DNA of 63,851 bases, counting the filler, from Candidatus Zhuqueibacterota bacterium (lineage in GTDB: Bacteria; BS750m-G25), in assembly GCA_016783505.1 (NCBI GenBank). It is 4 parts of 4 records of this genome, joined end to end, with 100 filler letters (N's around TTAATTAATTAA, not from the genome) between each part and the next. Parts side by side here need not be neighbours in the genome. Positions count along the whole stretch, not along the records: positions 1 to 27,683 come from JADHWK010000034.1; 3 more parts are not named here. One strand, written 5' to 3'. The notes under the pieces were generated by a model. The model was not told where the DNA came from, ran no database searches, and worked only from the letters and a program-made list of their open reading frames with translations. This document shows, piece by piece, positions 1-63,851 of the stretch. Positions within the stretch are counted from its first letter, which is position 1. Every line of letters starts with the position of its first letter. The position numbers and the translations under genes are program-made.

Positions 1-2111
1 TCCGGCTCCGGTTTGACGATGGGCGGGGAGATGGCATCCTTCCTCATCAGAAAGACCCAGCGAATGCTGGTCCGTTTGGTGTGCTTCTCGGGACCGCCCA
101 ACCAGTAGGGGTCCAGCATGGCACGGGAGGCGGCCGAGGCCTCGAAGCAGTAGGGTACCCCCCGATCGAGGCGGCAGTTCTCCTCCCGCATGCAGGGCTC
201 ATTGGCGCACTCCTCCTTTTTAGTGATCACGTTCTCGCACCTGGAGCGGTCAAAGAGCGGGGCCAGGTCAGGGTAATGTTTGACGAAGTTGGTAGGCATA
301 TAGAACTTCCGTTCCGGGGTATCTGCCAGCGCCCCTCCCCCCCCGTAGCGGACGAACACCAAGTCGTTGGAAACCAACTTCGCTTCAGGTTGTCGAAGTA
401 AGGAAGCAAAATGGGTGGACTTACCCGTCCCCGGGGGAGCAATCAACAGCAATCCCTTTCCGGCAAAATCCAGGCAGAAGCCCCGGATGGAATGGAGGTC
501 GAAGGACCGTTCCGAGATGTCAGCTACCATCCCCAAAGCCAGGCTCCGGAGCTGACCGTAAAAGGCGGATTTGAAAAGGACGGCCGTCTTGGATTCCGAA
601 TTGTAATAGGCCCGGGGCTCGCGACCGGGAATCCAGCCCACTGCGTAGATGATCCCGTGGGGCTCCAGATCGGCCTCCAGTTGGGCCGGATACCAGTTCT
701 CGATCCAGAAATCATAAAGGTGGGGAAGGTTGGTCCTTAACTGAATAATCACCCCGGCGATGTTAGCGTTCCATTCATAGTAGGTCTCGTAGGACAGGTG
801 CGCCTCGGCCTCGGCCACCAGGGCATCCCGTATCTGGGTGGTGACCTCGGGCTCGGTCTCTACAAACGAGCGCCTCACGGTCATGGTGTTATTCAGGGCC
901 ATCACCTTCGCCTTTCGGGTGGGCTCCAGCTTTGCCATCGCGGCGATAATCCGGTCCATCGCCTCCTCCAGCTTTTCCATGGAGGTGGCATAGGATATGC
1001 GGATATGAGAGTCAGCCCCGAAGGCATCCCCGGGGACGACGGCCACCCTGGCGTGCTTTAAAAGATAGTAGGCCAGGCCGTAGGAGTTGCGGATCTGCGT
1101 CCCCTGGAATTCTTTATTGAAATAGGATGAAAAGTTAGGGAATAGATAGAAGGCCCCCTGGGGCTCGGGGCAGGAGACCCCGGGGATCTGCCGCAATCGC
1201 TGCAGGACGAAATTCCTCCGTCGCTGAAACTCGGCCACCATCTTGGAAATCTCCGTCTGGGGACCCCGGAGGGCCTCCAGGCTGGCCATCTGGGATATGG
1301 TGCAGGCGTTGGAGGTGTTGTGGGATTGGACCTTGGCCATCCCGGCGATGAGCTCCTTTGGCCCAGCCGCATACCCGAGCCGCCAGCCGGTCATGGAATA
1401 GGCTTTCGACACCCCATTGACGATAACCGTTCGCTCCTTAACCTTGAGGCCCAGCGAGGCTAGCGAGACGAAGCGAAACCCGTCGTAGACCAGCTTCTCG
1501 TAGATCTCATCGGCAATGATCACTAGGCCCTCCTCTACGGCGATCTTAGCGATTTCTTCCAGCTCCTCCGGCGAATAGCCCATCCCGGTGGGATTTGAGG
1601 GGTTGTTCAAGATCAAGGCCTTGGTGCTGGGGGAGATGGCAGCGGAAAGCTCCTCAGGGGTGATCCGGAACCCGTTCTCCTCCTTGGCGGGAATGATGAC
1701 CGGATTGGCCTTGGCCAGGCTTACCATCGGGGGGTAGGAGACCCAGTAGGGAGCGGGGATGATGGCCTCCTCACCCTTATTGAACAGGGCCACCGACAGG
1801 TTATAAAGACAATTCTTGGCCCCGCTGGAGACGATGATCTCGTCGGGTCCGTACTCCAGCCCGTTGTCCTCTCTGAGCTTCTGGATAATGGCGGCCTTAA
1901 GCTCCGGGAGGCCCTCGTTGGCCGTATACTTGGTGTAGCCGGCGTCAATGGCCCGCTTGGCCGCCTCCCGGATGTTCTCCGGGGTGGGAAAGTCGGGCTC
2001 CCCCACCGACAGATCCACCACGTCTATCCCCTCGGCCTTCATAGTCTTGGCCTTAGCGGTGATCTTCAGAGTGGGCGAAAACCCGATTCGCTGTATTCTG
2101 TCTGCTAACAT
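1..2111 (-). CDS. Class I PLP aminotransferase (aspartate aminotransferase-like) fused to a C-terminal PEPCK/HPrK-like P-loop domain; runs off the window start
   Basis: Hand translation from ATG at 2111: MLADRIQRIGFSPTLKIT..VGEPDFPTP..NNPSNPTG..DEIY..SKAYSMTGWRLG..RISYATS, then continues with no stop through ..APPGTGKST..VSNDLVFV..CENV..SRAML to base 1 (>700 codons). Absent from the ORF track because there is no stop in the window. Confidence 0.92.
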   Translation of the reverse strand, partial: MLADRIQRIGFSPTLKITAKAKTMKAEGIDVVDLSVGEPDFPTPENIREAAKRAIDAGYTKYTANEGLPELKAAIIQKLREDNGLEYGPDEIIVSSGAKNCLYNLSVALFNKGEEAIIPAPYWVSYPPMVSLAKANPVIIPAKEENGFRITPEELSAAISPSTKALILNNPSNPTGMGYSPEELEEIAKIAVEEGLVIIADEIYEKLVYDGFRFVSLASLGLKVKERTVIVNGVSKAYSMTGWRLGYAAGPKELIAGMAKVQSHNTSNACTISQMASLEALRGPQTEISKMVAEFQRRRNFVLQRLRQIPGVSCPEPQGAFYLFPNFSSYFNKEFQGTQIRNSYGLAYYLLKHARVAVVPGDAFGADSHIRISYATSMEKLEEAMDRIIAAMAKLEPTRKAKVMALNNTMTVRRSFVETEPEVTTQIRDALVAEAEAHLSYETYYEWNANIAGVIIQLRTNLPHLYDFWIENWYPAQLEADLEPHGIIYAVGWIPGREPRAYYNSESKTAVLFKSAFYGQLRSLALGMVADISERSFDLHSIRGFCLDFAGKGLLLIAPPGTGKSTHFASLLRQPEAKLVSNDLVFVRYGGGGALADTPERKFYMPTNFVKHYPDLAPLFDRSRCENVITKKEECANEPCMREENCRLDRGVPYCFEASAASRAMLDPYWLGGPEKHTKRTSIRWVFLMRKDAISPPIVKPEP

Positions 2112-2133
2112 TTTAGTTCCAATATAAATTTTC

Positions 2134-2209
2134 TGCTAACGTCTCCACTGTTTGTGAAGTGCCGAAGGCATTTGCGCGAACGTAGTGATCCACAAACAGC
2201 GTGTTATAC
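2134..2209 (-). other. attC-like integron recombination site
   Basis: Minus strand GTATAAC-ACG-CTGTTTGTGGA...TTCACAAACAG-TGGAGAC-GTTAGCA: AAC/GTT core ends around an imperfect inverted repeat. Confidence 0.7.
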
Positions 2210-2327
2210 GCATTGCGTTTATTTCCCGTTTAGCTTCATCCCATCCATATGTTCACTTAAAATGGGAAGTTTTTTATCATGCCAACAAGTTATAATATAG
2301 ACTATTGTGATTTCCAATGACGCGCAT

Positions 2328-2365
2328 TTTGGAGTGCATCCCGAAGCTTCGGGATGCACTCCAAA
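2328..2365. repeat. Perfect 38-bp palindrome with TCCCGAAGCTTCGGGA core (dispersed REP-like family)
   Basis: TTTGGAGTGCATCCCGAAGCTTCGGGATGCACTCCAAA equals its own reverse complement; related cores near 4664, 4951, 8640, 11720, 29250, 40668, 52579, 53856. Confidence 0.9.
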
Positions 2366-2562
2366 CAGAAGTCAATAGTATAAGCTGCAAATCGCTAAAA
2401 ACGATTCAAAAGACATAATTTAATTTTTACAATAGCTTAGTTATAATCTTAAATCTTCAACGAGTAATGATAAACCACTATCCATTTTTTGTATGTTATT
2501 ATAACCGTCCTTTCCAACCCAGTCCTGATTTAGATAACTAACAACGAGTACTATGGGGTTGG

Positions 2563-3147
2563 TTAGCGTACTCGCTGCCAATCAGATTCGGCCAGGTAAA
2601 CTTCCAATTCTTTCCACATAGCCTCGAGGTTACAGCGCATCACGATAAGATCCTGCCTTTTACCACCCATGTCTTTCACGTACTCCGGTAGCATGGCTTT
2701 CTCGCGAAAACCAAGCCTTTTAAAGATCCTGTGAGCCCCGATCTGTGGCCGCATCATCTTCACGATAACTTCCTCAACATTTTCCTTCACCGCCAGCAGG
2801 TAGAGTTCACGCGCCATCAACATACCCAACCCTTTGCGCTGAAAGGGGCGGGCCACGATCAACCTCAGTTCTACCATGTGTTCTTTCCAGCCCGGGGCTT
2901 CCAGCTCCAGCGCTCCGTCAGCTACGATCCGGTCATCAACGACAGCTACCAGTCGCTTGACCCCGCAAGATTTCATAGTCTGGATACGTCGCTTGACAAT
3001 CTCACGCTTGGTGACGTCTACCCGAAGATATGCTCGGTCTTCTGGAGGAAGGGCTTGGAAGAAAGCATGGGACCGGTCTATATCCTCTTTCCTCAGCGGG
3101 CGGATGACAACATCACTGCCATCCTTCAGCCTCACTTTCCTTTTCAT
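2563..3147 (-). CDS. GNAT family N-acetyltransferase
   Basis: 194 aa; acetyl-CoA motif VARPFQRKGLG, C-terminal AHRIFKRLGF. Confidence 0.88.
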   Translation of the reverse strand: MKRKVRLKDGSDVVIRPLRKEDIDRSHAFFQALPPEDRAYLRVDVTKREIVKRRIQTMKSCGVKRLVAVVDDRIVADGALELEAPGWKEHMVELRLIVARPFQRKGLGMLMARELYLLAVKENVEEVIVKMMRPQIGAHRIFKRLGFREKAMLPEYVKDMGGKRQDLIVMRCNLEAMWKELEVYLAESDWQRVR

Positions 3148-3201
3148 TACAGCTGTCCTCGGTTTTTATCTATTATACAGCGGGATCCCCAACCCATTTG
3201 C

Positions 3202-4650
3202 TCACCCCTTCTTCCCCTCCCCGCCAGACTCTTTGAGCTCCTTTTCTTCAGAAGTATCTGTTATTTTCTTCGAAGCCGGGAGGTTTTGCAAGAACTTCTT
3301 AATGTCCACCCCGCTCAGGGACTCGATCACGGTGGGCAGTTGTGCTAAAATCTGGGCCACCTGGGCGGTGAGCCGGGAAACCCCGGAAGAGCCGGTCCCC
3401 CCGTCAACCATAACGATCTTATCCACTTTGGACAGGGGTTCGGACACCGCCCGGGCCAGCTCGGGAAGTTTTTCCACAAACATCTGGTAGATGGCCGCCT
3501 GGTTGTATTCCCCCCAGGATTCGGCCTTCTTCTGCATCGCCTCGGCCTCAGCGGCCCCTTGGGCCCGGATGAGCTCGGCTTCTGCTAGCCCCTCCAGCTT
3601 CTTAGCCTCGGCACGACCCTTGGCCTCGGCCTCCAATCGGAACCGCTCCGCCTCGGCTTCGGCTTGAACCTGGTAGCGCTTGGCATCCGCCGCCTTCTTG
3701 ACGGTGGACTCCAGCTCCTTCTCTTTCCTCAGGATCTCCTTCTCCTCGACCTTAATCCCCCCCTCCTTTTCCACCAGCTTGACCTGGTATTCTTCACGCT
3801 TCAGTTGCCGGCTAACCCTCTGTTTTTCCAACTCGTAGGCCAGGTCGGCCTCGGCCTTGCGCTGGTTGATGGCAGCCTGGTACTCGGCCCGTCGGGTCTC
3901 GTAGTCCCGACTGGCCCGGGCGATCTCGGCCTCGGCCTGGAATTTGGCGATGTCACCCTCCTTGCGGGCCTGAGCTGACTTAATGGTGGCATCCCGGTCG
4001 GTCTCGGCCTGGGCCACCGCCGCATCCCGCTTCACTTGGGCGATCCGGGGTCTCCCCAGCGCCTCCAGATAGCCCTGGGTATCGCTGATGTCTTTCAAGG
4101 CAAAGGAGAGCACCGCCAGCCCCATTCGGGCAAAGTCGTCAGAGGCTGAGGTCATAACCCGTTGGGCGAACTCCTCCCGCTGCTGGTAGATCTCCTCAAC
4201 CTTCATAGACCCCAAGACCGCCCGGACGCATCCCTCCAGGATCTGATTGGCGACATCTTTAATCCCTTCAGCCCCGGTCCCTAAAAACTGCTCCGCCGCC
4301 TGACGAATGGAGTAATCGTCCCCACCGACCTTTACCTGGGCTACCGCCTCGGCGATGATGTGAACCCCCTGGGCGGTGAGCACCTCCGGGGTTTTGATGG
4401 GGATGGTGAACACCCCCAGAGGGAGGACCTGGGCGCGCTCAAGCAAGGGCAGGACGAAGGTCCCCCCACCGATTCGGTAGCGGTAGCCGATTTTTTTCCG
4501 GGTCCCATCTGGGTCAGTCACCGTCCGCTTCCGACCCCCGGAGACGATCAGCACCTCGTTTGGGCCCACCTTCCGATATTGAGTAGCCAGGGCCAGCAGG
4601 ACTAGACCCACCACTACTACAATAATACTGAGCCAGATATACCATTCCAT
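3202..4650 (-). CDS. Flotillin family (SPFH/band 7) protein
   Basis: N-terminal TM helix, YRKVGPNEVLIVSG, SPFH domain, long AEA-rich coiled coil, VSEPLSKVDKIVMV. Confidence 0.93.
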   Translation of the reverse strand: MEWYIWLSIIVVVVGLVLLALATQYRKVGPNEVLIVSGGRKRTVTDPDGTRKKIGYRYRIGGGTFVLPLLERAQVLPLGVFTIPIKTPEVLTAQGVHIIAEAVAQVKVGGDDYSIRQAAEQFLGTGAEGIKDVANQILEGCVRAVLGSMKVEEIYQQREEFAQRVMTSASDDFARMGLAVLSFALKDISDTQGYLEALGRPRIAQVKRDAAVAQAETDRDATIKSAQARKEGDIAKFQAEAEIARASRDYETRRAEYQAAINQRKAEADLAYELEKQRVSRQLKREEYQVKLVEKEGGIKVEEKEILRKEKELESTVKKAADAKRYQVQAEAEAERFRLEAEAKGRAEAKKLEGLAEAELIRAQGAAEAEAMQKKAESWGEYNQAAIYQMFVEKLPELARAVSEPLSKVDKIVMVDGGTGSSGVSRLTAQVAQILAQLPTVIESLSGVDIKKFLQNLPASKKITDTSEEKELKESGGEGKKG

Positions 4651-5000
4651 CTCTCCTCCTCTGTCCCGAAACTTCGGGACGATATAACCTAAACATAAAA
4701 TTGGATTACATCATCAAATTTACCTAAATATATTCAAAAATATAATTCTTTGCAACACTTTTCTCAACTTTTTATCGTAAAACTATTGCTTTTTATCCTC
4801 ATATGTATTAATTTTACAATGACAAAACCGCACAACTGAATTGACACCGTCAGTCAGGCGGCCTTCGGTCATCGTATCAACAATTAACAGATTAGTTGTA
4901 AAAGTAAGTGTATAAAACATTGACAGTAACCGTCTCACGAATGACGAAAGTCCCGAAGCTTCGGGATTTTAAAGGTGCCAAAGTTTAGTATAGGATAGAG

Positions 5001-6839
5001 ATGAGTAACGGTATCTACGAGGAAGAAGACTCTCAGAGGTTCTATGAGAACCTGACTCCACTGCTGAACGGCCCTAACATTCAGCACGTCAATCTCAAAG
5101 GGTTAAAATCCAGGGCGATCAAGACCGCCACCCGCACCCGGTTCGGATCCTACGGCTGGCGGTCGGCGGTCTCCAGCCGGATAGCCCCTCTGACCGTCTA
5201 CCTGGGGTCCGAACCGGTAAGATTACCCAAGATGACCGCGGTGCAGAAGAATATCGTAGAAAACGCCCCGGAGGAGTTGCATAAGGTTCTCCATCTGATG
5301 AGGTCCCTCCCTTTTGTTCACCTCCGCCGCCAGATGGGAAATAACGACGAATACAATCCCATCTGTAACCTCTATGTCTCGGTGGCCGATTCGAAAAACC
5401 ACCGCATTGCCTACATGTGGGGCCATACCCTCCGAAAACCGGACAAAAAGCCCGGGCCCGAGTTCACCATGATCCACATTCCGGAGGAGCATCATCTCAG
5501 GCAACAGGTCCTGGTTTTGCCGGAATATAATCTAAACATCGCTCTGGGGACCGACTACATGGGGGAGGACAAGAAGGGGTTCTTAAGACAGGCCATGTGG
5601 TATGCTGACGAACACGGCATGCTGGGCCTGCATGCGGGGACGAAGCTGGTGACCGTCCGTGATGCCAAAGATGACCGATTGAAAAGATACGGGGTTTTCC
5701 TGTTCGGCTTGACGGCCACCGGAAAGTCCACCTGGTCCTGTCACCCGTTGGGATTGGATCCAAACAGGGGGGAGTGTACCCAGGTGATCCAGGACGACAT
5801 CGTCTTTCTCAAAAAAGACGGCTCGGCCCTGGGCACGGAAACCGGGTTCTTCGTCAAGACGGATGTGGAGAAGGGCCTTCAGGAGGCCATGTATAATGCC
5901 TTGATTGACCGCACTGCTCTGTTCGAAAACGTTATGATTGATGCCGCCGGGAACCCCGATTTCTTGGACGAGCGCTTGTGCGCCAACGGCAGGGCTGTTA
6001 TCCAGAGGGATAAGTTAAAAATTAAAAGGGGACGGCGGCTGGTGGGGATCAGTTCCAAAAGCATCAACATGCCACCCTTAGACGACCTTGACGGTTTGAT
6101 CTTCGCCTTCATCACCCGCAGGAACACCATCATGCCCTTCGCCCAGGAGCTCACCCCGGAGCAGGCGTTGTTGGCCTATCTATGGGGGGAATCCACCCAC
6201 TCCTATGCCTCCCAACCGCTCAAGGCCGGGGAATCGGTGCGGATTGTAGGGACCGACCCCTTCATCATCGGCTCCCGGGCCAGGAAGGTGAACCGATTCT
6301 ATGACATCATCATGGATTTATTGGACAGATTTCCGGGCAAGGTGAGGTTCTATCAGTACAACACCGGCGGCGTCGGTGAGATCCTGGAGAGCTATGTGGA
6401 AGGGGAAATCGAAAAGAAGAGGGAAATCCAAAAGGTCACCCGGGTGCCCATTAGCGAGATGGCCGCTATTCAGCGCGGGGATCTGAGGGGGACGAACCGA
6501 TATGAAAAAGGGAGGTTTGGAACCCATGAGATCGTGGCCTGTGAGGACAGGGGTCTTAAAGATTTTGACCCCAAGAAATTCTATTCGGAAGAGCAGATTG
6601 AATCCTATCTGGGGGACATTGTCAAGGGGCGGCGAAAGTTTACTGAGGAGATCGCAGACGAGGGGCTGAACCCGGAGATCATCCGGGCGGCGGAAAGATC
6701 CTTCGAGGTTTCCCGACGGGTAAAAACCAAACCTCCACCCGAGGGATTACCCCAAGGGGAACTAGCAGAATCAGGGGAAGAGATTCCTTGGAAACCGAAA
6801 ACCCGACCCCCCCGACCCCTGGGCAGGAGATACAGATAA
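5001..6839 (+). CDS. pckA: Phosphoenolpyruvate carboxykinase (ATP)-family protein
   Basis: YMGEDKKG, LGLHAG, P-loop FGLTATGKST, IQDD, FENV, NGRA: the PEPCK catalytic motifs in order. Confidence 0.85.
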   Translation: MSNGIYEEEDSQRFYENLTPLLNGPNIQHVNLKGLKSRAIKTATRTRFGSYGWRSAVSSRIAPLTVYLGSEPVRLPKMTAVQKNIVENAPEELHKVLHLMRSLPFVHLRRQMGNNDEYNPICNLYVSVADSKNHRIAYMWGHTLRKPDKKPGPEFTMIHIPEEHHLRQQVLVLPEYNLNIALGTDYMGEDKKGFLRQAMWYADEHGMLGLHAGTKLVTVRDAKDDRLKRYGVFLFGLTATGKSTWSCHPLGLDPNRGECTQVIQDDIVFLKKDGSALGTETGFFVKTDVEKGLQEAMYNALIDRTALFENVMIDAAGNPDFLDERLCANGRAVIQRDKLKIKRGRRLVGISSKSINMPPLDDLDGLIFAFITRRNTIMPFAQELTPEQALLAYLWGESTHSYASQPLKAGESVRIVGTDPFIIGSRARKVNRFYDIIMDLLDRFPGKVRFYQYNTGGVGEILESYVEGEIEKKREIQKVTRVPISEMAAIQRGDLRGTNRYEKGRFGTHEIVACEDRGLKDFDPKKFYSEEQIESYLGDIVKGRRKFTEEIADEGLNPEIIRAAERSFEVSRRVKTKPPPEGLPQGELAESGEEIPWKPKTRPPRPLGRRYR

Positions 6840-6862
6840 AATTACCATCAAATTCCACAATC

Positions 6863-6899
6863 AAAAAAAGCCATCGGAAAACTCGCCGGTGGCTTTTTC
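6863..6899 (+). terminator. Rho-independent terminator after pckA
   Basis: AAAAAAAGCCATCGG-aaaactcg-CCGGTGGCTTTTT hairpin with U tract. Confidence 0.8.
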
Positions 6900-7051
6900 T
6901 ATATCAACACATCAGTAATGACGGCAGATTACAACATCCACCGCGAGGGAGGAGTTTTTATGGTCACGGCAAAGATAGGAAAGATCAAAAGTAAGATCGC
7001 TGCTTCCCTTATCAATCAGAAGAACAGGTTCTATGATATATTAAAAATTGT

Positions 7052-7080
7052 TTGACTTTTAAAATTTTTTACATTATATT
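7052..7080 (+). promoter_or_regulatory. Sigma70-type promoter of the DUF5678/protease pair
   Basis: TTGACT-17 bp-TATATT. Confidence 0.65.
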
Positions 7081-7104
7081 ATTTTAAAAATGGAGATCGA
7101 AATT

Positions 7105-7356
7105 ATGAAAACTCAAAATGTCCAGCTTCCCAACCCTGCGCCAAAGAAGTATTGGGAAGATAGCCGATGGGCGCATGAGCATTCTGTAGAGATTTCCGAG
7201 CGGTATCCTAATCAATGGATAGCGATTTTAAACAAAAAGGTTATTGCTGCTGGTAAAGATGGTTCCAAAGTAGAAAAGAACGGTGCTGAAAAAGCAGGCG
7301 ATCAGGAATTCGTCATCTTCTTTGCTGAAAAGGGAATCCATATCTATGGAAATTAA
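7105..7356 (+). CDS. DUF5678-like small protein
   Basis: W..EH..EI.ERYPNQWIAILNKKVIAAGKD pattern; GGAG RBS before ATG 7105. Confidence 0.75.
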   Translation: MKTQNVQLPNPAPKKYWEDSRWAHEHSVEISERYPNQWIAILNKKVIAAGKDGSKVEKNGAEKAGDQEFVIFFAEKGIHIYGN

Positions 7357-7783
7357 TCTCGAATTTGAGACAAAGATTGACCCGGAGTTTCTTGCTGCTG
7401 GCATTCCTGTTCGTCTTATACGATTGCTTGCTACCCTTCAATTTCTAACAAGCGAGGGTTGGAGCCGCAGATACCAGGGAATCATTGATACTGGCAATCC
7501 AATTTCTGTCATTCCACATTTCATTTGGAACAATGCACAGTTAAAATGGATTTCATCAGAAAAAACGAAACTTTATGGCATCGGTTCCGCTGGTGTATGG
7601 GGTAGGTTAGCAGAAATGACAATAACCTTCTCCGATGAAAAGCGGGTATCTCTACCAATTAGTCTCAAAGCCCACCTTTTAGACGATAACAGCGTTCCCC
7701 TCCTCATCGGCTTTGAAGACGTCTTGACTTCCCTCAAATTAGTAAGCGATTACAAAGAACAAAAGGCTTATCTTAAGTGGTAA
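7346..7783 (+). CDS. Retropepsin-like single-domain aspartyl protease
   Basis: IIDTGNP catalytic motif, GIGS flap, C-terminal LLIGFED; start overlaps the upstream gene. Confidence 0.8.
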   Translation: MEINLEFETKIDPEFLAAGIPVRLIRLLATLQFLTSEGWSRRYQGIIDTGNPISVIPHFIWNNAQLKWISSEKTKLYGIGSAGVWGRLAEMTITFSDEKRVSLPISLKAHLLDDNSVPLLIGFEDVLTSLKLVSDYKEQKAYLKW

Positions 7784-7932
7784 ATAGAAGCAAGCATATT
7801 GCCCCAAAAACAGAAAATTGGATCAGTTTGTTGGCTTTTTCATTTTAACACATCTAATTTTGTTTTGATCCTCACTAAGGTTGGTTCCTGCATAGCAATA
7901 AAAAGTAAGGCGAAACCCCGGGCTCTACCGGT

Positions 7933-8100
7933 GGGATTGCCCGAAGGGGAACATGCAGAATCAGGGGAAGAAATCCCCACGCCTACGGGTTGGGAAAGCA
8001 AATCAGACCCCCGCGACCCCTGAGCAGGCGATACAGATAAAATAACCGACGAATTTCACAATTAAAAAAGCCATCTATTAACTTACCGATGGTTTTTTTT
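7933..8100 (+). repeat. Diverged duplicate of the pckA 3' end and its terminator (copy of about 6743-6899)
   Basis: GGGATTGCCCGAAGGGGAACATGCAGAATCAGGGGAAGA..GATACAGATAAAATAACC..AAAAAAGCCATC..GATGGTTTTTTTT aligns with 6743-6899. Confidence 0.9.
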
Positions 8101-8315
8101 GAATACTGCTACCAACTTTAACGTCGTTTGTCCTTGAAACCAGCTGGGGGGTTAACTTTTTCCCTGGGTTGCTGAACTGCTTAATTCTTATCTCATATGG
8201 TAAATGATCTTCTCGTGCCGGCTGCAAAATTCGTATTTACTCTTGAGTTGAGCATGGATAAGTTCTGACTGCCAGTGAGTATTTAGCAACCCACCGGGTT
8301 TAGGAGTGGGACTTT

Positions 8316-8510
8316 TCAGCCCCAGGCAATAATCCTGAGCACCCGCACCCTGTCCTCCTATTTCAACTCCCTTTTGGGCTCTTCACCAGGATAGACAATC
8401 CGGCCATTCACACTGAAGATGACAGCGTTTAGATTTAAGTCCAGGTGCTTAATAAGGTCTTCAATGGTAACCTTTTCGCTAATCTCTATCTCTTTCATCC
8501 TAGACACCAT
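8316..8510 (-). pseudogene. ThiS/MoaD sulfur-carrier remnant
   Basis: ..TIEDLIKHLDL..VNGRIV..ELK*EDRVRVLRIIAWG*: internal TAG, and the terminal GG is changed to WG. Confidence 0.75.
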
Positions 8511-8541
8511 TACCGCATATTGTCCGAAGCTAGAACCAGAT

Positions 8542-8813
8542 ACTAAACTTTGGCAAATTTTATAAAGTGCAGAAAAAAACCACCTATCTGTCCTGGGACA
8601 GATAGGAATCAATTCCTAATCTTATGTTTCCTATAGTAATCCCGATAAATCGGGATGATGTGTCCAATCCAATTTGTTGGATTTTTAAAGAGAAGTTTAG
8701 GATGGTAATTGATTACCATCTGGGGGTTAACCGAAACCCAAAAGTAAATTTAAATCGTTTCAATGGCTTATCATTCTGATTCAGCCTAAAAACAATTTTT
8801 GCCAAAGTTTAGT
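8542..8813. mobile_element. 272-bp MITE with 16-bp TIRs and 5-bp target duplication
   Basis: TIRs ACTAAACTTTGGCAAA / TTTGCCAAAGTTTAGT; CAGAT on both sides (8537-8541, 8814-8818); homologous copy at 53668. Confidence 0.85.
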
Positions 8814-8993
8814 CAGATACATACTGTTGGCGGCCGTACCTAAACTTTATCTTATCATATCCCCATTGACTCGCCAGAGCGTTTCCGACATTCTTTGATC
8901 CTGGGAAAGGCTTGTTTCAGTTGAACTGCTAAATGACCGAGCAAAATGAGGCAAGGCACGAAGTGTCGCAGTGTTGCTCTTCGTCCGCCAACA

Positions 8994-9833
8994 CTAGGTT
9001 GTCTCGTTTGGTTTGATTCCACAAACCTTTATACTTATAACCGAACTTGCAACTTCCTTCACTTTCTCAGATGGTATTTTTAAATTATCAATGAGCGCCT
9101 TTGCAGTTGGATCATTAGCCATAAACTCGATAGGGAAAGAAGTCTCATCAACTATGTTGACTTCATGAAAACCAGCCTCTCTTATCGCTTCTATGTACTC
9201 GTCCTTTAATATTGCACCGGAAAGGCAACCGATATATGCCTCAATAGAATTCTTTATGAAATCAGGAAGTTCCTTCAATAAAACTATATCAGAGATCATC
9301 AGCCTACCACCTGGTTTCAGCGCCCTGAACGATTCCATGAAAACCCCTCTTTTATCGGGTGAGAGGTTGATAACACAATTTGAGATGACCACATCAATAG
9401 AATTATCAGCAACTGGTAGATTTTCAATCTCTCCGAGCCTGAACTCTACATTTCCGTAGTTGCCTTTCTGGGCGTTTTCTCTCGCCTTTTCAATCATCTC
9501 TGGTGTCATGTCTACACCGATAACTTTTCCATTTTTCCCAACTTTATCAGCAGCAAGAAAGCAATCGAATCCGGCACCGGAACCAAGATCAAGCACAGTC
9601 TCACCTTCGCTCAAAGAGGCAAGAGCGATAGGATTCCCACAGCCGAGGCCTAAATTTGCCCCCTCAGGAACGGCTTGGAGCTCTTCTTCCGTATACCCTA
9701 TCGTCTTACTAATATCCTGTGCTAAATCAGTACTTCCACAGCAGGAATCAATAGGAACGCAACAGGAGCTATCCTGTTTGGCAATTTTGGCATAGCCCTC
9801 TCTTACGACTTTTTTTGTCTCTTCTTTCCTCAT
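8994..9833 (-). CDS. arsM: Arsenite S-adenosylmethionine methyltransferase
   Basis: CC..CC N-terminus, LGLGCGNP, VLDLGSGAGFD, ISNCVINL, YIGCLSGA; RBS GGAGGAG before ATG 9833. Confidence 0.92.
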   Translation of the reverse strand: MRKEETKKVVREGYAKIAKQDSSCCVPIDSCCGSTDLAQDISKTIGYTEEELQAVPEGANLGLGCGNPIALASLSEGETVLDLGSGAGFDCFLAADKVGKNGKVIGVDMTPEMIEKARENAQKGNYGNVEFRLGEIENLPVADNSIDVVISNCVINLSPDKRGVFMESFRALKPGGRLMISDIVLLKELPDFIKNSIEAYIGCLSGAILKDEYIEAIREAGFHEVNIVDETSFPIEFMANDPTAKALIDNLKIPSEKVKEVASSVISIKVCGIKPNETT

Positions 9834-9863
9834 TTTAAACTCCTCCAAAGTTATTTACCAATA

Positions 9864-9995
9864 TCATTTTGCTATTATCTCTTTCATCACTGGACCTAGC
9901 ATATCTTTCACCATCCCTGCAAGATCTTCAACTTTAATTAAAGAAATACAGCACAGCTCCCCATCTTTTTCCCAAAATAAAAGAAAATTGGCCAT
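9864..9995 (-). pseudogene. C-terminal remnant of an HgcC-like (AbrB-fold, hgcAB-associated) protein
   Basis: ..WEKDGELCCISLIKVEDLAGMVKDMLGPVMKEIIAK*; the N-terminal half is missing; lies directly upstream of arsM. Confidence 0.6.
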
Positions 9996-10187
9996 TTGGC
10001 GAATAAGGGGAATTCTTCCTGTCGCACTTAGTGAGATTTTCCCTGTGGTCAGCTAATAACTTTACAACAGGATTTCTTGTCTTAACACATCCAATTTGAA
10101 TTGTCAAAGCACCTACCGTGAAGAATATCTCTCAGGGAAGCTGATTTGCGATAGCAAAACTTTATAGATGTGCTGTGTCAGGTAGTA

Positions 10188-10940
10188 TCATTCTCTCCTG
10201 TCACTTCCTTGCCTCCGGTGCTTTAGAAACCACTCATAGAGTTCTGGATTATTGTACGTCTCCGTCCAAGAATCATGACCGGCTTCCGGATATACCGTAA
10301 ACTTCACGTTACCTCCACATTCTCTAAGGGCATTAACCATCTCTTCAGATTTTTTGATTGGAACGACATTATCCTTGGCACCGTGAAATACCCAAACGGG
10401 GACGTGTTTTAATTTGCATGCCTCTAATGGGTTTCCTCCTCCACAAATAGAGGCAATTGCGGCAAATCTATCGGGATACTCAATGGCAAGATTCCAGGTG
10501 CCAAAACCACCCATGCTAAGACCGGTTACATAAATCCGATCCTTATCAACTCGATATCTAGTAACGACCTCATCTAAGAGAGCATTCAGGAAATCGTTGG
10601 ACCACCATCCATCTTTTGGACATTGCGGAGATACTAAAATAAAAGGGAAATCTTCCTGCTCCTCTACAATCTTTGGTGGACCGTGTCTTTTGATTAATTC
10701 CAGATCATCACCCCGCTCTCCAGCACCATGAAGGAAAAGAATCAGGGGCCAACGCTTCTTTTCTTCTACATAGTCCTTAGGCAAAAATAGCAAATATCTG
10801 CCGCTTACAATTTTGGTGATTTTTCTCTCAAATACTTGCGGATGTTGACCAATTGGGGGGTTCAATCCCGTCATGATTGATGCACAACCCGCAAGAAGCA
10901 ACAGGATAGTTATAAAGCATATTGAAATAAAAGTCTTCAT
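10188..10940 (-). CDS. Alpha/beta hydrolase lipoprotein (phospholipase/carboxylesterase or peptidase)
   Basis: Lipobox LLAGC, FLHGAGERG, nucleophile GLSMGG, FHGAKD, GHDSW. Confidence 0.88.
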   Translation of the reverse strand: MKTFISICFITILLLLAGCASIMTGLNPPIGQHPQVFERKITKIVSGRYLLFLPKDYVEEKKRWPLILFLHGAGERGDDLELIKRHGPPKIVEEQEDFPFILVSPQCPKDGWWSNDFLNALLDEVVTRYRVDKDRIYVTGLSMGGFGTWNLAIEYPDRFAAIASICGGGNPLEACKLKHVPVWVFHGAKDNVVPIKKSEEMVNALRECGGNVKFTVYPEAGHDSWTETYNNPELYEWFLKHRRQGSDRRE

Positions 10941-10953
10941 ATCATAAATTGTT

Positions 10954-11364
10954 TCAAACATATTCCAACATCTTATCGAGAGCCCCCTGGGCCCTTCTTT
11001 GAATCCCTTCTGGAATCTCTATCTTATATCTATCCTCGACCAATGAATAATAGACATCCTCCAGACCGGTGATCTTCATGTTGCTGTACATGAGTACCCG
11101 GGAAGCAGCGTAGAACTCTTTCTGTGGATTTTCCTTTTTAAGACGGTATATCATTCCCTCCTCGGTCCCTATCAATAACTTTTTTGCCGTTGATTCTCCA
11201 GCGAACCTCACCATTCCCGATGTTGACAAAACTTCATCGGCAAGGTCAATTACCACCGGATCACATTCGGGATGGACCAGAAGCAGAGCATCCGGATGCC
11301 TTTGTTTTGCCTGTAAAACATCCTCACTTCTGATTCTCCTGTGAACATAAAAGTATCCGTCCTA
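10954..11364 (-). pseudogene. nadA: Quinolinate synthase NadA C-terminal remnant
   Basis: *DGYFYVHRRI..LLVHPECDPVV..STSGM..IGTEEG..MYSNMK..ALDKML: truncated, stop at the conserved W, and the Fe-S Cys positions are replaced. Confidence 0.8.
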
Positions 11365-11401
11365 ATGGACAAAAACATATCAATCCTTGTCCCCCTTGGG
11401 A

Positions 11402-11566
11402 TCATCTCCCCTTCATGGTTGGTCTGCCATTTTTTAGGGTAACCTTCGTTATAATTTTTGGCTTGTCGGCATCTACTACTTCCCCACAGTCACATGTAAT
11501 CTTTTTCCCAAACTGAAAAAGGGTAATGTCATACTGCTTACCGCACTTTGGACATTGAACGGCCAT
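11402..11566 (-). CDS. Small zinc-ribbon protein (54 aa, possibly truncated)
   Basis: MAVQCPKCGKQYDITLFQFGKKITCDCGEVV; below the ORF-track length cut-off. Confidence 0.6.
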   Translation of the reverse strand: MAVQCPKCGKQYDITLFQFGKKITCDCGEVVDADKPKIITKVTLKNGRPTMKGR

Positions 11567-11804
11567 GGTTATCCCACCAGCAAGAACCTCTTTAGCATCA
11601 CAAATTCTTTAGCCCGGATTAACTAGTGATTCACTACAGAGATATTGACAGGTTTATTTCCGTAGTGGATATTTATCTTCAAATTAGTACCACGCTTTCA
11701 CTGGGTAAAATGAAGCCGCACCCCGAAGATTCGGAGTGCGACTTTACCATTTATTCAGTCACCTGACCGATTTTTTAAGAAGTTGCCTCATATAGACGGC
11801 TAGT

Positions 11805-11894
11805 GGCTTATTTCGGCTCACAATAATCCCCGGAATGCGCCGATTCTTCTTGACCAGCGGGGGCTAGGGGCGATCACTCGCCGATGTTCTCCGT
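11805..11894 (-). repeat. Diverged duplicate of the transglutaminase gene 3' end (copy of 16446-16535)
   Basis: About 12 mismatches in 90 bp; reads TENIGE*SPLAPAGQEESAHSGDYCEPK* versus TENIGEWSPLTPAGKEESVQPGDYCEPK*. Confidence 0.92.
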
Positions 11895-11948
11895 AAAACC
11901 ACCAAAAGTCTTTTAGCTATAGGTATAGGATGTGCCATTCTATTAACT

Positions 11949-14900
11949 TTAATGCTCATTACAGTACTTCATCATAACATTATGTACTCTTAGAGCCTGA
12001 ATGACAAATGTCTCCAGCCGTGCCTCGATAAGCTGAGGGAATGGGCTGCCATCGCTCTCTATAGCCAGGAAGGGCATATTGGGCACCTCGCTTGTTACCT
12101 GGTCAGTCATTCTATCCTTTCTGAACCGCATCAAATGTTCCCTGTCCATCTTCAGGTTTAGTATTGACTCGCTTAGACGGTTGGGCATACATCCAAACGG
12201 ACCGATGGCGATAGACCCGCAGAATTCTGTTCCTACCTCAGCCATGGGACCACCCACTGTGAGGATCGCCTCACCGGTCAGATTACGGGAAATGAAGTTC
12301 TCTCCTACCTCGATTACATGATCCATTTCCACTATACGAGGTATGTACCATCCCGATTCTGCCATTATCCGTTTGACATCTCTTTCAACCCTGACCATGA
12401 TTTTATGTTTCGCTTTGTTTAATAGAAGAGTTTTGAAGCTCACAGCCTTATCTGACAATTTGTGTTCAAGACACCAATCAACATAATACATCCATTCGTG
12501 CATAGGAGCTACATAAGATACAATACCACTTTCTGCAAGGCGTTCAGGAAGCCAACGTCGAGACAAACCCTCCTTACGCACATATATTTCGCCTACGACC
12601 AGAACTTGGGGTGCATCCCTTAGCGGCTTTTTCTGAGGTATTCGCTTCAGGTCTGCCACTGCTTGCTTAAGAGCTTCCTGAGTACTACTTTTTCCATCTT
12701 CAAGTCCCTTAACAACATAGGACCAGATAGCCTGAAGCTCCTCTAAAGCTTTATCCCGATCTTCGGCAACAGCAAGGATGGAATTGTATATATCCTCAAA
12801 CACATCAGCAATAACAACTGCATTCCAGCCCTGTAGTATGAACTCCGTCCCCAGGCCTCCGTAGGCATCTTCACCATCCAGTGACATAAAAGCTACATTT
12901 TTCATCTTATGCTTTTTCACAAAGTCACGCATGAAAATCTGATACTGCCCGAACCTGCATGGTCCATTAGCAGTGGGCATAAAGTAAACTGTAACCTCGT
13001 TTTGAGACCGTGCATCACGGAGATATTTTAAAAGAGCACCAGTGGTCAATTGTAACGGAAGACACTCTTTACACATTGTATTGCCTCGCCCAAGCTTCAG
13101 GTCCTCCTCATCCATAGCGGGTAAGGCTACCACTTTGATTCCCTGATTCCTGATTGCCGCGCTTATCCCCTGCGTTCCAAACTGGCTCATGGAGGGAATA
13201 ACGAGAGTTACACGAGGATCAAATAATGAAATCTCCTCTCCTTCCGAGGTGGTTATAAGGAATCTCTTATTATCGAATCTGGTTATTGCAGGCTGGAATT
13301 TTTCGAACCCTTTTGCTTTCTGCTCCTTGCTTGCCTGCAATTTTCGATAACGAGCAACTATGTCCAAAAATGCCTCTACCCGAGTCTCAAGACCAGCATC
13401 AGCTGTATGATTGTCCAACTCAAGTGTCAGTGATGGCTTTCTACCCATGATATCCCTGAAGTACCCAACAATGAACGAGTCAGGACCACACGAGAAATTG
13501 GTGATAAACGTTCCGAATAATTGGGGATGATCCTTAATGCCCATAGCACCTTTCAGGATAATTTGGCCCATAGACCAATACATGTGTTCCTTGACAGGGT
13601 ACTTTTTAAGGTCAAGAAAATCGTCGGGAATAATCGTGATACCCCGAGAGGCAAACTTGTGGGGGATACCCTTATTCGCCTCGGGCACAAAGGCATTGTA
13701 CGACCTTCCGAACAGGACAATACCAATCCTGTCGTGATCTCTCTCGATCTCGTGAATGGTCTTTTTCCCTAACTCAACCATGTATTCTTGCATTTGCTCT
13801 TGGACGTCGCGTGCCTTATCAAAGGCAGCTCCTGCCTTCTTTTTACTCACACCCAGTTCAGATGCCATAGACTTGAATGCCTCCTTCTGTTTACCTGTAC
13901 TAGATGCGAGATCTATGAAAGGTGCGATAATTATTGGTCCATTGAGCAACTGGTCCTCGAAAGCACTACGCAAATAGTATGGTTCACCCTGTAACAGGGG
14001 ACACAGTTTCGACGGATAGTACCCATTTTCGACCTTTACACCAGGTATATGGGGAAGGAAAATATAATCTGGATTAATATCCAGAAGGTTCTTAAAATAA
14101 CCATGGGATATCTCGCATGGGAAACAAAAGGGTGCCGAGCGCTGGTCCACTCCATCCGGGTCCACCTCCTTTGACAGTACAGGCCGAAAACCTAACTCCT
14201 TAAAGAAATGAGCAAACAATGGATAGTATGTGTTTGTCAGGAAAGACCTTAAGATGCCTACTGTGGGTGCACCTTCGGGCAGGTCGGTCAGATCGGGAGC
14301 AAACTCATCGAACACCAACTTCTGCCGTAGAACAACCAAGTCATGCTTCCCCGGGTCCATCTTGATCTTGTGACGGATATTATAATACCTGTTGCATGCG
14401 CCCCCAAAGGGATATGTCTTACCCTCAATGACCACGCGGTTAATAGAACACCCAAGATCACACTTTTCTTTACCCCCGGGACATGTAAAGGATTCTTTAT
14501 ATTCCACCTCGCGGTTGACCAATGTTTCAAGCTCGAACAGTTGTTCCTTCATCAAGTTCCGATCAAGCCGATGTTTAATTTCAAGGGCAACACCGTAAGC
14601 ACCTATTAATCCCGGTTCAGGTGGCACGATGATCTCTTTACCGGATAATGCCGCCATGGCTATTGGCACTGAACGGTTGTAGCAAACCCCTCCCTGCATG
14701 AAGACTTTCTTTCCCACAGGTCGCGCCCCCTTGACCCGATTCACATAGTTCATACAAATGGAATACACCAGACCTGCAACAATGTCCTCCTTTGGTATAC
14801 CCTCGTGAAATGTGTTTTTAATGTCCGATGATATGAAGGCTGCGCACTGGTCGTTAAAGTTCGGGGGGCGATTACCCTTCATAGCCCAATCGGCGATGTC

Positions 14901-16244
14901 CTCCATTTCGATGCCCAGGGTCTCTTTTGCAGACTCTTCAAGGAACGACCCGGTGCCTGCGGAACAAGCCTCATTCATGGCATAGTCGCTCGCTACACCA
15001 TTTGTCACCAATGTGTATTTTGCATCCTGACCACCTATTTCGAATATAGTATCTACATCGGGATCAAAGTGAAGAGAGGCGGTGGCATGTGCTATTATCT
15101 CATTGATTACACCGTCAGTAAGTGCATGTAGTCCCGCTATTTTTCTGCCAGAACCGGTCACACCCAGCCCACGAATGACTACTTTTGTGCCATTCAACTG
15201 GTTCAGAAGGGTCTTATAACATTTTCGTGAAGCTCCCACCGGATCGCCATTCGTTCGAAGGTACTCACTGGCGAGTATCTTCAGGTCTGACTCGCGCAAC
15301 AGGACGATCTTGGTCGTAGTCGAACCGACGTCCAATCCCAAGATGCACCTGTCATCAGCCCGTGGCCTCCCCCGCTTCATCTGAGCAAAGGTTACCATAT
15401 GCTCGAAATCACATAATGGTCGGTGGTAATCGAATTGTGATATACGTTTGGTGAAGAGTTGGCTTAGATCATCAAAAGGCCTTGTCTCATTATCCAAAGC
15501 CCAGAGAGCAGCCCCAAGAGCCTCAAAATAAGTCGCCTCCTTTGGTACATTCAAGTTACTAATCTCACGTCCAAGATAATCAATCATAACCTTATTTTTA
15601 GTCGTGCCGCCAACAACCATAACGTTCTCTTTCGGTATATTTTTGAGCAATTCGAGGACCTTACTTGCCATCATCTCGCACAAACCAGCCACCACCCGAC
15701 CTTTGGGCACACCTTTATTGGTCGCATGTGTACAATCGCTCTTACAAAAAACTGAACATCGGCCGGACACATAATACGGTTCTTCATGCTGTGCATACCT
15801 GATTGCTTCCTTTATGCTTACATCCATTCGCCTTGTCTGCTGGATAAAGAATTCACCCGTTCCGGAAGCGCATTTATTCCCTGTATAGACTTTACTAATC
15901 TTTCCAGAGTTGTCAAGTTTATAGACAATAAAAGTCTCCCCACCGGCACTTATGATAGCACTATACGGCTTATTATCACCATTGACATACTTCAATGAGC
16001 ATTCGATAGCTAGCGGCTCTGAGATGCGGCTCAGGTTAAGGAAATCCTTAAATCTCCGACCAGTGACAGCAATTGAATCAATTTTTTTCAGATCAAGCTG
16101 CCCTAGCAAGTTTTTCACTACGTGTTTGGGGTTTCCCTCATGTGCATGAGATAGGACATTGTTAATCCCTATCTCCTTTCCATTCTTTTCAACATCAACC
16201 AGAGTTATTGTTGATGCTCCACAACAAAGACCTATTGAGCGCAT
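11949..16244 (-). CDS. CoA-substrate-specific enzyme activase (two BcrAD/BadFG ASKHA ATPase domains plus DUF2229-type Fe-S domains)
   Basis: 1431 aa; KCASGTG, GRCSVFCKSD, GLDVGSTTTK, EIGGQDAK, NEACSAGTGSF, CFPC, NFSCGPD, GPCRFGQY, PFGCMP. Confidence 0.92.
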   Translation of the reverse strand: MRSIGLCCGASTITLVDVEKNGKEIGINNVLSHAHEGNPKHVVKNLLGQLDLKKIDSIAVTGRRFKDFLNLSRISEPLAIECSLKYVNGDNKPYSAIISAGGETFIVYKLDNSGKISKVYTGNKCASGTGEFFIQQTRRMDVSIKEAIRYAQHEEPYYVSGRCSVFCKSDCTHATNKGVPKGRVVAGLCEMMASKVLELLKNIPKENVMVVGGTTKNKVMIDYLGREISNLNVPKEATYFEALGAALWALDNETRPFDDLSQLFTKRISQFDYHRPLCDFEHMVTFAQMKRGRPRADDRCILGLDVGSTTTKIVLLRESDLKILASEYLRTNGDPVGASRKCYKTLLNQLNGTKVVIRGLGVTGSGRKIAGLHALTDGVINEIIAHATASLHFDPDVDTIFEIGGQDAKYTLVTNGVASDYAMNEACSAGTGSFLEESAKETLGIEMEDIADWAMKGNRPPNFNDQCAAFISSDIKNTFHEGIPKEDIVAGLVYSICMNYVNRVKGARPVGKKVFMQGGVCYNRSVPIAMAALSGKEIIVPPEPGLIGAYGVALEIKHRLDRNLMKEQLFELETLVNREVEYKESFTCPGGKEKCDLGCSINRVVIEGKTYPFGGACNRYYNIRHKIKMDPGKHDLVVLRQKLVFDEFAPDLTDLPEGAPTVGILRSFLTNTYYPLFAHFFKELGFRPVLSKEVDPDGVDQRSAPFCFPCEISHGYFKNLLDINPDYIFLPHIPGVKVENGYYPSKLCPLLQGEPYYLRSAFEDQLLNGPIIIAPFIDLASSTGKQKEAFKSMASELGVSKKKAGAAFDKARDVQEQMQEYMVELGKKTIHEIERDHDRIGIVLFGRSYNAFVPEANKGIPHKFASRGITIIPDDFLDLKKYPVKEHMYWSMGQIILKGAMGIKDHPQLFGTFITNFSCGPDSFIVGYFRDIMGRKPSLTLELDNHTADAGLETRVEAFLDIVARYRKLQASKEQKAKGFEKFQPAITRFDNKRFLITTSEGEEISLFDPRVTLVIPSMSQFGTQGISAAIRNQGIKVVALPAMDEEDLKLGRGNTMCKECLPLQLTTGALLKYLRDARSQNEVTVYFMPTANGPCRFGQYQIFMRDFVKKHKMKNVAFMSLDGEDAYGGLGTEFILQGWNAVVIADVFEDIYNSILAVAEDRDKALEELQAIWSYVVKGLEDGKSSTQEALKQAVADLKRIPQKKPLRDAPQVLVVGEIYVRKEGLSRRWLPERLAESGIVSYVAPMHEWMYYVDWCLEHKLSDKAVSFKTLLLNKAKHKIMVRVERDVKRIMAESGWYIPRIVEMDHVIEVGENFISRNLTGEAILTVGGPMAEVGTEFCGSIAIGPFGCMPNRLSESILNLKMDREHLMRFRKDRMTDQVTSEVPNMPFLAIESDGSPFPQLIEARLETFVIQALRVHNVMMKYCNEH

Positions 16245-16448
16245 TATTTCAAATCTCCATCAACATTTATTTGTTATATATTTACAACTATATTTGTATA
16301 TATCTCCTTACAATCTTCTAATCTTCCCTTCAACACAAAGATAAAACTTCTTCTTGTTCCCAAAATGAGTTCAGGAATTGATTTAGGTTTAAATTTATTA
16401 TATTGTTTTTAAAATTTCAAGAGTTTTTTGATTTTTCTCACCCTAGGC

Positions 16449-18113
16449 TTATTTTGGCTCACAATAATCCCCGGGCTGCACCGATTCTTCTTTGCCTGCC
16501 GGGGTCAGGGGCGACCACTCACCGATGTTCTCCGTCTCCACCTTACATTTTCCGATCGCTGTCCAGCGGTCGTTGGAATTGTAGGTCCAGCCCAGGTATT
16601 CCGAATCCCCCCCGCTGATTGTAGTGATCAGACAGCGGTTAGAGGCATACCCGAACCCGTCAGCTTGTCCGGCTGGTGTCTCCTTATCCCCCCGGGAGGG
16701 ATCCACGGGAATCCAGCCGTAGGGGGGGAGATAAATTTCCACCCATCGGTGAAACACCTCGTCAGTCGAGGCATCATCCCCCCGCACTGCCACCGACCCC
16801 ACATAGCGGGCCGGCAGCCCCGCCGCCCGGCAGAGGGAGATGTAGACAAAGCTGTATTCAGAGCAGGAACCGCTCCCGCGGGCCAGCACCGTGGGAGCGA
16901 TGTTCCATCCGCCGGCTAACTCATAGAACATGTGCTCCAGCACGTAGCGGTAGATCTTACGGGCGATCCAATAGGGATTTTTCTCCTCTCCCACCGCCTC
17001 CCTGACGGCATTCTGGATCACCGGGTCTCCGAGGGCAAATTTTGGGGCATCTACTAAATATTTTTTACGGATTTCCTTAGGGATGTTCTTCAACCTTCCT
17101 ACCTTCTCAGGAAAGATAAAGTAATATATTTCATACATCCGCGCCTTTACAGTATAACCAGCGGAGGCGAATTTACCGCTTTCCAGCTCATCGAAATGAT
17201 AATGGGCTACCCGCTGTCCCCACTCATCGGTCAGAAAATCGGTGGGGGGAGGATTGAAACTGATCTCCCCCAGGATTTCCTGGTTGTCCAAATCCTGGGG
17301 AAGCGCCAGGTAAATATCCAGTCCCTTCACGGTCCCGGGGCCAAAGTTCCGGAATTCGTGGGTGTATTCCAATAGCTCCTCCTTGGGGTCCGTCCGGGAG
17401 AAGGAAATGTCATCCCCGATCTTTATCCGATAGACCCAGTCGGTCTGATAGTCAACGTTCCAGAGTGCTCCTTCATCCCAGGCCAGCCCCCTGGCGTAGG
17501 GACCGGGGGAGGGAAGGGAGAGGATCACCTCGCCCAGTTCCGGAGTTACCATATAGATACGATCCTGGATGCGGTCGGAGACCCATAGGTAACGGCCGTC
17601 GTAGGCCAGGCCCTGGGAGTCATCCGAAGGAGAGGGTATGGAACGAATGGTGGTTCCGTCATCGGTGCTGATCTGAAAAATGCGGTCCTCTTGCCCATCC
17701 GCCAACCACAGATTGGCTCCGTCCCAGGCCAGCCCCCCTGGACTGGGGGAGGGGGAATCAATGGCCTTCAGCATCATCCCTGACCGGGGGTCCAACTGAT
17801 AGACGACCCTTCGGGCTCGGTCGGCACACCACAGGTACTCCCTGTCAAAGGCCAGTCCCGCCGGATGATAGCCAGGGGTGGGGATAACCCGAATTACCGA
17901 ACCGTTCTTAGGATTTATTTGATATAGAGAATCCGTCTTCCGGTCGGCAGCCCACAGAAATTCCCCGTCAAAGGCAAGCCCGGTGGAACACCTACCGGGG
18001 GTGGGAAAGGAGATCAGAACATCCCCGGTCTCCGCAGATCCCAACGCCACCATTCCCATGACCACTCCCATAGCCAACCCCCACTTTCTCAACCCCATTA
18101 TCGCTTTTGCCAT
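16449..18113 (-). CDS. Secreted beta-propeller plus transglutaminase-like domain protein
   Basis: Signal peptide, five GLAFD/GLAWD..LW repeats, catalytic GSCSEY..CRAAGLPAR..HRWVE..DP; RBS GGAGG before ATG 18113. Confidence 0.88.
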   Translation of the reverse strand: MAKAIMGLRKWGLAMGVVMGMVALGSAETGDVLISFPTPGRCSTGLAFDGEFLWAADRKTDSLYQINPKNGSVIRVIPTPGYHPAGLAFDREYLWCADRARRVVYQLDPRSGMMLKAIDSPSPSPGGLAWDGANLWLADGQEDRIFQISTDDGTTIRSIPSPSDDSQGLAYDGRYLWVSDRIQDRIYMVTPELGEVILSLPSPGPYARGLAWDEGALWNVDYQTDWVYRIKIGDDISFSRTDPKEELLEYTHEFRNFGPGTVKGLDIYLALPQDLDNQEILGEISFNPPPTDFLTDEWGQRVAHYHFDELESGKFASAGYTVKARMYEIYYFIFPEKVGRLKNIPKEIRKKYLVDAPKFALGDPVIQNAVREAVGEEKNPYWIARKIYRYVLEHMFYELAGGWNIAPTVLARGSGSCSEYSFVYISLCRAAGLPARYVGSVAVRGDDASTDEVFHRWVEIYLPPYGWIPVDPSRGDKETPAGQADGFGYASNRCLITTISGGDSEYLGWTYNSNDRWTAIGKCKVETENIGEWSPLTPAGKEESVQPGDYCEPK

Positions 18114-18193
18114 TTTTCCTCCAAAAACCATAAAAAACGCCGGCTTTACACGGAGCAAGCCCAACCAGTTTTGAACTTCCGATAATGTCTAAG

Positions 18194-18652
18194 TTACCAG
18201 GTGATGGTGCTCCGGAACAGCATATTGGTATCCCGGAGGCGTTTGGCCACCGTGCGGGCCAGGGTGCCCATGATCATAAACCCCAGGTGGTGGTCCCCCT
18301 CCATCAGTCGCTTCAGGGCCTCCTTTTCGATCACCAGCACCCTCACATCATCAGCCGCTTCCACCGTCGCCGACCGGGGGGAATCGTCCAGAAAGGACAA
18401 TTCACCGAAAACCTCGCCCTCCTTCAAAGTCTGGATGACTTCCTTTTTAGGACTATCGGCCTTGATACGGATTTTGACCCGCACCCGCCCTTGCTCCACG
18501 ATGTAGATGTCACCACCACGGCTGTCCTCCGCAAGGATTACTTCATCCTTGGAAAACGATCGCCGCTGGGCAATAGTCGCCAGTTTGCCCAATTCCTCCT
18601 CGCTTAATCCCTGGATCAGGGGCACACTTTTTAAAACATCCTTAACTTCCAT
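18194..18652 (-). CDS. Cyclic nucleotide-binding domain protein
   Basis: GEVFGELSFLDDSPRSATV phosphate-binding cassette; no HTH; RBS GGAGGAGG before ATG 18652. Confidence 0.88.
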   Translation of the reverse strand: MEVKDVLKSVPLIQGLSEEELGKLATIAQRRSFSKDEVILAEDSRGGDIYIVEQGRVRVKIRIKADSPKKEVIQTLKEGEVFGELSFLDDSPRSATVEAADDVRVLVIEKEALKRLMEGDHHLGFMIMGTLARTVAKRLRDTNMLFRSTITW

Positions 18653-19180
18653 AGCCTCCTCCTGTTTTAATATCCAAGAATTCTCCAGAAGCGCCGGGTT
18701 CCTTTTCATCGTTGATGCTTCTTTATACCCTTACGGTGTTTTCCTCGCCGTTTTTTTTTCCTCTTCTTTCTGACAGCCATGACCATCCTCCGATAAGATA
18801 AGCTGATGTTGCCCTATCTAAACAACTTGGAATTTCTACAAATGATTTATATTGTAGTTAAACAACCAAAGTTTAAAGTTGATAATAAGCAATCGGTCAG
18901 ACGCTCGACTGATTGACAATAGCCAGTCTAAACCCCCTTGAAACCAAAATATTATATCATTAGCTCTTCCGGCGATACTTCTCGGGATGTTCAATCATAT
19001 AATTTAACAATTAAATCTCTAAGACTCCGCAACACGGTATTCTCTTTATTATTTATTGCCAACTGCTTACTGCCAGCTGCCTTCGGTTATTGGCAATCCC
19101 TGTCGGTCAGGTTAGTCAGATGTCCGATTTATTTGAATTTGTTTCGTGCTTAGGATTTTTCTTGGAAAGGAGCTGGATGT

Positions 19181-20149
19181 TTAGAACTCGATGCTGGGAC
19201 GTACAAAAAACTGACTCACTACAATTTCATCCGCTAAAATAAGACCCGTTGACCGGTCAAAGGTCCGTTTTCTCTCAAATAGAATCCCCACGTCCAGGGT
19301 CAATTGCATATCCCAGAACAGATGGATCGGGAACATTTTTCCGTAAGAAAGGAGCAGTTTGGTGAGGGGGCGCTTGGGGCCAAAGTCCCGGAGGGGGAAT
19401 TGCATCTCATATTCCCAGCGACAATTTTGCCCCGGGGTGAACTTTGGGGCCCCAGGATCCATTCGTCTCCGCCGGAAAGATAGGATAAGAACATCGGGAA
19501 GCTCGCCCTTTTGGTGAAGCTTTACCCCGGCCTTAAAATCCCAGCTAAACTCACCGGCACCGGATCCTATCACCCTTACCCCCCGCATTTTCCCCATTAA
19601 CTGAACCCAGTAGTCCTTAAACAACCAACTGTCCAAAAAACTCTGGTTCCCCACCGTCAGCACCACCCCTATGATCCCCTTTCCCCTGTACTTAAGTTTC
19701 CAGTTCTGAAAATCTAAAATGTCGTAAAAGGTTAAAATGTCACCCAGAAAGAAGGATAGGGAATAGGGTTGTTCATACCCCGAGCTCACCATGCGTAGCA
19801 GGTTCACATCACTGTAGAAATGAAAGCGATTAAAAAGTCTGGGATAGTCCCGCTCCAACCAGGCACCCCAAAACGGCAGGGGATAAAGGGTAAACTCCAC
19901 CAACATAAATTGGGGGATCATGACCTCCCGGAGCAGGTCCCGATAAAGCTTCCCCTCCTCCTCGGTCCAGATCTCCAGGGCCCGGTCCCGTACCAAGTCC
20001 TGATAGAAGCTGGTATGACTTTTATATGGATCGAAGACCAAGGCCCATCCACCCCGGCGGCCGGACACCGTCCAGGTCCGGTGAAGACCCAGGGTACATT
20101 CGTAAAAGACGAACACCAAAAGAAAAGATAACGATATTTTCCCCGCCAT
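19181..20149 (-). CDS. Hypothetical exported/outer-membrane protein
   Basis: 322-aa ORF, signal-like N-terminus, C-terminal Phe; no family recognised. Confidence 0.65.
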   Translation of the reverse strand: MAGKISLSFLLVFVFYECTLGLHRTWTVSGRRGGWALVFDPYKSHTSFYQDLVRDRALEIWTEEEGKLYRDLLREVMIPQFMLVEFTLYPLPFWGAWLERDYPRLFNRFHFYSDVNLLRMVSSGYEQPYSLSFFLGDILTFYDILDFQNWKLKYRGKGIIGVVLTVGNQSFLDSWLFKDYWVQLMGKMRGVRVIGSGAGEFSWDFKAGVKLHQKGELPDVLILSFRRRRMDPGAPKFTPGQNCRWEYEMQFPLRDFGPKRPLTKLLLSYGKMFPIHLFWDMQLTLDVGILFERKRTFDRSTGLILADEIVVSQFFVRPSIEF

Positions 20150-20269
20150 AAGATTTGATCCATCGGAATTTTAAACATGGATTCGGTAATTCTTTATATC
20201 ATTGGTGCAACCAAATAAAAAAGAATATATGTTTTGATTGTTGATTGTTAATTGCAGATTGTTTAATTT

Positions 20270-20448
20270 TTAAATCCTTAATTTTCCAGTTAATTTTATT
20301 AAGGTATTGATTTCTTTTGGGAGTTTTCTTAACCCGTCCATAATATGTTCATTTTCTTCTTTGAAACAATTTCCCAAACATAACCGTCAAGCTCAGAAGC
20401 AATTTGGTAAAGTGTTATATCTTCTAGTTTTAAAAAATCTTTCTTCAT
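20270..20448 (-). pseudogene. Four-helix-bundle protein remnant with internal deletion
   Basis: MKKDFLKLEDITLYQIASELDGYVWEIVSK joined out of frame to ..HIMDGLRKLPKEINTLIKLTGKLRI*; flanked by inverted TTGATTG/CAATCAA arrays. Confidence 0.7.
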
Positions 20449-20595
20449 AACAATCAACAATCAGCAATCAAACTAAATCTTTCAATTATCATTTTATTGA
20501 AGGAATAATATTGTTGTTTAAAGGTGTGATTTTCAGCACATTAAAGAGTGACGGAGATCATTGCTTTTGCCAAAAAAGAGGGGTAAATTAGTAGT

Positions 20596-20715
20596 GTCAA
20601 AACGATCTTGAGAAAAGTTCAAGCCGTTACTGTGGGATCATCTTTCACCCTCCCTTACGCAGTAACGACTTGTCGGAGGGGCCCAGCCGAGGTCGACTGT
20701 TGGGCCCTTCTTTTT
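20596..20715 (+). ncRNA. Candidate small RNA with anti-Shine-Dalgarno loop
   Basis: TTGCTT-17-TAAATT promoter (20561-20589), stem AAGCCGTTACTGTG/CGCAGTAACGACTT enclosing CTTTCACCCTCCCTT, then a GC hairpin and TTTTT. Confidence 0.5.
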
Positions 20716-20992
20716 AATCTTCCCCCTCTGATGCAATTTGAATAATAATACGCTGGTTTTCCTCCTCGATCTCGGCCAGCGTTCCCTCATATCCCCCCTC
20801 GACCATACCCTTCAGGGCCTCCAGATCGATAGATTTCTCCTTCAACTTTTCCTTGGCAATACCGGGGATAAAATTGAACACCCATCTAAAGGCTGCCAAG
20901 GGAATTTTGACCCTCGTCTTAGGTTTTTCCAGATCCCCCTCATAGATGATAATGCGGAGAAACTTCTTCTTGGAATGGGTTTCTGTTGGCAT
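20714..20992 (-). CDS. Small hypothetical protein
   Basis: 92 aa, KFLRIIIYEGD..KTRVKIPL..GTLAEIEEE..IIIQI; no function assignable. Confidence 0.7.
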   Translation of the reverse strand: MPTETHSKKKFLRIIIYEGDLEKPKTRVKIPLAAFRWVFNFIPGIAKEKLKEKSIDLEALKGMVEGGYEGTLAEIEEENQRIIIQIASEGED

Positions 20993-21156
20993 TGCTTTCT
21001 TTCATTTATAATATGGTCTATAAAATAAAGAATAGATTCAATATTCTTTTCATTAAACCTTATTAAGGTTTTAAACCTTCGGAATGTTGACTTTTGTAAT
21101 ATATCACTTTTTCCTAAAAAAGCAAGAAAAATATTTTCTAGCCCATTTTTTTTAAT

Positions 21157-21180
21157 AAAAAGCCTTCCCGATGGAAGGCC
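21157..21180 (-). terminator. Terminator after the DmpA-family gene
   Basis: GGCCTTCC-atcg-GGAAGGC-TTTTT on the minus strand. Confidence 0.7.
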
Positions 21181-21208
21181 ATAGCTTATTTTATTAAACC
21201 GCCCCCAT

Positions 21209-22369
21209 CTACTCCTTTGGTGGAATATGACGGTGAAGATTCAAGACATTATATTTTTTACAAATTTCCACTATCTTGTCCACCGGTATCGCCCTGACCT
21301 GATGCTCATCCCTCCCCTTAACCGTAGTGGCCTTGAGAAGGGAATTGTAGACGGCCTCTTCGGTAGCCTCAACCACGGCTAAGAATAGGGGGGACATAAA
21401 ATCGTTATGCAGTAATTCAATTGAGTAGCTTGGTTCCCCAGGATCATAAGGGATGCGGTATGCGGTGGAGAAGGCGATGACGTAGTCCCCGCTGCCGTTG
21501 GCGGAGAAGGAGCCGGTCCGCGCTAACCCGAGCCACCCCCGTTTGGCCAGCCTTTTCAAGTTGCGGGGGGAAAGGGGGGCGTCGGTGGCCACCACGATCA
21601 TGCAGGAACCGCCGGTCTGATAGGGCACCCCTTCGCTGAGATAAAACTTGCCCAGTTCCCTTCCCACCGGGGCCCCATTTATTGTCAAAATCCCCCCAAA
21701 GTTAGTCTGGACCAGGACGCCAACCACGTAGCCACCCTGATTCATGGGCAGTACCCGGGAGGAGGTCCCCATGCCCCCTTTGAAACCCAGGCAGCGGGTC
21801 CCCGTCCCCGCCCCCACTGCGCCCTCCTCAACCGGGCCCGCTCGGGCGTTTTTGATGGCAGCCAGCACATCCCCTTCGGTCACATGCAGGCCCCGGATGT
21901 CGTTCAGATAGCCGTCATTGGTCTCCCCCACCACAGCGTTGATGGAGTGGACTTCCTCGTTTCCTGGAAGGCTCAGGGTATAGTTGATCAACGCCTTAAC
22001 GGCAGTAGGAACGCTCAGGGTATTAGTGAGGACGATGGGCGTTTCAATATTACCCAGTTCCTCCAACTGGGTGTATCCCGCCAGTTTACCGAAGCCATTG
22101 CCCACCCAGATGGCTGCTGGCACCTTTTCCTGAAAAATATTTCCCCCATGGGGCAGAATAGCGGTCACCCCGGTACGGATGTTCTTTCCCTTCCAAACAG
22201 TCTTGTAACCGACCCGTACCCCCTTCACGTCGGTGATCGCATTAAACTTCCCCGGCGCCAGAATCCCCACTTCAATCCCAATCTCCCGGGCCCGGGGGCG
22301 GGGGGACTGGCCCCAGACAGATGGACTTTGGGACAACAAAATCAGAAAAAAGTACAGATAAAATCGCAT
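21209..22369 (-). CDS. P1/S58 family peptidase (DmpA-like aminopeptidase), exported
   Basis: NAITDV, NGFGK, VGETND, GAGTG, G-SCMIVVATDAPL autocleavage site, NGSGD. Confidence 0.92.
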   Translation of the reverse strand: MRFYLYFFLILLSQSPSVWGQSPRPRAREIGIEVGILAPGKFNAITDVKGVRVGYKTVWKGKNIRTGVTAILPHGGNIFQEKVPAAIWVGNGFGKLAGYTQLEELGNIETPIVLTNTLSVPTAVKALINYTLSLPGNEEVHSINAVVGETNDGYLNDIRGLHVTEGDVLAAIKNARAGPVEEGAVGAGTGTRCLGFKGGMGTSSRVLPMNQGGYVVGVLVQTNFGGILTINGAPVGRELGKFYLSEGVPYQTGGSCMIVVATDAPLSPRNLKRLAKRGWLGLARTGSFSANGSGDYVIAFSTAYRIPYDPGEPSYSIELLHNDFMSPLFLAVVEATEEAVYNSLLKATTVKGRDEHQVRAIPVDKIVEICKKYNVLNLHRHIPPKE

Positions 22370-22441
22370 AGGAAGAAATTTTAACTGGAATAATGGAGAA
22401 AACCCAGCTTCTCAAACCAAAGGATTAGATTATCCACTTTT

Positions 22442-23767
22442 CTATCCTTTACCAATACCCTTATAAACAAAGCCAACTTCCCTCACTTCTGGGCCCCGGA
22501 AGACATTGCGGCCGTCCACCAGAGTGGGAGTCCTCATCAACTTTTTAGCCTGTTTTAAATCAAGGTCAAAATAACATTTATGTTTGGTCACAATAACCGC
22601 ACAATCGGCCCCTTTCAGGGCCTCGTCCAGATTACGCGTCAAAGTGACCCCCTCATACTCCCTCACAAAAGGGTCGTGCACGATCACCGAGGCCCCTTCC
22701 CTTTCCAACTCCTGGATCAACGGCCAGGCGGGGGTGTTCCGGGTGTCGTCCGAATCCTCTAAGTAGGCCAGACCCAACAGGGCGATCTGAGAACCCCGTA
22801 GGGGTCTCACTTTTTCCAGCAGCGCCTCTTTGACCAGTTCGGAGGTGTGATGGGGCATAAAGTCGTTCACCCGCCGGGCCAGGGCGATGACGTCGGTGTT
22901 GGCATCCTTCAGCCCGTATTCAGTCAGGCCGTAGCGCAAAAGCCAGGTGTCCTTGGGCAGGCAGTGCCCCCCTACCCCGGCCCCGGGGTAGTGCATATGC
23001 CGATCGTGCCGGGCGTTGATGAGTTTCCGTATCTCCCAAACATCAGCACCCATGGACTCACATACTAAGGCGATCTCGTTGGCAAAGGCGATGTTCACAT
23101 CCCGGTAGGCGTTCTCCACCGTCTTGGCCAGTTCGGCGGTGATACAATCGGTGGCCGTGATCTCCCTCTTCACTATTTTTTTATACATATCAACGGCCAT
23201 CTCGGTGCTCCTGGGGTCAATCCCCCCCACCACCCGGGGCATGTTGACTATGTATTCTAACAATTTGCCCGGCATCACTCGCTCGTAGGAAAAGGCTAAG
23301 TAAAAGTCCCTCCCCGCCTTCATCCCTGATGCCTCCTCTAAGATGGGCTGAACGATGTTCTGGGTGGTCCCCGGCGCCACCGTGGACTCAATTACCACCA
23401 GGACACCCTTTTTCATGTATTGTCCCGTGTTGCGACTGACTTCCCTTAAAGATAAGTACTGGGGGACCCGGTTCTCGTCAGTGGGGGTCTGAACATCAAT
23501 AAGGATGATGTCTGCATCCTTGCAGGCAGAAATATCATCGGTCACCCTGAAGGTTCCCTTTTTCACCACCTTAGCGATCAGCTCCGAAAGCCCGGGTTCG
23601 TCCCCCTCAAAGGGGTTCTTGCCGCTGTTCAGACACTCGATCTTCCAGCCCGATCGCCGCGAGCGCCTCTGCACCCCGGTGACATAAAAACCATCCACAT
23701 CCGCCAACAGCACCGCACAGGGGATGCCCACATAGCCCATACCGATGACCACAATTTTCTTCTCCAT
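22442..23767 (-). CDS. Nucleotide sugar dehydrogenase (UDP-ManNAc/GlcNAc dehydrogenase family)
   Basis: GMGYVG, ESTVAPGTT, ENAYRDVNIAFANE, GVGGHCLPKD. Confidence 0.92.
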   Translation of the reverse strand: MEKKIVVIGMGYVGIPCAVLLADVDGFYVTGVQRRSRRSGWKIECLNSGKNPFEGDEPGLSELIAKVVKKGTFRVTDDISACKDADIILIDVQTPTDENRVPQYLSLREVSRNTGQYMKKGVLVVIESTVAPGTTQNIVQPILEEASGMKAGRDFYLAFSYERVMPGKLLEYIVNMPRVVGGIDPRSTEMAVDMYKKIVKREITATDCITAELAKTVENAYRDVNIAFANEIALVCESMGADVWEIRKLINARHDRHMHYPGAGVGGHCLPKDTWLLRYGLTEYGLKDANTDVIALARRVNDFMPHHTSELVKEALLEKVRPLRGSQIALLGLAYLEDSDDTRNTPAWPLIQELEREGASVIVHDPFVREYEGVTLTRNLDEALKGADCAVIVTKHKCYFDLDLKQAKKLMRTPTLVDGRNVFRGPEVREVGFVYKGIGKG

Positions 23768-23781
23768 AACCTTTTCCCCTT

Positions 23782-24138
23782 CTAAATTTCTATGAGTTCC
23801 CCTACTTTGTCCAGAAATTCCCTCAACGGGAAGGGTTTTTGGAAAATAGCCTCCACCCGATGCTTTTTAACCTGGTCGGTATATTGCACTGGGTCATAGC
23901 CGGTGACCACGATGGCCTTCAGGTCGGGGTACTTCTCCCTCAGCTTACCGATGGTGGTGAAGCCATCCATGTGGGGAAGGCCGATGTCCACCACGTACAG
24001 GTCATATTGATAATTCTTGGCCAAGGCGGCAAACCCATCCCCCACCGTTTCAGTCTGATAATCGGCCAATAAGTCACGATAAAAATCCTGCAGGGCTTCC
24101 TCATCTTCGATGATTAGAATGGAGGGTTTAACCATCAT
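23782..24138 (-). CDS. Single-domain response regulator
   Basis: IEDE, VDIGLPHMDG, VTG, QKPF. Confidence 0.9.
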   Translation of the reverse strand: MMVKPSILIIEDEEALQDFYRDLLADYQTETVGDGFAALAKNYQYDLYVVDIGLPHMDGFTTIGKLREKYPDLKAIVVTGYDPVQYTDQVKKHRVEAIFQKPFPLREFLDKVGELIEI

Positions 24139-24213
24139 TATTATTCAGGTATCTTTTTTTAGCCAGACAAGCCAACTACGAATATCTCCTTATCCATTTA
24201 TCCATCTATCCAT

Positions 24214-26112
24214 TCATTCCTTCTGCTTGGGTATTTTTAAAGTAAAGGTGGTGTTCCCCGGCTTACTCTTAACCTCGATCTTCCCCCCATAGGGCTTAAG
24301 CAGCATGTAGGCACTGGAAAGCCCTAGACCCGTTCCCGTGGGCTTGCCGTTACCAGTAACTGAGAGGGGTTTGGTGGTAAAGAAGGGGTCGAACAGCCTG
24401 GAAATGTGTTCGGGGGGAATTCCAACACCGGTATCATGAAAATCAATACAGATAAAATCATCGTCCTGATAGGTAGTAATGGTTAGGGTTCTCTCCTCGG
24501 TATCATGCATGGCGTCAATGGAATTCCGCAGGATGTTGAGGATGGATTGACTGAAGTCGCTGTAGACCGCCCGGATGGGTTTTATGGAATCATCAAAATG
24601 GTATTCCTTATCAACGTTGTGTTTGAAATACATATCACCATCCAAAAAGGTTAGCTCCTCCTGTAATAGGTCGTTAATGTTAATCCACTGGGCTTCTTTT
24701 GCCTGTTCCTGCCGGCTCTTATACATCATGTTGACGATGATATCGCTCATCCGATTAGCCTGGTTAACAATTTTGGTCATCACCCCGTTGACCTTTTTGC
24801 CAAGATTCTCCCGGAGCAGCATCTCCGCCCGACCTCTTATAACCGTTAGGGGGCTGTTCAGATTATGGGCAATGCCGGCCACCATGGTTCCAATGGCGGC
24901 CAACTTGCTTTCCTGTAAAAGCTCCAGTTGCATCTCACGCTGCTTCTGTTCAAGCCTTCTCTGCTCCGTTCGGTCTACGGTTATCCCCAACGACCCAATG
25001 GGCTTTCCTTCAACATCCCTTAACAGGGATGCCGTTATTGACATGACGACCCGGGAACCATCATTCTTCTTCAGGGTTGATTCAAAGGATTCCAGAAAAC
25101 CTTTTTTCAAGACAATTTTGGCAATATAATTTGCATCCTCCGGGTTTTCATAGAACTCAACCGCCTTCTTTTTGCCGATGACCTCATCAGCCCGATAACC
25201 CGTTAACAACTCCGCCCCTTTGTTGAAGATGATAAAATTTCCTTCCATATCAACCATGGTAATGGCCACCTGGGAATTATTAATGATATTCTCCAGATAT
25301 TCTTTAGCCTCCTTAAGCTCCCTGGTTCGCTGTTCGACCTTTTTCTCCAGCTCCAGATTTAGTTGCTGGATTTCTTCACGGGACAGCTTTATATCCCGGA
25401 TCATCTCGTTAAATGACTGGGCTAAAACCCCGAGTTCATCGGATGTCTTAACCTCCAGTCGCTGGTCCAGATCACCCCGGGCGGCCTTTCTGGTGGCTGC
25501 AGTAAGTTGGACAACGGGACCGGTGACCACCCGGGATAGAACCACGGCTCCGAACCAGCCCAAAAGAATGGCCATCAATCCGATAAACAGCAGGGTTAAA
25601 CGGGTCCGCCGCAGGTCCTCATACATCCCCGCCAGCGACAGCCCAATGCGGACCGTGCCCCACTTTGCGGTAGATCCCTCCACATAAACGGGAACGGCTA
25701 CGTCCAATAACCGGGCCGAGGACCCGGAAGCGTCCCTAAAGTGGTGGTACTGGATGATAGATTTAGGAGCCAAAAATGCCGTCTTTCCTACTTGGTCACT
25801 GATCTCCTCACCCTGGCGGTGGAGGGCTCCGCTGTAAGCAGCAATCCTACCCTCCTTATCCAGGATAATAGCATAACTGATATCTTCTTCCTTAGCAGCC
25901 TGGTCAACATTATACTGCAGCGCCGCATAGTTGTATCCTAACAGGGCGTTGGTGCTGACGGCCCCCAGACTCCGGGCGATGGCCAATCCCTTCTGCTGGG
26001 TATGGTGCAAAAGCGCTGCTGTCTGTCTCTGGTCGAGGGCGACCATCGCCAAGCCGATCACCACTACGATCAAGGAAAAGAAAGACAATAAAAATTTCGA
26101 TCTGAGTTTCAT
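24214..26112 (-). CDS. Membrane sensor histidine kinase (periplasmic sensor, HAMP, PAS, HisKA, HATPase)
   Basis: Two TM helices, DELGVLAQSFN HAMP, FNKGAELLTGY PAS, IAHNLNSPL H-box, DTGVGI, FFTTK, GTGLGL. Confidence 0.93.
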   Translation of the reverse strand: MKLRSKFLLSFFSLIVVVIGLAMVALDQRQTAALLHHTQQKGLAIARSLGAVSTNALLGYNYAALQYNVDQAAKEEDISYAIILDKEGRIAAYSGALHRQGEEISDQVGKTAFLAPKSIIQYHHFRDASGSSARLLDVAVPVYVEGSTAKWGTVRIGLSLAGMYEDLRRTRLTLLFIGLMAILLGWFGAVVLSRVVTGPVVQLTAATRKAARGDLDQRLEVKTSDELGVLAQSFNEMIRDIKLSREEIQQLNLELEKKVEQRTRELKEAKEYLENIINNSQVAITMVDMEGNFIIFNKGAELLTGYRADEVIGKKKAVEFYENPEDANYIAKIVLKKGFLESFESTLKKNDGSRVVMSITASLLRDVEGKPIGSLGITVDRTEQRRLEQKQREMQLELLQESKLAAIGTMVAGIAHNLNSPLTVIRGRAEMLLRENLGKKVNGVMTKIVNQANRMSDIIVNMMYKSRQEQAKEAQWININDLLQEELTFLDGDMYFKHNVDKEYHFDDSIKPIRAVYSDFSQSILNILRNSIDAMHDTEERTLTITTYQDDDFICIDFHDTGVGIPPEHISRLFDPFFTTKPLSVTGNGKPTGTGLGLSSAYMLLKPYGGKIEVKSKPGNTTFTLKIPKQKE

Positions 26113-26120
26113 TATGACCT

Positions 26121-27683
26121 TCAATCAATTTTATCTTTGGAAAACCAGATTTTTCCCATAGGAAGGTTGGCCATCCCAAAGGGACTCATCTCAACCCCAT
26201 TGACATAGGATTTCAAAGCATAAGTATTAATAGTATGATCCAGGGGAACGATGGGACAATCTTCCAAAATTATCCCCTCTGCCTGTTGATAAAGGCCGAT
26301 TCTCTTCTGGGGGTCCCACTCCCGTCGAGCCTCCTCTAATAAGTTGTCCACACGCTCGTTTTTGTAGTTAAAGTAATTATTCGATCCGTGAGAGTGAAAC
26401 AGACTAAATAAGAAGGAATCGGGATCAGGAATGTCAGCCACCCATCCCAGAGAGAACATTGGGACCCTTTTTCCCATTATCCCTCGATCAAACTCTAACC
26501 AACCGGTCCCTTTCATCACCACATCAATCCCCACCGCCTTTAAATCCTCAACCAAAAGGTAATCATTTTCGTACAATTCAACATCCTCGGTAACGGTCCA
26601 ATATTCAATAGAATAACGTTTATTATTTAAAAGGGCTCTGGCCTTTTGGGGGTCAAAAGGTAAAACTTTGGGGGACAGGGTATAACCTGGAATACCAGGG
26701 GGGAAAATACCGGTGGCTTCAATAAACTGATCTTCCCCTAAAGACAATAATCGTTTTCTATTAATAGCGAATTGGATAGCTCTTCTAAAATCAGGGTCAT
26801 CAAAGGGCCTGGTAGCCAGGTTAAAACCCAGGTATTCCAGATCCATTCCAACCCTTTTAATTATTTTATATTCTTTTTCTTTTTCAAAATCTTTCCATTC
26901 CCCGATGGGTATATAGGTCATATCCAAAAGACCTTTACGAAAATCGGAGGCGCTTTTATCATCCGAATAATTTACCGGCACGTAAAAAATTAAAGAATCC
27001 AAATAAGGTCGACCCCCATAGTAACCGTTAAAGGCGGCCAAAACGATCTTTTCCCCCGGTTCCCAGGAGACAAACCGGAACGGTCCCGTCCCCACCGGAT
27101 GGTCCCCAAACCCCTGCCCTCCCATCCGCTCAACCTCTTCCTGGGGCACCACTTTGGCATTATCCCCGGCCAGAACAGAGAGAAAGGTAATAGAGGGATA
27201 CTCTAGTTCAATCACCAGCTCATAATCATCCTTAGACCAAAGCCCGGCTATCTTTTCCGCCCTTCCCTGAAGATAAACCTGGGCCCCCTTGATAATTTTT
27301 AAATGCTCCTGGGCGATGGTGGGGACCCTGATTTCCTGATCAAATATCCTCGTAAACGAATGTACAAAATCTTGGGTTCTTAATTCCCGACCGGTATGAA
27401 ATTTGACCCCCTTCTTTAACTTAAAGATGTAGGTTTTTTTATCCTTTGAGATTGTCCAACTTTCCGCCAATGCCGGGACGGGGTTTAAGTTCACATCAAA
27501 ACGGAGCAGGCCGTCGAAGATTTGGTGTATGATGGAGCTCTCATAAACGTCGTCTACAAAGGCAGGGTCTAAGGTCTGGGGAACATCCTGACATACCCGG
27601 AAGGTCCCGCCGTAAACGGGGGCTTGGATGGCTGGAATTTTCGGTGCCTCCTTCTTTTTGGCACAAACCATAGCCAGGGCTGC
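26121..27683 (-). CDS. ABC transporter substrate-binding protein family 5 (5' truncated by contig end)
   Basis: YGGT, TLDPA, LAESW, GVKFH, PVGTGPF, WVADIPDPD. Confidence 0.9.
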   Translation of the reverse strand, partial: AALAMVCAKKKEAPKIPAIQAPVYGGTFRVCQDVPQTLDPAFVDDVYESSIIHQIFDGLLRFDVNLNPVPALAESWTISKDKKTYIFKLKKGVKFHTGRELRTQDFVHSFTRIFDQEIRVPTIAQEHLKIIKGAQVYLQGRAEKIAGLWSKDDYELVIELEYPSITFLSVLAGDNAKVVPQEEVERMGGQGFGDHPVGTGPFRFVSWEPGEKIVLAAFNGYYGGRPYLDSLIFYVPVNYSDDKSASDFRKGLLDMTYIPIGEWKDFEKEKEYKIIKRVGMDLEYLGFNLATRPFDDPDFRRAIQFAINRKRLLSLGEDQFIEATGIFPPGIPGYTLSPKVLPFDPQKARALLNNKRYSIEYWTVTEDVELYENDYLLVEDLKAVGIDVVMKGTGWLEFDRGIMGKRVPMFSLGWVADIPDPDSFLFSLFHSHGSNNYFNYKNERVDNLLEEARREWDPQKRIGLYQQAEGIILEDCPIVPLDHTINTYALKSYVNGVEMSPFGMANLPMGKIWFSKDKID

Positions 27684-27783
27684 NNNNNNNNNNNNNNNNN
27701 NNNNNNNNNNNNNNNNNNNNNNNNNNNTTAATTAATTAANNNNNNNNNNNNNNNNNNNNNNNNNNNNNNNNNNNNNNNNNNNN
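27684..27783. other. Artificial contig linker
   Basis: N run, TTAATTAATTAA (stops in all six frames), N run. Confidence 0.99.
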
Positions 27784-28934
27784 TAGCCAATTCGCTGGCC
27801 ATGGGGTTAGCCCGGGTGACCGGAGATACCCCCGATCCCCCTGGGGGTGAGATCGTGCGGGACCCTGAAACCGGGGAGCCCACCGGCCTCTTCAAGGATG
27901 AAGCCAAGGATTTGATCAACCGGGTCATACCCCCCCCATCCGAAGATGATAGGATGGAGGCCATTCGAGCCGCCCTGAGGGAGGCCGCCCGGTTCGGGGT
28001 GACCAGTATCCAGGACAATGCCTCAGCCGAGGACCTGCACTGCTATCAGAAACTTCACCAAAGCGGCGACCTCAGCGTACGCATCAACGCCTGGACCCAT
28101 ATTGATAGATGGGATGGAATGGGAACCCTGGGTTTAGAGCAGGATTTCGGGGACGATTGGCTGAGGTTGGGGACAGTGAAACTATTCGCCGATGGCTCCA
28201 TGGGAGCGGGGACGGCCCTATTTTGGGAACCCTACCAGGATGATCCCGCTACCTGCGGGATCGCCATTTATCCCTACTCCAAGCTGGAAGAGCTGATCTT
28301 AAAGTTGGATAAGGCTGGGTTTCAGGTTGCCTGTCACGCCATCGGGGACAAGGCCAATCACTGGGTCCTGAACGCCTTCGAGAAGGCCCTCCAGGTAAAT
28401 AAGAAAAGGATAAGGCGACACCGGATTGAGCACGCTCAGGTGGTGGACCGGGGGGATCTTTCCCGTTTCAAAGAACTTGGAGTGGTGGCCTCCATCCAGC
28501 CCTCCCACTGCATTGACGATATGAGGTGGGCGGAGAAGAGGATTGGAAAGGACCGCTGCCGCCAGGCCTACCCTTTTCGTTCCCTTCTGGACGCAGGCGC
28601 CCGGGTCGCCTTCGGTACCGACTGGCCGGTAGAAACCCTGAACCCGATGATCGGTCTTTATGCCGCGGTGACCCGGGAATTTACCCAGGGAGGGCCCCCT
28701 GGAGGGTGGTTTCCCGGGGAGAAGATCTCCATGGTTAAGGCTATCGAATGCTATACCCTGGGTTCCGCCTTCGCTGAGTTTCGGGAGGATGTAAAGGGAT
28801 CCATCGGGGCAGGAAAATTGGCTGACCTGGTGGTGCTGTCGAAAAACCTGCTGACGATTTCCCCCCCGGAAATCCTAAAGATCGAGATTCTGTATACCAT
28901 TGTAGGGGGGAAAGTGGTCTATGAAAGACCTTAA
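27784..28934 (+). CDS. Amidohydrolase (YtcJ/amidohydrolase_3 family), 3' part
   Basis: KLFADGS, HAIGD, RIEHAQ, FGTDWPV, GKLADLVVL; the 5' part is at 52933-53582 on the minus strand. Confidence 0.92.
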
Positions 28935-29373
28935 GTTTTATTTCTAATAGAATACTAGTGAAGCTTCTTCTTAAACCGACGAAGCACGAAGTCAGTAAGA
29001 ATCCGCCTACGGCGGACGAATATCGAAATCTCTCAGAGCCATTGGCTCTACGAGCCATAGGCCGAAACAAATTCCAATGACCCAGACGGGGAGCGTAGCC
29101 TCCTACCCAGACGGGTCTGAAGGACGGATCATCCGTATGGATGACCAAAATCTTAATGATCCAAACTAAGAAATTTTTGCCTAGAGCAACTCAGCTTTTG
29201 GCTGTTTTGAATTCCTGAACCTTTCAGTATCAGGTTTTGAACATTTGTCCGGAACCTTCGGGATCGAATTTCAAAACAGCATAGTTTGATATCAGCGTAA
29301 AAACTTGACATAAATTTTAAGATATTAGCTTTATTATGAAGACATCTTGCGTTTAAAAACGGAAAGGAAACCG

Positions 29374-30609
29374 ATGAAAGAAAGGAAAATATTGAATTTC
29401 AAGATTGGGGGGCTTTTTCTGTTTCTGATCGGGGTTGTCTGGTGGTGTCTCAGCTTTCTAAGTTGCGGGGAAGAGGGAGGGGAGCTTGTCGGTGCCCTTA
29501 ACCAAGCGGTTAAGGGGATCAGGCAGCAATATTGCCCAGACCAGAGGCTTTCGGTCTTCGATGTCTCCTGGGATATCAAGGGAAGACGGATCGAGCTGAA
29601 AGGCGAGGTTTTGTCCGAAGAGGCCAAGCTTGAGCTTCTGGAAAAGATAAAAGGGTTGGCGCCAGGTTATGATGTGTTGGATCAAGTGATGGTGCTGCCC
29701 CATTCCAGCTTAGGGGATTCCACCTTCGGTCTGATCCGACTATCGGTGGCCGATTTTCGCCGGGGGCCCGCCTTTGAGGACGAATTGGTCACTCAGGCGC
29801 TGATGGGGATGAGGATAACCCTCCTGAAGCTGGATGAAGGCTGGTTTTTTGCACAGATCGCGGAAGATAACTATTTGGGTTGGGTTGTTCCCTCCTCCGT
29901 GGTAGTGGGAGATAGCCTTCTGATGGTGGAATGGGAAAAGCAGAAGAGGGTGGTAGTCACCCCCAATTACGGGACGGTATACAGCTCTCCCGGGGTTGAT
30001 TCCGATCCCGTGAGCGATCTGGTGCGGGGGGATGTTCTTGCAAAATTGGGAAAAAGGGGGGATTGGATGAAGGTGGCCCTCCCCGATGGGCGGCAGGGTT
30101 ATGTTCCCCTGGGGATGGTGGAGGACTGGGAGGGTTGGGGCATTCGGGGTGGCCCATCGCCGCTTGGGATCGTTCGGATTGCTAGGGAGTTTCTGGGGAT
30201 TCCCTATGTGTGGGGGGGGACTTCACCCAAGGGAATTGACTGCTCCGGTTTAACCAAGACCGTCTTTAAGCTGAACGGGATCATCCTGCCCCGGGATGCC
30301 AATCAACAGGTGAACGTGGGTCAGCCCGTGATACCCGGTGAGAAATTCCAGTTCTTGGTCCCAGGGGATCTCCTCTTCTTCGGTCCCGACCCCGACCGCA
30401 TCACCCACGTTGCTATCTATCTGGGGGATCTCCAATTTATCCATGCCGACGGTTGGGTGAGAATGAATAGTTTCAATCCCGAAGACCCGAACTACAGCCC
30501 TTATCGAACCCACGCCTTTCGCCGCGCCAAAAGGATTCTAAGCTCAGGAACTAATAGTACCGGGTTTAAAAAGAGTGACGTTAAGTCAGGAGGGCCATCA
30601 TGTCCATGA
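29374..30609 (+). CDS. NlpC/P60 (C40) gamma-D-glutamyl endopeptidase, YkfC-like, with SH3 domains; lipoprotein
   Basis: FLSC lipobox, ELVTQALMG, FLGIPYVWGGTSPKGIDCSG, PGDLLFF, HVAIY..FIHA. Confidence 0.9.
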   Translation: MKERKILNFKIGGLFLFLIGVVWWCLSFLSCGEEGGELVGALNQAVKGIRQQYCPDQRLSVFDVSWDIKGRRIELKGEVLSEEAKLELLEKIKGLAPGYDVLDQVMVLPHSSLGDSTFGLIRLSVADFRRGPAFEDELVTQALMGMRITLLKLDEGWFFAQIAEDNYLGWVVPSSVVVGDSLLMVEWEKQKRVVVTPNYGTVYSSPGVDSDPVSDLVRGDVLAKLGKRGDWMKVALPDGRQGYVPLGMVEDWEGWGIRGGPSPLGIVRIAREFLGIPYVWGGTSPKGIDCSGLTKTVFKLNGIILPRDANQQVNVGQPVIPGEKFQFLVPGDLLFFGPDPDRITHVAIYLGDLQFIHADGWVRMNSFNPEDPNYSPYRTHAFRRAKRILSSGTNSTGFKKSDVKSGGPSCP

Positions 30610-31742
30610 CCAGAAAAGAATTTTTTAAAACCACAGGGAAGGCGCTTGCCGCCGCCGGAGCCCTGAGGGCCGGGCTGATCCCCGTTCCCATTTTTTCCTG
30701 CGCCCCCACCCCGGAGAAGGGGGTCAGGCTCTCATACAAAAAGATCCGCCTGTTCCTGAAACACACCTGGACCATCGCCCGGGGGTCAAGCGATTTTAAG
30801 GACAATGTGTTCGTGCGCCTGGAGAAGGACGGTGTTTATGGTCTGGGGGAGGCGGCCCCCAATATCCGTTACCAAGAGACGTGGGAATCTACAGTAGAAT
30901 TGATCGAAAAGGCCAGGTCGCTGTTGGAAGAAGGGGATCCCTGGAAGTTCGGTGAATTGGGGCATCGGATTCTGGCCATAGCCGAAGGTCAGACCGCCGC
31001 CAAGGCGGCCCTGGACATAGCCCTGATGGACTGGGTGACCAAGAAGCTAAGGGTTCCCCTATACCGATATTTGGGTTTAGATAAGTCGAAGACTCCCCTG
31101 ACCTCTTTTACCATCGGTATTGATACACCGGAGGTTATGAAAGCCAAGGTGAAGGAGGCGGAGGAATTTCCGTTGCTCAAGATCAAGGTGGGTTTAAAAA
31201 ACGATGAGGAAATATTAGGGGCCATTCGATCCGTTACCGATAAGCCCCTGCGGGTGGACGCCAATGAAGGATGGAAATCCAAAGAGGAGGCGTTAGAGAA
31301 AATCCGCTGGCTGGAGGGAATGGGGGTGGAATTCATCGAACAGCCCCTGCCTTCTTCGATGCTTGAGGAGACTAAATGGCTCAGGGAACGGGTAAAATTG
31401 CCCATCATTGCCGACGAGGCGGTCAAGAGCGCCCGGGATATTCCCCGATTGGCCACGGCTTACGATGGGATTAACATTAAACTGATGAAGGCCGGTGGGG
31501 TGCAGGAGGCCTTACGCATGATCGCCATGGCCAAATCGCTGGGGATGAAGATCATGCTGGGGTGTATGATCGAAAGTTCGGTGGCCATCTCGGCGGCAGC
31601 CCACCTTTCCCCCTTGGTGGACTACGCTGACCTGGACGGGAATTTACTGATCTCCAATGATCCCTTCGAAGGTGTAAGGACGGAAAAGGGCCGACTCATC
31701 CTACCCGATAGACCGGGTCTGGGGATTAAGGGGGACCTGTAA
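30600..31742 (+). CDS. Dipeptide (L-Ala-D/L-Glu) epimerase, YkfB-like, with Tat-like leader
   Basis: KIKVG, RVDANEGW, IEQP, ADE, NIKLMK, GCMIES, DLDG; N-terminus MSMTRKEFFK..IFSC. Confidence 0.9.
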   Translation: MSMTRKEFFKTTGKALAAAGALRAGLIPVPIFSCAPTPEKGVRLSYKKIRLFLKHTWTIARGSSDFKDNVFVRLEKDGVYGLGEAAPNIRYQETWESTVELIEKARSLLEEGDPWKFGELGHRILAIAEGQTAAKAALDIALMDWVTKKLRVPLYRYLGLDKSKTPLTSFTIGIDTPEVMKAKVKEAEEFPLLKIKVGLKNDEEILGAIRSVTDKPLRVDANEGWKSKEEALEKIRWLEGMGVEFIEQPLPSSMLEETKWLRERVKLPIIADEAVKSARDIPRLATAYDGINIKLMKAGGVQEALRMIAMAKSLGMKIMLGCMIESSVAISAAAHLSPLVDYADLDGNLLISNDPFEGVRTEKGRLILPDRPGLGIKGDL

Positions 31743-31792
31743 TTGATGTTTCGGTGGTCAAAGTACATTGGATTCCTCACCGTATCCGATCC

Positions 31793-31850
31793 GAAAGTTT
31801 GATTATTGACAATAATTAGTTTACATTCTTTGGGGAATTAAATAACATCC
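31793..31850 (+). repeat. Decayed duplicate of the 5' end of the Fic-like pseudogene (copy of 33528-33585)
   Basis: GAAAGTTTGATTATTGACAATAAT..GGAATT..ATAACATCC is present at both positions. Confidence 0.85.
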
Positions 31851-31912
31851 TCGTTTCATGACAAGATATTCGCTCTTACCCTTTGATGATTAGATTGTAT
31901 ACTCTGGATTAT

Positions 31913-32017
31913 TATACTTTAAAGTATACTAAACGTTTATTGAAGTCCTTTTAAAAAAACAACTTGACTTTTACAGTCAATTTTAGTATACTTAAGAGTA
32001 TAATACTTTAAAGTATA
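31913..32017 (+). promoter_or_regulatory. Promoter with three TATACT-N4-AGTATA palindromes
   Basis: TTGACT(31964)-17-TATACT(31987); palindromes at 31913-31928, 31987-32002, 32002-32017; a fourth copy at 33437-33452. Confidence 0.75.
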
Positions 32018-32034
32018 CTAAATTTGGGATTAAG

Positions 32035-33417
32035 ATGTTCGTCAATAGAACTGAAGAACTTAACTATCTGGAGAACTTATATAAGAATAGGGGTGCTCGT
32101 CTTCTAATTATCTACGGTCGACGGAGGATTGGAAAAACTGAACTTCTTAGGCAGTTTTCCAAAGACAAAAAACACCTCTTTTTTTCCTCAGATCTATCTT
32201 CCGAACAGGAACAATTAAGACAGTTTACTGAAAAGATATATCAGCTAACCGGCGAATCGTTTTTAGAGACTCAACCTTTCAATTCATGGGAGGCTTTATT
32301 CAGATATACCTTCGATCATCTAACAGATAAGGCTGCTCTTATTATAATTGACGAATTCCCTTATCTTTGTGTCAGCAATAATGCTCTTCCCTCAGTATTG
32401 CAAAAAATCTGGGATGAAAAGGCTAAGAGAAGTAACATTTTTCTCGTGCTATGTGGTTCCTATATGAGTTTTATGGAAAAAGAGGTTTTGGGACACAAAA
32501 GCCCTTTATTCGGTAGGCGAATTGGACAGATTGTATTGCAACCTCTGGATTTTGAAGATCTAGGTGGTTTTTTCCCTAAGTATTCAAAGACGAAAAGGGT
32601 TTACACTTATGCCATACTTGGTGGCACCCCCGCTTATCTCCAACGATTTAATGAAAAAAAGACTATAGGACAAAATGTAAGAGATGAGATTCTGAATAAA
32701 AATGCCTTTCTTTATAGTGAACCTCGATTCTTGCTTGTAGAGGAGTTGCGAGAACCATCCGTATACTTTTCAATACTAAAAGCAATTGCCTTCGGAAAAA
32801 CAAGATTAAATGAAATAGTTCAGGAAACAGGGATTGATGACAGGCATAAGGTTAATAAATATCTCACCGTGCTTCGTGAATTGCATATTATCAGAAGGGA
32901 AGTCCCTGTGACCGAAGAGAGTCCACATAAATCCAGAAAGGGAATTTACATACTTGCTGATCCCTTTTTTAGATTCTGGTTCAGATATCTTTTCCCGAAT
33001 ATGAGTTATCTTGAAGAAGGTGATATTGATTATGTGTGGGAAGAAAAAATAAAGCACAGCCTTGATAGTTTTGTTGGGTTTATATTTGAAGACATATGTA
33101 TTCAGAGACTTAAACAGCTAAACAGGGATAATAGACTTCCGTTCAAGACAAAAAATATGGGACGATGGTGGAATGGGAAAGATGAAGTTGACATTGTCGC
33201 TTTGGATGATGAGGGTTCTTTTATGTTTTGTGAGTGCAAGTGGACGGCGAAAAAGATAGGCGTGGGTTTATTAGCCGAACTACGAAGAAAAGCAGATAAG
33301 TTTTCTAGAGTAACACGAAGATATTTTGTTTTCTTTTCCAAGTCGGGATTTAGCAATGAACTGGAGGATCTATCACGGAAAAGGGAGGATGTATTGCTCT
33401 TTCCGTTTTATGATTAA
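32035..33417 (+). CDS. Archaeal-type ATPase with winged HTH, DUF234 and C-terminal PD-(D/E)xK-like domain
   Basis: FVNRTEEL, YGRRRIGKT, IIDEFPY, LCGS, GGTPAYL, DPFFRFWF, GRWW..EVDIVA..ECKW. Confidence 0.9.
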   Translation: MFVNRTEELNYLENLYKNRGARLLIIYGRRRIGKTELLRQFSKDKKHLFFSSDLSSEQEQLRQFTEKIYQLTGESFLETQPFNSWEALFRYTFDHLTDKAALIIIDEFPYLCVSNNALPSVLQKIWDEKAKRSNIFLVLCGSYMSFMEKEVLGHKSPLFGRRIGQIVLQPLDFEDLGGFFPKYSKTKRVYTYAILGGTPAYLQRFNEKKTIGQNVRDEILNKNAFLYSEPRFLLVEELREPSVYFSILKAIAFGKTRLNEIVQETGIDDRHKVNKYLTVLRELHIIRREVPVTEESPHKSRKGIYILADPFFRFWFRYLFPNMSYLEEGDIDYVWEEKIKHSLDSFVGFIFEDICIQRLKQLNRDNRLPFKTKNMGRWWNGKDEVDIVALDDEGSFMFCECKWTAKKIGVGLLAELRRKADKFSRVTRRYFVFFSKSGFSNELEDLSRKREDVLLFPFYD

Positions 33418-33515
33418 AGTGGATACCTTGAAATATTATACTTTAAAATATACTACATTACTGTGTGGCTTTCTTTAGAGCGAATAAATAAACTTGAGAT
33501 TTAAGAGGAGAACGA

Positions 33516-33838
33516 ATGTATCGCCCTGAAAGTTTGATTATTGACAATAATAAGCTCAAGCTTTTCAAGGAATTGGATAACATCCGCAGAGAGCGGAGAT
33601 CCTTAAGAAAGAAACTTATTTAGAAAAAGCCAGAAGAGTTAATTTAAACTCAAGGCAGATCAAGATATTGCTGTATCTTGTAGAAAAAAAGAGGCTTACC
33701 GTTGAAGAGTGTGTAAGGAAATTCAAGGTTATCAGTCGGACAGCACAGAGGGATTTTGCTCGACTTGTTGGACATAAATTTGTACGTGAGGTTGCAAAGA
33801 GCAAAACAGACCCTACAAAATATTATGAGCTACTATGA
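33516..33838 (+). pseudogene. Fic-family/HTH protein remnant with large internal deletion
   Basis: RBS GAGGAG and MYRPESLII.. joined out of frame to ..LNSRQIKILLYL..ISRTAQRDFARLV..TDPTKYYELL* (HTH tail typical of Fic proteins). Confidence 0.6.
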
Positions 33839-33897
33839 CAAAATACTGTGGCATTACTGTGACATTACTGTGACATATTACTGTGACAAAACTATAG
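33832..33897 (+). repeat. Short tandem (T)ACTGTGACA-type repeats
   Basis: ACTATGACA, TACTGTGGCA, TACTGTGACA x3, ACTATAG at about 11-13 bp spacing. Confidence 0.8.
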
Positions 33898-34122
33898 TAA
33901 GCGATGAACAAGGAGCGTAACATAAGGCATTTTATTGAAGACCACATATCCCAGATAAACGGCCGCTGGCCCAAACCCTGTACTTATATTTTTGGGTGGT
34001 GGTGAAGATTATGACGTCTGGATTTTTTATATATCTCTGGATTTGGATGATAGAAGAAATATTGCGTTTAAATTGTAATTATTGAATATGAAATATTTTT
34101 TGAAATAGGTAATGAATTATTT

Positions 34123-34564
34123 GGGAGCGTCCCTCGTTTGTGTTGCTATTTTAGCACTTTTTGATTGAATTAATTAATTGAATTTGTTATTATTATGATG
34201 TTCATTTTTTTGCTCTATACTATGGGCCCAGACTATAACAGGATTATAACATGAGAAAAAAAGGCGTTGTCCCGTCTGTAGGAGTCTCCGAACAAAGAGA
34301 AATGGAACATATTGTCGAACCCGAAAAAGAGACATTGGTAAAGAGCAAAAACTTGTCAAACGTTGGTTTTGCTATGACTGCGGGAAGACATTTACTCTTA
34401 CTCAAAAGAAATCGATCCTTGAACCTTCGATTATTCGAAAAATGGAAAAAGTCCTCTTGAACTGGCCGGTGTGGATACATCCAATATCCATTGGGTGAGG
34501 TTTTCAAAGAACGAATCTGATCCTTAATGGAATGAAAAAAGCAACAAAATTCAGGGACGCTCCC
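34123..34564 (+). mobile_element. Internally deleted IS (IS256-like) with intact ends
   Basis: TIR GGGAGCGTCCCT/AGGGACGCTCCC; perfect 8-bp target duplication AATTATTT; internal Zn-ribbon remnant CPVCRSLRTKRNG..RWFCYDCGKTF. Confidence 0.85.
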
Positions 34565-34586
34565 AATTATTTTAAGGATAAGAACT

Positions 34587-35645
34587 ATGTCAATAAAATT
34601 CACTAAAAGAGTAGGTACACGTACTTCAGTAAGGCAAATTAATATACCTGGTCTAATAAAAAGATTATATCCATTTAAAAATTATAACGACTTATTTTTA
34701 TCAGATAATTTGTGGAAATTAATGCAAGATATTGTTGATAATTCAAAAAAAGGGGAATATAAAAACATTATAAACTGCTACCATAAAGGTAAAAAAAGAG
34801 TGCTTGGACCTAAAGTTAAAGAGTTACCTTTACCACTCATACAATGTTTTGTTGAGAAACGAAAAAAAATATTAACATCTAATAATACAGCATTATTAAG
34901 AAATGCGAGTTCATTTTATGAAATAGCAATAAAATCAAATTTAGAAACTCAACCCATATATTATTATTATTCATTTCTTTATTTTTCAAGTTTTATATCT
35001 AATACATTCTTACGTTTTAGTAGTAAATCTCCTTCACATGGTCTGAAAACGATATTTTCAGATAGTAGTAATAATCTTTATGATCGTAACTTAACTAAAG
35101 TAAAAATAAAAAATATCATAGAAGAAGATATATATGTAATATTTCATAAATTTGGAAGTTTTCAAAGATTTGTAGACACATTAAGTTTAATTGGTTACCA
35201 GTCAATATTTTCGATGTTTTATATACAATCTCATGAGCTGAATTCACAAAATCTCCATTATTTGATATTTAATAAAGAGCAAAGGCAATTTAAATTTCAA
35301 AACGATAACCATTTTAAAATACATGAAAATAAATCAAATACTAACTATTCAAAAACTATTTCAAAATATTCATTAAGGGTCTTATGTAATTATGACCTTG
35401 ATAAGTCAATTAATGAGGCCACTAAATATCATGGCCATGATGTCTCATTATATGACGTCTCATTATATTTGCTTAGTTTTTTAATTATTTTTGTAGCAAG
35501 TAATATTGCACGATATAAACCATATCTTTGGAATATTATTACAAGAGGTGAGGGTACTAACATATATACTGTTATAGAAGATGCTTATGATAATTATTCT
35601 GAATTTTTATATGAGTTTAAAGGTTTTATTAAGACATACATTTAA
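34587..35645 (+). CDS. YaaC family protein
   Basis: QPIYYYYSF, SHGL, ARYKPYLW motifs; very AT-rich. Confidence 0.7.
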   Translation: MSIKFTKRVGTRTSVRQINIPGLIKRLYPFKNYNDLFLSDNLWKLMQDIVDNSKKGEYKNIINCYHKGKKRVLGPKVKELPLPLIQCFVEKRKKILTSNNTALLRNASSFYEIAIKSNLETQPIYYYYSFLYFSSFISNTFLRFSSKSPSHGLKTIFSDSSNNLYDRNLTKVKIKNIIEEDIYVIFHKFGSFQRFVDTLSLIGYQSIFSMFYIQSHELNSQNLHYLIFNKEQRQFKFQNDNHFKIHENKSNTNYSKTISKYSLRVLCNYDLDKSINEATKYHGHDVSLYDVSLYLLSFLIIFVASNIARYKPYLWNIITRGEGTNIYTVIEDAYDNYSEFLYEFKGFIKTYI

Positions 35646-35802
35646 ATTTTTCTACGTCCAATAACTATGTGTATACTCTGGTATGTTTCCCCCTCTGCTC
35701 TGATAGGAAATTATCTTTGAAATTATTGGTTTTTGTTAAAAACCTAAAATTGGTAATTGGCAGAATGTCAGACGAAATTTCTGCTGGGAATTAAAGTGAT
35801 AA

Positions 35803-36011
35803 AATTGATGTTCCGCTTGCCGAAGATTACCAGATTTCTTACCGTTTCTGATCTTATCCTGATTGGAACACTGCTAATAGCTGGATTGCTCAGTCTAGCC
35901 TTGGTGGGCGGCATTGGGGATCGGAACAGTTACACTTTGGTAGAAGTTGGAGGAACAGTTACCCAAAAACTTCTGATTAGCTTGGAAAATTTATTTAATC
36001 CTAGTAGTTAG
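35803..36011 (+). pseudogene. 5' fragment duplicate of the NusG domain II gene at 40043
   Basis: LPKITRFLTVSDLILIGTLLIAGLLSLALVG..YTLVEVGGTVTQK versus WPKITRFLTVSDLVLIGSLLIAGLLSMALVG..YALVEVGGKVTHK; homology ends near 35972. Confidence 0.9.
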
Positions 36012-36237
36012 AAAGTAGGATATTGAATTTGCAGAAATAATGGCGTCCTTCTTGGAAATGATAAATACGAATCAAAAAAGATATTTGCTGAAATTAAGAC
36101 CTATATGACAAGCGATCACAGATTTTCCATTCTGGTAAATCAAATAATGTCAACAAGGAAAATTTGCTAAAGTTACGTTATTATTAAGTACGAGAGTCAA
36201 TCGAGAAAATTACAAGATAATTTGGGGTTAAACGAGG

Positions 36238-39200
36238 ATGGCGAAAAAGAATACAGATGTTATTAAAAGAGTTATTTCTATTTTGGATTCGGTAGATTAT
36301 GCCCATTATTCCGAAGAAAGGGCAAAAACTTATTTAGAATATGCTAAAGGCGCTTGGATAGACGAAAGGAAGCTTATTGCCAATATTATCTTCCCTAAAT
36401 TCTTGGAACAGGTTCTTGGCTTTAAACTAGGAGAAAATATCGGAACCCAAGAAAAAGTATCCGAGGGTAGAGATATACCAGATTACATCCCCGTGGACAC
36501 TCGTACACATTCTTTTGTCTTTGACTGTAAGGGAATGGATACAGAAGACCTTTCGAAATGGTATGGTCAGATAAAACGATATCTTGAAGGACAAGGCCTA
36601 AGATATGGGATACTGACTAATATGCGAGACCTTGATGTATATACTCTTGAAATTGATCAAGAGATTGAAGCCTTTAATTTCAATTTTGTGGAACTTTACA
36701 AGAATTGCAAAGAAAATCTATCTAATATCCTTGAAAAAGAAAATACAAAACGTTTTCTCAAATTTGTTGAACGTTTCAAGTACATACCGTTGAACATTGA
36801 TGAAAAGTTCAAGAGGATTGCAGAGGCAAAACCCTGGACAGGTGAAGAAATACTTAACATTGACCTTTTGACCAGACGCCTCCGCCATGTTATAGAATGC
36901 ATTCATGAGGATACAACAGCGAACAAAGAAACACTGGTTTTATTAAAAGAAATAGATCCAGAGAGGGCAACGGCAATAGCACAGGAGATAGAACTAATTG
37001 CTTCAGAAATTGAACGTGGAAGGGAAGTAAAGGAAGCGTCTATCGGAACTTTTGAGGAAATTATAAAAGCATTTCCCAAGAGTCTCTTAGGCAAAGCTTT
37101 GGATATTTTCTTCTATCGCGTGGCATATTTCACAATGACCAGGCTCCTTTTAGCAAGAGCATGGGAGGACATAGGTTTTATAGATCAGAGTCTATATGAC
37201 GGAGGCCTTGCTAAATGGTATGAGAATTTTAATAAAGAAATAAGCAGAGTTCTTAAATTTGCTTTCGGTCTGGCTGCTGAGCGCTATAAATGGCTCTTTA
37301 ACATTGACAACAATTATACGTGGTACGAGCCCTCAAATGATACCCTTGTCGAAGTACTTTATGAACTCTCTAACTTTAATTTGGGAAAACTCAACCAGGA
37401 TGTACTTGGCACAATTTATGAAGAATATATTGACAAGGTAGACAAGAGGCAAAAGGGTCAATATTATACACCGAGAGAGATAATTGAATTTATCTGGAAT
37501 AGAGTAGGGTTTACAAATCCAAGAGCTTTTTTCTGGCACATTGAAGGTAAGAGGCGACCTAAGTTTATCTTCGATCCTGCTGCTGGGTCAGGAGGGTTTC
37601 TTGTGGAGGCAGCCAGGAGAATTAGAGAGGAATCCAGTATTAATTGGAATGACTTCCAGGATCTATTTGATATTCGTACAGCAATTTTACTTCACATTTT
37701 TGGCTGTGAGATTTCTATCTTCCCATATTACATAACCGAAGTAAACTTGCTTATTCAGCTAACCCCTGTCGTAAAGCGAATGATAGAACTAAAGAAGGGT
37801 TTGAAAGAATCTCTTCCTTTGGGGATAGTTCCTGTGGATGCTCTATCTCTTTATAATCCGGAACCCACCCTTTTACCAGAAGAGGAATACAAATTTGACC
37901 ACATACGAAACTTTTTGCCTCTGGAAAGACAGAAAAGGGCGGTTTTTCAAAAGATTAAGACGCAATTTGATGGAAAATTTTCATACTGTTGTGCTAATCC
38001 ACCGTATATCGGGGAAAAAGGAAACAAAGAACTTTTCAGGTCTACTCTCCAAAAGTTACCCTATTGGAAAGAATTTTATCAAGGCAAGATGGATTATCTC
38101 TACTTTTTTATTATCTTGGGACTTTCAAAACTTCGTAATCCAGGTGAAAGAACTCCAGGCGGCAAACTAGGTTTTATAACAACCGCATACTGGCCTACAG
38201 CAGATGGTGCATCAAAATTGAGGAAGTATATACTCGGAAATGCAAAGATAAAAGAGATAGTCTTCTTTGAGGATGTAAAAATCTTTGAGTATGCAAAGGG
38301 TCAGCATAATATGGTCTTTATCCTCGAAAAATGTGCAGGGAAAGATAGCGAGCGAAAAAGGGCTGAGAATAGAATCAAGATAGTTAGGGTCTTAGTCAAA
38401 CATCAAGAAATAACGGGAGATTCTATTCGCGAAAAATTAAGGTTTTTGACCCGGCACATTGAGAAGAATATAAACAAAAGAGAATGGAAAGATAAATATA
38501 TTAAAGTATTTTTTACAAAGCAGGGACTATTGACTGACAAACCATGGGGGCTTTTTGTTGAAGAATCAGCGGAAAAAATTATCAGCCAAATTGAAGCTGT
38601 TGGTACCAAACTCAAAGATTTTTGGAGGATTGAGCAAGGTGTAGTTCCCAGTCCTTTGCGGCTAACTAGAAAAAAATTTGAAGAGCTATCTATTGAAGCT
38701 GTTAAAAAATACAACCTTAAAATTGGAGATGGTGTTTTTGTTCTTACGAAGAAGGAGTTGGATAATCTCCAATTGGCGAGCAACGAGTACGAAATTATTA
38801 AGCCTTACTTTAAAAACTCTGATATTGGAAAGTATATTACCTCACAGGGAACCAATGATTATATAATTTATACGACATCTACCACAAAAATTGATGAATA
38901 CCCAGATATTAAAAGACATTTAGAAAAATTCAGAAGCATTTTAGAGTTAAGGTTGAGCAGATATAATGAAAGTTACAATTGGTTTGAACTGCATAGATCG
39001 CGTGATCAAAAGATTTTCGAAGGTAAGAAAATTGTTTGTGGTTATCGAACAGAAGAGCCTTGTTTTGCTTATCACGAAGGAAGTTTTTATGGTTCAACAG
39101 ATATGTATTTCATCAAGCCCATAAATCCTCAAGACAAACACTCTCTAAAATATTTACTTGCTATTCTTAACTCAAAAACAATAAACTTTTGGTTGTCAAA

Positions 39201-39879
39201 AAAGGGGAAACCTAAGGGCAACATAACAGAACAATTTACAACTCCCATTGAGAATCTATATGTTCCTCGAATTGATTTCAACAATCCTGAAAAGGTTAAA
39301 AGTCACGATAATTTAGTTGAGCTCGTAGATAAAATTATTGATGCAAAAAGAGAACTGTCTAAATTTAACACATTTTTTCCCACGATCCAATTAACCCATT
39401 TGTCTGAGAATTCTCCCCTACCTGAAATAAACCCCGAATCTATTGTCCAAGCTCTTTCACCCGAAAAACGATTTTCTCTTAGAACTTGCTCAAATATTAA
39501 AATTGCTTACAGTCGGGATTTTGAAGGGGCCAAGTTTATCCTGAATAAAATTGGGAAAACTGAATTAACTCTAGAAGGTCCAGAACTCATGCTCATTAGT
39601 AAAACCCCAAATGCAATTTTTCTTAAAGGTCAAGTGGAACTCCTTCAGATTATTTCTATGATTCTTGAAAATCACAAAAATAAATCCTGGGTTACCATTA
39701 AGGAACTACCTCTTATTCCTGAAACAACAATAGACTATGAGAGTAAAAAACAAGAAGTGATAGGAAAAGTGGTAAATTTAAGGTCAAAGATACAGAAGCT
39801 AAAGACTTCAATTGATCCGATAGTTTTTAAACTATATGGTGTTTCAGAAAATTTTCAACTAGTAATAAAGGAACATTAA
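36238..39879 (+). CDS. Type IIG restriction-modification enzyme (fused REase, N6-adenine MTase, TaqI-like specificity domain)
   Basis: IPDY..FDCK nuclease motif, GQYYTP, FDPAAGSGGF (motif I), NPPY (motif IV), C-terminal KYLLAILNS. Confidence 0.88.
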   Translation: MAKKNTDVIKRVISILDSVDYAHYSEERAKTYLEYAKGAWIDERKLIANIIFPKFLEQVLGFKLGENIGTQEKVSEGRDIPDYIPVDTRTHSFVFDCKGMDTEDLSKWYGQIKRYLEGQGLRYGILTNMRDLDVYTLEIDQEIEAFNFNFVELYKNCKENLSNILEKENTKRFLKFVERFKYIPLNIDEKFKRIAEAKPWTGEEILNIDLLTRRLRHVIECIHEDTTANKETLVLLKEIDPERATAIAQEIELIASEIERGREVKEASIGTFEEIIKAFPKSLLGKALDIFFYRVAYFTMTRLLLARAWEDIGFIDQSLYDGGLAKWYENFNKEISRVLKFAFGLAAERYKWLFNIDNNYTWYEPSNDTLVEVLYELSNFNLGKLNQDVLGTIYEEYIDKVDKRQKGQYYTPREIIEFIWNRVGFTNPRAFFWHIEGKRRPKFIFDPAAGSGGFLVEAARRIREESSINWNDFQDLFDIRTAILLHIFGCEISIFPYYITEVNLLIQLTPVVKRMIELKKGLKESLPLGIVPVDALSLYNPEPTLLPEEEYKFDHIRNFLPLERQKRAVFQKIKTQFDGKFSYCCANPPYIGEKGNKELFRSTLQKLPYWKEFYQGKMDYLYFFIILGLSKLRNPGERTPGGKLGFITTAYWPTADGASKLRKYILGNAKIKEIVFFEDVKIFEYAKGQHNMVFILEKCAGKDSERKRAENRIKIVRVLVKHQEITGDSIREKLRFLTRHIEKNINKREWKDKYIKVFFTKQGLLTDKPWGLFVEESAEKIISQIEAVGTKLKDFWRIEQGVVPSPLRLTRKKFEELSIEAVKKYNLKIGDGVFVLTKKELDNLQLASNEYEIIKPYFKNSDIGKYITSQGTNDYIIYTTSTTKIDEYPDIKRHLEKFRSILELRLSRYNESYNWFELHRSRDQKIFEGKKIVCGYRTEEPCFAYHEGSFYGSTDMYFIKPINPQDKHSLKYLLAILNSKTINFWLSKKGKPKGNITEQFTTPIENLYVPRIDFNNPEKVKSHDNLVELVDKIIDAKRELSKFNTFFPTIQLTHLSENSPLPEINPESIVQALSPEKRFSLRTCSNIKIAYSRDFEGAKFILNKIGKTELTLEGPELMLISKTPNAIFLKGQVELLQIISMILENHKNKSWVTIKELPLIPETTIDYESKKQEVIGKVVNLRSKIQKLKTSIDPIVFKLYGVSENFQLVIKEH

Positions 39880-39895
39880 TGGGAGGTTAATTAAA

Positions 39896-40042
39896 ATGCT
39901 TATCGTGCTTGTCATCAGATATTTATTGGTAAATGTGGGTAGGGGGCTCGCTAGTGATTTAGTCCTGGTTAACGGGGTCATTGGGACGGTTTACCACCAG
40001 CAATCCATGGCTGATGCCTTGTCCATACAGGGGGACCGATAA
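39896..40042 (+). pseudogene. Amidohydrolase N-terminal remnant
   Basis: RBS GGGAGG; ..DLVLVNGVIGTVYHQQSMADALSIQGDR* versus DLALFNGVIWTVDPNQPRAEALAIKGDR of the gene starting at 53582. Confidence 0.7.
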
Positions 40043-40447
40043 TTGATATTACACTGGCCAAAAATAACCAGATTTCTTACTGTCTCTGATCTTGTTTTGA
40101 TTGGATCTCTGCTTATAGCCGGGTTGCTAAGTATGGCCTTGGTGGGCCGGACCAGGGATCAGGGCAGTTATGCTTTGGTTGAGGTAGGAGGAAAAGTTAC
40201 CCATAAATTTCGACTGAACGAACTGAACGAGAAGCGGGATGTGGTTATAATTGGAACCATGGGGGAGATGGTTATACATATTGAGGAGGGGAAGGTCGGG
40301 GTGATCAAGTCCACCTGTCCCCATAAACTGTGCATCCGTATGAGCCCCCGGTCCAGGGCCGGGGAGAGCATTATCTGTGTTCCCAATAAGGTGGTTATCA
40401 CCATCATTGGGGGGGAAAAAAGGGGGTATGATGCCATAACAGGTTAA
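40043..40447 (+). CDS. NusG domain II-containing protein
   Basis: N-terminal TM, STCPHKLCI..IICVPNKV, terminal YDAITG. Confidence 0.88.
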   Translation: MILHWPKITRFLTVSDLVLIGSLLIAGLLSMALVGRTRDQGSYALVEVGGKVTHKFRLNELNEKRDVVIIGTMGEMVIHIEEGKVGVIKSTCPHKLCIRMSPRSRAGESIICVPNKVVITIIGGEKRGYDAITG

Positions 40448-40713
40448 AATTGCCAAGATTTCAAAAATTGCCAAAATTGCTAAATATGGAACATAGCTTT
40501 GCAAACTTATTAAATAGCATAGTTTTAGGCTAAGGCAAAGATACAAGAACTTAGCCCCTTCGCGGCAACTGGAATACTGGAATACTGGATGAATGGAAGG
40601 GTGGATGGGTCCCAATCTTCCAACCTTCCATCATTCCAAAAATGCCGCATGTTGAAGCCAATTCTTATCCCGAATATTCGGGACGAGGTGTTTACTATAA
40701 TCAGTGATGAACT

Positions 40714-42915
40714 ATGAATTCTAGTTCCCGGAGATTTGGAACCTTTGAGGGCGTTTTTACACCCAGTATCCTGACCATCCTCGGCGTGATTATGTATCTG
40801 AGGTTAGGCTGGGTGGTGGGAAACGCCGGCTTTGGGGGAGCCCTGTTGATTATTCTACTGGCTAAGGTGGTCACCATCACCACCGGGCTGGCCATGTCCT
40901 CTATGACCACCAACATCCGGATCGGAGCCGGGGGGTTTTATTCAATTATTTCCCGTTCATTAGGGCTGGAGATGGGTGCCTCTATCGGCATTCCCCTGTA
41001 TCTCTCCCAGTCCCTGGCAGTGGCCCTGTATGTGGTGGGCTTCACTGAGGCCTGGCTTAGCATCTTCCCCGGGCACGATGTGCGTTTGGTCTCATCCACC
41101 GTTTTAGTGGGGCTACTGATTCTTTCCTACATCGGCGCTAAGCTGGCCATGAAGGTGCAATACATCATTATGGCCGTTATCGTTATTTCCCTGGTTTCCT
41201 TTTTCCTGGGTCGGGGGGAATCAACCACACAAATGGTCGTTTGGGGGGATTTTTCCACAGCCCCCTTCTGGACAGTGTTCGCCATTTTCTTTCCAGCGGT
41301 GACCGGGATCGGAGCCGGGGCGGCCATGTCGGGCAACCTGCGGGATCCCCACCGCAGCTTGCCCATCGGTATCCTGTCGGCGATCGGGGTGGGGTTGCTG
41401 GTCTACATAGCGGTTGCCTTTTGGTTTGACCGGCTGGCCAGTTCCGAATTGTTAATGACCAATTATAAGGCCATGATGGACCTGGCCCGCTGGCGGTGGG
41501 CGGTTCTGGCCGGGGTATTTGGTGCTACCCTCTCCTCTGCCTTAGGATGCCTGGTGGGTGGTCCCCGTATCTTAATGGCCCTGGGTCAGCACCGGGCAGT
41601 CCCCTTAGCCCGATTTTTGGCCCATCAGTCCAAAAAGGGGGAACCACGGAACGCCATTTTGTTTACCGGTGTATTGGTTGAGGTAAGTCTATTATTGGGC
41701 GATTTGAATTCGATTGCCCCTTTGCTTACTATGTTCTTTCTTATTACTTACGGGATGATCAACCTGGCGGTATTCATTGAAAAGATCATTGGAATTACCT
41801 CCTTCAGACCCAGTTTCCGGGTTCCCTTGGTGGTGCCCTTGGTGGGCAGTGGGTGGTGTTTGATTACCATGTTCTTAATCAACCCGATCTTCGCCGGAGT
41901 GGCCATCGTTATCATCATTCTGATCTACATGTTCCAGGTGAAAAAAGGGTTAACGGCCCCTTGGGGGGATGTGAGGGGTGGGCTTTTTAATGCCATCGCC
42001 GAATGGGCGGCCAAGATGGCCGCCAGGATGCCCCAGTACGCCAAGTCCTGGAAACCCAACCTGGTGGTGCCGGTGGAAGACCCCAGGGTATGGGGTCATC
42101 TGATGCGGTTTATCAGGGATATCGTTTTCCCGAAAGGGAATCTTCGTGTGTTTACCGTTCGGGTGCTGGAGTCCGGGGTGCATCAGAAAATCAGCCGACT
42201 GGTGAAACGACTATCGTCAAAGGAGGTAGAAGAGCAAACCAAAGTCGGTGAGGAAACACCCTTAGAACTTGAGCAATACCTGGAGGAGCTGGTTTCCCCC
42301 ATAAGAAAGGAGGGCATTTTCACCGCCGCCACTGTGATCGAATCCGATGACTTTTTGAAAGGGATCAATGTGGTGGCTCAGGTGCTCAAAAGAATGTTCT
42401 TTCCCCCCAACGTCATCTTCCTGACCATGAGCGAGGATCCCGACAAGGATAGTAGATTGGAAAAACTCGTCGCCATTTCCGTCCGTGAGAAGTTGGGGAC
42501 TATTATTCTCTGGCTGCATCCGAAGAGCGCTTTCGGTCGGGAGGAAATCATTAATCTCTGGCTGAGGGAGGGAAGTCCTAACCGGAATTTGGCCATTTTA
42601 ACCGCCCTTCAACTGGAGAAGAACTGGAACGGAACCATCCGATTGATTCGGGTTATTGATAGCGAAGAGGATCGTCAACGGGCGGTGTTTGGGTTGCAGA
42701 GGATTGTGGAACGGGCCCGGATGCCCGCCCATACCGAACTATCCGTGCATCTGGGAGACTTCAGAGAGGTATTAACCAAGGCCCCGCTGGCCGACCTCAA
42801 CATCTTCGGCATGGGGGAGGCTTTGGATTGTGGCTACTTAAGAGAGATCGCCCAACTGATCCAGTCCTCCTGTTTGTTCGTCCGGGATTCCGGTGCAGAA
42901 AGCGCGCTGGCATAA
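40714..42915 (+). CDS. SLC12-like cation-chloride cotransporter / amino acid permease
   Basis: FGTFEGVFTPS..GVIMYLRLGWVVG, ISRSLG, FFPAVTGI, SGNLRDP, FRPSF, KSWKPN, large cytoplasmic C-terminal domain. Confidence 0.9.
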   Translation: MNSSSRRFGTFEGVFTPSILTILGVIMYLRLGWVVGNAGFGGALLIILLAKVVTITTGLAMSSMTTNIRIGAGGFYSIISRSLGLEMGASIGIPLYLSQSLAVALYVVGFTEAWLSIFPGHDVRLVSSTVLVGLLILSYIGAKLAMKVQYIIMAVIVISLVSFFLGRGESTTQMVVWGDFSTAPFWTVFAIFFPAVTGIGAGAAMSGNLRDPHRSLPIGILSAIGVGLLVYIAVAFWFDRLASSELLMTNYKAMMDLARWRWAVLAGVFGATLSSALGCLVGGPRILMALGQHRAVPLARFLAHQSKKGEPRNAILFTGVLVEVSLLLGDLNSIAPLLTMFFLITYGMINLAVFIEKIIGITSFRPSFRVPLVVPLVGSGWCLITMFLINPIFAGVAIVIIILIYMFQVKKGLTAPWGDVRGGLFNAIAEWAAKMAARMPQYAKSWKPNLVVPVEDPRVWGHLMRFIRDIVFPKGNLRVFTVRVLESGVHQKISRLVKRLSSKEVEEQTKVGEETPLELEQYLEELVSPIRKEGIFTAATVIESDDFLKGINVVAQVLKRMFFPPNVIFLTMSEDPDKDSRLEKLVAISVREKLGTIILWLHPKSAFGREEIINLWLREGSPNRNLAILTALQLEKNWNGTIRLIRVIDSEEDRQRAVFGLQRIVERARMPAHTELSVHLGDFREVLTKAPLADLNIFGMGEALDCGYLREIAQLIQSSCLFVRDSGAESALA

Positions 42916-43221
42916 TCATGAAACCTCCATACCGACTTTTCGACATAAAGAAGAATAAAATTTCGTAACTGTTCAGCCACCAAGACACCAAGACACAAAG
43001 ATGGATAAGAGAGATGAGCCAGAGTATTGGATAGTTGGATAAATAGATTAGTATCCATTATTCCGTTGTTCCATCACTTAATTGCAGTTCTGCGATCCCC
43101 AATTCTCTGGACGGGGGATGAACTGTTACGAAAATTCTTATTTTCAGGTGAAGGAACCACAGGAATCAAAGATAAGAAGGAATCTATAGAGTATATAAAT
43201 CCGTGAAAATCTGTGTAATCT

Positions 43222-43779
43222 GTGGTCTATTTTCAGGTGAAAAAATTCCAGAAACTAACCCGTTTATGCGCCCTGATAGCCCTGGGGCTAATTTTATTCA
43301 TCTTCGAAAGTTTTTTGCCCCGACCCCTGCCCTGGGTTAAGGTGGGGTTGGCTAATCTGGCCACCCTCCTGGCTCTATATTGGTTCGGATTTGGCGAGGC
43401 CCTGGTGGTGGTCGTCATCCGGGTAGGAGTGGGGGGGCTTATGTTGGGAACCCTGTTTAACCCTGCCTTCCTGTTCGCCCTCGGGGGGGGAGTGATAGCC
43501 ACGCTGGTGATGGGGGGGGTCAGGAAAACGATGCCCAACTTCGGTGTCGTTGGGGTCAGTATCTGGGGAGCCTTGGCCCATAACCTGACCCAACTAGGAC
43601 TGGCTTATTTGCTGTTTATCCGGGGCGCAGGGATTTTTTATCTATTGCCGATGTTCCTATTTTCCAGCCTTTTTGCAGGTGTAGTGATAGGTGTAGTAGC
43701 GCTTTTTATTTTGGAAAGATTACCCATGCTGTCAGGAACAACTTTGAGTATTAATTATCTTTCTCAGAATAATAAATGA
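43222..43779 (+). CDS. Gx transporter family protein
   Basis: ESFLPRPLPWVKVGLAN, GVSIWGALAHNLTQL. Confidence 0.88.
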   Translation: MVYFQVKKFQKLTRLCALIALGLILFIFESFLPRPLPWVKVGLANLATLLALYWFGFGEALVVVVIRVGVGGLMLGTLFNPAFLFALGGGVIATLVMGGVRKTMPNFGVVGVSIWGALAHNLTQLGLAYLLFIRGAGIFYLLPMFLFSSLFAGVVIGVVALFILERLPMLSGTTLSINYLSQNNK

Positions 43780-43921
43780 CTCTATTCCCAAAAAGAAGAA
43801 TAGAGATCTAACACGATCTCCGATCGTGTTTAAGATCCGTATGTGTTATAATCATATGAAGTTAAAAAGACACCGTTTCAAACAGTGTCAGATTATCTTC
43901 AGTTAGGCTTAAGGTTAAACT

Positions 43922-45022
43922 ATGAAAATGGAGACATCAAAACATCTTGGGGTTCTGACGGGTGGGGGGGATTGTCCGGGGCTGAACGCCGTCATCCGGG
44001 CGGTGGTGAAAACGGCCATCAACCGCTTCGGGTGGAAAGTAATCGGGATAGAAGATGGATTTTCCGGTCTGCTGAAGCCCGGTAAGACGAGAACTTTGGG
44101 GTTAAAAGATGTCAAGGGTATTCTTCCCCGGGGGGGAACGATCCTGGGAACTACTAACCGAAGCAATCCTTTCGAGTATAAAACCTGGGTGAACGGCAAG
44201 CTCCGGGTTGAAGACATTTCTCACATCGCCCATGATCGGATAGAGAAACTGGGGATTGACGCCTTAATTGTCATCGGCGGGGATGGGTCGCTGAAGATCG
44301 CCCAGCGATTTTTCGAGCTGGGGGTGTCGGTGGTGGGCATTCCTAAGACCATTGACAACGATCTTGAGGCCACTGACATGACCTTCGGGTTTCAGACCGC
44401 GGTGCTGACAGCCACCGAGGCCATTGACAAACTGCACACCACCGCCGAGAGCCACCACCGGGTGATGATTGTGGAGTTGATGGGTCGGTATGTGGGCTGG
44501 ATCGCCTTAGAATCGGGTCTGGCCGGGGGTGCCGACGTTATCCTCATCCCCGAGATCCCCTATCATATGGAAAAAGTCGTCACCAAAATTAAAGATAGGG
44601 ATAAAAGGGGGAGGAAATTTAGTATTATGGTGGTGGCAGAGGGGGCAAAGCCGGTCGAGGGTAAGGCCACCCTTTTGAGCCCCGCTGATAAAGAAGCCGG
44701 GGCCGAGAGGCTGGGGGGGATTGGGGACAAACTGGCCCAGGAAATTACCCGACTCACGGGCATGGAGACCCGGGTCACCGTGTTGGGTCACGTGCAGCGG
44801 GGCGGATCACCCTGTCCCTTCGACCGCATCCTGGCCTCCCGCTACGGTCGTGCCGCTGTGGAACTGGTGGCCGAAGGAAAATTCGGCCATATGGTTTGTC
44901 TCCATACCCCAAACATCGAATCCGTCCCCATAAAAGAAGCGGTGAGCTCCTTTCTGGCCGTGCCCCCGGACGGGGATTTGGTCAGAACGGCGGAGATGTT
45001 AGGGGTGGAATTCGGGAGATGA
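43922..45022 (+). CDS. pfkA: 6-phosphofructokinase
   Basis: TGGGDCPGLN, GGTILGT, GGDGS, PKTIDND, ELMGR, LGHVQRGG. Confidence 0.95.
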   Translation: MKMETSKHLGVLTGGGDCPGLNAVIRAVVKTAINRFGWKVIGIEDGFSGLLKPGKTRTLGLKDVKGILPRGGTILGTTNRSNPFEYKTWVNGKLRVEDISHIAHDRIEKLGIDALIVIGGDGSLKIAQRFFELGVSVVGIPKTIDNDLEATDMTFGFQTAVLTATEAIDKLHTTAESHHRVMIVELMGRYVGWIALESGLAGGADVILIPEIPYHMEKVVTKIKDRDKRGRKFSIMVVAEGAKPVEGKATLLSPADKEAGAERLGGIGDKLAQEITRLTGMETRVTVLGHVQRGGSPCPFDRILASRYGRAAVELVAEGKFGHMVCLHTPNIESVPIKEAVSSFLAVPPDGDLVRTAEMLGVEFGR

Positions 45023-45134
45023 TTGAACCTAAATACCCTGATTTAATACTGAAAATACCGAGAAAAGACAAAAGTTCCGTAAAGTACATTGTTTTGCAAA
45101 TAAAGTGTGTATGGGACAAATACAAGCTAAATCA

Positions 45135-45365
45135 CATTTCCTCCCCCTTTATGGGGGAGGGCTTGCCCCGTTAGATAGTTTACTTAATCTAACGGGGTAA
45201 AGGTGGGGGTTACTAACATGAAACAGGGAGGCAACCTTATCCTGAAATCTCAGAAATAAGCCAATCGGTCTATATATCGTAGATTTCGTCTGCTTTGAGA
45301 AATAGTTGATTATCAAATTGCTTTTTATCACCCACCCCTAACCCCTCCCATCAAGGGAGGGGAAC
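45135..45365 (+). pseudogene. DUF559 endonuclease remnant between CCCTCCC/GGGAGGG palindromes
   Basis: PIGLYIVDFVCFEK*LII; flanks CCTCCCCC-TTTAT-GGGGGAGG and CCCCTCCC-ATCAA-GGGAGGGG; nested CCCCGTTAGA..TCTAACGGGG. Confidence 0.7.
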
Positions 45366-45522
45366 TAATAAGATTTCGAAAGATAGGATAGAACAGTGTT
45401 CACCGAACTTTTACGAGAAAAGTATATCAATGGTATATAGGTCAGGAGCCTAACTGAAAGATTATTTTGTGATTTTTTAGGGTCATTTCAGTGTTATTCG
45501 GTGCTTTTCAGAATTTGGGTTA

Positions 45523-46308
45523 ATGAGAAAAGTCATATCAGCCAGCCGCAGGATTGACCTGGTGGGGGGATTTCCAGATCAATTGGCCCATCTGCTGGAT
45601 GATAAATGTCCCCCAAACCGAGTACATACCTTAGTTCTGTGGACCAAAAATGCGGCTAATCTTCTGAATCACCAAAGGCTTCGGGAAACGGTTAAACGGT
45701 ATGATCAGATATACCTTCATTACTCCATCACGGGAATGGGGGGCGGATTTTTGGAACCCAGGATTCCCCCGACCGAAGAGGCCCTGGGCCATCTTCCCCG
45801 GTTGATACGGTTGGTGGATTGTCCCCAGCGGATTCGAATACGGTTCGACCCCATCGTGCATCTTCGTCTGCCCGGAGGGGGTAACTTTTCCAATTTCCCC
45901 CATTTTGAAAGGGTAGTTTCAAGGGTGGTGGAACTGGGTATAACTACATTTTCTATCAGTTGGATGGCGACTTACCGGGGGGTGGTGCGGAGGTTGAGGG
46001 AGCGGGGAATTTTACCCGAGGTGGTTTCTCTGTCCAGGAGGAAGGAAGAAGCTGAGAAGCTGATTGAAATCGCTAACAATCTGGGAATAACCATAAACTG
46101 GTGCTGTGTTTCCGGTTTTCAGTCATCCCGCTGTATTGATGGAGAATTGTTTAACGCTCTGCACCCGTTGGGTTACCAATGCTCTACTGCAAAAGCTAAG
46201 GGTCAGCGAGAGTTGTGCGGCTGCACCGAATCCTGGGACATCGGCTGGTATAACCCCTGTCCCCACGGATGTCTGTATTGCTATGCGAATCCTAAAATTG
46301 AAAAATAG
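45523..46308 (+). CDS. DUF1848 family protein
   Basis: ISASRR.D, WTKN, RFDPI, QRELCGC..DIGWY..CPHGCLYCYAN. Confidence 0.88.
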   Translation: MRKVISASRRIDLVGGFPDQLAHLLDDKCPPNRVHTLVLWTKNAANLLNHQRLRETVKRYDQIYLHYSITGMGGGFLEPRIPPTEEALGHLPRLIRLVDCPQRIRIRFDPIVHLRLPGGGNFSNFPHFERVVSRVVELGITTFSISWMATYRGVVRRLRERGILPEVVSLSRRKEEAEKLIEIANNLGITINWCCVSGFQSSRCIDGELFNALHPLGYQCSTAKAKGQRELCGCTESWDIGWYNPCPHGCLYCYANPKIEK

Positions 46309-46496
46309 GCACAAAAAAGCCTAATACCCTTGTCATATGTTATCCTTATCTTATCATAATTTTGTCCTAAAAATTACAGCGTTTTCACAGCGCGGGGTTT
46401 TATTTGTCTTTTTGATTAAAGTTTTTATGGAATCTGCCGATAATAATAAAGGAGAAACAGAAGGTCTTAAAAAAATTTCAAAAATAAAAAAATTCA

Positions 46497-46525
46497 TTGA
46501 CTTTTTAAAATATTATTTGTATATT
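46497..46525 (+). promoter_or_regulatory. Sigma70-type promoter upstream of the NYN locus
   Basis: TTGACT-17 bp-TATATT. Confidence 0.7.
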
Positions 46526-46531
46526 AATCCA

Positions 46532-46595
46532 TCATCCCTTCAAGACGTTGTGTCTTGTTGGCCCCGAGTCGCCTGTGCGCTCGGGTTTTTTTTTT
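46532..46595 (+). ncRNA. Candidate structured leader or antitoxin RNA with terminator before the NYN gene
   Basis: CAAGAC-gttgt-GTCTTG hairpin, then CCCGAG-TCGC-ctgt-GCG-CTCGGG and a long T run about 17 bp before ATG. Confidence 0.55.
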
Positions 46596-46612
46596 GAAAA
46601 TGCAGACCTATT

Positions 46613-47224
46613 ATGAATAAAGTGATTTTCTTTATAGATGGTTTCAACCTTTATCATGCTCTGAATGGTAATCCTTTATATCATAAATACAAATGGTTAG
46701 ATTTAACCAAGCTTGTTAAATGCTATATAAAAGAAAATGAAAAAATTGAGAGTATTTATTACTTTACAGCATTAGCTTATTGGAGGCCAGATAAAATAGC
46801 AAGGCATAAGTTATTTATTAAAGCTTTAGAACTACAAAATATAAACATTGTTTATGGTAAATTCAAAATAAGGGATAAAACTTGTCGATTGTGCAAAGGA
46901 GAATATAGAATCCCTGAGGAAAAGCAGACCGATGTAAATATCGCAATACATTTATTCGAATTAGCTATGTATGATAGATACGATACAGCTATTATTATCT
47001 CAGGTGATAGCGATTTTGCCCCTTCAATACAGGCCGTAAAGAAAAATTTTCCTATAAAAAGGATAGGTATTGTTATTCCTATTGGACGAGGAGCTGAATT
47101 CCTTAAACAAATTTGCGATTTTCATATGAAAATGAAAGAGAAACATTTAAGGTCGAGTTTATTTGAAAAAGAGATTGCCATTGGCGAAGGTCGAAAACTT
47201 ATCTGCCCTCCTCAATGGCAATAG
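46613..47224 (+). CDS. NYN (LabA/DUF88, PIN-like) domain protein
   Basis: FIDGFNLY, EKQTDVNIA, IISGDSDF. Confidence 0.92.
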   Translation: MNKVIFFIDGFNLYHALNGNPLYHKYKWLDLTKLVKCYIKENEKIESIYYFTALAYWRPDKIARHKLFIKALELQNINIVYGKFKIRDKTCRLCKGEYRIPEEKQTDVNIAIHLFELAMYDRYDTAIIISGDSDFAPSIQAVKKNFPIKRIGIVIPIGRGAEFLKQICDFHMKMKEKHLRSSLFEKEIAIGEGRKLICPPQWQ

Positions 47225-47260
47225 ACTTTTCCTTCCCATTCCCCGCATTTAGCGGGTTTT

Positions 47261-47575
47261 TTATTTTCCATAATCCAACCTTTCAATAACATTCCTCAGA
47301 TGCTCACTGGCCAACGATCCATAATACCTCTCGATTGTCATCACCCTGGTTCCCGTGATCCTGGCTACCTCAGTGATCGACATTCCCAACATCAATGAAT
47401 GCGAAATAAAGGTCTTCTTGAGCTGGTGGAGGTTCCCCTCGATTCTCAGCCCCTGCAGGATCTCCTTGATTACGGTGGGAGACGGAAAGCGGGCTATACC
47501 GGACGACCCGACCCTCCCCTCCAACCTACCCGCGGCCTTAAGCCGTTTGGGCGCCTCATTGATCGGATTTCAATA
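47261..47575 (-). pseudogene. Tyrosine recombinase C-terminal remnant
   Basis: LHQLKKTFISH..EVARITGT..TIERYY resembles the H-x-L-R / LGH / Y box with catalytic residues changed; no N-terminal part. Confidence 0.7.
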
Positions 47576-47695
47576 ATATATAGACAATAAGATTTAGATC
47601 TGCCATTAATTATCAAACTGATTGTCTATATCTAAATGGGCTTTTTCATTTTATTGATTGACAATAATTTTTTTTTTAGTTATATTTATGATGTT

Positions 47696-49006
47696 ATGAA
47701 AACAGTAATCGGAATTCGCCGGGAGGATAAGAACCGCTGGGAACGCCGGGTTCCCTTGATTCCCGAGCATGTGATCGAACTCCGGCGGGAGCATAATGTT
47801 GAAGTGATTATGCAACCCTCCGAAATCCGCATCTTTTCGAATGATGAATACAGGCAGGCGGGGGCCAGCGTTTCCGAGGACCTTTCCCCCTGCCCCATCG
47901 TATTCGCCGTTAAAGAAATCCCCATCCATTTCTTCGAGCCGGGGAAAACATACGTCTTTTTTTCCCACGTCATCAAGGGTCAACCCCATAACATGCCCAT
48001 GCTGAGGCAAATGCTGGATCTGAAATGCCAGTTGATTGATTATGAAAAAGTGGAAGATGGGAAGGGCAGACGTCTGATCTTCTTCGGGAGGCAGGCGGGT
48101 CTGGCCGGGATGATTGATTCCCTCTGGGCCCTGGGACAACGATTAAACTACGAGTGTATTGAGAATCCTTTCAGCGGAATTAGGCTGGCCCACCAATACG
48201 AAAGCCTTGCGGAGGCAAATGAAGAGATCGTTAGTGCTGGCGAAAAAATCTGTACTCAGGGCCTTCCTGAATCCTTGTCCCCCTTGATCTGCGGTTTTGC
48301 CGGGTACGGGCACGTTTCCCAGGGGGCCCAGGAGATCCTCAGTCTGTTGCCGGTTCAGGAAATAGACCCCGGGGAAGTTGAATCAGTCCTCAGGGGTCCA
48401 GATTACTCAAAGAATCTCATTTATAAAACTGTGTTTAAGGAAGAACATCTGGTTCAGCCCATCTCCCCTGGGGTTCGTTTTGAACTACAGGATTATTATG
48501 ACCACCCGGAGAAATACCGTTCACAGTTCGAGTCCTACCTTTCCAACCTGACCCTGCTTATAAACTGCATCTATTGGGACGAAAGATACCCCAGACTGGT
48601 GACGAAAGGATACTTGAAGCAATTGTATGCGGGCGGTGGAAGCCCCAGGCTGCGGGTGATCGGGGACATCAGTTGTGATGTGGAGGGGGCGGTGGAATGC
48701 ACGGTACGCTGCACCAACCCAGGAAGCCCAATCTTTGTCTATGACCCCTTCGAGGAGCGGGCAGCCGACGGCTGGGAGGGGATAGGCCCGGTGGTGTTGG
48801 CGGTGGACAACCTGCCCTGCGAACTGCCCAGGGAATCCTCCACCTATTTCAGCGGTGTACTTAAACAGTTCGTCCCCCCTATGGTGAAGGCCGACTTTTC
48901 GGGTGATTTTGACCAATGTAAGCTTCCATCAGCCATAAAAAACGCCGTTATTGTCTATCACGGGGAGCTCATATCCGACTACCGTTACCTTAAAAAGTTT
49001 CTATAA
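47696..49006 (+). CDS. Lysine-ketoglutarate reductase (LKR)-like saccharopine dehydrogenase
   Basis: IRREDKNRWERRVPL, FFSHVIKGQ, LIDYE, NCIYW, IGDISCD, VDNLPCELPRESS. Confidence 0.9.
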   Translation: MKTVIGIRREDKNRWERRVPLIPEHVIELRREHNVEVIMQPSEIRIFSNDEYRQAGASVSEDLSPCPIVFAVKEIPIHFFEPGKTYVFFSHVIKGQPHNMPMLRQMLDLKCQLIDYEKVEDGKGRRLIFFGRQAGLAGMIDSLWALGQRLNYECIENPFSGIRLAHQYESLAEANEEIVSAGEKICTQGLPESLSPLICGFAGYGHVSQGAQEILSLLPVQEIDPGEVESVLRGPDYSKNLIYKTVFKEEHLVQPISPGVRFELQDYYDHPEKYRSQFESYLSNLTLLINCIYWDERYPRLVTKGYLKQLYAGGGSPRLRVIGDISCDVEGAVECTVRCTNPGSPIFVYDPFEERAADGWEGIGPVVLAVDNLPCELPRESSTYFSGVLKQFVPPMVKADFSGDFDQCKLPSAIKNAVIVYHGELISDYRYLKKFL

Positions 49007-49129
49007 TCTCGGTAGATCAGCAGCATTTCTACTAAGAAACTACCAGAGAGCAGAGGGGCGGAGGGGCAAGGGGGGAGGGGACAACTGTGATGTGTTTTCA
49101 AAAGGGATATTTGAAAGGAGGTCTAACAG

Positions 49130-50461
49130 ATGAAAAATGTACTGGTCTTAGGTGCTGGTCTAGTAGCCAAACCGCTGGTTCGATACCTGCTGGACCAACC
49201 TGATTTTCACGTGAAAGTTGCCAGTCGCACCGTGAGCAAGGCAGAAAAACTCGTCGGTGATCACCCCAGGGGTGAGGCCCAGGCCTGGAATGTCAACGAT
49301 ACCGCAGAACTGGAGAATCTTATCCAACAGGCTGATCTAGCAATCAGTCTGCTGCCGTTTATTCATCATACCACCGTAGCAGAGTTGTGCATCAGGTTTC
49401 AGAAGCCCATGGTGACCACCTCTTACGTCAGCGATGCCATGAGAAAGTTGGATGAGCGGGCGAAAGGAGCAAGTGTACTCATCTTGAATGAAATTGGCAT
49501 TGACCCGGGTATTGATCACATGTCCGCTATGAAGATCATCCACCGGGTTCAGAATGAGGGGGGAGAGATCACCAGTTTCTACTCCTATTGTGGCGGTCTT
49601 CCCGCCCCTGAAGCGAACACCAATCCCTTTGGGTACAAATTCTCATGGAGCCCGAGGGGGGTTGTGCTCGCTGGAAAGAATTCCGGACGATACCTCAAGG
49701 ATGGAAAGGAAGTATTCATCCCCGGGAAAGAGCTTTTCAGCCATTATTGGACGATAACCATCGAAGGATTGGGTGATTTCGAGGCCTATACGAACAGGGA
49801 TTCCCTCCCTTACATTGAGACCTATGGGATTGACACGGTCAAATCAATGTACCGGGGAACGTTGCGGAATCTGGGGTGGTGCGATACCTGGAAGAAGATG
49901 GTGGATCTGGGGCTGCTGGATGAGCAGGAAAGGGATGACCTTCAGGGGCTTTCGTTCAGGGATTTTATCAGAACCTTCATTAAGGGTGAAGCTGGAGGCG
50001 ATTTAAAAAAAGAGATAGCTACCTATCTGAAGATAGATGAAAATTCAGAAGTGATAAAGAGATTTGAATGGCTTGGTTTATTAAGCGAAGACCCCTTACC
50101 GCTTGAGAAAGGCTCCCCTTTGGATGTCCTGGCGGCTCGTCTATTAGATAAGCTCAGATACGAAGAAGGTGAAAAGGATATGATCATCTTGCATCACGAG
50201 TTCATCGCAGAATATCCGGGGCGGCGAAAGGAAAAAATCACCTCTACCCTGATAGATTTTGGGATACCGGGCGGGGATTCATCCATGTCACGGACGGTGG
50301 GTCTGCCGGCGGCGATCGGGGCCAAGTTGATTCTGCAGGGAAAGATTAAAGCCACCGGCGTTCACATCCCGGTGAATCCAGACATTTACGAGCTAGTTCT
50401 GAAAGAATTGGAAAGGGAAGGGATAACTTTTAAGGAAAAAAGCGAAAGTCTCAATATTTAG
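49130..50461 (+). CDS. Saccharopine dehydrogenase (glutamate-forming, SDH)
   Basis: LGAGLV, TTSYVS, NEIGIDPGIDHM, SYCGGLP, YKFSWSPRG, RGTLR, MSRTVG. Confidence 0.93.
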   Translation: MKNVLVLGAGLVAKPLVRYLLDQPDFHVKVASRTVSKAEKLVGDHPRGEAQAWNVNDTAELENLIQQADLAISLLPFIHHTTVAELCIRFQKPMVTTSYVSDAMRKLDERAKGASVLILNEIGIDPGIDHMSAMKIIHRVQNEGGEITSFYSYCGGLPAPEANTNPFGYKFSWSPRGVVLAGKNSGRYLKDGKEVFIPGKELFSHYWTITIEGLGDFEAYTNRDSLPYIETYGIDTVKSMYRGTLRNLGWCDTWKKMVDLGLLDEQERDDLQGLSFRDFIRTFIKGEAGGDLKKEIATYLKIDENSEVIKRFEWLGLLSEDPLPLEKGSPLDVLAARLLDKLRYEEGEKDMIILHHEFIAEYPGRRKEKITSTLIDFGIPGGDSSMSRTVGLPAAIGAKLILQGKIKATGVHIPVNPDIYELVLKELEREGITFKEKSESLNI

Positions 50462-50520
50462 AAAGTTTAATATAACCAATATATTATATTGAATTAAATG
50501 AAGTAAACAAGTTATTGAAT

Positions 50521-50809
50521 GATTTTATACGGCCTAAATGCCGTGTTATAACAAGGTAATTGGGCAGTCTATTATAAGTTAGCCCTTTGTTTTATATGAT
50601 TGTGAATTACGACATCCTCAATATCTCTTTTGGGTTTATACGGCATTTCAAGACGTATAAACCTGGGAAGGTCTTAATTTTTTTTGTTGTAACTATTTGT
50701 GTTACAATCAATTAATTGCTTGTTCTTGTTAATATTTACGTTGGTTTATACGACCATATTTGAAGCATTTGCAATTTTTTTTAGGTCGTATAAACCTAGG
50801 TTAGCTGGC
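50521..50809 (+). other. attI-like integron site region
   Basis: GTATAAA-CCTAG-GTTAGCT (L box, 5 bp, R box; 50788-50806), preceded by repeated TTTATACG/CGTATAAA motifs near 50524, 50634, 50654, 50745. Confidence 0.6.
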
Positions 50810-50847
50810 TAAATTGTTTTACTTTTAAGTTGAAAGGAGCAATTATC

Positions 50848-52089
50848 ATGAAAACAAACATGATTCGTTCATTTCTTGTTATCATTATTTGCACTCTTTC
50901 AATTAATATTTGTTGGTCCCAAGAAATCAAAAATCATAAATCTTCTGCTAAACGCGTAGAAATTTTAAATACAGAGGTTAGAGAAATCATTTCATCAAAA
51001 ACGAATAGACAATATTTTGCCTATGTATATTTACCGCAGGATTATTATGAATCAGATAAAAAATATCCGGTCCTTTATTTAACCGACGCAGAAGCATTTA
51101 GTTTTGGTATGTATACAAGTATTTTTCTTTGTCTTCGCCTTGATGATGAGATTCGTGAGCTCATTCTGGTGGGCATTGCAAATGGTGGAGATTTATATGA
51201 GCATTTCTTAAGGCGGAGAAGAGATTACACACCAACAAAAGTGGAAGATTATCCCGGGTCCGGTGAAGCTGCAGAACATCTACGCTTTTTAAAAGAAAAT
51301 CTTATTCCTTTTATTGATAGAGAATATAGAACTTATCCTTCAAATCGAGGAATATGGGGATCGAGTTATGGTGGTCTTTTCGCAATATATGCAATGCTAA
51401 ATAGTCCAGAAACATTTCAAAACTATATTATTGCTAGTCCTTCATTATGGTGGGATAAACGTAAGATGTTAGACGATACAAAAACATTTGTTGAAGGAGA
51501 ACAAGCCCTAACTGGTTACATATATACCGCTTTAGGAGAAGAAGAAACTAAAAGGATGTTTGATGGTTGGGAACAGTTCAATGAATTACTTGAAAAACGA
51601 AGCTATAAAGAATTAAACCTTAAGAGTGAATTGCTTCAAAATGAAACTCATGTATCTATGATACCTTCAGCATTTACACGAGGACTTAAAGCCCTTTATG
51701 GCAAAATATCTGTTGTACTACTACTTGAAACTCTAATCAAAGAAAAAGATGTAGATGCCGCTATAAAATATTTTTATAAATTAAAACAAACAGATCCGGA
51801 GGCATATGATTTCCGTGAGGAAACAATAAATGCACACGGATACAAAATATTAAGAGCAGGTGAAGTTAAAGAGGCTATAAGTATTTTTAAACTAAATGCG
51901 GAATTATATCCGGAATCACCCAATGTCTACGATAGCCTTGGTGATGCATATGAAAAAAACAATGAACTCGAAAATGCGCGCAAGTATTATGAAAAGGCCT
52001 ATAAAAAGGCAGTTGCCTCTTCAGCCACAGGGATAGAAAACTTTAAAGACAATTTGGATAGAGTATTAAAAATATTAAAAACTAAGTAG
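50848..52089 (+). CDS. Exported alpha/beta hydrolase (IroE/BesA-like esterase) with C-terminal TPR; integron gene cassette
   Basis: Signal peptide, YPVLYLTD, RRRDYTP, GSSYGG, SPSLWW, YPESPNVYDSLGDAY; AT-rich. Confidence 0.88.
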   Translation: MKTNMIRSFLVIIICTLSINICWSQEIKNHKSSAKRVEILNTEVREIISSKTNRQYFAYVYLPQDYYESDKKYPVLYLTDAEAFSFGMYTSIFLCLRLDDEIRELILVGIANGGDLYEHFLRRRRDYTPTKVEDYPGSGEAAEHLRFLKENLIPFIDREYRTYPSNRGIWGSSYGGLFAIYAMLNSPETFQNYIIASPSLWWDKRKMLDDTKTFVEGEQALTGYIYTALGEEETKRMFDGWEQFNELLEKRSYKELNLKSELLQNETHVSMIPSAFTRGLKALYGKISVVLLLETLIKEKDVDAAIKYFYKLKQTDPEAYDFREETINAHGYKILRAGEVKEAISIFKLNAELYPESPNVYDSLGDAYEKNNELENARKYYEKAYKKAVASSATGIENFKDNLDRVLKILKTK

Positions 52090-52140
52090 TTTTAGATGAT
52101 TTTATGTCATTGAGTTAATTACAATCTTAAGTAATATGCC

Positions 52141-52232
52141 AGCTAACACGCGCTTCAACTCGGACGGCTACAGCTGTGGCATGCGTAATAGTCTTGTCAA
52201 GGCTCGCCGCCGATTAAGCGCCATCGTTAGGC
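52141..52232 (+). other. attC integron recombination site
   Basis: AGCTAAC-ac-GCGCTTcAAcTCGGaCGGC...GCCGCCGATTAAGCGC-catc-GTTAGGC with extrahelical bases; GCCAGCTAAC (52138) is complementary to GTTAGCTGGC (50800). Confidence 0.88.
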
Positions 52233-52444
52233 GTTTGGCTCAGACATATTTTGAAGAAAGAGAATAGTGATGTAACTATTCTGACTAAGGGATACTTGTG
52301 AAAGATCTGCTGGAAAGCCGAGTTCTTGGAAATTGGCATGCTCGATTCAAAGAGAAGCATATTTAAAAGTGTCGCAAAAGTGTTGCAATTTTGGTCATTA
52401 TTAAGTATTATTAAGTATCGCTAATTAGCTACAAATTTATACCT

Positions 52445-52541
52445 GGGAGCGGATGCAAGGCTGGTGCTGGCCGCGGTCTTCAAAACCGTTGTTTCCCGAT
52501 GTGAAGTCGGGAAGGGTGGGTTCGATTCCCACACGCTCCCG
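52445..52541 (+). tRNA. selC: tRNA-Sec (anticodon TCA)
   Basis: Acceptor GGGAGCG/CGCTCCC, anticodon arm GCGGT-CTTCAAA-ACCGT, long variable arm TTCCCGAT/GTCGGGAA, T arm GTGGG-TTCGATT-CCCAC; CCA is not encoded (GCTA). Confidence 0.92.
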
Positions 52542-52663
52542 CTAAATCTCTTCAATATGGGATAGGAATCAATTCCTATCCCGAAACTTCGGGATGGTAA
52601 TTGATTGCCATCGGTCTTATTTATTGACAATGGGTTATATTTAGAAAAATTGACAGGATTATC

Positions 52664-52832
52664 ATGGCTAAAAAAAGCGAGACCGGATTTTTTCGTTTCA
52701 CCGAAAACGAGCGGATCAACCGGCTGTTGAACCAGGTGGTATCCGATGTGAAGGGATTTACCGAAACTCAATTGGGACACATCAGGAGGCTGACCCAGAT
52801 CGGCACGGCGCTGTCGGCGGAGAAGAACCTGG
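52664..52832 (+). CDS. GAF-domain (probable HD-GYP) protein, N-terminal fragment cut by contig end
   Basis: HIRRLTQIGTALSAEKNL is typical of the entry into such GAF domains. Confidence 0.6.
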
Positions 52833-52932
52833 NNNNNNNNNNNNNNNNNNNNNNNNNNNNNNNNNNNNNNNNNNNNTTAATTAATTAANNNNNNNNNNNN
52901 NNNNNNNNNNNNNNNNNNNNNNNNNNNNNNNN
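52833..52932. other. Artificial contig linker
   Basis: N/TTAATTAATTAA/N spacer. Confidence 0.99.
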
Positions 52933-53582
52933 CGGTTGATCAAATCCTTGGCTTCATCCTTGAAGAGGCCGGTGGGCTCCCCGGTTTCAGGGTCCCGCAC
53001 GATCTCACCCCCAGGGGGATCGGGGGTATCTCCGGTCACCCGGGCTAACCCCATGGCCAGCGAATTGGCTAGGGCCACATGACCGTCTAACCGATCCACG
53101 AACACCGGATGGTGCGGACACACGGCATCTACAATTTCCTTGGTGGGAAGGCGATGACTGGGCCAGGCCTCATGGTCCCAGTTCCCGCCGGTAATCCACG
53201 CCCCTTGGGGCAGCCCCCGGGCGTATTCCCCGATAATCCTGGTAAAATCATCCTCGTCCCTGGCCCGCCTGAGGTTAATCCCCAACAGGGAAAATCCCCC
53301 TTCGGCGAAGTGGAGATGGGCGTCGTTGAACCCGGGCATCACAAATGCCCCTTTCAGATCAATAACCCGCGTTTCCCCGTCAAACATTTTCTTAATCTGT
53401 TTATTAGACCCCACCGCCACGATGCGGTCCCCCTTGATAGCCAGGGCCTCGGCCCGAGGCTGGTTAGGGTCTACCGTCCAGATTACACCATTGAATAGGG
53501 CTAGATCTGGATTTAACGGTGGTTTTCCGCCACATCCACCCAATACGCACGCGAAGATAAACATGATAAGTCCTCTGAACAT
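52933..53582 (-). CDS. Amidohydrolase (YtcJ family) lipoprotein, 5' part of the gene continuing at 27784
   Basis: Lipobox LGGC, PGFNDAHLH, RLDGH; 52933-53071 is the exact reverse complement of 27784-27922. Confidence 0.92.
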
Positions 53583-53667
53583 ATTAAGCTCTCTTATCGG
53601 TCTGTAGATTCTGGACCCCACTATGAAATTTGCCAGAGGTTAACATGGTGGATTCTTATAATCCTAA

Positions 53668-53956
53668 ACTAAACTTTGGCTAAAATGGTTTTTAGTATAA
53701 ATGATAAACCGTTAAAACGGTTATAAATGACGTTTTGAGCTTCAGTTAACCCCCAGTTGAAACTGGGGGTTATTTATTAATCAGTAGAACGTTGGTCAGG
53801 AGCCTGACAGATCAGTTAGGTGCTTGACTAACTTTATCGATTTAAACACGATAGCCCCCGAATTTATTCGGGGGGTAACAATTTCGTCCTAACAATTGAA
53901 CTAACCGATTCATCGGTTTTCTTTACTGCACATTATAAAATTTGCCAAAGCTCGAA
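53668..53956. mobile_element. Second, inverted copy of the MITE at 8542
   Basis: ACTAAACTTTGGCTAAAATGGTTTTTAG...CTGCACATTATAAAATTTGCCAAAG; internal AACCCCCAGTT-gaa-ACTGGGGGTT hairpin. Confidence 0.78.
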
Positions 53957-53964
53957 TACTAAAT

Positions 53965-55650
53965 TCAAATTCCCCGCCGTAGAATTTTGCCCGGCAGGCG
54001 GCAGGTGTGCTTACCCTGGTCCACCACCACCTGCCCATTCACGATGACATAATCCATGCCAACCGGGTACTGCTGGGGGTTGGTAAAGGTGGCCCTGTCG
54101 CTGACCATTCCCGCATCAAAGATGACCAAGTCGGCTACCTTTCCCACCGCGATCTGACCCCGATCCTTGAACCCAAACTTCTGGGCCGGAAGGGATGTCA
54201 TCTTCCGCACTGCTTCGGGTAAGGTCATCACCTTTTGCTCGCGAACGTAATATCCTAATATGCGGGGAAAGGTCCCATAATTTCGGGGATGGGGATGTCC
54301 CCGGCCCAAGGGACCGTAAGGGGCCAGGGCTACCCCATCGGACCCTACCATGGTATAAGGAAAAGCCAGGACCTTGGCGGTGTTTTCCTCGGACATAGCA
54401 AACCCGCACATTGAGACCTCGCCCTTTTCGGCAATCAGCAACTGACGGACAAATTCAAAGGGATCAGATCCCGTTTGGCTTGTGATCTGAGCCACCGTCC
54501 GACCCTGATACTTCTTATTCTCTTCGGAAAGCACCCAGGAGATCAAAACGGCATCCCAGGAACCCAGGTTTTCAATTTTATCCTGGACATACTTCCTGAT
54601 TCTGGGAAGTTGACTTTGATCTTTAAGCCTTTCCAAAAAACTATCTGTTCCCCCTTCCCGGGCCCAGAGGGGAAACAGGGCCGCCAGGGTAGTGTTATAG
54701 GCCACATAGGGATAACGGTCGGCGTGGACATCTATTCCCTCTCCCCTGGCTCTTTCAATGGTTTCCAACACCCTATCAATTTTATGCCAGTTTCTCCGCT
54801 GACAGGCTTTGAGGTGTGAGATCTGCACTGGAACCCCGGCTTCCTTCCCGATCTTTAGGGCCTCAGCCACCGCCTCCTCCAGCCGAACATCCTCGCTGCG
54901 AATATGGGAAGCATACAGGCCGCCATATTGGGCCAGGGTTCTGCATAGATCAATTAACTCTTCGGTGGTAAAGAAGCTACCCGGCGTATATTCAAGCCCG
55001 GTGGAAAGCCCCAGGGCTCCCTGTTCCAGGGCCTTTGTCAGTTCTCCCTTCATCTTCACCATTTCATCGTCCGTCGCCGGCCGATCCACTTCCCCCATGA
55101 CGACCTGACGGATGGTCCCGGCTCCCACCAAAGTGGCATAATTCAGGGCCATGCCCGATCTTTCCAGCCGGCGGAAAAAGCCATTCAAGTCCGACCAATC
55201 AGCCTCAATTTGATATTTGTCCTTAAGATGCCCTCGGATTTTATCCCCCTCCACTCCGAACAGGGGAAAGGGGCTGTAACCGCAGTTACCGCTGATCTCA
55301 GTGGTTACTCCCTGCCGGATTTTGCTCTCGGCCTTAGGGTTGACCAGAAGGTGAACATCGGTATGGGTGTGAACGTCAATGAAACCCGGTGTCACCGTCA
55401 AACCGTCAGCATCTATAACCCGTGGGGCGGTCTTCCCGGAAAGATTCCCGACGGCGGCGATTTTATCCCCCCTTATCCCCACATCCCCAGAGAAAGGTTT
55501 TCCACCCGTTCCATCTACGATAAGGCCATTTTTAATAATCAGATCAAAATCAGTGCGGCTGCAGTTCGGACAGAAAAGAGTAAGAACCCCCATCCAACCC
55601 GCAAGCAGAACAAATCCCGCCCCCTTTTTCAAAAAATTCCTCCAGTTCAT
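53965..55650 (-). CDS. N-acyl-D-amino acid deacylase (D-aminoacylase)
   Basis: PGFIDVHTH, QGVTTEISGNCG, STGLEYTPG, SHIR, ISHLK, GSDG, HPRNYGTFPR; signal-like N-terminus. Confidence 0.92.
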   Translation of the reverse strand: MNWRNFLKKGAGFVLLAGWMGVLTLFCPNCSRTDFDLIIKNGLIVDGTGGKPFSGDVGIRGDKIAAVGNLSGKTAPRVIDADGLTVTPGFIDVHTHTDVHLLVNPKAESKIRQGVTTEISGNCGYSPFPLFGVEGDKIRGHLKDKYQIEADWSDLNGFFRRLERSGMALNYATLVGAGTIRQVVMGEVDRPATDDEMVKMKGELTKALEQGALGLSTGLEYTPGSFFTTEELIDLCRTLAQYGGLYASHIRSEDVRLEEAVAEALKIGKEAGVPVQISHLKACQRRNWHKIDRVLETIERARGEGIDVHADRYPYVAYNTTLAALFPLWAREGGTDSFLERLKDQSQLPRIRKYVQDKIENLGSWDAVLISWVLSEENKKYQGRTVAQITSQTGSDPFEFVRQLLIAEKGEVSMCGFAMSEENTAKVLAFPYTMVGSDGVALAPYGPLGRGHPHPRNYGTFPRILGYYVREQKVMTLPEAVRKMTSLPAQKFGFKDRGQIAVGKVADLVIFDAGMVSDRATFTNPQQYPVGMDYVIVNGQVVVDQGKHTCRLPGKILRRGI

Positions 55651-55795
55651 TCTTTACTCCTAAGAATTTGAGACTCCAGATATGTAACTCCAATAATTAC
55701 AATATTGATATTAGCAGCCTGTATTTTGCTTCACTAGTTATTCGGAGTTTTTCGACAGTCTCTACTGTTATATGCTGTTTCGCCTGTCTTTTGAC

Positions 55796-57703
55796 TTAAT
55801 TTTGTTGTATCCTCTTCTTTCTCAGCTCTTCGATTATATTAATTTTATTTAATGTCATTTCTATTTGTGACTGAGCACCTATCCGTTCAAATATCTCTAA
55901 TGCATCTTTGTGATACTTTAATGCCTCATTATACCTACCTAATATTTTGTATACAGTACCAATGTTGCCCAGACCACTTGCTATACCTTGTTCATATCCA
56001 ATCTTTCTATGAATATCTAATGCTTCTTTGAAGTACTTTAATGCCACCTCAAGCTTACCCAAGTCTCCGTAAATAATACCTATGTTTCTAAGCTGAATTG
56101 CTATGCCCTTCTTATATCCCATCTTTACGTAAATCTCCAGCGCTTCCTCGTAATACCTTAATGCCTTGTCAGTCTTTCCAAAGTCTTTATATATTATACC
56201 CACGTTTCCAAGAGCATTTGCTATGCCTTCCTCATATCCAATCTTTCTGTGAATCTTCAATGCTTTTTTGTGATACTTTAATGCGTTATTAGGCTTACCT
56301 AAGTTTCTGTATATATCACCTATGTTTCCAAGAGCTGTTGCTATACCTTTTTCATGTCCAATCTTTCTGTGAATCTCTAATGCTTCTTCGTTATACTTTA
56401 ATGCCTTATCAGGATCACCCAAGACATTGTATATAAGACCTATATTGATGAGATCACTCGCAATACCTTGTTCATATCCAATCCTTCTATGAATCTTTAA
56501 GGCTTCTTCATGATACTTTAATGCTTTTTTAGACTTACCTAAGTCATCATATATAATACCCATGTTGCCAAGTTGAAGTGCTATGCCTTGTTCATATCCA
56601 ATCTTTCTGTGAATCTTTAATGCTTCCTCACGATATTTTAATGTCTCATCTAACTTTCCAAATTTTTTGTATATTAGACTTATATGGCCAAGAGCTGTTG
56701 CAATGCCTTGTTCATGTTCAATCTCTCGGTAAATCTCTAATGCTTCCTTGTGATATTTTAATGCCGCATCAGGTTGACCTGAGTCTTCGTATATAAGACC
56801 TATGTTGTTAAGTTGACTTGCTATTCTTAGTTTATATTTGCTCTTTCTATAAATCTCTAATGCTTCTTCGTAATACTTTCGTGCGCTATCTGGTTTACCT
56901 AAATCACTATATATAACACCTATATTGCTAAAAGCATCTGCAATGCCTCGTTCATCGCCAATCTTTTTATCTATCTCTAATGCTTCCTCTTGATACTTTA
57001 GTGCATCATAAGGCTTACCTAAGTTTCTATATATATTACCTATATTGATCAGATCACTTGCAATGCCCTGTTCATATTCAATCTTTCTGTAAATCCTTAA
57101 TGCTTTTTCGTAATACTTTAATGCCTTACCAAGCTTACCTAAATCACTAAATATAATACCCACGTTGCCAATAGCAACTGCTTTTCCCTTTAATCTTTCA
57201 CCTTTGTGTTTTACTCTTTTAGTTATGTCCAATGCTTCTTTATAATGCTTTTCTGCCTTTTTTAATTTAGATAAAATATAATAGCAATTGCCTATGAGGA
57301 TATTAGCAGCAACTTTATTCTCTTCTGTAGCATTTGGATGAGATAGACATTTTTTAAATTCTTCAATTGCTTCATTAAATTTATATTCCTTTTCATATTC
57401 TATCCCTTGGTTAAAAAAATGTTTTAATAAGGGATTTTCGCCAAGACCATTTATATAAGGTATTGGAAGACCTCTATCATGCAGTTCCTGCCTCTCTAAT
57501 AAATGCTGATAATAACCTATGGTCTTAAATTGCATCTTTTTTTCTTTATATTCTTTTATTGATAAGATCACACCACATACACATATTATTATACAGATAG
57601 TCCATGATGCTATTTTTATTTTTCTTGGTATATTTGTTGTAGATAAATATATTGCAAGAAGAAACGGGCCCACTATTAAGACAATATTTAACCACAAATC
57701 CAT
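55796..57703 (-). CDS. Membrane-anchored TPR protein with about 12 tandem 40-aa repeats; cassette-like
   Basis: Two TM helices, repeats of GIA..LGNIG.IY..LGK...ALKY.EEAL.I.RKIG; AT-rich; bounded by GTTATAGGC and GCATATAAC on the minus strand. Confidence 0.92.
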   Translation of the reverse strand: MDLWLNIVLIVGPFLLAIYLSTTNIPRKIKIASWTICIIICVCGVILSIKEYKEKKMQFKTIGYYQHLLERQELHDRGLPIPYINGLGENPLLKHFFNQGIEYEKEYKFNEAIEEFKKCLSHPNATEENKVAANILIGNCYYILSKLKKAEKHYKEALDITKRVKHKGERLKGKAVAIGNVGIIFSDLGKLGKALKYYEKALRIYRKIEYEQGIASDLINIGNIYRNLGKPYDALKYQEEALEIDKKIGDERGIADAFSNIGVIYSDLGKPDSARKYYEEALEIYRKSKYKLRIASQLNNIGLIYEDSGQPDAALKYHKEALEIYREIEHEQGIATALGHISLIYKKFGKLDETLKYREEALKIHRKIGYEQGIALQLGNMGIIYDDLGKSKKALKYHEEALKIHRRIGYEQGIASDLINIGLIYNVLGDPDKALKYNEEALEIHRKIGHEKGIATALGNIGDIYRNLGKPNNALKYHKKALKIHRKIGYEEGIANALGNVGIIYKDFGKTDKALRYYEEALEIYVKMGYKKGIAIQLRNIGIIYGDLGKLEVALKYFKEALDIHRKIGYEQGIASGLGNIGTVYKILGRYNEALKYHKDALEIFERIGAQSQIEMTLNKINIIEELRKKRIQQN

Positions 57704-57826
57704 TTTTATTTGCCTACCTTAAGTGATTTATTAGAATAAAGTTAAATGGCCTATAACTTTGGTATATACCTAATATTTCGTATTTTAAAAATTTAATTGT
57801 ATATATACAAAATTCGCATATCCTTA

Positions 57827-58491
57827 TTAAAAAATTAACTCCCCGGCGATGAGATAGAGAACCAGGGCCACCCCTGCTGCCGTCAGGGCATAGGGAATCT
57901 GGGTGTTAACGTGGTCTATATGGTCGCAGGCCGAGGCCATGGAGGAGATAATGGTGGTATCGGATATGGGAGAGCAGTGGTCGCCGAAAATCCCGCCCCC
58001 GAGGGCGGCACCGATAACCAGCCCCGGATGGGCCCCCACCAGGGAGATCATGGGGACACTGATTGGGATCATAATAGCAAAGGTACCGAAGGAGGTGCCA
58101 GTGGCAAAAGCGATGAAGCAGGAGACCAGAAAGATCAGGGCTGGGACGAGGCCGGGGTTGACCCAGGCCTTGGCTATCCCCGCTACGTAAGTCCCCGTCC
58201 CCAGAACCTTACAGGTGTCCCCGATGGCAAAGGCCAGCACCATCAACAGGGCCAGGGATACCAATCCCCCGGTGCCCTTCATGAACTGGTCGGTGATCTC
58301 CCGCAGGTTCATGATCCCCTGAACCCGGTAGGCAATCGCCCCTACGCCCAGCCCCACCAGCACCGCCCAGAACACCGAGGTAGAACCGGAACCGTTCATG
58401 GGGTTCCCTTCCCCGGTGATGAACAGACCCACGGGCACCGTCAGGGCCATAAACAGGATGGGCAGTAGCATGTTGATCATCCGGGGCTTTA
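57827..58491 (-). CDS. NhaC family antiporter/transporter, 5' truncated
   Basis: FATGTSFGT, GGGIFGDHCSPISDTTIISS, HIDHVNTQIPY. Confidence 0.9.
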
Positions 58492-58591
58492 NNNNNNNNN
58501 NNNNNNNNNNNNNNNNNNNNNNNNNNNNNNNNNNNTTAATTAATTAANNNNNNNNNNNNNNNNNNNNNNNNNNNNNNNNNNNNNNNNNNNN
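58492..58591. other. Artificial contig linker
   Basis: N/TTAATTAATTAA/N spacer. Confidence 0.99.
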
Positions 58592-59096
58592 AAGAACACT
58601 GCTGCTCTACCCTTATTCCCGGCAACCCTTGCAAAAGTTCATAGAGATCGGGAGCTGCTTTTTTTTCAATCATACGGGCAGTGATAACCTCGGTGCGCAC
58701 AGGAACATCCTTGATAAATCGGGGAGTTCGGGTGCCGGTGACTACTATGCCTCCGAGTTCGAGCACACTTTCCCTTAACTCGAAATCAACGGTTACCGTG
58801 GCACCAGTACGAATGTCTACCTTTTCTACTCTGGACTTATAACCCATCATTAATGCGATGAGCCGATACTTACCAGCCGGAACAGTAGCAATAACATAAC
58901 TGCCATCCGTGCCGGTGGCTGCCCCCAGGGTTGTTCCTTCGATGACGACATTAGCGCCGACAAGGGGTTCTTTGGTCTCGACATCGATCACTTCCCCCTG
59001 AATTTTGCCCGTAACTCCGGCAAAGGCCCAAACAGGGAGCAGAGCAGTCATCAAGACCGCTGCGACGATCGAACCTAAATACTCTCTTCCTTTCAT
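58592..59096 (-). CDS. TonB-dependent receptor, N-terminal part (carboxypeptidase-regulatory-like domain and plug)
   Basis: Signal peptide, GKIQGEVID..EPLVGANV, IVVTGTRT..DVPVRTEVI, LPGIRVEQQC. Confidence 0.88.
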
Positions 59097-59332
59097 TGCG
59101 AAACCCTCTTAGTTTGAAGTTTAAACTTTTGTAAATTGCCTTTAGAACGACGATACTTAAAACCACCGATCTGCAGGATTATTCGGATAAGCTAAACATC
59201 TTGAACCTCCTTCCTTAAATGAACCTATCAGACCTCTATTCCACAATCATCCGGCATCACCTCATATCTTTAAAACGAATAAAGTTTTTACTTTTTATGG
59301 TTTATCCCATAGGTATTGCTCCCTTTTGATTT

Positions 59333-59347
59333 TGAAATTCAATTTCA
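59333..59347. promoter_or_regulatory. Fur-type 7-1-7 box upstream of the TonB-dependent receptor
   Basis: TGAAATT-C-AATTTCA perfect palindrome. Confidence 0.7.
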
Positions 59348-59387
59348 TTGCATTTCTAAAAAAAATTATATCTGCCCCCAGCTCATC

Positions 59388-61115
59388 TCAAAGTAATAGA
59401 TTGAGTATCCCTCCGACTGTCAAGGCGGAAACAATCATAATCCCCGCCGATTTTATCATATCTTTCACACCCAGTTCCTTGACCAGGACCGCAAATGTGG
59501 CCACGCAGGGGAAGTACATGGCTAAAACCACGCTGGCGATTATTAGTTGATTTAAGGTCAAATCAAGGGGCAAGAGCATCCCTACGGCAACGTCCTTGCG
59601 CAAGAATCCGATGATAAGGGCACCGACTGCCTCCCTGGGAAGCCCCAGAATTCCAGTTACAACCGGCGCCGTGAACCTGCCAATGAACTCAATGATCCGG
59701 AGGGAATAGAGAATGTTTACAATAAGGACTCCGAGGAGGACATAAGGAACGGCCTCCTGTAGAAACCATCTGGTTCTCATCCATAATTTTTTTAATAGTG
59801 CCCTCAAATAGGGAATACGATAGGGGGGAATTTCCACGAATATCTCAGGGCTTTCCCCCTTTAAAATCAAGTTCAGCAGAATTCCAAGTATTATCCAGAC
59901 TACAAATAAAGTTCCAAAAACCAGCCCCAGCCCTTTTGTTCCATATCTGCCCACCAGTCCGATAACCATTGCCTGCAGGGCCATGCAGGGGACCGCTATG
60001 GCCATTAAGGTTGCACTAATAAACCTTTCTCGCCTTGTTTCGAGCACCCTGGTGGCCAGAGCGCCAGGAACATTACAGCCCAATCCCAGCATCATAGGAA
60101 TAATTGCCAGCCCGTGCAGTCCTAAGCGGTGCATAATGTTATCAACAAGGACACCGAGGCGGGGAAGATAGCCCGAATCCTCTGCAAAACTTAAGACTAA
60201 ATAAAAAGAAATGACATAGGGAAGAACCATGGCAATGGGGACAAAGAGCCCTGTGGTCAAGAGCCCCAGGGACTCCACAAAGTCTATCTCGCCCCCAACT
60301 AATTTCCCGATTAATATGTTGTGGACAAAACCCTGGGATCCCAGGACAAAAGAAAGCTTCATCATCAATGGCGCCCACAATCTGTCAAATATAGGCTCAA
60401 AAATATACCCGATGAGACCCTCCCCGATGAATCTTATAATCTTAAATGCCGCATACATGGCCACCAATGCGAGGGGAATTCCCGTTAGGGGTCTTATGGA
60501 AGCATCCCCCAACCTTTCCAAAAGGGTGTGATGGCGATGGGTTACCTTCTGCACCTGGGAGATGATGTTTCCCACTTCGTGCCACCGCTCCTCATTCTGG
60601 TATTCATAAATTCCGACCTTTGCATCGGGGAGTCTGGTCACCAGGTTTTTTATCCCCTCGCCGGATATGGCGCAGGTGGGCACAACCGGCACCCCGAGGA
60701 TCTTCTCGAGTTCCTCAGTATCAATTGAAATTCCAGTATGTTTTGTCTCATCCCAGAGATTGAGAGCAACAATTACGGGAATATTTCGTTTAAGTAACTG
60801 AAGGGTAAGATTAAGATTCCGCTCAAGATTGGTAGCATCTACAATATTTATCACCAGATTTCCCTGCGAGTGCTCAGACACGGCCTCATTAAGCATTTCC
60901 ACCGCCACTTCTTCAGCCTTTGAAGTCGGCTCAAGCGTATAGGTTCCTGGGACATCAATGACCTCTGCTTTTTCATCGCCGAGTCTCATGGTCCCTTTCG
61001 TAAATTCAACAGTCGTCCCTGGATAGTTAGAAGCAATGACGTGAACCCCAGTAAGCCGTGAAAAAACCACGCTTTTACCTACATTAGGATTGCCCATTAA
61101 AAGTATTTTTTTCAT
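59388..61115 (-). CDS. feoB: Ferrous iron transporter FeoB
   Basis: GNPNVGKS, NYPGTTVE, DVPGTY, EDSGYLPR, GCNVP, YFPCVAT. Confidence 0.95.
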   Translation of the reverse strand: MKKILLMGNPNVGKSVVFSRLTGVHVIASNYPGTTVEFTKGTMRLGDEKAEVIDVPGTYTLEPTSKAEEVAVEMLNEAVSEHSQGNLVINIVDATNLERNLNLTLQLLKRNIPVIVALNLWDETKHTGISIDTEELEKILGVPVVPTCAISGEGIKNLVTRLPDAKVGIYEYQNEERWHEVGNIISQVQKVTHRHHTLLERLGDASIRPLTGIPLALVAMYAAFKIIRFIGEGLIGYIFEPIFDRLWAPLMMKLSFVLGSQGFVHNILIGKLVGGEIDFVESLGLLTTGLFVPIAMVLPYVISFYLVLSFAEDSGYLPRLGVLVDNIMHRLGLHGLAIIPMMLGLGCNVPGALATRVLETRRERFISATLMAIAVPCMALQAMVIGLVGRYGTKGLGLVFGTLFVVWIILGILLNLILKGESPEIFVEIPPYRIPYLRALLKKLWMRTRWFLQEAVPYVLLGVLIVNILYSLRIIEFIGRFTAPVVTGILGLPREAVGALIIGFLRKDVAVGMLLPLDLTLNQLIIASVVLAMYFPCVATFAVLVKELGVKDMIKSAGIMIVSALTVGGILNLLL

Positions 61116-61139
61116 TCCCCTCTCCCTTTTTTTTGATTT

Positions 61140-61154
61140 TGAAATTCAGTTTCA
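61140..61154. promoter_or_regulatory. Fur-type box between feoA and feoB
   Basis: TGAAATT-C-AGTTTCA. Confidence 0.65.
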
Positions 61155-61194
61155 TTAAAGGAATAAAAAATAAACCAGGTGAAATTATTAAGTT

Positions 61195-61425
61195 TTATGT
61201 GTTTACCATAATTTTCCTGGCCATGCCGAAGCCCAGGGCGACCTGAGAATTGCCTACCTGTATGGTTACGGGACCACGCATAAACTGTGCAGAAACCTTC
61301 ATAATCATTACCCCTGGTCTCACCCCGAGGGATTCCAGGCGCCTGCGCAGGCCGTGTCCCCCTTGAATGTTAACGATAGTTCCTGTCTCTCCCTGTCTTA
61401 GCTGGGTTAAATCAATCAAATTCAT
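61195..61425 (-). CDS. feoA: FeoA
   Basis: LRRRLESLGVRPG..GPVTIQVG..ALGFGMARKIMV. Confidence 0.93.
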   Translation of the reverse strand: MNLIDLTQLRQGETGTIVNIQGGHGLRRRLESLGVRPGVMIMKVSAQFMRGPVTIQVGNSQVALGFGMARKIMVNT

Positions 61426-61844
61426 TCACACCTGTTACAATATCCGTAAAGTTCCAATTTGTGATCTGTTACCCTAAAATTATGTTTCCCTGCCACTCCA
61501 TTTTGCAGTTCTTCTATTCTGTCGTCTTTGAATTCCACAATTTTACCGCATTTGATGCAGATCAGGTGATCGTGGTGTTCCTCCCTGTGCACAGGCTCGA
61601 AGCGGGTGAATCCATCCCCGAATTGACGCTCCGTCGCCAGCCCCGCCTCAACAAGTAATTTCAAGGTCCGATAGACAGTGGAGAAGCCGATCCTGGGATC
61701 ACTTTTTTGAACCCTTCGGTATAGTTCTTCGACACTAAAGTGCCTGTCCGCTTTCAGAAACAAATCTGCGACCTCATCACGCTGCTGGGTGCCCTTCAAT
61801 CCCTTATCTTGAAGGTAATTTCCAAAAGTAATTTCCCTACTCAT
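61422..61844 (-). CDS. fur: Fur family transcriptional repressor
   Basis: STVYRTLKLL, HHDHLICIKCG, YGYCNRC. Confidence 0.93.
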   Translation of the reverse strand: MSREITFGNYLQDKGLKGTQQRDEVADLFLKADRHFSVEELYRRVQKSDPRIGFSTVYRTLKLLVEAGLATERQFGDGFTRFEPVHREEHHDHLICIKCGKIVEFKDDRIEELQNGVAGKHNFRVTDHKLELYGYCNRCE

Positions 61845-62104
61845 GGGTGTACTCCTTACGCCGTTCCAACTTGTTATTTCTAACTAGATCTGGAAATAAA
61901 ACACTGAATTGTTGATTGTTAAACACCAGGCTCCAGCATCAATCAGCAATTGGCAATCATTTCATTGTCATTTCCCAACATCGTTTCCCCCTGGCCGGGC
62001 AGGCAAGACCCTTCGGGTCCCAAGACCTTTGGGGCCGACAGTGTTTCCCGAATCTTGGATCTAAAGAATTATCGGAATTTAGCTGGAATGGTGCTTGTTG
62101 ATTT

Positions 62105-62152
62105 TGAATTTCATTTTCACTATAATATAATAAAAAAAATCCTTATTGTCAA
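62105..62152 (-). promoter_or_regulatory. fur-feo promoter with adjacent Fur-type box
   Basis: Minus strand TTGACA-17-TATATT, followed by TGAAAAT-G-AAATTCA (62105-62119). Confidence 0.7.
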
Positions 62153-62158
62153 GTAATT

Positions 62159-63850
62159 TTATCGCTTTTGTACGATCCCATATTTTTTAGTCTTTCTCCA
62201 TAAAGTAGTGCGGCTTATCTTAAGCTCAGCAGCGGCATTATGCCTATCCCAATTATTTTTAGTCAGAACATCCAAGAGGATCTGCTTTTCCAGCTTAGCC
62301 AGGGGAGAGGAAGATAGAGCCACCCCCTCGACGAGACTGCGGCGCTGGGCTTTTAACTCTTCGGGTAGATGGGCGGGTCGAATGACCCCTTCCCGGCAGT
62401 GGACAAAAGCGTGTTCGATGGCGTTCTCCAGTTGACGGATATTTCCCGGCCACGGATAGTCAACGAGGATGTCCATTACCTCAGGGGTTACCGACGTTAT
62501 TTTTTTACCAGTCTTTTTATTAAATTTTTCTATGAAATGCTCAACGAGAAGGGGAATGTCGTCGTTTCTTTCCCTCAATGGCGGAAGATGGATGGGAACG
62601 ACATTTAGTCGGTAGAATAGATCTTCCCTGAACCCTCCCCCTTTGACGGCCTCTTGCAGATCCCTGTTGGTGGCGGCGACCACCCGTATGTCCACCTTTA
62701 TCGTTTTCGTCCCGCCCAGACGTTCAAATTCCCCTTCTTCCAGTACCCTAAGGAGTTTTAACTGCACCGGTTTGGATATGTCACCTATTTCGTCTAAGAA
62801 TATGGTTCCCTTATGGGCGAGCTCAAACCTTCCAGGTTTGTCTCTGTCAGCCCCGGTAAAGGCCCCCTTTGTGTGTCCGAACAGCTCGCTCTCCAAAAGG
62901 GCCTCCGGAAGGGCAACACAGCTTACTTTTATGAAGGGTCTCTCCCGTCTGGGGGAATTGTAATGGATGGCCCTGGCTACCAAATCCTTTCCTGTGCCCG
63001 TCTCCCCTTGGACCAGAACGGTGGAGGAGGTCTCGGCCACCGCCCCTAAAAGGTCATAGAGCTTAAGCATCTTCGGGTTTTTGCCCAAAATATTGGCGAA
63101 ACTGTATCGTTTCTTCAGTTCATCCCTCAGGTGTTTTAGGGTTGAGAGATCCCTGAAGGTTTCCACACCACCGATTATCTCACCCTCTTCATCTATCAGA
63201 AGGGCAGTGCTCACGCTTATTTGGACCGGTTTTTCATCTTTGCTTTTAATTTCGAACTCAAGGTTGGAGATGGATTGGCCGCTTTCAAATGTCCTGCGGA
63301 GGGGGCAGGCCTCCTGGCAGACCCGGCTGCGAAAAATTTTATGGCAGGGTTTTCCGATCGCATCCTGTCTGGGAAATCCGGTTATCTCCTCTGCGGCTTT
63401 GTTGAAACTGGTTATACGCCACTGGGGATCAACGGTAAATACCCCATCGGCAACGCTCTCAACGATGGCCTGAAGCCTGTTTTTCTCCTTTACGATTTCG
63501 GAGGTGAGGGAGTAGAGCTCGGCGATATTCCTGAAGGTTAGGATAACCCCGATGATCCCACCCCGGGGATTCTTTAAGGGAACAGCGGTTAAGCCGATGG
63601 GAATTATCTCTCCCCCAATCGTGGAAATCTCCGCCCTGAGGTTGGAGAGCCCTTGGTGGGTTTTAAGGGTCTCTCTTAAGGGGCAGTTTTTTTCGCAGAG
63701 GGTTGACTTAAATATGTCGTAGCAGTGATGGCCGCATGCATCATCGGCCCCATATCCGGTTATCCGCTCCGCCCCCCGATTGAAACTTATGATCTGGAAC
63801 TGGGCGTCAATGGCAATGACCCCATCGCCCAGGGCATCGTCGAATTCCTC
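62159..63850 (-). CDS. Sigma54-dependent activator with two PAS domains; runs off the window end
   Basis: GETGTGKD, ESELFGH..GAFTGA, FLDEIGD, WPGNIRQL, Fis HTH; the frame is open upstream of 63214 through two PAS domains, each with C-x8-C-x3-C. Confidence 0.93.
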   Translation of the reverse strand, partial: EEFDDALGDGVIAIDAQFQIISFNRGAERITGYGADDACGHHCYDIFKSTLCEKNCPLRETLKTHQGLSNLRAEISTIGGEIIPIGLTAVPLKNPRGGIIGVILTFRNIAELYSLTSEIVKEKNRLQAIVESVADGVFTVDPQWRITSFNKAAEEITGFPRQDAIGKPCHKIFRSRVCQEACPLRRTFESGQSISNLEFEIKSKDEKPVQISVSTALLIDEEGEIIGGVETFRDLSTLKHLRDELKKRYSFANILGKNPKMLKLYDLLGAVAETSSTVLVQGETGTGKDLVARAIHYNSPRRERPFIKVSCVALPEALLESELFGHTKGAFTGADRDKPGRFELAHKGTIFLDEIGDISKPVQLKLLRVLEEGEFERLGGTKTIKVDIRVVAATNRDLQEAVKGGGFREDLFYRLNVVPIHLPPLRERNDDIPLLVEHFIEKFNKKTGKKITSVTPEVMDILVDYPWPGNIRQLENAIEHAFVHCREGVIRPAHLPEELKAQRRSLVEGVALSSSPLAKLEKQILLDVLTKNNWDRHNAAAELKISRTTLWRKTKKYGIVQKR

Positions 63851-63851
63851 A

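Follow-up and report, generated by a model that had tools for sequence, protein, structure and literature searches.

The DNA analysed here, referred to as the window, is a stretch of 63,851 nucleotides from Candidatus Zhuqueibacterota bacterium. It begins with a gene that joins an aspartate aminotransferase (AspAT) to a C-terminal module, called X below, and continues with genes for a GNAT acetyltransferase, a flotillin and a phosphoenolpyruvate carboxykinase (PEPCK) (Table 1). The 77 C-terminal residues of the fusion that are missing here, whose recovery was proposed in the preliminary description of this DNA, were supplied by a 100% identical database protein (P0004), which gives a full length of 780 aa; the identical protein was also present on other contigs in the database search. 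Current annotations name the fusion only as ‘aminotransferase’ and unfused X as ‘hypothetical protein’, and a protein-cluster look-up returned ‘hypothetical protein’ or no name. A search of positions 1-9000 against Rfam found nothing. At 2328-2365 lies a 38-bp palindrome of which the window has a single copy.

Table 1. Genes and protein features at the fusion locus, with positions in the window.
Feature	Residues	Positions	Strand	Basis or remark
AspAT-X fusion reading frame		3..2111	-	703 aa in window; frame extends past the window end
AspAT domain	1-395	927..2111	-	PF00155, PDB 1j32 alignment
Nine-residue insertion FNKEFQGTQ	331-339	1095..1121	-	Gap in 1j32 alignment
PLP lysine	K236	1404-1406	-	1j32 motif alignment
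Inter-domain linker EPTRKAKVMA	396-405	897..926	-	Model pLDDT, re-translated coordinates
Module X, mini-PEPCK fold	406-703 in window; ends at 780 outside	3..896	-	AF2, Foldseek, hhalign
Stretch with R522 (546-548) and R543 (483-485)		483..548	-	hhalign mapping, checked coordinates
P-loop APPGTGKST	558-566	414..440	-	Re-translated coordinates
Cys cluster C625-x9-C635-x4-C640-x5-C646-x8-C655	625-655	147..239	-	Fused-family alignment
GNAT acetyltransferase		2563..3147	-	Pfam Acetyltransf_3, Acetyltransf_1
Flotillin (SPFH/Band 7 + Flot)		3202..4650	-	Band_7 E 2.4e-27, Flot E 1.4e-8
Divergent-clade ATP-type PEPCK		5001..6839	+	PF01293 91.8 bits vs cut-off 26.5

The preliminary description first noticed that the aminotransferase continues in frame into a PEPCK-like domain. 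All 118 full-length homologues, which come from several phyla, have the same in-frame junction, and so do 80 genome loci. A contig of sequencing run X2 spans positions 397-2132 with 0 differences and 0 gaps and gives no sign of a stop or frameshift; this run is possibly the source of the DNA itself, and the independent evidence for the junction is that of the 118 in-frame homologues. No indels within 1-2111 were listed for the four sequencing runs. These results and the identical 780-aa protein on other contigs speak against an artefact of assembly or sequencing in which a stop or frameshift separating two genes went unnoticed; this explanation has next to no probability left and is already refuted as far as sequence data allow. 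The gene is thus confirmed to truly join a normal AspAT to a shrunken, unannotated PEPCK copy without its metal site. Database searches returned 1185 homologous proteins (E<=1e-3); of the best 120, almost all are about 776-790 aa long and contain PF00155. In genomes, 491 loci were located. According to the record labels, the fusion is carried by Zixibacteria, KSB1, Latescibacterota, Aminicenantes, Gemmatimonadota, Calditrichota and Acidobacteriota.

The N-terminal domain is a complete class I aminotransferase, as originally described. PF00155 matches residues 30-388 with an E-value of 2.5e-80 (270.8 bits against a cut-off of 19.7) and is covered over positions 2-361 of its 361. Class Ib AspATs align end to end with residues 1-395 (E 4.4e-117 to 1e-93), including 1j32 of Phormidium lapideum, which is the best solved relative (E 4.4e-117), the rhizobial AatB and AatA (6f35 and 6f77) and 1bjw of Thermus; the plant prephenate aminotransferase 5wmh is also among the solved relatives aligning to this region. 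The PLP-lysine motif is common to both, and SKAYSMTGWR of the fusion aligns with AKTYAMTGWR of 1j32. The PLP-binding lysine and the conserved Asn, Asp, Tyr and Arg of such enzymes correspond to K236, N173, D201, Y204 and R371, none of which varies among 88 fused homologues. The fusion differs from class Ib AspATs in its nine-residue insertion and its 385-residue C-terminal extension; the residues beside the insertion (I340, R341, N342 and S343) are invariant or almost so in the fused family. The cut-offs of the NCBIfam equivalogs for aspartate transaminase were missed (NF004769, 445.9 vs 617 bits; NF041091, 418.4 vs 550 bits), and the probable substrate preference is therefore taken from the closest solved AspATs.

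Module X comprises about 375 residues and was modelled by AF2 with a pLDDT of 93 and a pTM of 0.91. The best Foldseek match of this model was the ATP-PEPCK 2pc9_D (E 1.1e-18, TMq 0.74, 433 aligned columns); ranks 1-34 and all 46 matches listed are PEPCKs, and the fold covers both lobes of the enzyme in the predicted model. Profile comparison by hhalign of the X family (A1) with the family of the neighbouring PEPCK (A2) gave a probability of 98% and an E-value of 2e-13 over 227 columns, and in a search of PDB sequences the X profile matched E. coli PEPCK over profile positions 29-379. Only the profile search succeeded here; a single-sequence search of the PDB sequences with X returned nothing meaningful (best E 2). 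Likewise, no Pfam family matched X at its cut-off, PF01293 had no match at E<=1, and it did not match the stand-alone relatives of X either. The earlier assignment of the C-terminal part to the PEPCK fold is thereby upheld: X descends from ATP-PEPCK (PF01293; 2pc9, 1j3b and 1xkv of Thermus thermophilus, 1aq2 and 1oen of E. coli, 1ii2 of Trypanosoma cruzi), matching its whole fold and motif order in a reduced form of about 375 rather than 512-612 residues, with a homology that is visible by profile. HPr kinase was also considered as the family of X and was rejected. The C-terminal domain of HPr kinase/phosphorylase (PF07475; 1jb1, 1ko7, 1knx) belongs to the same P-loop superfamily, and only its P-loop and the next strand align with X, about 55 residues at profile positions 147-201 (E 1.1e-5, in the profile search that reached 1jb1). 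Its Pfam score is 12.1 bits against a cut-off of 33.3, and it accounts for 0 of the 46 listed Foldseek matches. The weak Pfam Hpr_kinase_C matches in X are explained by the shared superfamily and P-loop region.

In the full-length monomer model (mean pLDDT 90.5), residues 400-403 of the linker have a pLDDT below 50 and the pTM is 0.55. Since the pTM is this low despite the high mean pLDDT, the relative orientation of AspAT and X is not fixed in the model; a fixed interface between the two is unsupported, and a rigid channel between the modules is without support from the predicted structure.

X is not confined to the bacterial fusion. Natural X-PEPCK fusions form 88 archaeal protein clusters of about 880-913 aa, with source labels of Hod-, Hel-, Frey- and Lokiarchaeota, Bathyarchaeia, Altiarchaeota and others. 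In these proteins X precedes the PEPCK, whereas it follows the AspAT in the window. Their PEPCK part is 41-44% identical to the PEPCK of the window and falls in the same divergent clade. Unfused X is found in archaea as well. Of 25 metagenome loci with stand-alone X, 20 have a separate AspAT gene upstream of it; the remaining five have less than 1.8 kb of upstream sequence. In one relative, the P-loop is followed some 20 residues later by an intein. In a FastTree tree, the AspAT-fused and PEPCK-fused modules are sister clades with an SH-like support of 97; judged by this and by the arginines R522 and R543 that they hold in common, the two kinds of module share an origin.

Residues of X and PEPCK were paired from the hhalign alignment of A1 and A2, and the coordinates were re-translated and checked. 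The PEPCK landmarks proposed previously are borne out in the stated order: FYGQLRS, HSIRG, APPGTGKST, SND, CENV and SRA of X align with YMGEDKK, GLHAG, GLTATGKST, QDD, FENV and GRA of PEPCK, respectively. In E. coli PckA, the lysine pair, the metal histidine and the Asp-Asp pair are active-site residues. X retains the Tyr of YxGExKK, the P-loop lysine, the second Asp, the E-N-V motif and the C-terminal N-x-G loop. The lysine pair has become Arg-Ser (K191 to R522, K192 to S523), the metal histidine Arg (H211 to R543) and the first Asp Asn (D265 to N582), and these replacements, already recognized in the preliminary description, are held across the fused family. R522 is present in 116 of 118 AspAT-X and 83 of 85 X-PEPCK modules and R543 in 108 of 118 and 84 of 85, with S523 and N582 in 111 and 78 of the 118 AspAT-X modules, respectively. 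Unfused relatives mostly have K and H at the positions of R522 and R543. PEPCK is described as requiring an active-site Mn2+ in addition to Mg2+ with the nucleotide in passages of a 2020 review (PMC8100219).

X is evidently under selection, to judge from its alignment. Its mean pairwise identity is 0.57 against 0.67 for AspAT, and 79 of its 375 columns are at least 95% conserved compared with 110 of 395. The conserved residues cluster at former ligand-contact positions (Y518, R522, R543, K564, D583, E600-R601-K602 and E626-N627). The P-loop of the fusion in the window is intact (GTGKST), and G561 and K564 are kept in 117 and 114 of the 118 fused members. Other details of the landmarks do not hold across the family: the P-loop is degenerate, with T in 43, M in 30, S in 29 and A in 9 members at position 565, and the Arg of SRA (R663, equivalent to R331 of PEPCK) is R in 45 of 118. 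Neither the substrate Arg nor the P-loop Ser/Thr is thus conserved in X, in contrast to ATP-PEPCK.

These patterns bear on the idea that X is still an enzyme, namely a P-loop kinase or ATPase that depends on Mg and has arginines in its active site, acting on oxaloacetate, aspartate, a related compound or a protein. The module of the window keeps GTGKST, D583, R663, E600-R601-K602 and N760, and in conservation X falls only a little short of the AspAT domain. All 17 of 17 close unfused archaeal relatives have the full Lys/His/Asp-Asp/P-loop/Arg set, and the intein noted above would fit, as inteins are usually located in sites of active enzymes. HPr kinase, a member of the same superfamily that functions without a manganese site, likewise counts for an enzyme. 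Catalysis throughout the clade is nevertheless hard to reconcile with the losses in the P-loop and of the Arg, 39 of the 118 fused members having Met or Ala in place of the P-loop Ser/Thr, the P-loop Lys (K564) being kept in only 35 of 85 sister X-PEPCK modules, where the P-loop is more decayed, and the R331 equivalent in fewer than half of the fused members. We regard an enzymatic X as quite unlikely. The kinase proposed among the original options is unlikely for the family because of the Met or Ala at the P-loop Ser/Thr position, and survives for this one protein in that its own P-loop is intact.

Inserted between E-N-V and S-R-A, and absent from ATP-PEPCK, is the Cys-rich segment, whose C-x9-C-x4-C-x5-C-x8-C pattern is present as first described. 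All 118 fused homologues have C635, C640 and C646; 117 of them have C625 and 114 have C655. The segment is gapped out in 84-85 of 85 X-PEPCK modules.

The neighbouring PEPCK starts 2.9 kb from the start codon of the fusion. Its distance and divergent orientation are as reported in the preliminary description; its description as simply an intact PEPCK needs amending, as it belongs to a divergent clade and falls below the NCBIfam cut-offs (NF006821, 297.2 vs 369 bits; TIGR00224 pckA, 26.9 vs 590 bits). Among 24 members of its family there is no variation at Y186, G188, E189, K191, K192, H211, K242, D265, D266, E309, N310, R331 and N454-T455-G456, and the protein is predicted to be an ATP-PEPCK of a divergent clade with a complete catalytic motif set. 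The flotillin (Band_7 96.5 bits against a cut-off of 23.6; Flot 35.3 against 27) and GNAT genes, which separate the fusion from the PEPCK, had gone unmentioned. The GNAT gene, which lies between flotillin and fusion, is peculiar to the lineage of the window: none of 80 related loci yielded a relative of it.

Comparison of the related loci revealed that only the fusion, the flotillin and the PEPCK recur in at least 56 of the 80. The expected linkage to this pckA subfamily was found, with a PEPCK in the flank of 39 of 44 loci with enough flanking sequence; it lies directly downstream on the same strand in 22, divergent upstream in 14 and upstream on the same strand in three. No PEPCK is nearby in the other five. 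Across 121 genomes of one phylum, which are not phylogenetically independent, this PEPCK type is present in 11 of 12 fusion carriers vs 0 of 109 others. In the fusion-bearing, chromosome-level genome G003 the sole PEPCK is a canonical PckA at a distant site, and fusion-bearing G109 has none; their X modules (64% and 51% identity, respectively) are as conserved as the others. Three metagenome loci with at least 5.8 kb of upstream sequence contain this PEPCK type and no X.

The most constant neighbour of the fusion is the flotillin: of the 64 related loci that extend 1.6 kb or more upstream, 63 have a relative of it there. The flotillin is nevertheless not dedicated to the fusion, an idea that was considered and rejected because equally similar flotillins, 53-54% identical, occur in six sampled genomes without X. 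The invariance of the cysteines and the presence of the flotillin, steadier than that of the PEPCK, could suggest that X is a metal or redox sensor acting through its Cys cluster, or a handle for flotillin that brings AspAT to the membrane. The sister X-PEPCK modules are without the Cys segment, which therefore lies outside any function common to both clades of X, none of the 36 metagenome loci that carry X-PEPCK or unfused X yielded a flotillin, and similar flotillins occur without the fusion. Such a role for X is very unlikely.

With moderate confidence, we hypothesize that, at the aspartate-oxaloacetate-PEP node, X serves as a partner or sensor module rather than as a carboxykinase. The N-terminal module is an ordinary, active-looking class I AspAT that interconverts aspartate and oxaloacetate, and X would no longer be a carboxykinase, the P-loop serine/threonine appearing dispensable across its family. 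Because most invariant residues map to the old active-site cleft, X is read as a non-catalytic, anion-binding module: it may still bind an anionic ligand in the cleft, with two arginines replacing the metal, and the candidates are a nucleotide, PEP, oxaloacetate or phosphate. X may tie AspAT, physically or by regulation, to the adjacent divergent PEPCK, so that oxaloacetate from aspartate would be passed to, or kept in step with, the formation of PEP, or the reverse. The fusion, PEPCK and flotillin genes would then form a unit behind a membrane-anchored flotillin. This partner reading is supported by the natural X-PEPCK fusions, the gene order, the co-occurrence and the replaced metal-site residues, and the conserved cluster with flotillin and PEPCK points to an undescribed link between oxaloacetate-making and oxaloacetate-using enzymes. 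Against a loss of all activity, the module of the window keeps GTGKST, D583 and R663, and it may have activity of some kind. A complex prediction of X (A1) with residues 1-580 of the PEPCK (A2), run without controls, gave 0.31, 0.00 and 0.02, where the mark is 0.32, and bears neither way on binding.

The gathering of conserved residues at former ligand-contact positions would also fit a purely allosteric sensor, in which X binds ATP/ADP, PEP or oxaloacetate in the remodelled cleft, adjusts AspAT activity and has no contact with PEPCK, the gene order reflecting a shared pathway only. Equal conservation of the fusion in G003, which is without the divergent PEPCK, argues for this, as does the pairing of unfused X with AspAT in PEPCK-free flanks in 20 of 25 archaeal-type loci. 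It is harder to square with the 88 clusters in which X carries both arginines and is joined to PEPCK itself, with the restriction of this PEPCK type to fusion genomes in the 121-genome sample and with a monomer model that provides no confident X-AspAT interface for a signal. We consider a sensor of this kind unlikely. For X as a partner of PEPCK, a possible likeness is found in the pseudoenzyme partners of active paralogues (reviews PMC5106787, PMC10211241), where a catalytically altered paralogue under selection stands beside or is fused to its active relative.

The results can be drawn together more boldly, in a proposal that is tentative and rather doubtful. Arg-substituted X would be the adaptor of a membrane-associated aspartate-oxaloacetate-PEP assembly, its metal-free cleft holding oxaloacetate or sensing PEP/ATP. 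Through it, the AspAT dimer would be docked to a special clade of PEPCK that would be inactive without X, a clade found X-fused in Asgard and other archaea and next to AspAT-X in many uncultured bacterial phyla. Unfused archaeal X with the full catalytic set would be a new minimal carboxykinase-like enzyme partnering AspAT. As part of the same proposal, X would define an undescribed PEPCK-derived protein family.

The PEP-pyruvate-oxaloacetate node is among the best-studied metabolic junctions. Searches of the openly searchable literature found no description of the fusion or of X, in agreement with the previous statement that no characterised fusion of this kind was known; wider queries brought up general reviews and papers on other subjects. 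Passages of the 2020 review (PMC8100219) list ATP, GTP and PPi types of PEPCK and mention no accessory or fused module. The unannotated family is attached to an oxaloacetate maker in bacteria and to an oxaloacetate user in archaea. If X docks or regulates, this would represent a natural, genetically hard-wired enzyme coupling around an unstable intermediate, and reconstructions of amino-acid fermentation and gluconeogenesis would change for these uncultured groups. In the ESM Atlas, hypothetical archaeal clusters of about 390 aa were retrieved with scores of 0.95-0.96, as leads only.

A database search with the X region returned 1185 proteins at E<=1e-3, and the best 120 of these are nearly all ~776-790 aa with PF00155, under the source labels Zixibacteria, KSB1, Gemmatimonadota, Latescibacterota, Aminicenantes, Acidobacteriota, and TA06. 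Removing two proteins shorter than 700 aa left 118 fused homologues. The C-terminus missing from the window was obtained from P0004, a 780-aa database protein that matches all 703 window residues identically and whose sequence occurs on further contigs too (cluster look-up). A stop or frameshift was sought at the junction between the aminotransferase half (AspAT, residues 1-395 in P0004 numbering) and the C-terminal module X (~375 residues). All 118 homologues and the 80 genome loci read through the junction in frame, and no indel inside 1-2111 was listed in the four sequencing runs compared, so the fusion is genuine. A contig of one of the runs, X2, which is possibly a source of the window DNA, spans 397-2132 with zero differences, and an artefact can be practically discounted. 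In the full-length monomer model (pLDDT 90.5, pTM 0.55), residues 400-403 fall below pLDDT 50; AspAT and X are each predicted to be well folded and to be joined by a short flexible tether, and their packing against each other is not confidently predicted.

Residues 30-388 of the fusion match Pfam PF00155 (E 2.5e-80). The nearest solved proteins are class-Ib aspartate aminotransferases, namely 1j32 (E 4.4e-117), 6f35, 6f77, Thermus 1bjw, and the prephenate/aspartate aminotransferase 5wmh of plants. The PLP-lysine motif aligns with that of solved AspATs, and N173, D201, Y204, K236, and R371 are invariant across 88 fused homologues. Nine residues (331-339), bordered by conserved positions, are inserted in the AspAT half relative to 1j32. 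Since the NCBIfam aspartate transaminase models scored high and still under their cut-offs (445.9 vs 617), aspartate is given as the likely, not the assigned, substrate.

No Pfam family scored above its cut-off on X. Homology was examined with A1, a 41-row alignment of the X family whose first row is P0004 residues 396-780, and A2, an alignment of 24 members of the neighbouring PEPCK family. The A1 profile matched E. coli PEPCK 2py7 over nearly the whole length (E 4.4e-4; profile 29-379, chain 97-464), and profile-profile comparison of A1 with A2 gave 98.0% probability (E 2e-13, 227 columns). BLASTP of the window fusion protein against the window PEPCK was marginal (E 0.023). With the AlphaFold model of X (pLDDT 93.0, pTM 0.91), Foldseek against the PDB placed ATP-PEPCKs at ranks 1-34 (best 2pc9_D, E 1.1e-18, TMq 0.74, TMt 0.57), and GTP-PEPCKs came next (E about 1e-13). 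In view of these profile and fold matches, the PEPCK landmarks that the preliminary description had read in order along X represent true homology, and X is a reduced PEPCK. HPr kinase was rejected as the identity of X: the sole Pfam hint, Hpr_kinase_C, reached 12.1 bits vs 33.3, and the A1 profile aligned with HPr kinases over the P-loop region alone (1jb1, E 1.1e-5, profile 147-201). X resembles ATP-PEPCKs in fold and profile homology and differs from them in Pfam score and catalytic residues.

The manganese ligands of E. coli PckA are K213, H232, and D269. In the alignment of A1 with A2, PEPCK Y186/M187 is replaced in X by F517/Y518, E189 by Q520, K191 by R522, K192 by S523, H211 by R543, and D265-D266 by N582-D583, while the P-loop (...TGKST) corresponds to GTGKST, E309-N310 to E626-N627, and R331 to R663; the window coordinates of the X landmark residues were confirmed by translation. 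The replacements recur among the 118 fused homologues (R522 in 116, S523 in 111, R543 in 108), in which position 582 is N in 78 and D in 29, D583 is found in 114, and R663 in merely 45. X is therefore a PEPCK-derived fold with its manganese-site residues replaced. According to passages of a 2020 review of this metabolic node (PMC8100219), PEPCK depends on two metals, active-site Mn2+ and nucleotide-associated Mg2+. Most of the invariant X residues fall on former active-site positions, Y518, E600-R601-K602, E626-N627, and D667-P668-W670 included. Mean pairwise identity is 0.57 for X vs 0.67 for the AspAT half, with 79/375 and 110/395 columns at least 95% conserved, respectively; X is under strong constraint. 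P-loop K564 is kept in 114/118 homologues, and the following position is T in 43, M in 30, S in 29, and A in 9. An inserted Cys cluster (residues 625-655) is nearly invariant: C635, C640, and C646 in 118/118, C625 in 117, and C655 in 114.

The PEPCK gene reported close to the fusion and divergently transcribed was found as described, on the strand opposite to the flotillin gene; the minus-strand order is flotillin, GNAT acetyltransferase, fusion.

Genes surrounding the AspAT-X fusion in the window
Feature	Position	Strand	Remark
Fusion gene (AspAT-X)	3..2111	minus	ORF open at window edge, 703 residues
GNAT acetyltransferase gene	2563-3147	minus	Between flotillin gene and fusion gene
Flotillin gene	3202-4650	minus	Band_7 and Flot domains
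PEPCK gene	5001-6839	plus	Divergent from flotillin gene

A survey of homologue neighbourhoods bore out the suspected linkage to PEPCK. Species-representative genomes held 491 relatives of the fusion, of which 80 loci were kept; when all ORFs were clustered, the only families recurring in at least 56 of them were the fusion, flotillin, and PEPCK. Flotillin lies upstream in 63/64 loci with at least 1.6 kb of upstream sequence. Of the 44 loci whose flanks reach at least 4.5 kb upstream and at least 2 kb downstream, 39 have PEPCK there: in 22 it directly follows the fusion on the same strand, in 14 it is divergent upstream as in the window, and in 3 it lies upstream on the same strand. It was absent from the flanks of the other five well-flanked loci (L015, L030, L039, L047, L080). 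A PF01293 search of the genomes behind six PEPCK-less loci revealed a divergent-type PEPCK (the type encoded beside the fusion) elsewhere in four (G126-G129), canonical PckA only in the chromosome-level assembly G003, and no PEPCK in G109. Flotillin-fusion spacing is usually 0-100 bp in the 80 loci; the window has the GNAT gene inserted there, and no relative of that gene was found at any of the 80.

X matched strongly (300-450 bits) in 12 of 121 genomes sampled from the phylum of genome G002; the frame is open over 782-824 aa in 11 of them, and the twelfth match falls on a short contig, in a frame of 446 aa. The window-type PEPCK was present in 11 of these 12 (ten at >=850 bits, one in pieces with TGA stops) and in 0/109 genomes without X (best matches <=452 bits), or 0/107 without two genomes flagged as unpublished, G029 and G054, neither positive; as the sampled genomes are mutually related, the cases counted here are not independent of each other. 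X is linked genetically both with AspAT and with a single PEPCK clade. Flotillin is distributed differently: it stands beside the fusion in 12/12 X-bearing genomes, but flotillins of 53-54% identity occur in six sampled genomes without X. The PEPCK in pieces (G047:C1:1412375-1414234) is split in four matches, two with internal TGA stops, as might result from gene decay or misassembly. Three genomes without the fusion (G013, G077, G114) encode second-tier PEPCK-like ORFs of 544-566 aa, which score ~440-450 bits against the neighbour-PEPCK profile, reach ~40-44 bits against that of X, and look like a further divergent PEPCK clade.

An exhaustive search of representative proteins with X gave only 181 clusters at E<=1e-3. 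One member, P0146 (899 aa), carries a full PEPCK_ATP domain (Pfam E 1.9e-48) C-terminal to X, and a search with its X part retrieved 104 proteins: 88 such X-PEPCK fusions (~880-913 aa) and 16 AspAT-X. Where named, the X-PEPCK labels are archaeal (Hod-, Hel-, Frey-, and Lokiarchaeota, Bathyarchaeia, Altiarchaeota, Hydrothermarchaeales), and also Planctomycetes and others. Their PEPCK part is 41-44% identical to the window PEPCK over 522-559 residues (10/10 tested); no solved canonical PckA matches the window PEPCK at better than E 3e-6. After three shorter X-PEPCK fusions were set aside, 83 of the remaining 85 have R522 in their X and 84 have R543; the Cys segment has been lost from this X, and K564 is retained in just 35. 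The nucleotide loop of X is dispensable in the clade of fused modules, and we think it quite unlikely that X is still an active Mg-dependent kinase or ATPase, the intact P-loop of the window protein notwithstanding. A 100-row FastTree tree (18/118 AspAT-X, 18/85 X-PEPCK, 29 + 27 unfused representatives, 7 archaeal ORFs; outgroup, window PEPCK residues 61-470) recovered the X modules of AspAT-X and of X-PEPCK as sister groups within a single clade (SH-like support 97), a lead only, given the quick method and long outgroup branch, that agrees with the common R522/R543 substitutions.

Unfused X proteins mostly retain the Lys, His, Asp-Asp, GK[ST], and Arg. At position 522, the 31 representatives of 340-430 aa have K in 17 cases and R in 11, and the 30 of 440-640 aa have K in 22 and R in 5; position 543 is H in 18 and R in 7, and H in 22 and R in 6, respectively. 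A metagenome scan with P0146 yielded 36 loci: 4 X-PEPCK, 7 PEPCK alone (no X upstream in the three with >=5.8 kb there), and 25 stand-alone X, about 42% identical to the window X. Neighbouring genes for EMG1/Nep1 and a PDCD5-like DNA-binding protein suggest that the latter contigs are archaeal. An AspAT gene (35-42% identity to the window AspAT half) lies upstream on the opposite strand at 20/25 of these loci, the other five having <1.8 kb of upstream sequence. The partnership of AspAT with X is thus both older and wider than the fusion. All 17 full-length stand-alone ORFs examined have K522, H543, [GA]TGKST, D582-D583, and R663 and no Cys cluster, and neither flotillin nor PEPCK was found at the 25 loci. 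A Cys-cluster or flotillin-directed role of X, to which the conserved cysteines and adjacent flotillin of AspAT-X might point, is in our judgement improbable. The arginine-substituted X is a derived state, coinciding with a separate or fused divergent-clade PEPCK. Two archaeal-type contigs (L099 3127-7056, L097 4563-7065) each hold a divergent pair made up of an AspAT gene and an unfused X that keeps the whole catalytic set, with an M3 peptidase gene between them in L099. In another unfused relative, P0169 (754 aa), an intein (Pfam Intein_splicing, residues 216-393) lies some 20 residues past the GTGKS P-loop, a position that hints at functional importance of this region in the unfused branch.

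The reading we favour, at about even odds, is that X would no longer catalyse the carboxykinase reaction, would bind an anionic ligand in the former active-site cleft, where two arginines take the place of the metal, and would couple AspAT to PEPCK. Such coupling, by contact or regulation, could link oxaloacetate production and consumption. A purely allosteric sensor is conceivable, and we consider it unlikely. X is an undescribed PEPCK-derived family in a new architecture: a literature search, with subscription journals and supplements outside its scope, found no paper on such a fusion or module, and passages of the 2020 review name ATP, GTP, and PPi types of PEPCK only (PMC8100219).

Further features of the window were noted. 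A perfect 38-bp palindrome with 19-nt arms and no spacer (2328-2365, single copy in the window) sits in the AT-rich spacer between the GNAT and fusion genes, at the exact point at which three of the runs have contigs that break or turn back on themselves. The 3' end of the PEPCK gene (6733-6868), coding for a basic C-terminal tail, is repeated 922 letters away in one contig in each of two runs, and small insertions/deletions at 6784-6796 distinguish runs; the pattern suggests strain variation or a local repeat. Immediately past the PEPCK gene, a small DUF5678 ORF (7090-7356) and a 166-aa ORF without a Pfam family (7283-7783) overlap at the start of the latter, and the two may form a two-gene module.
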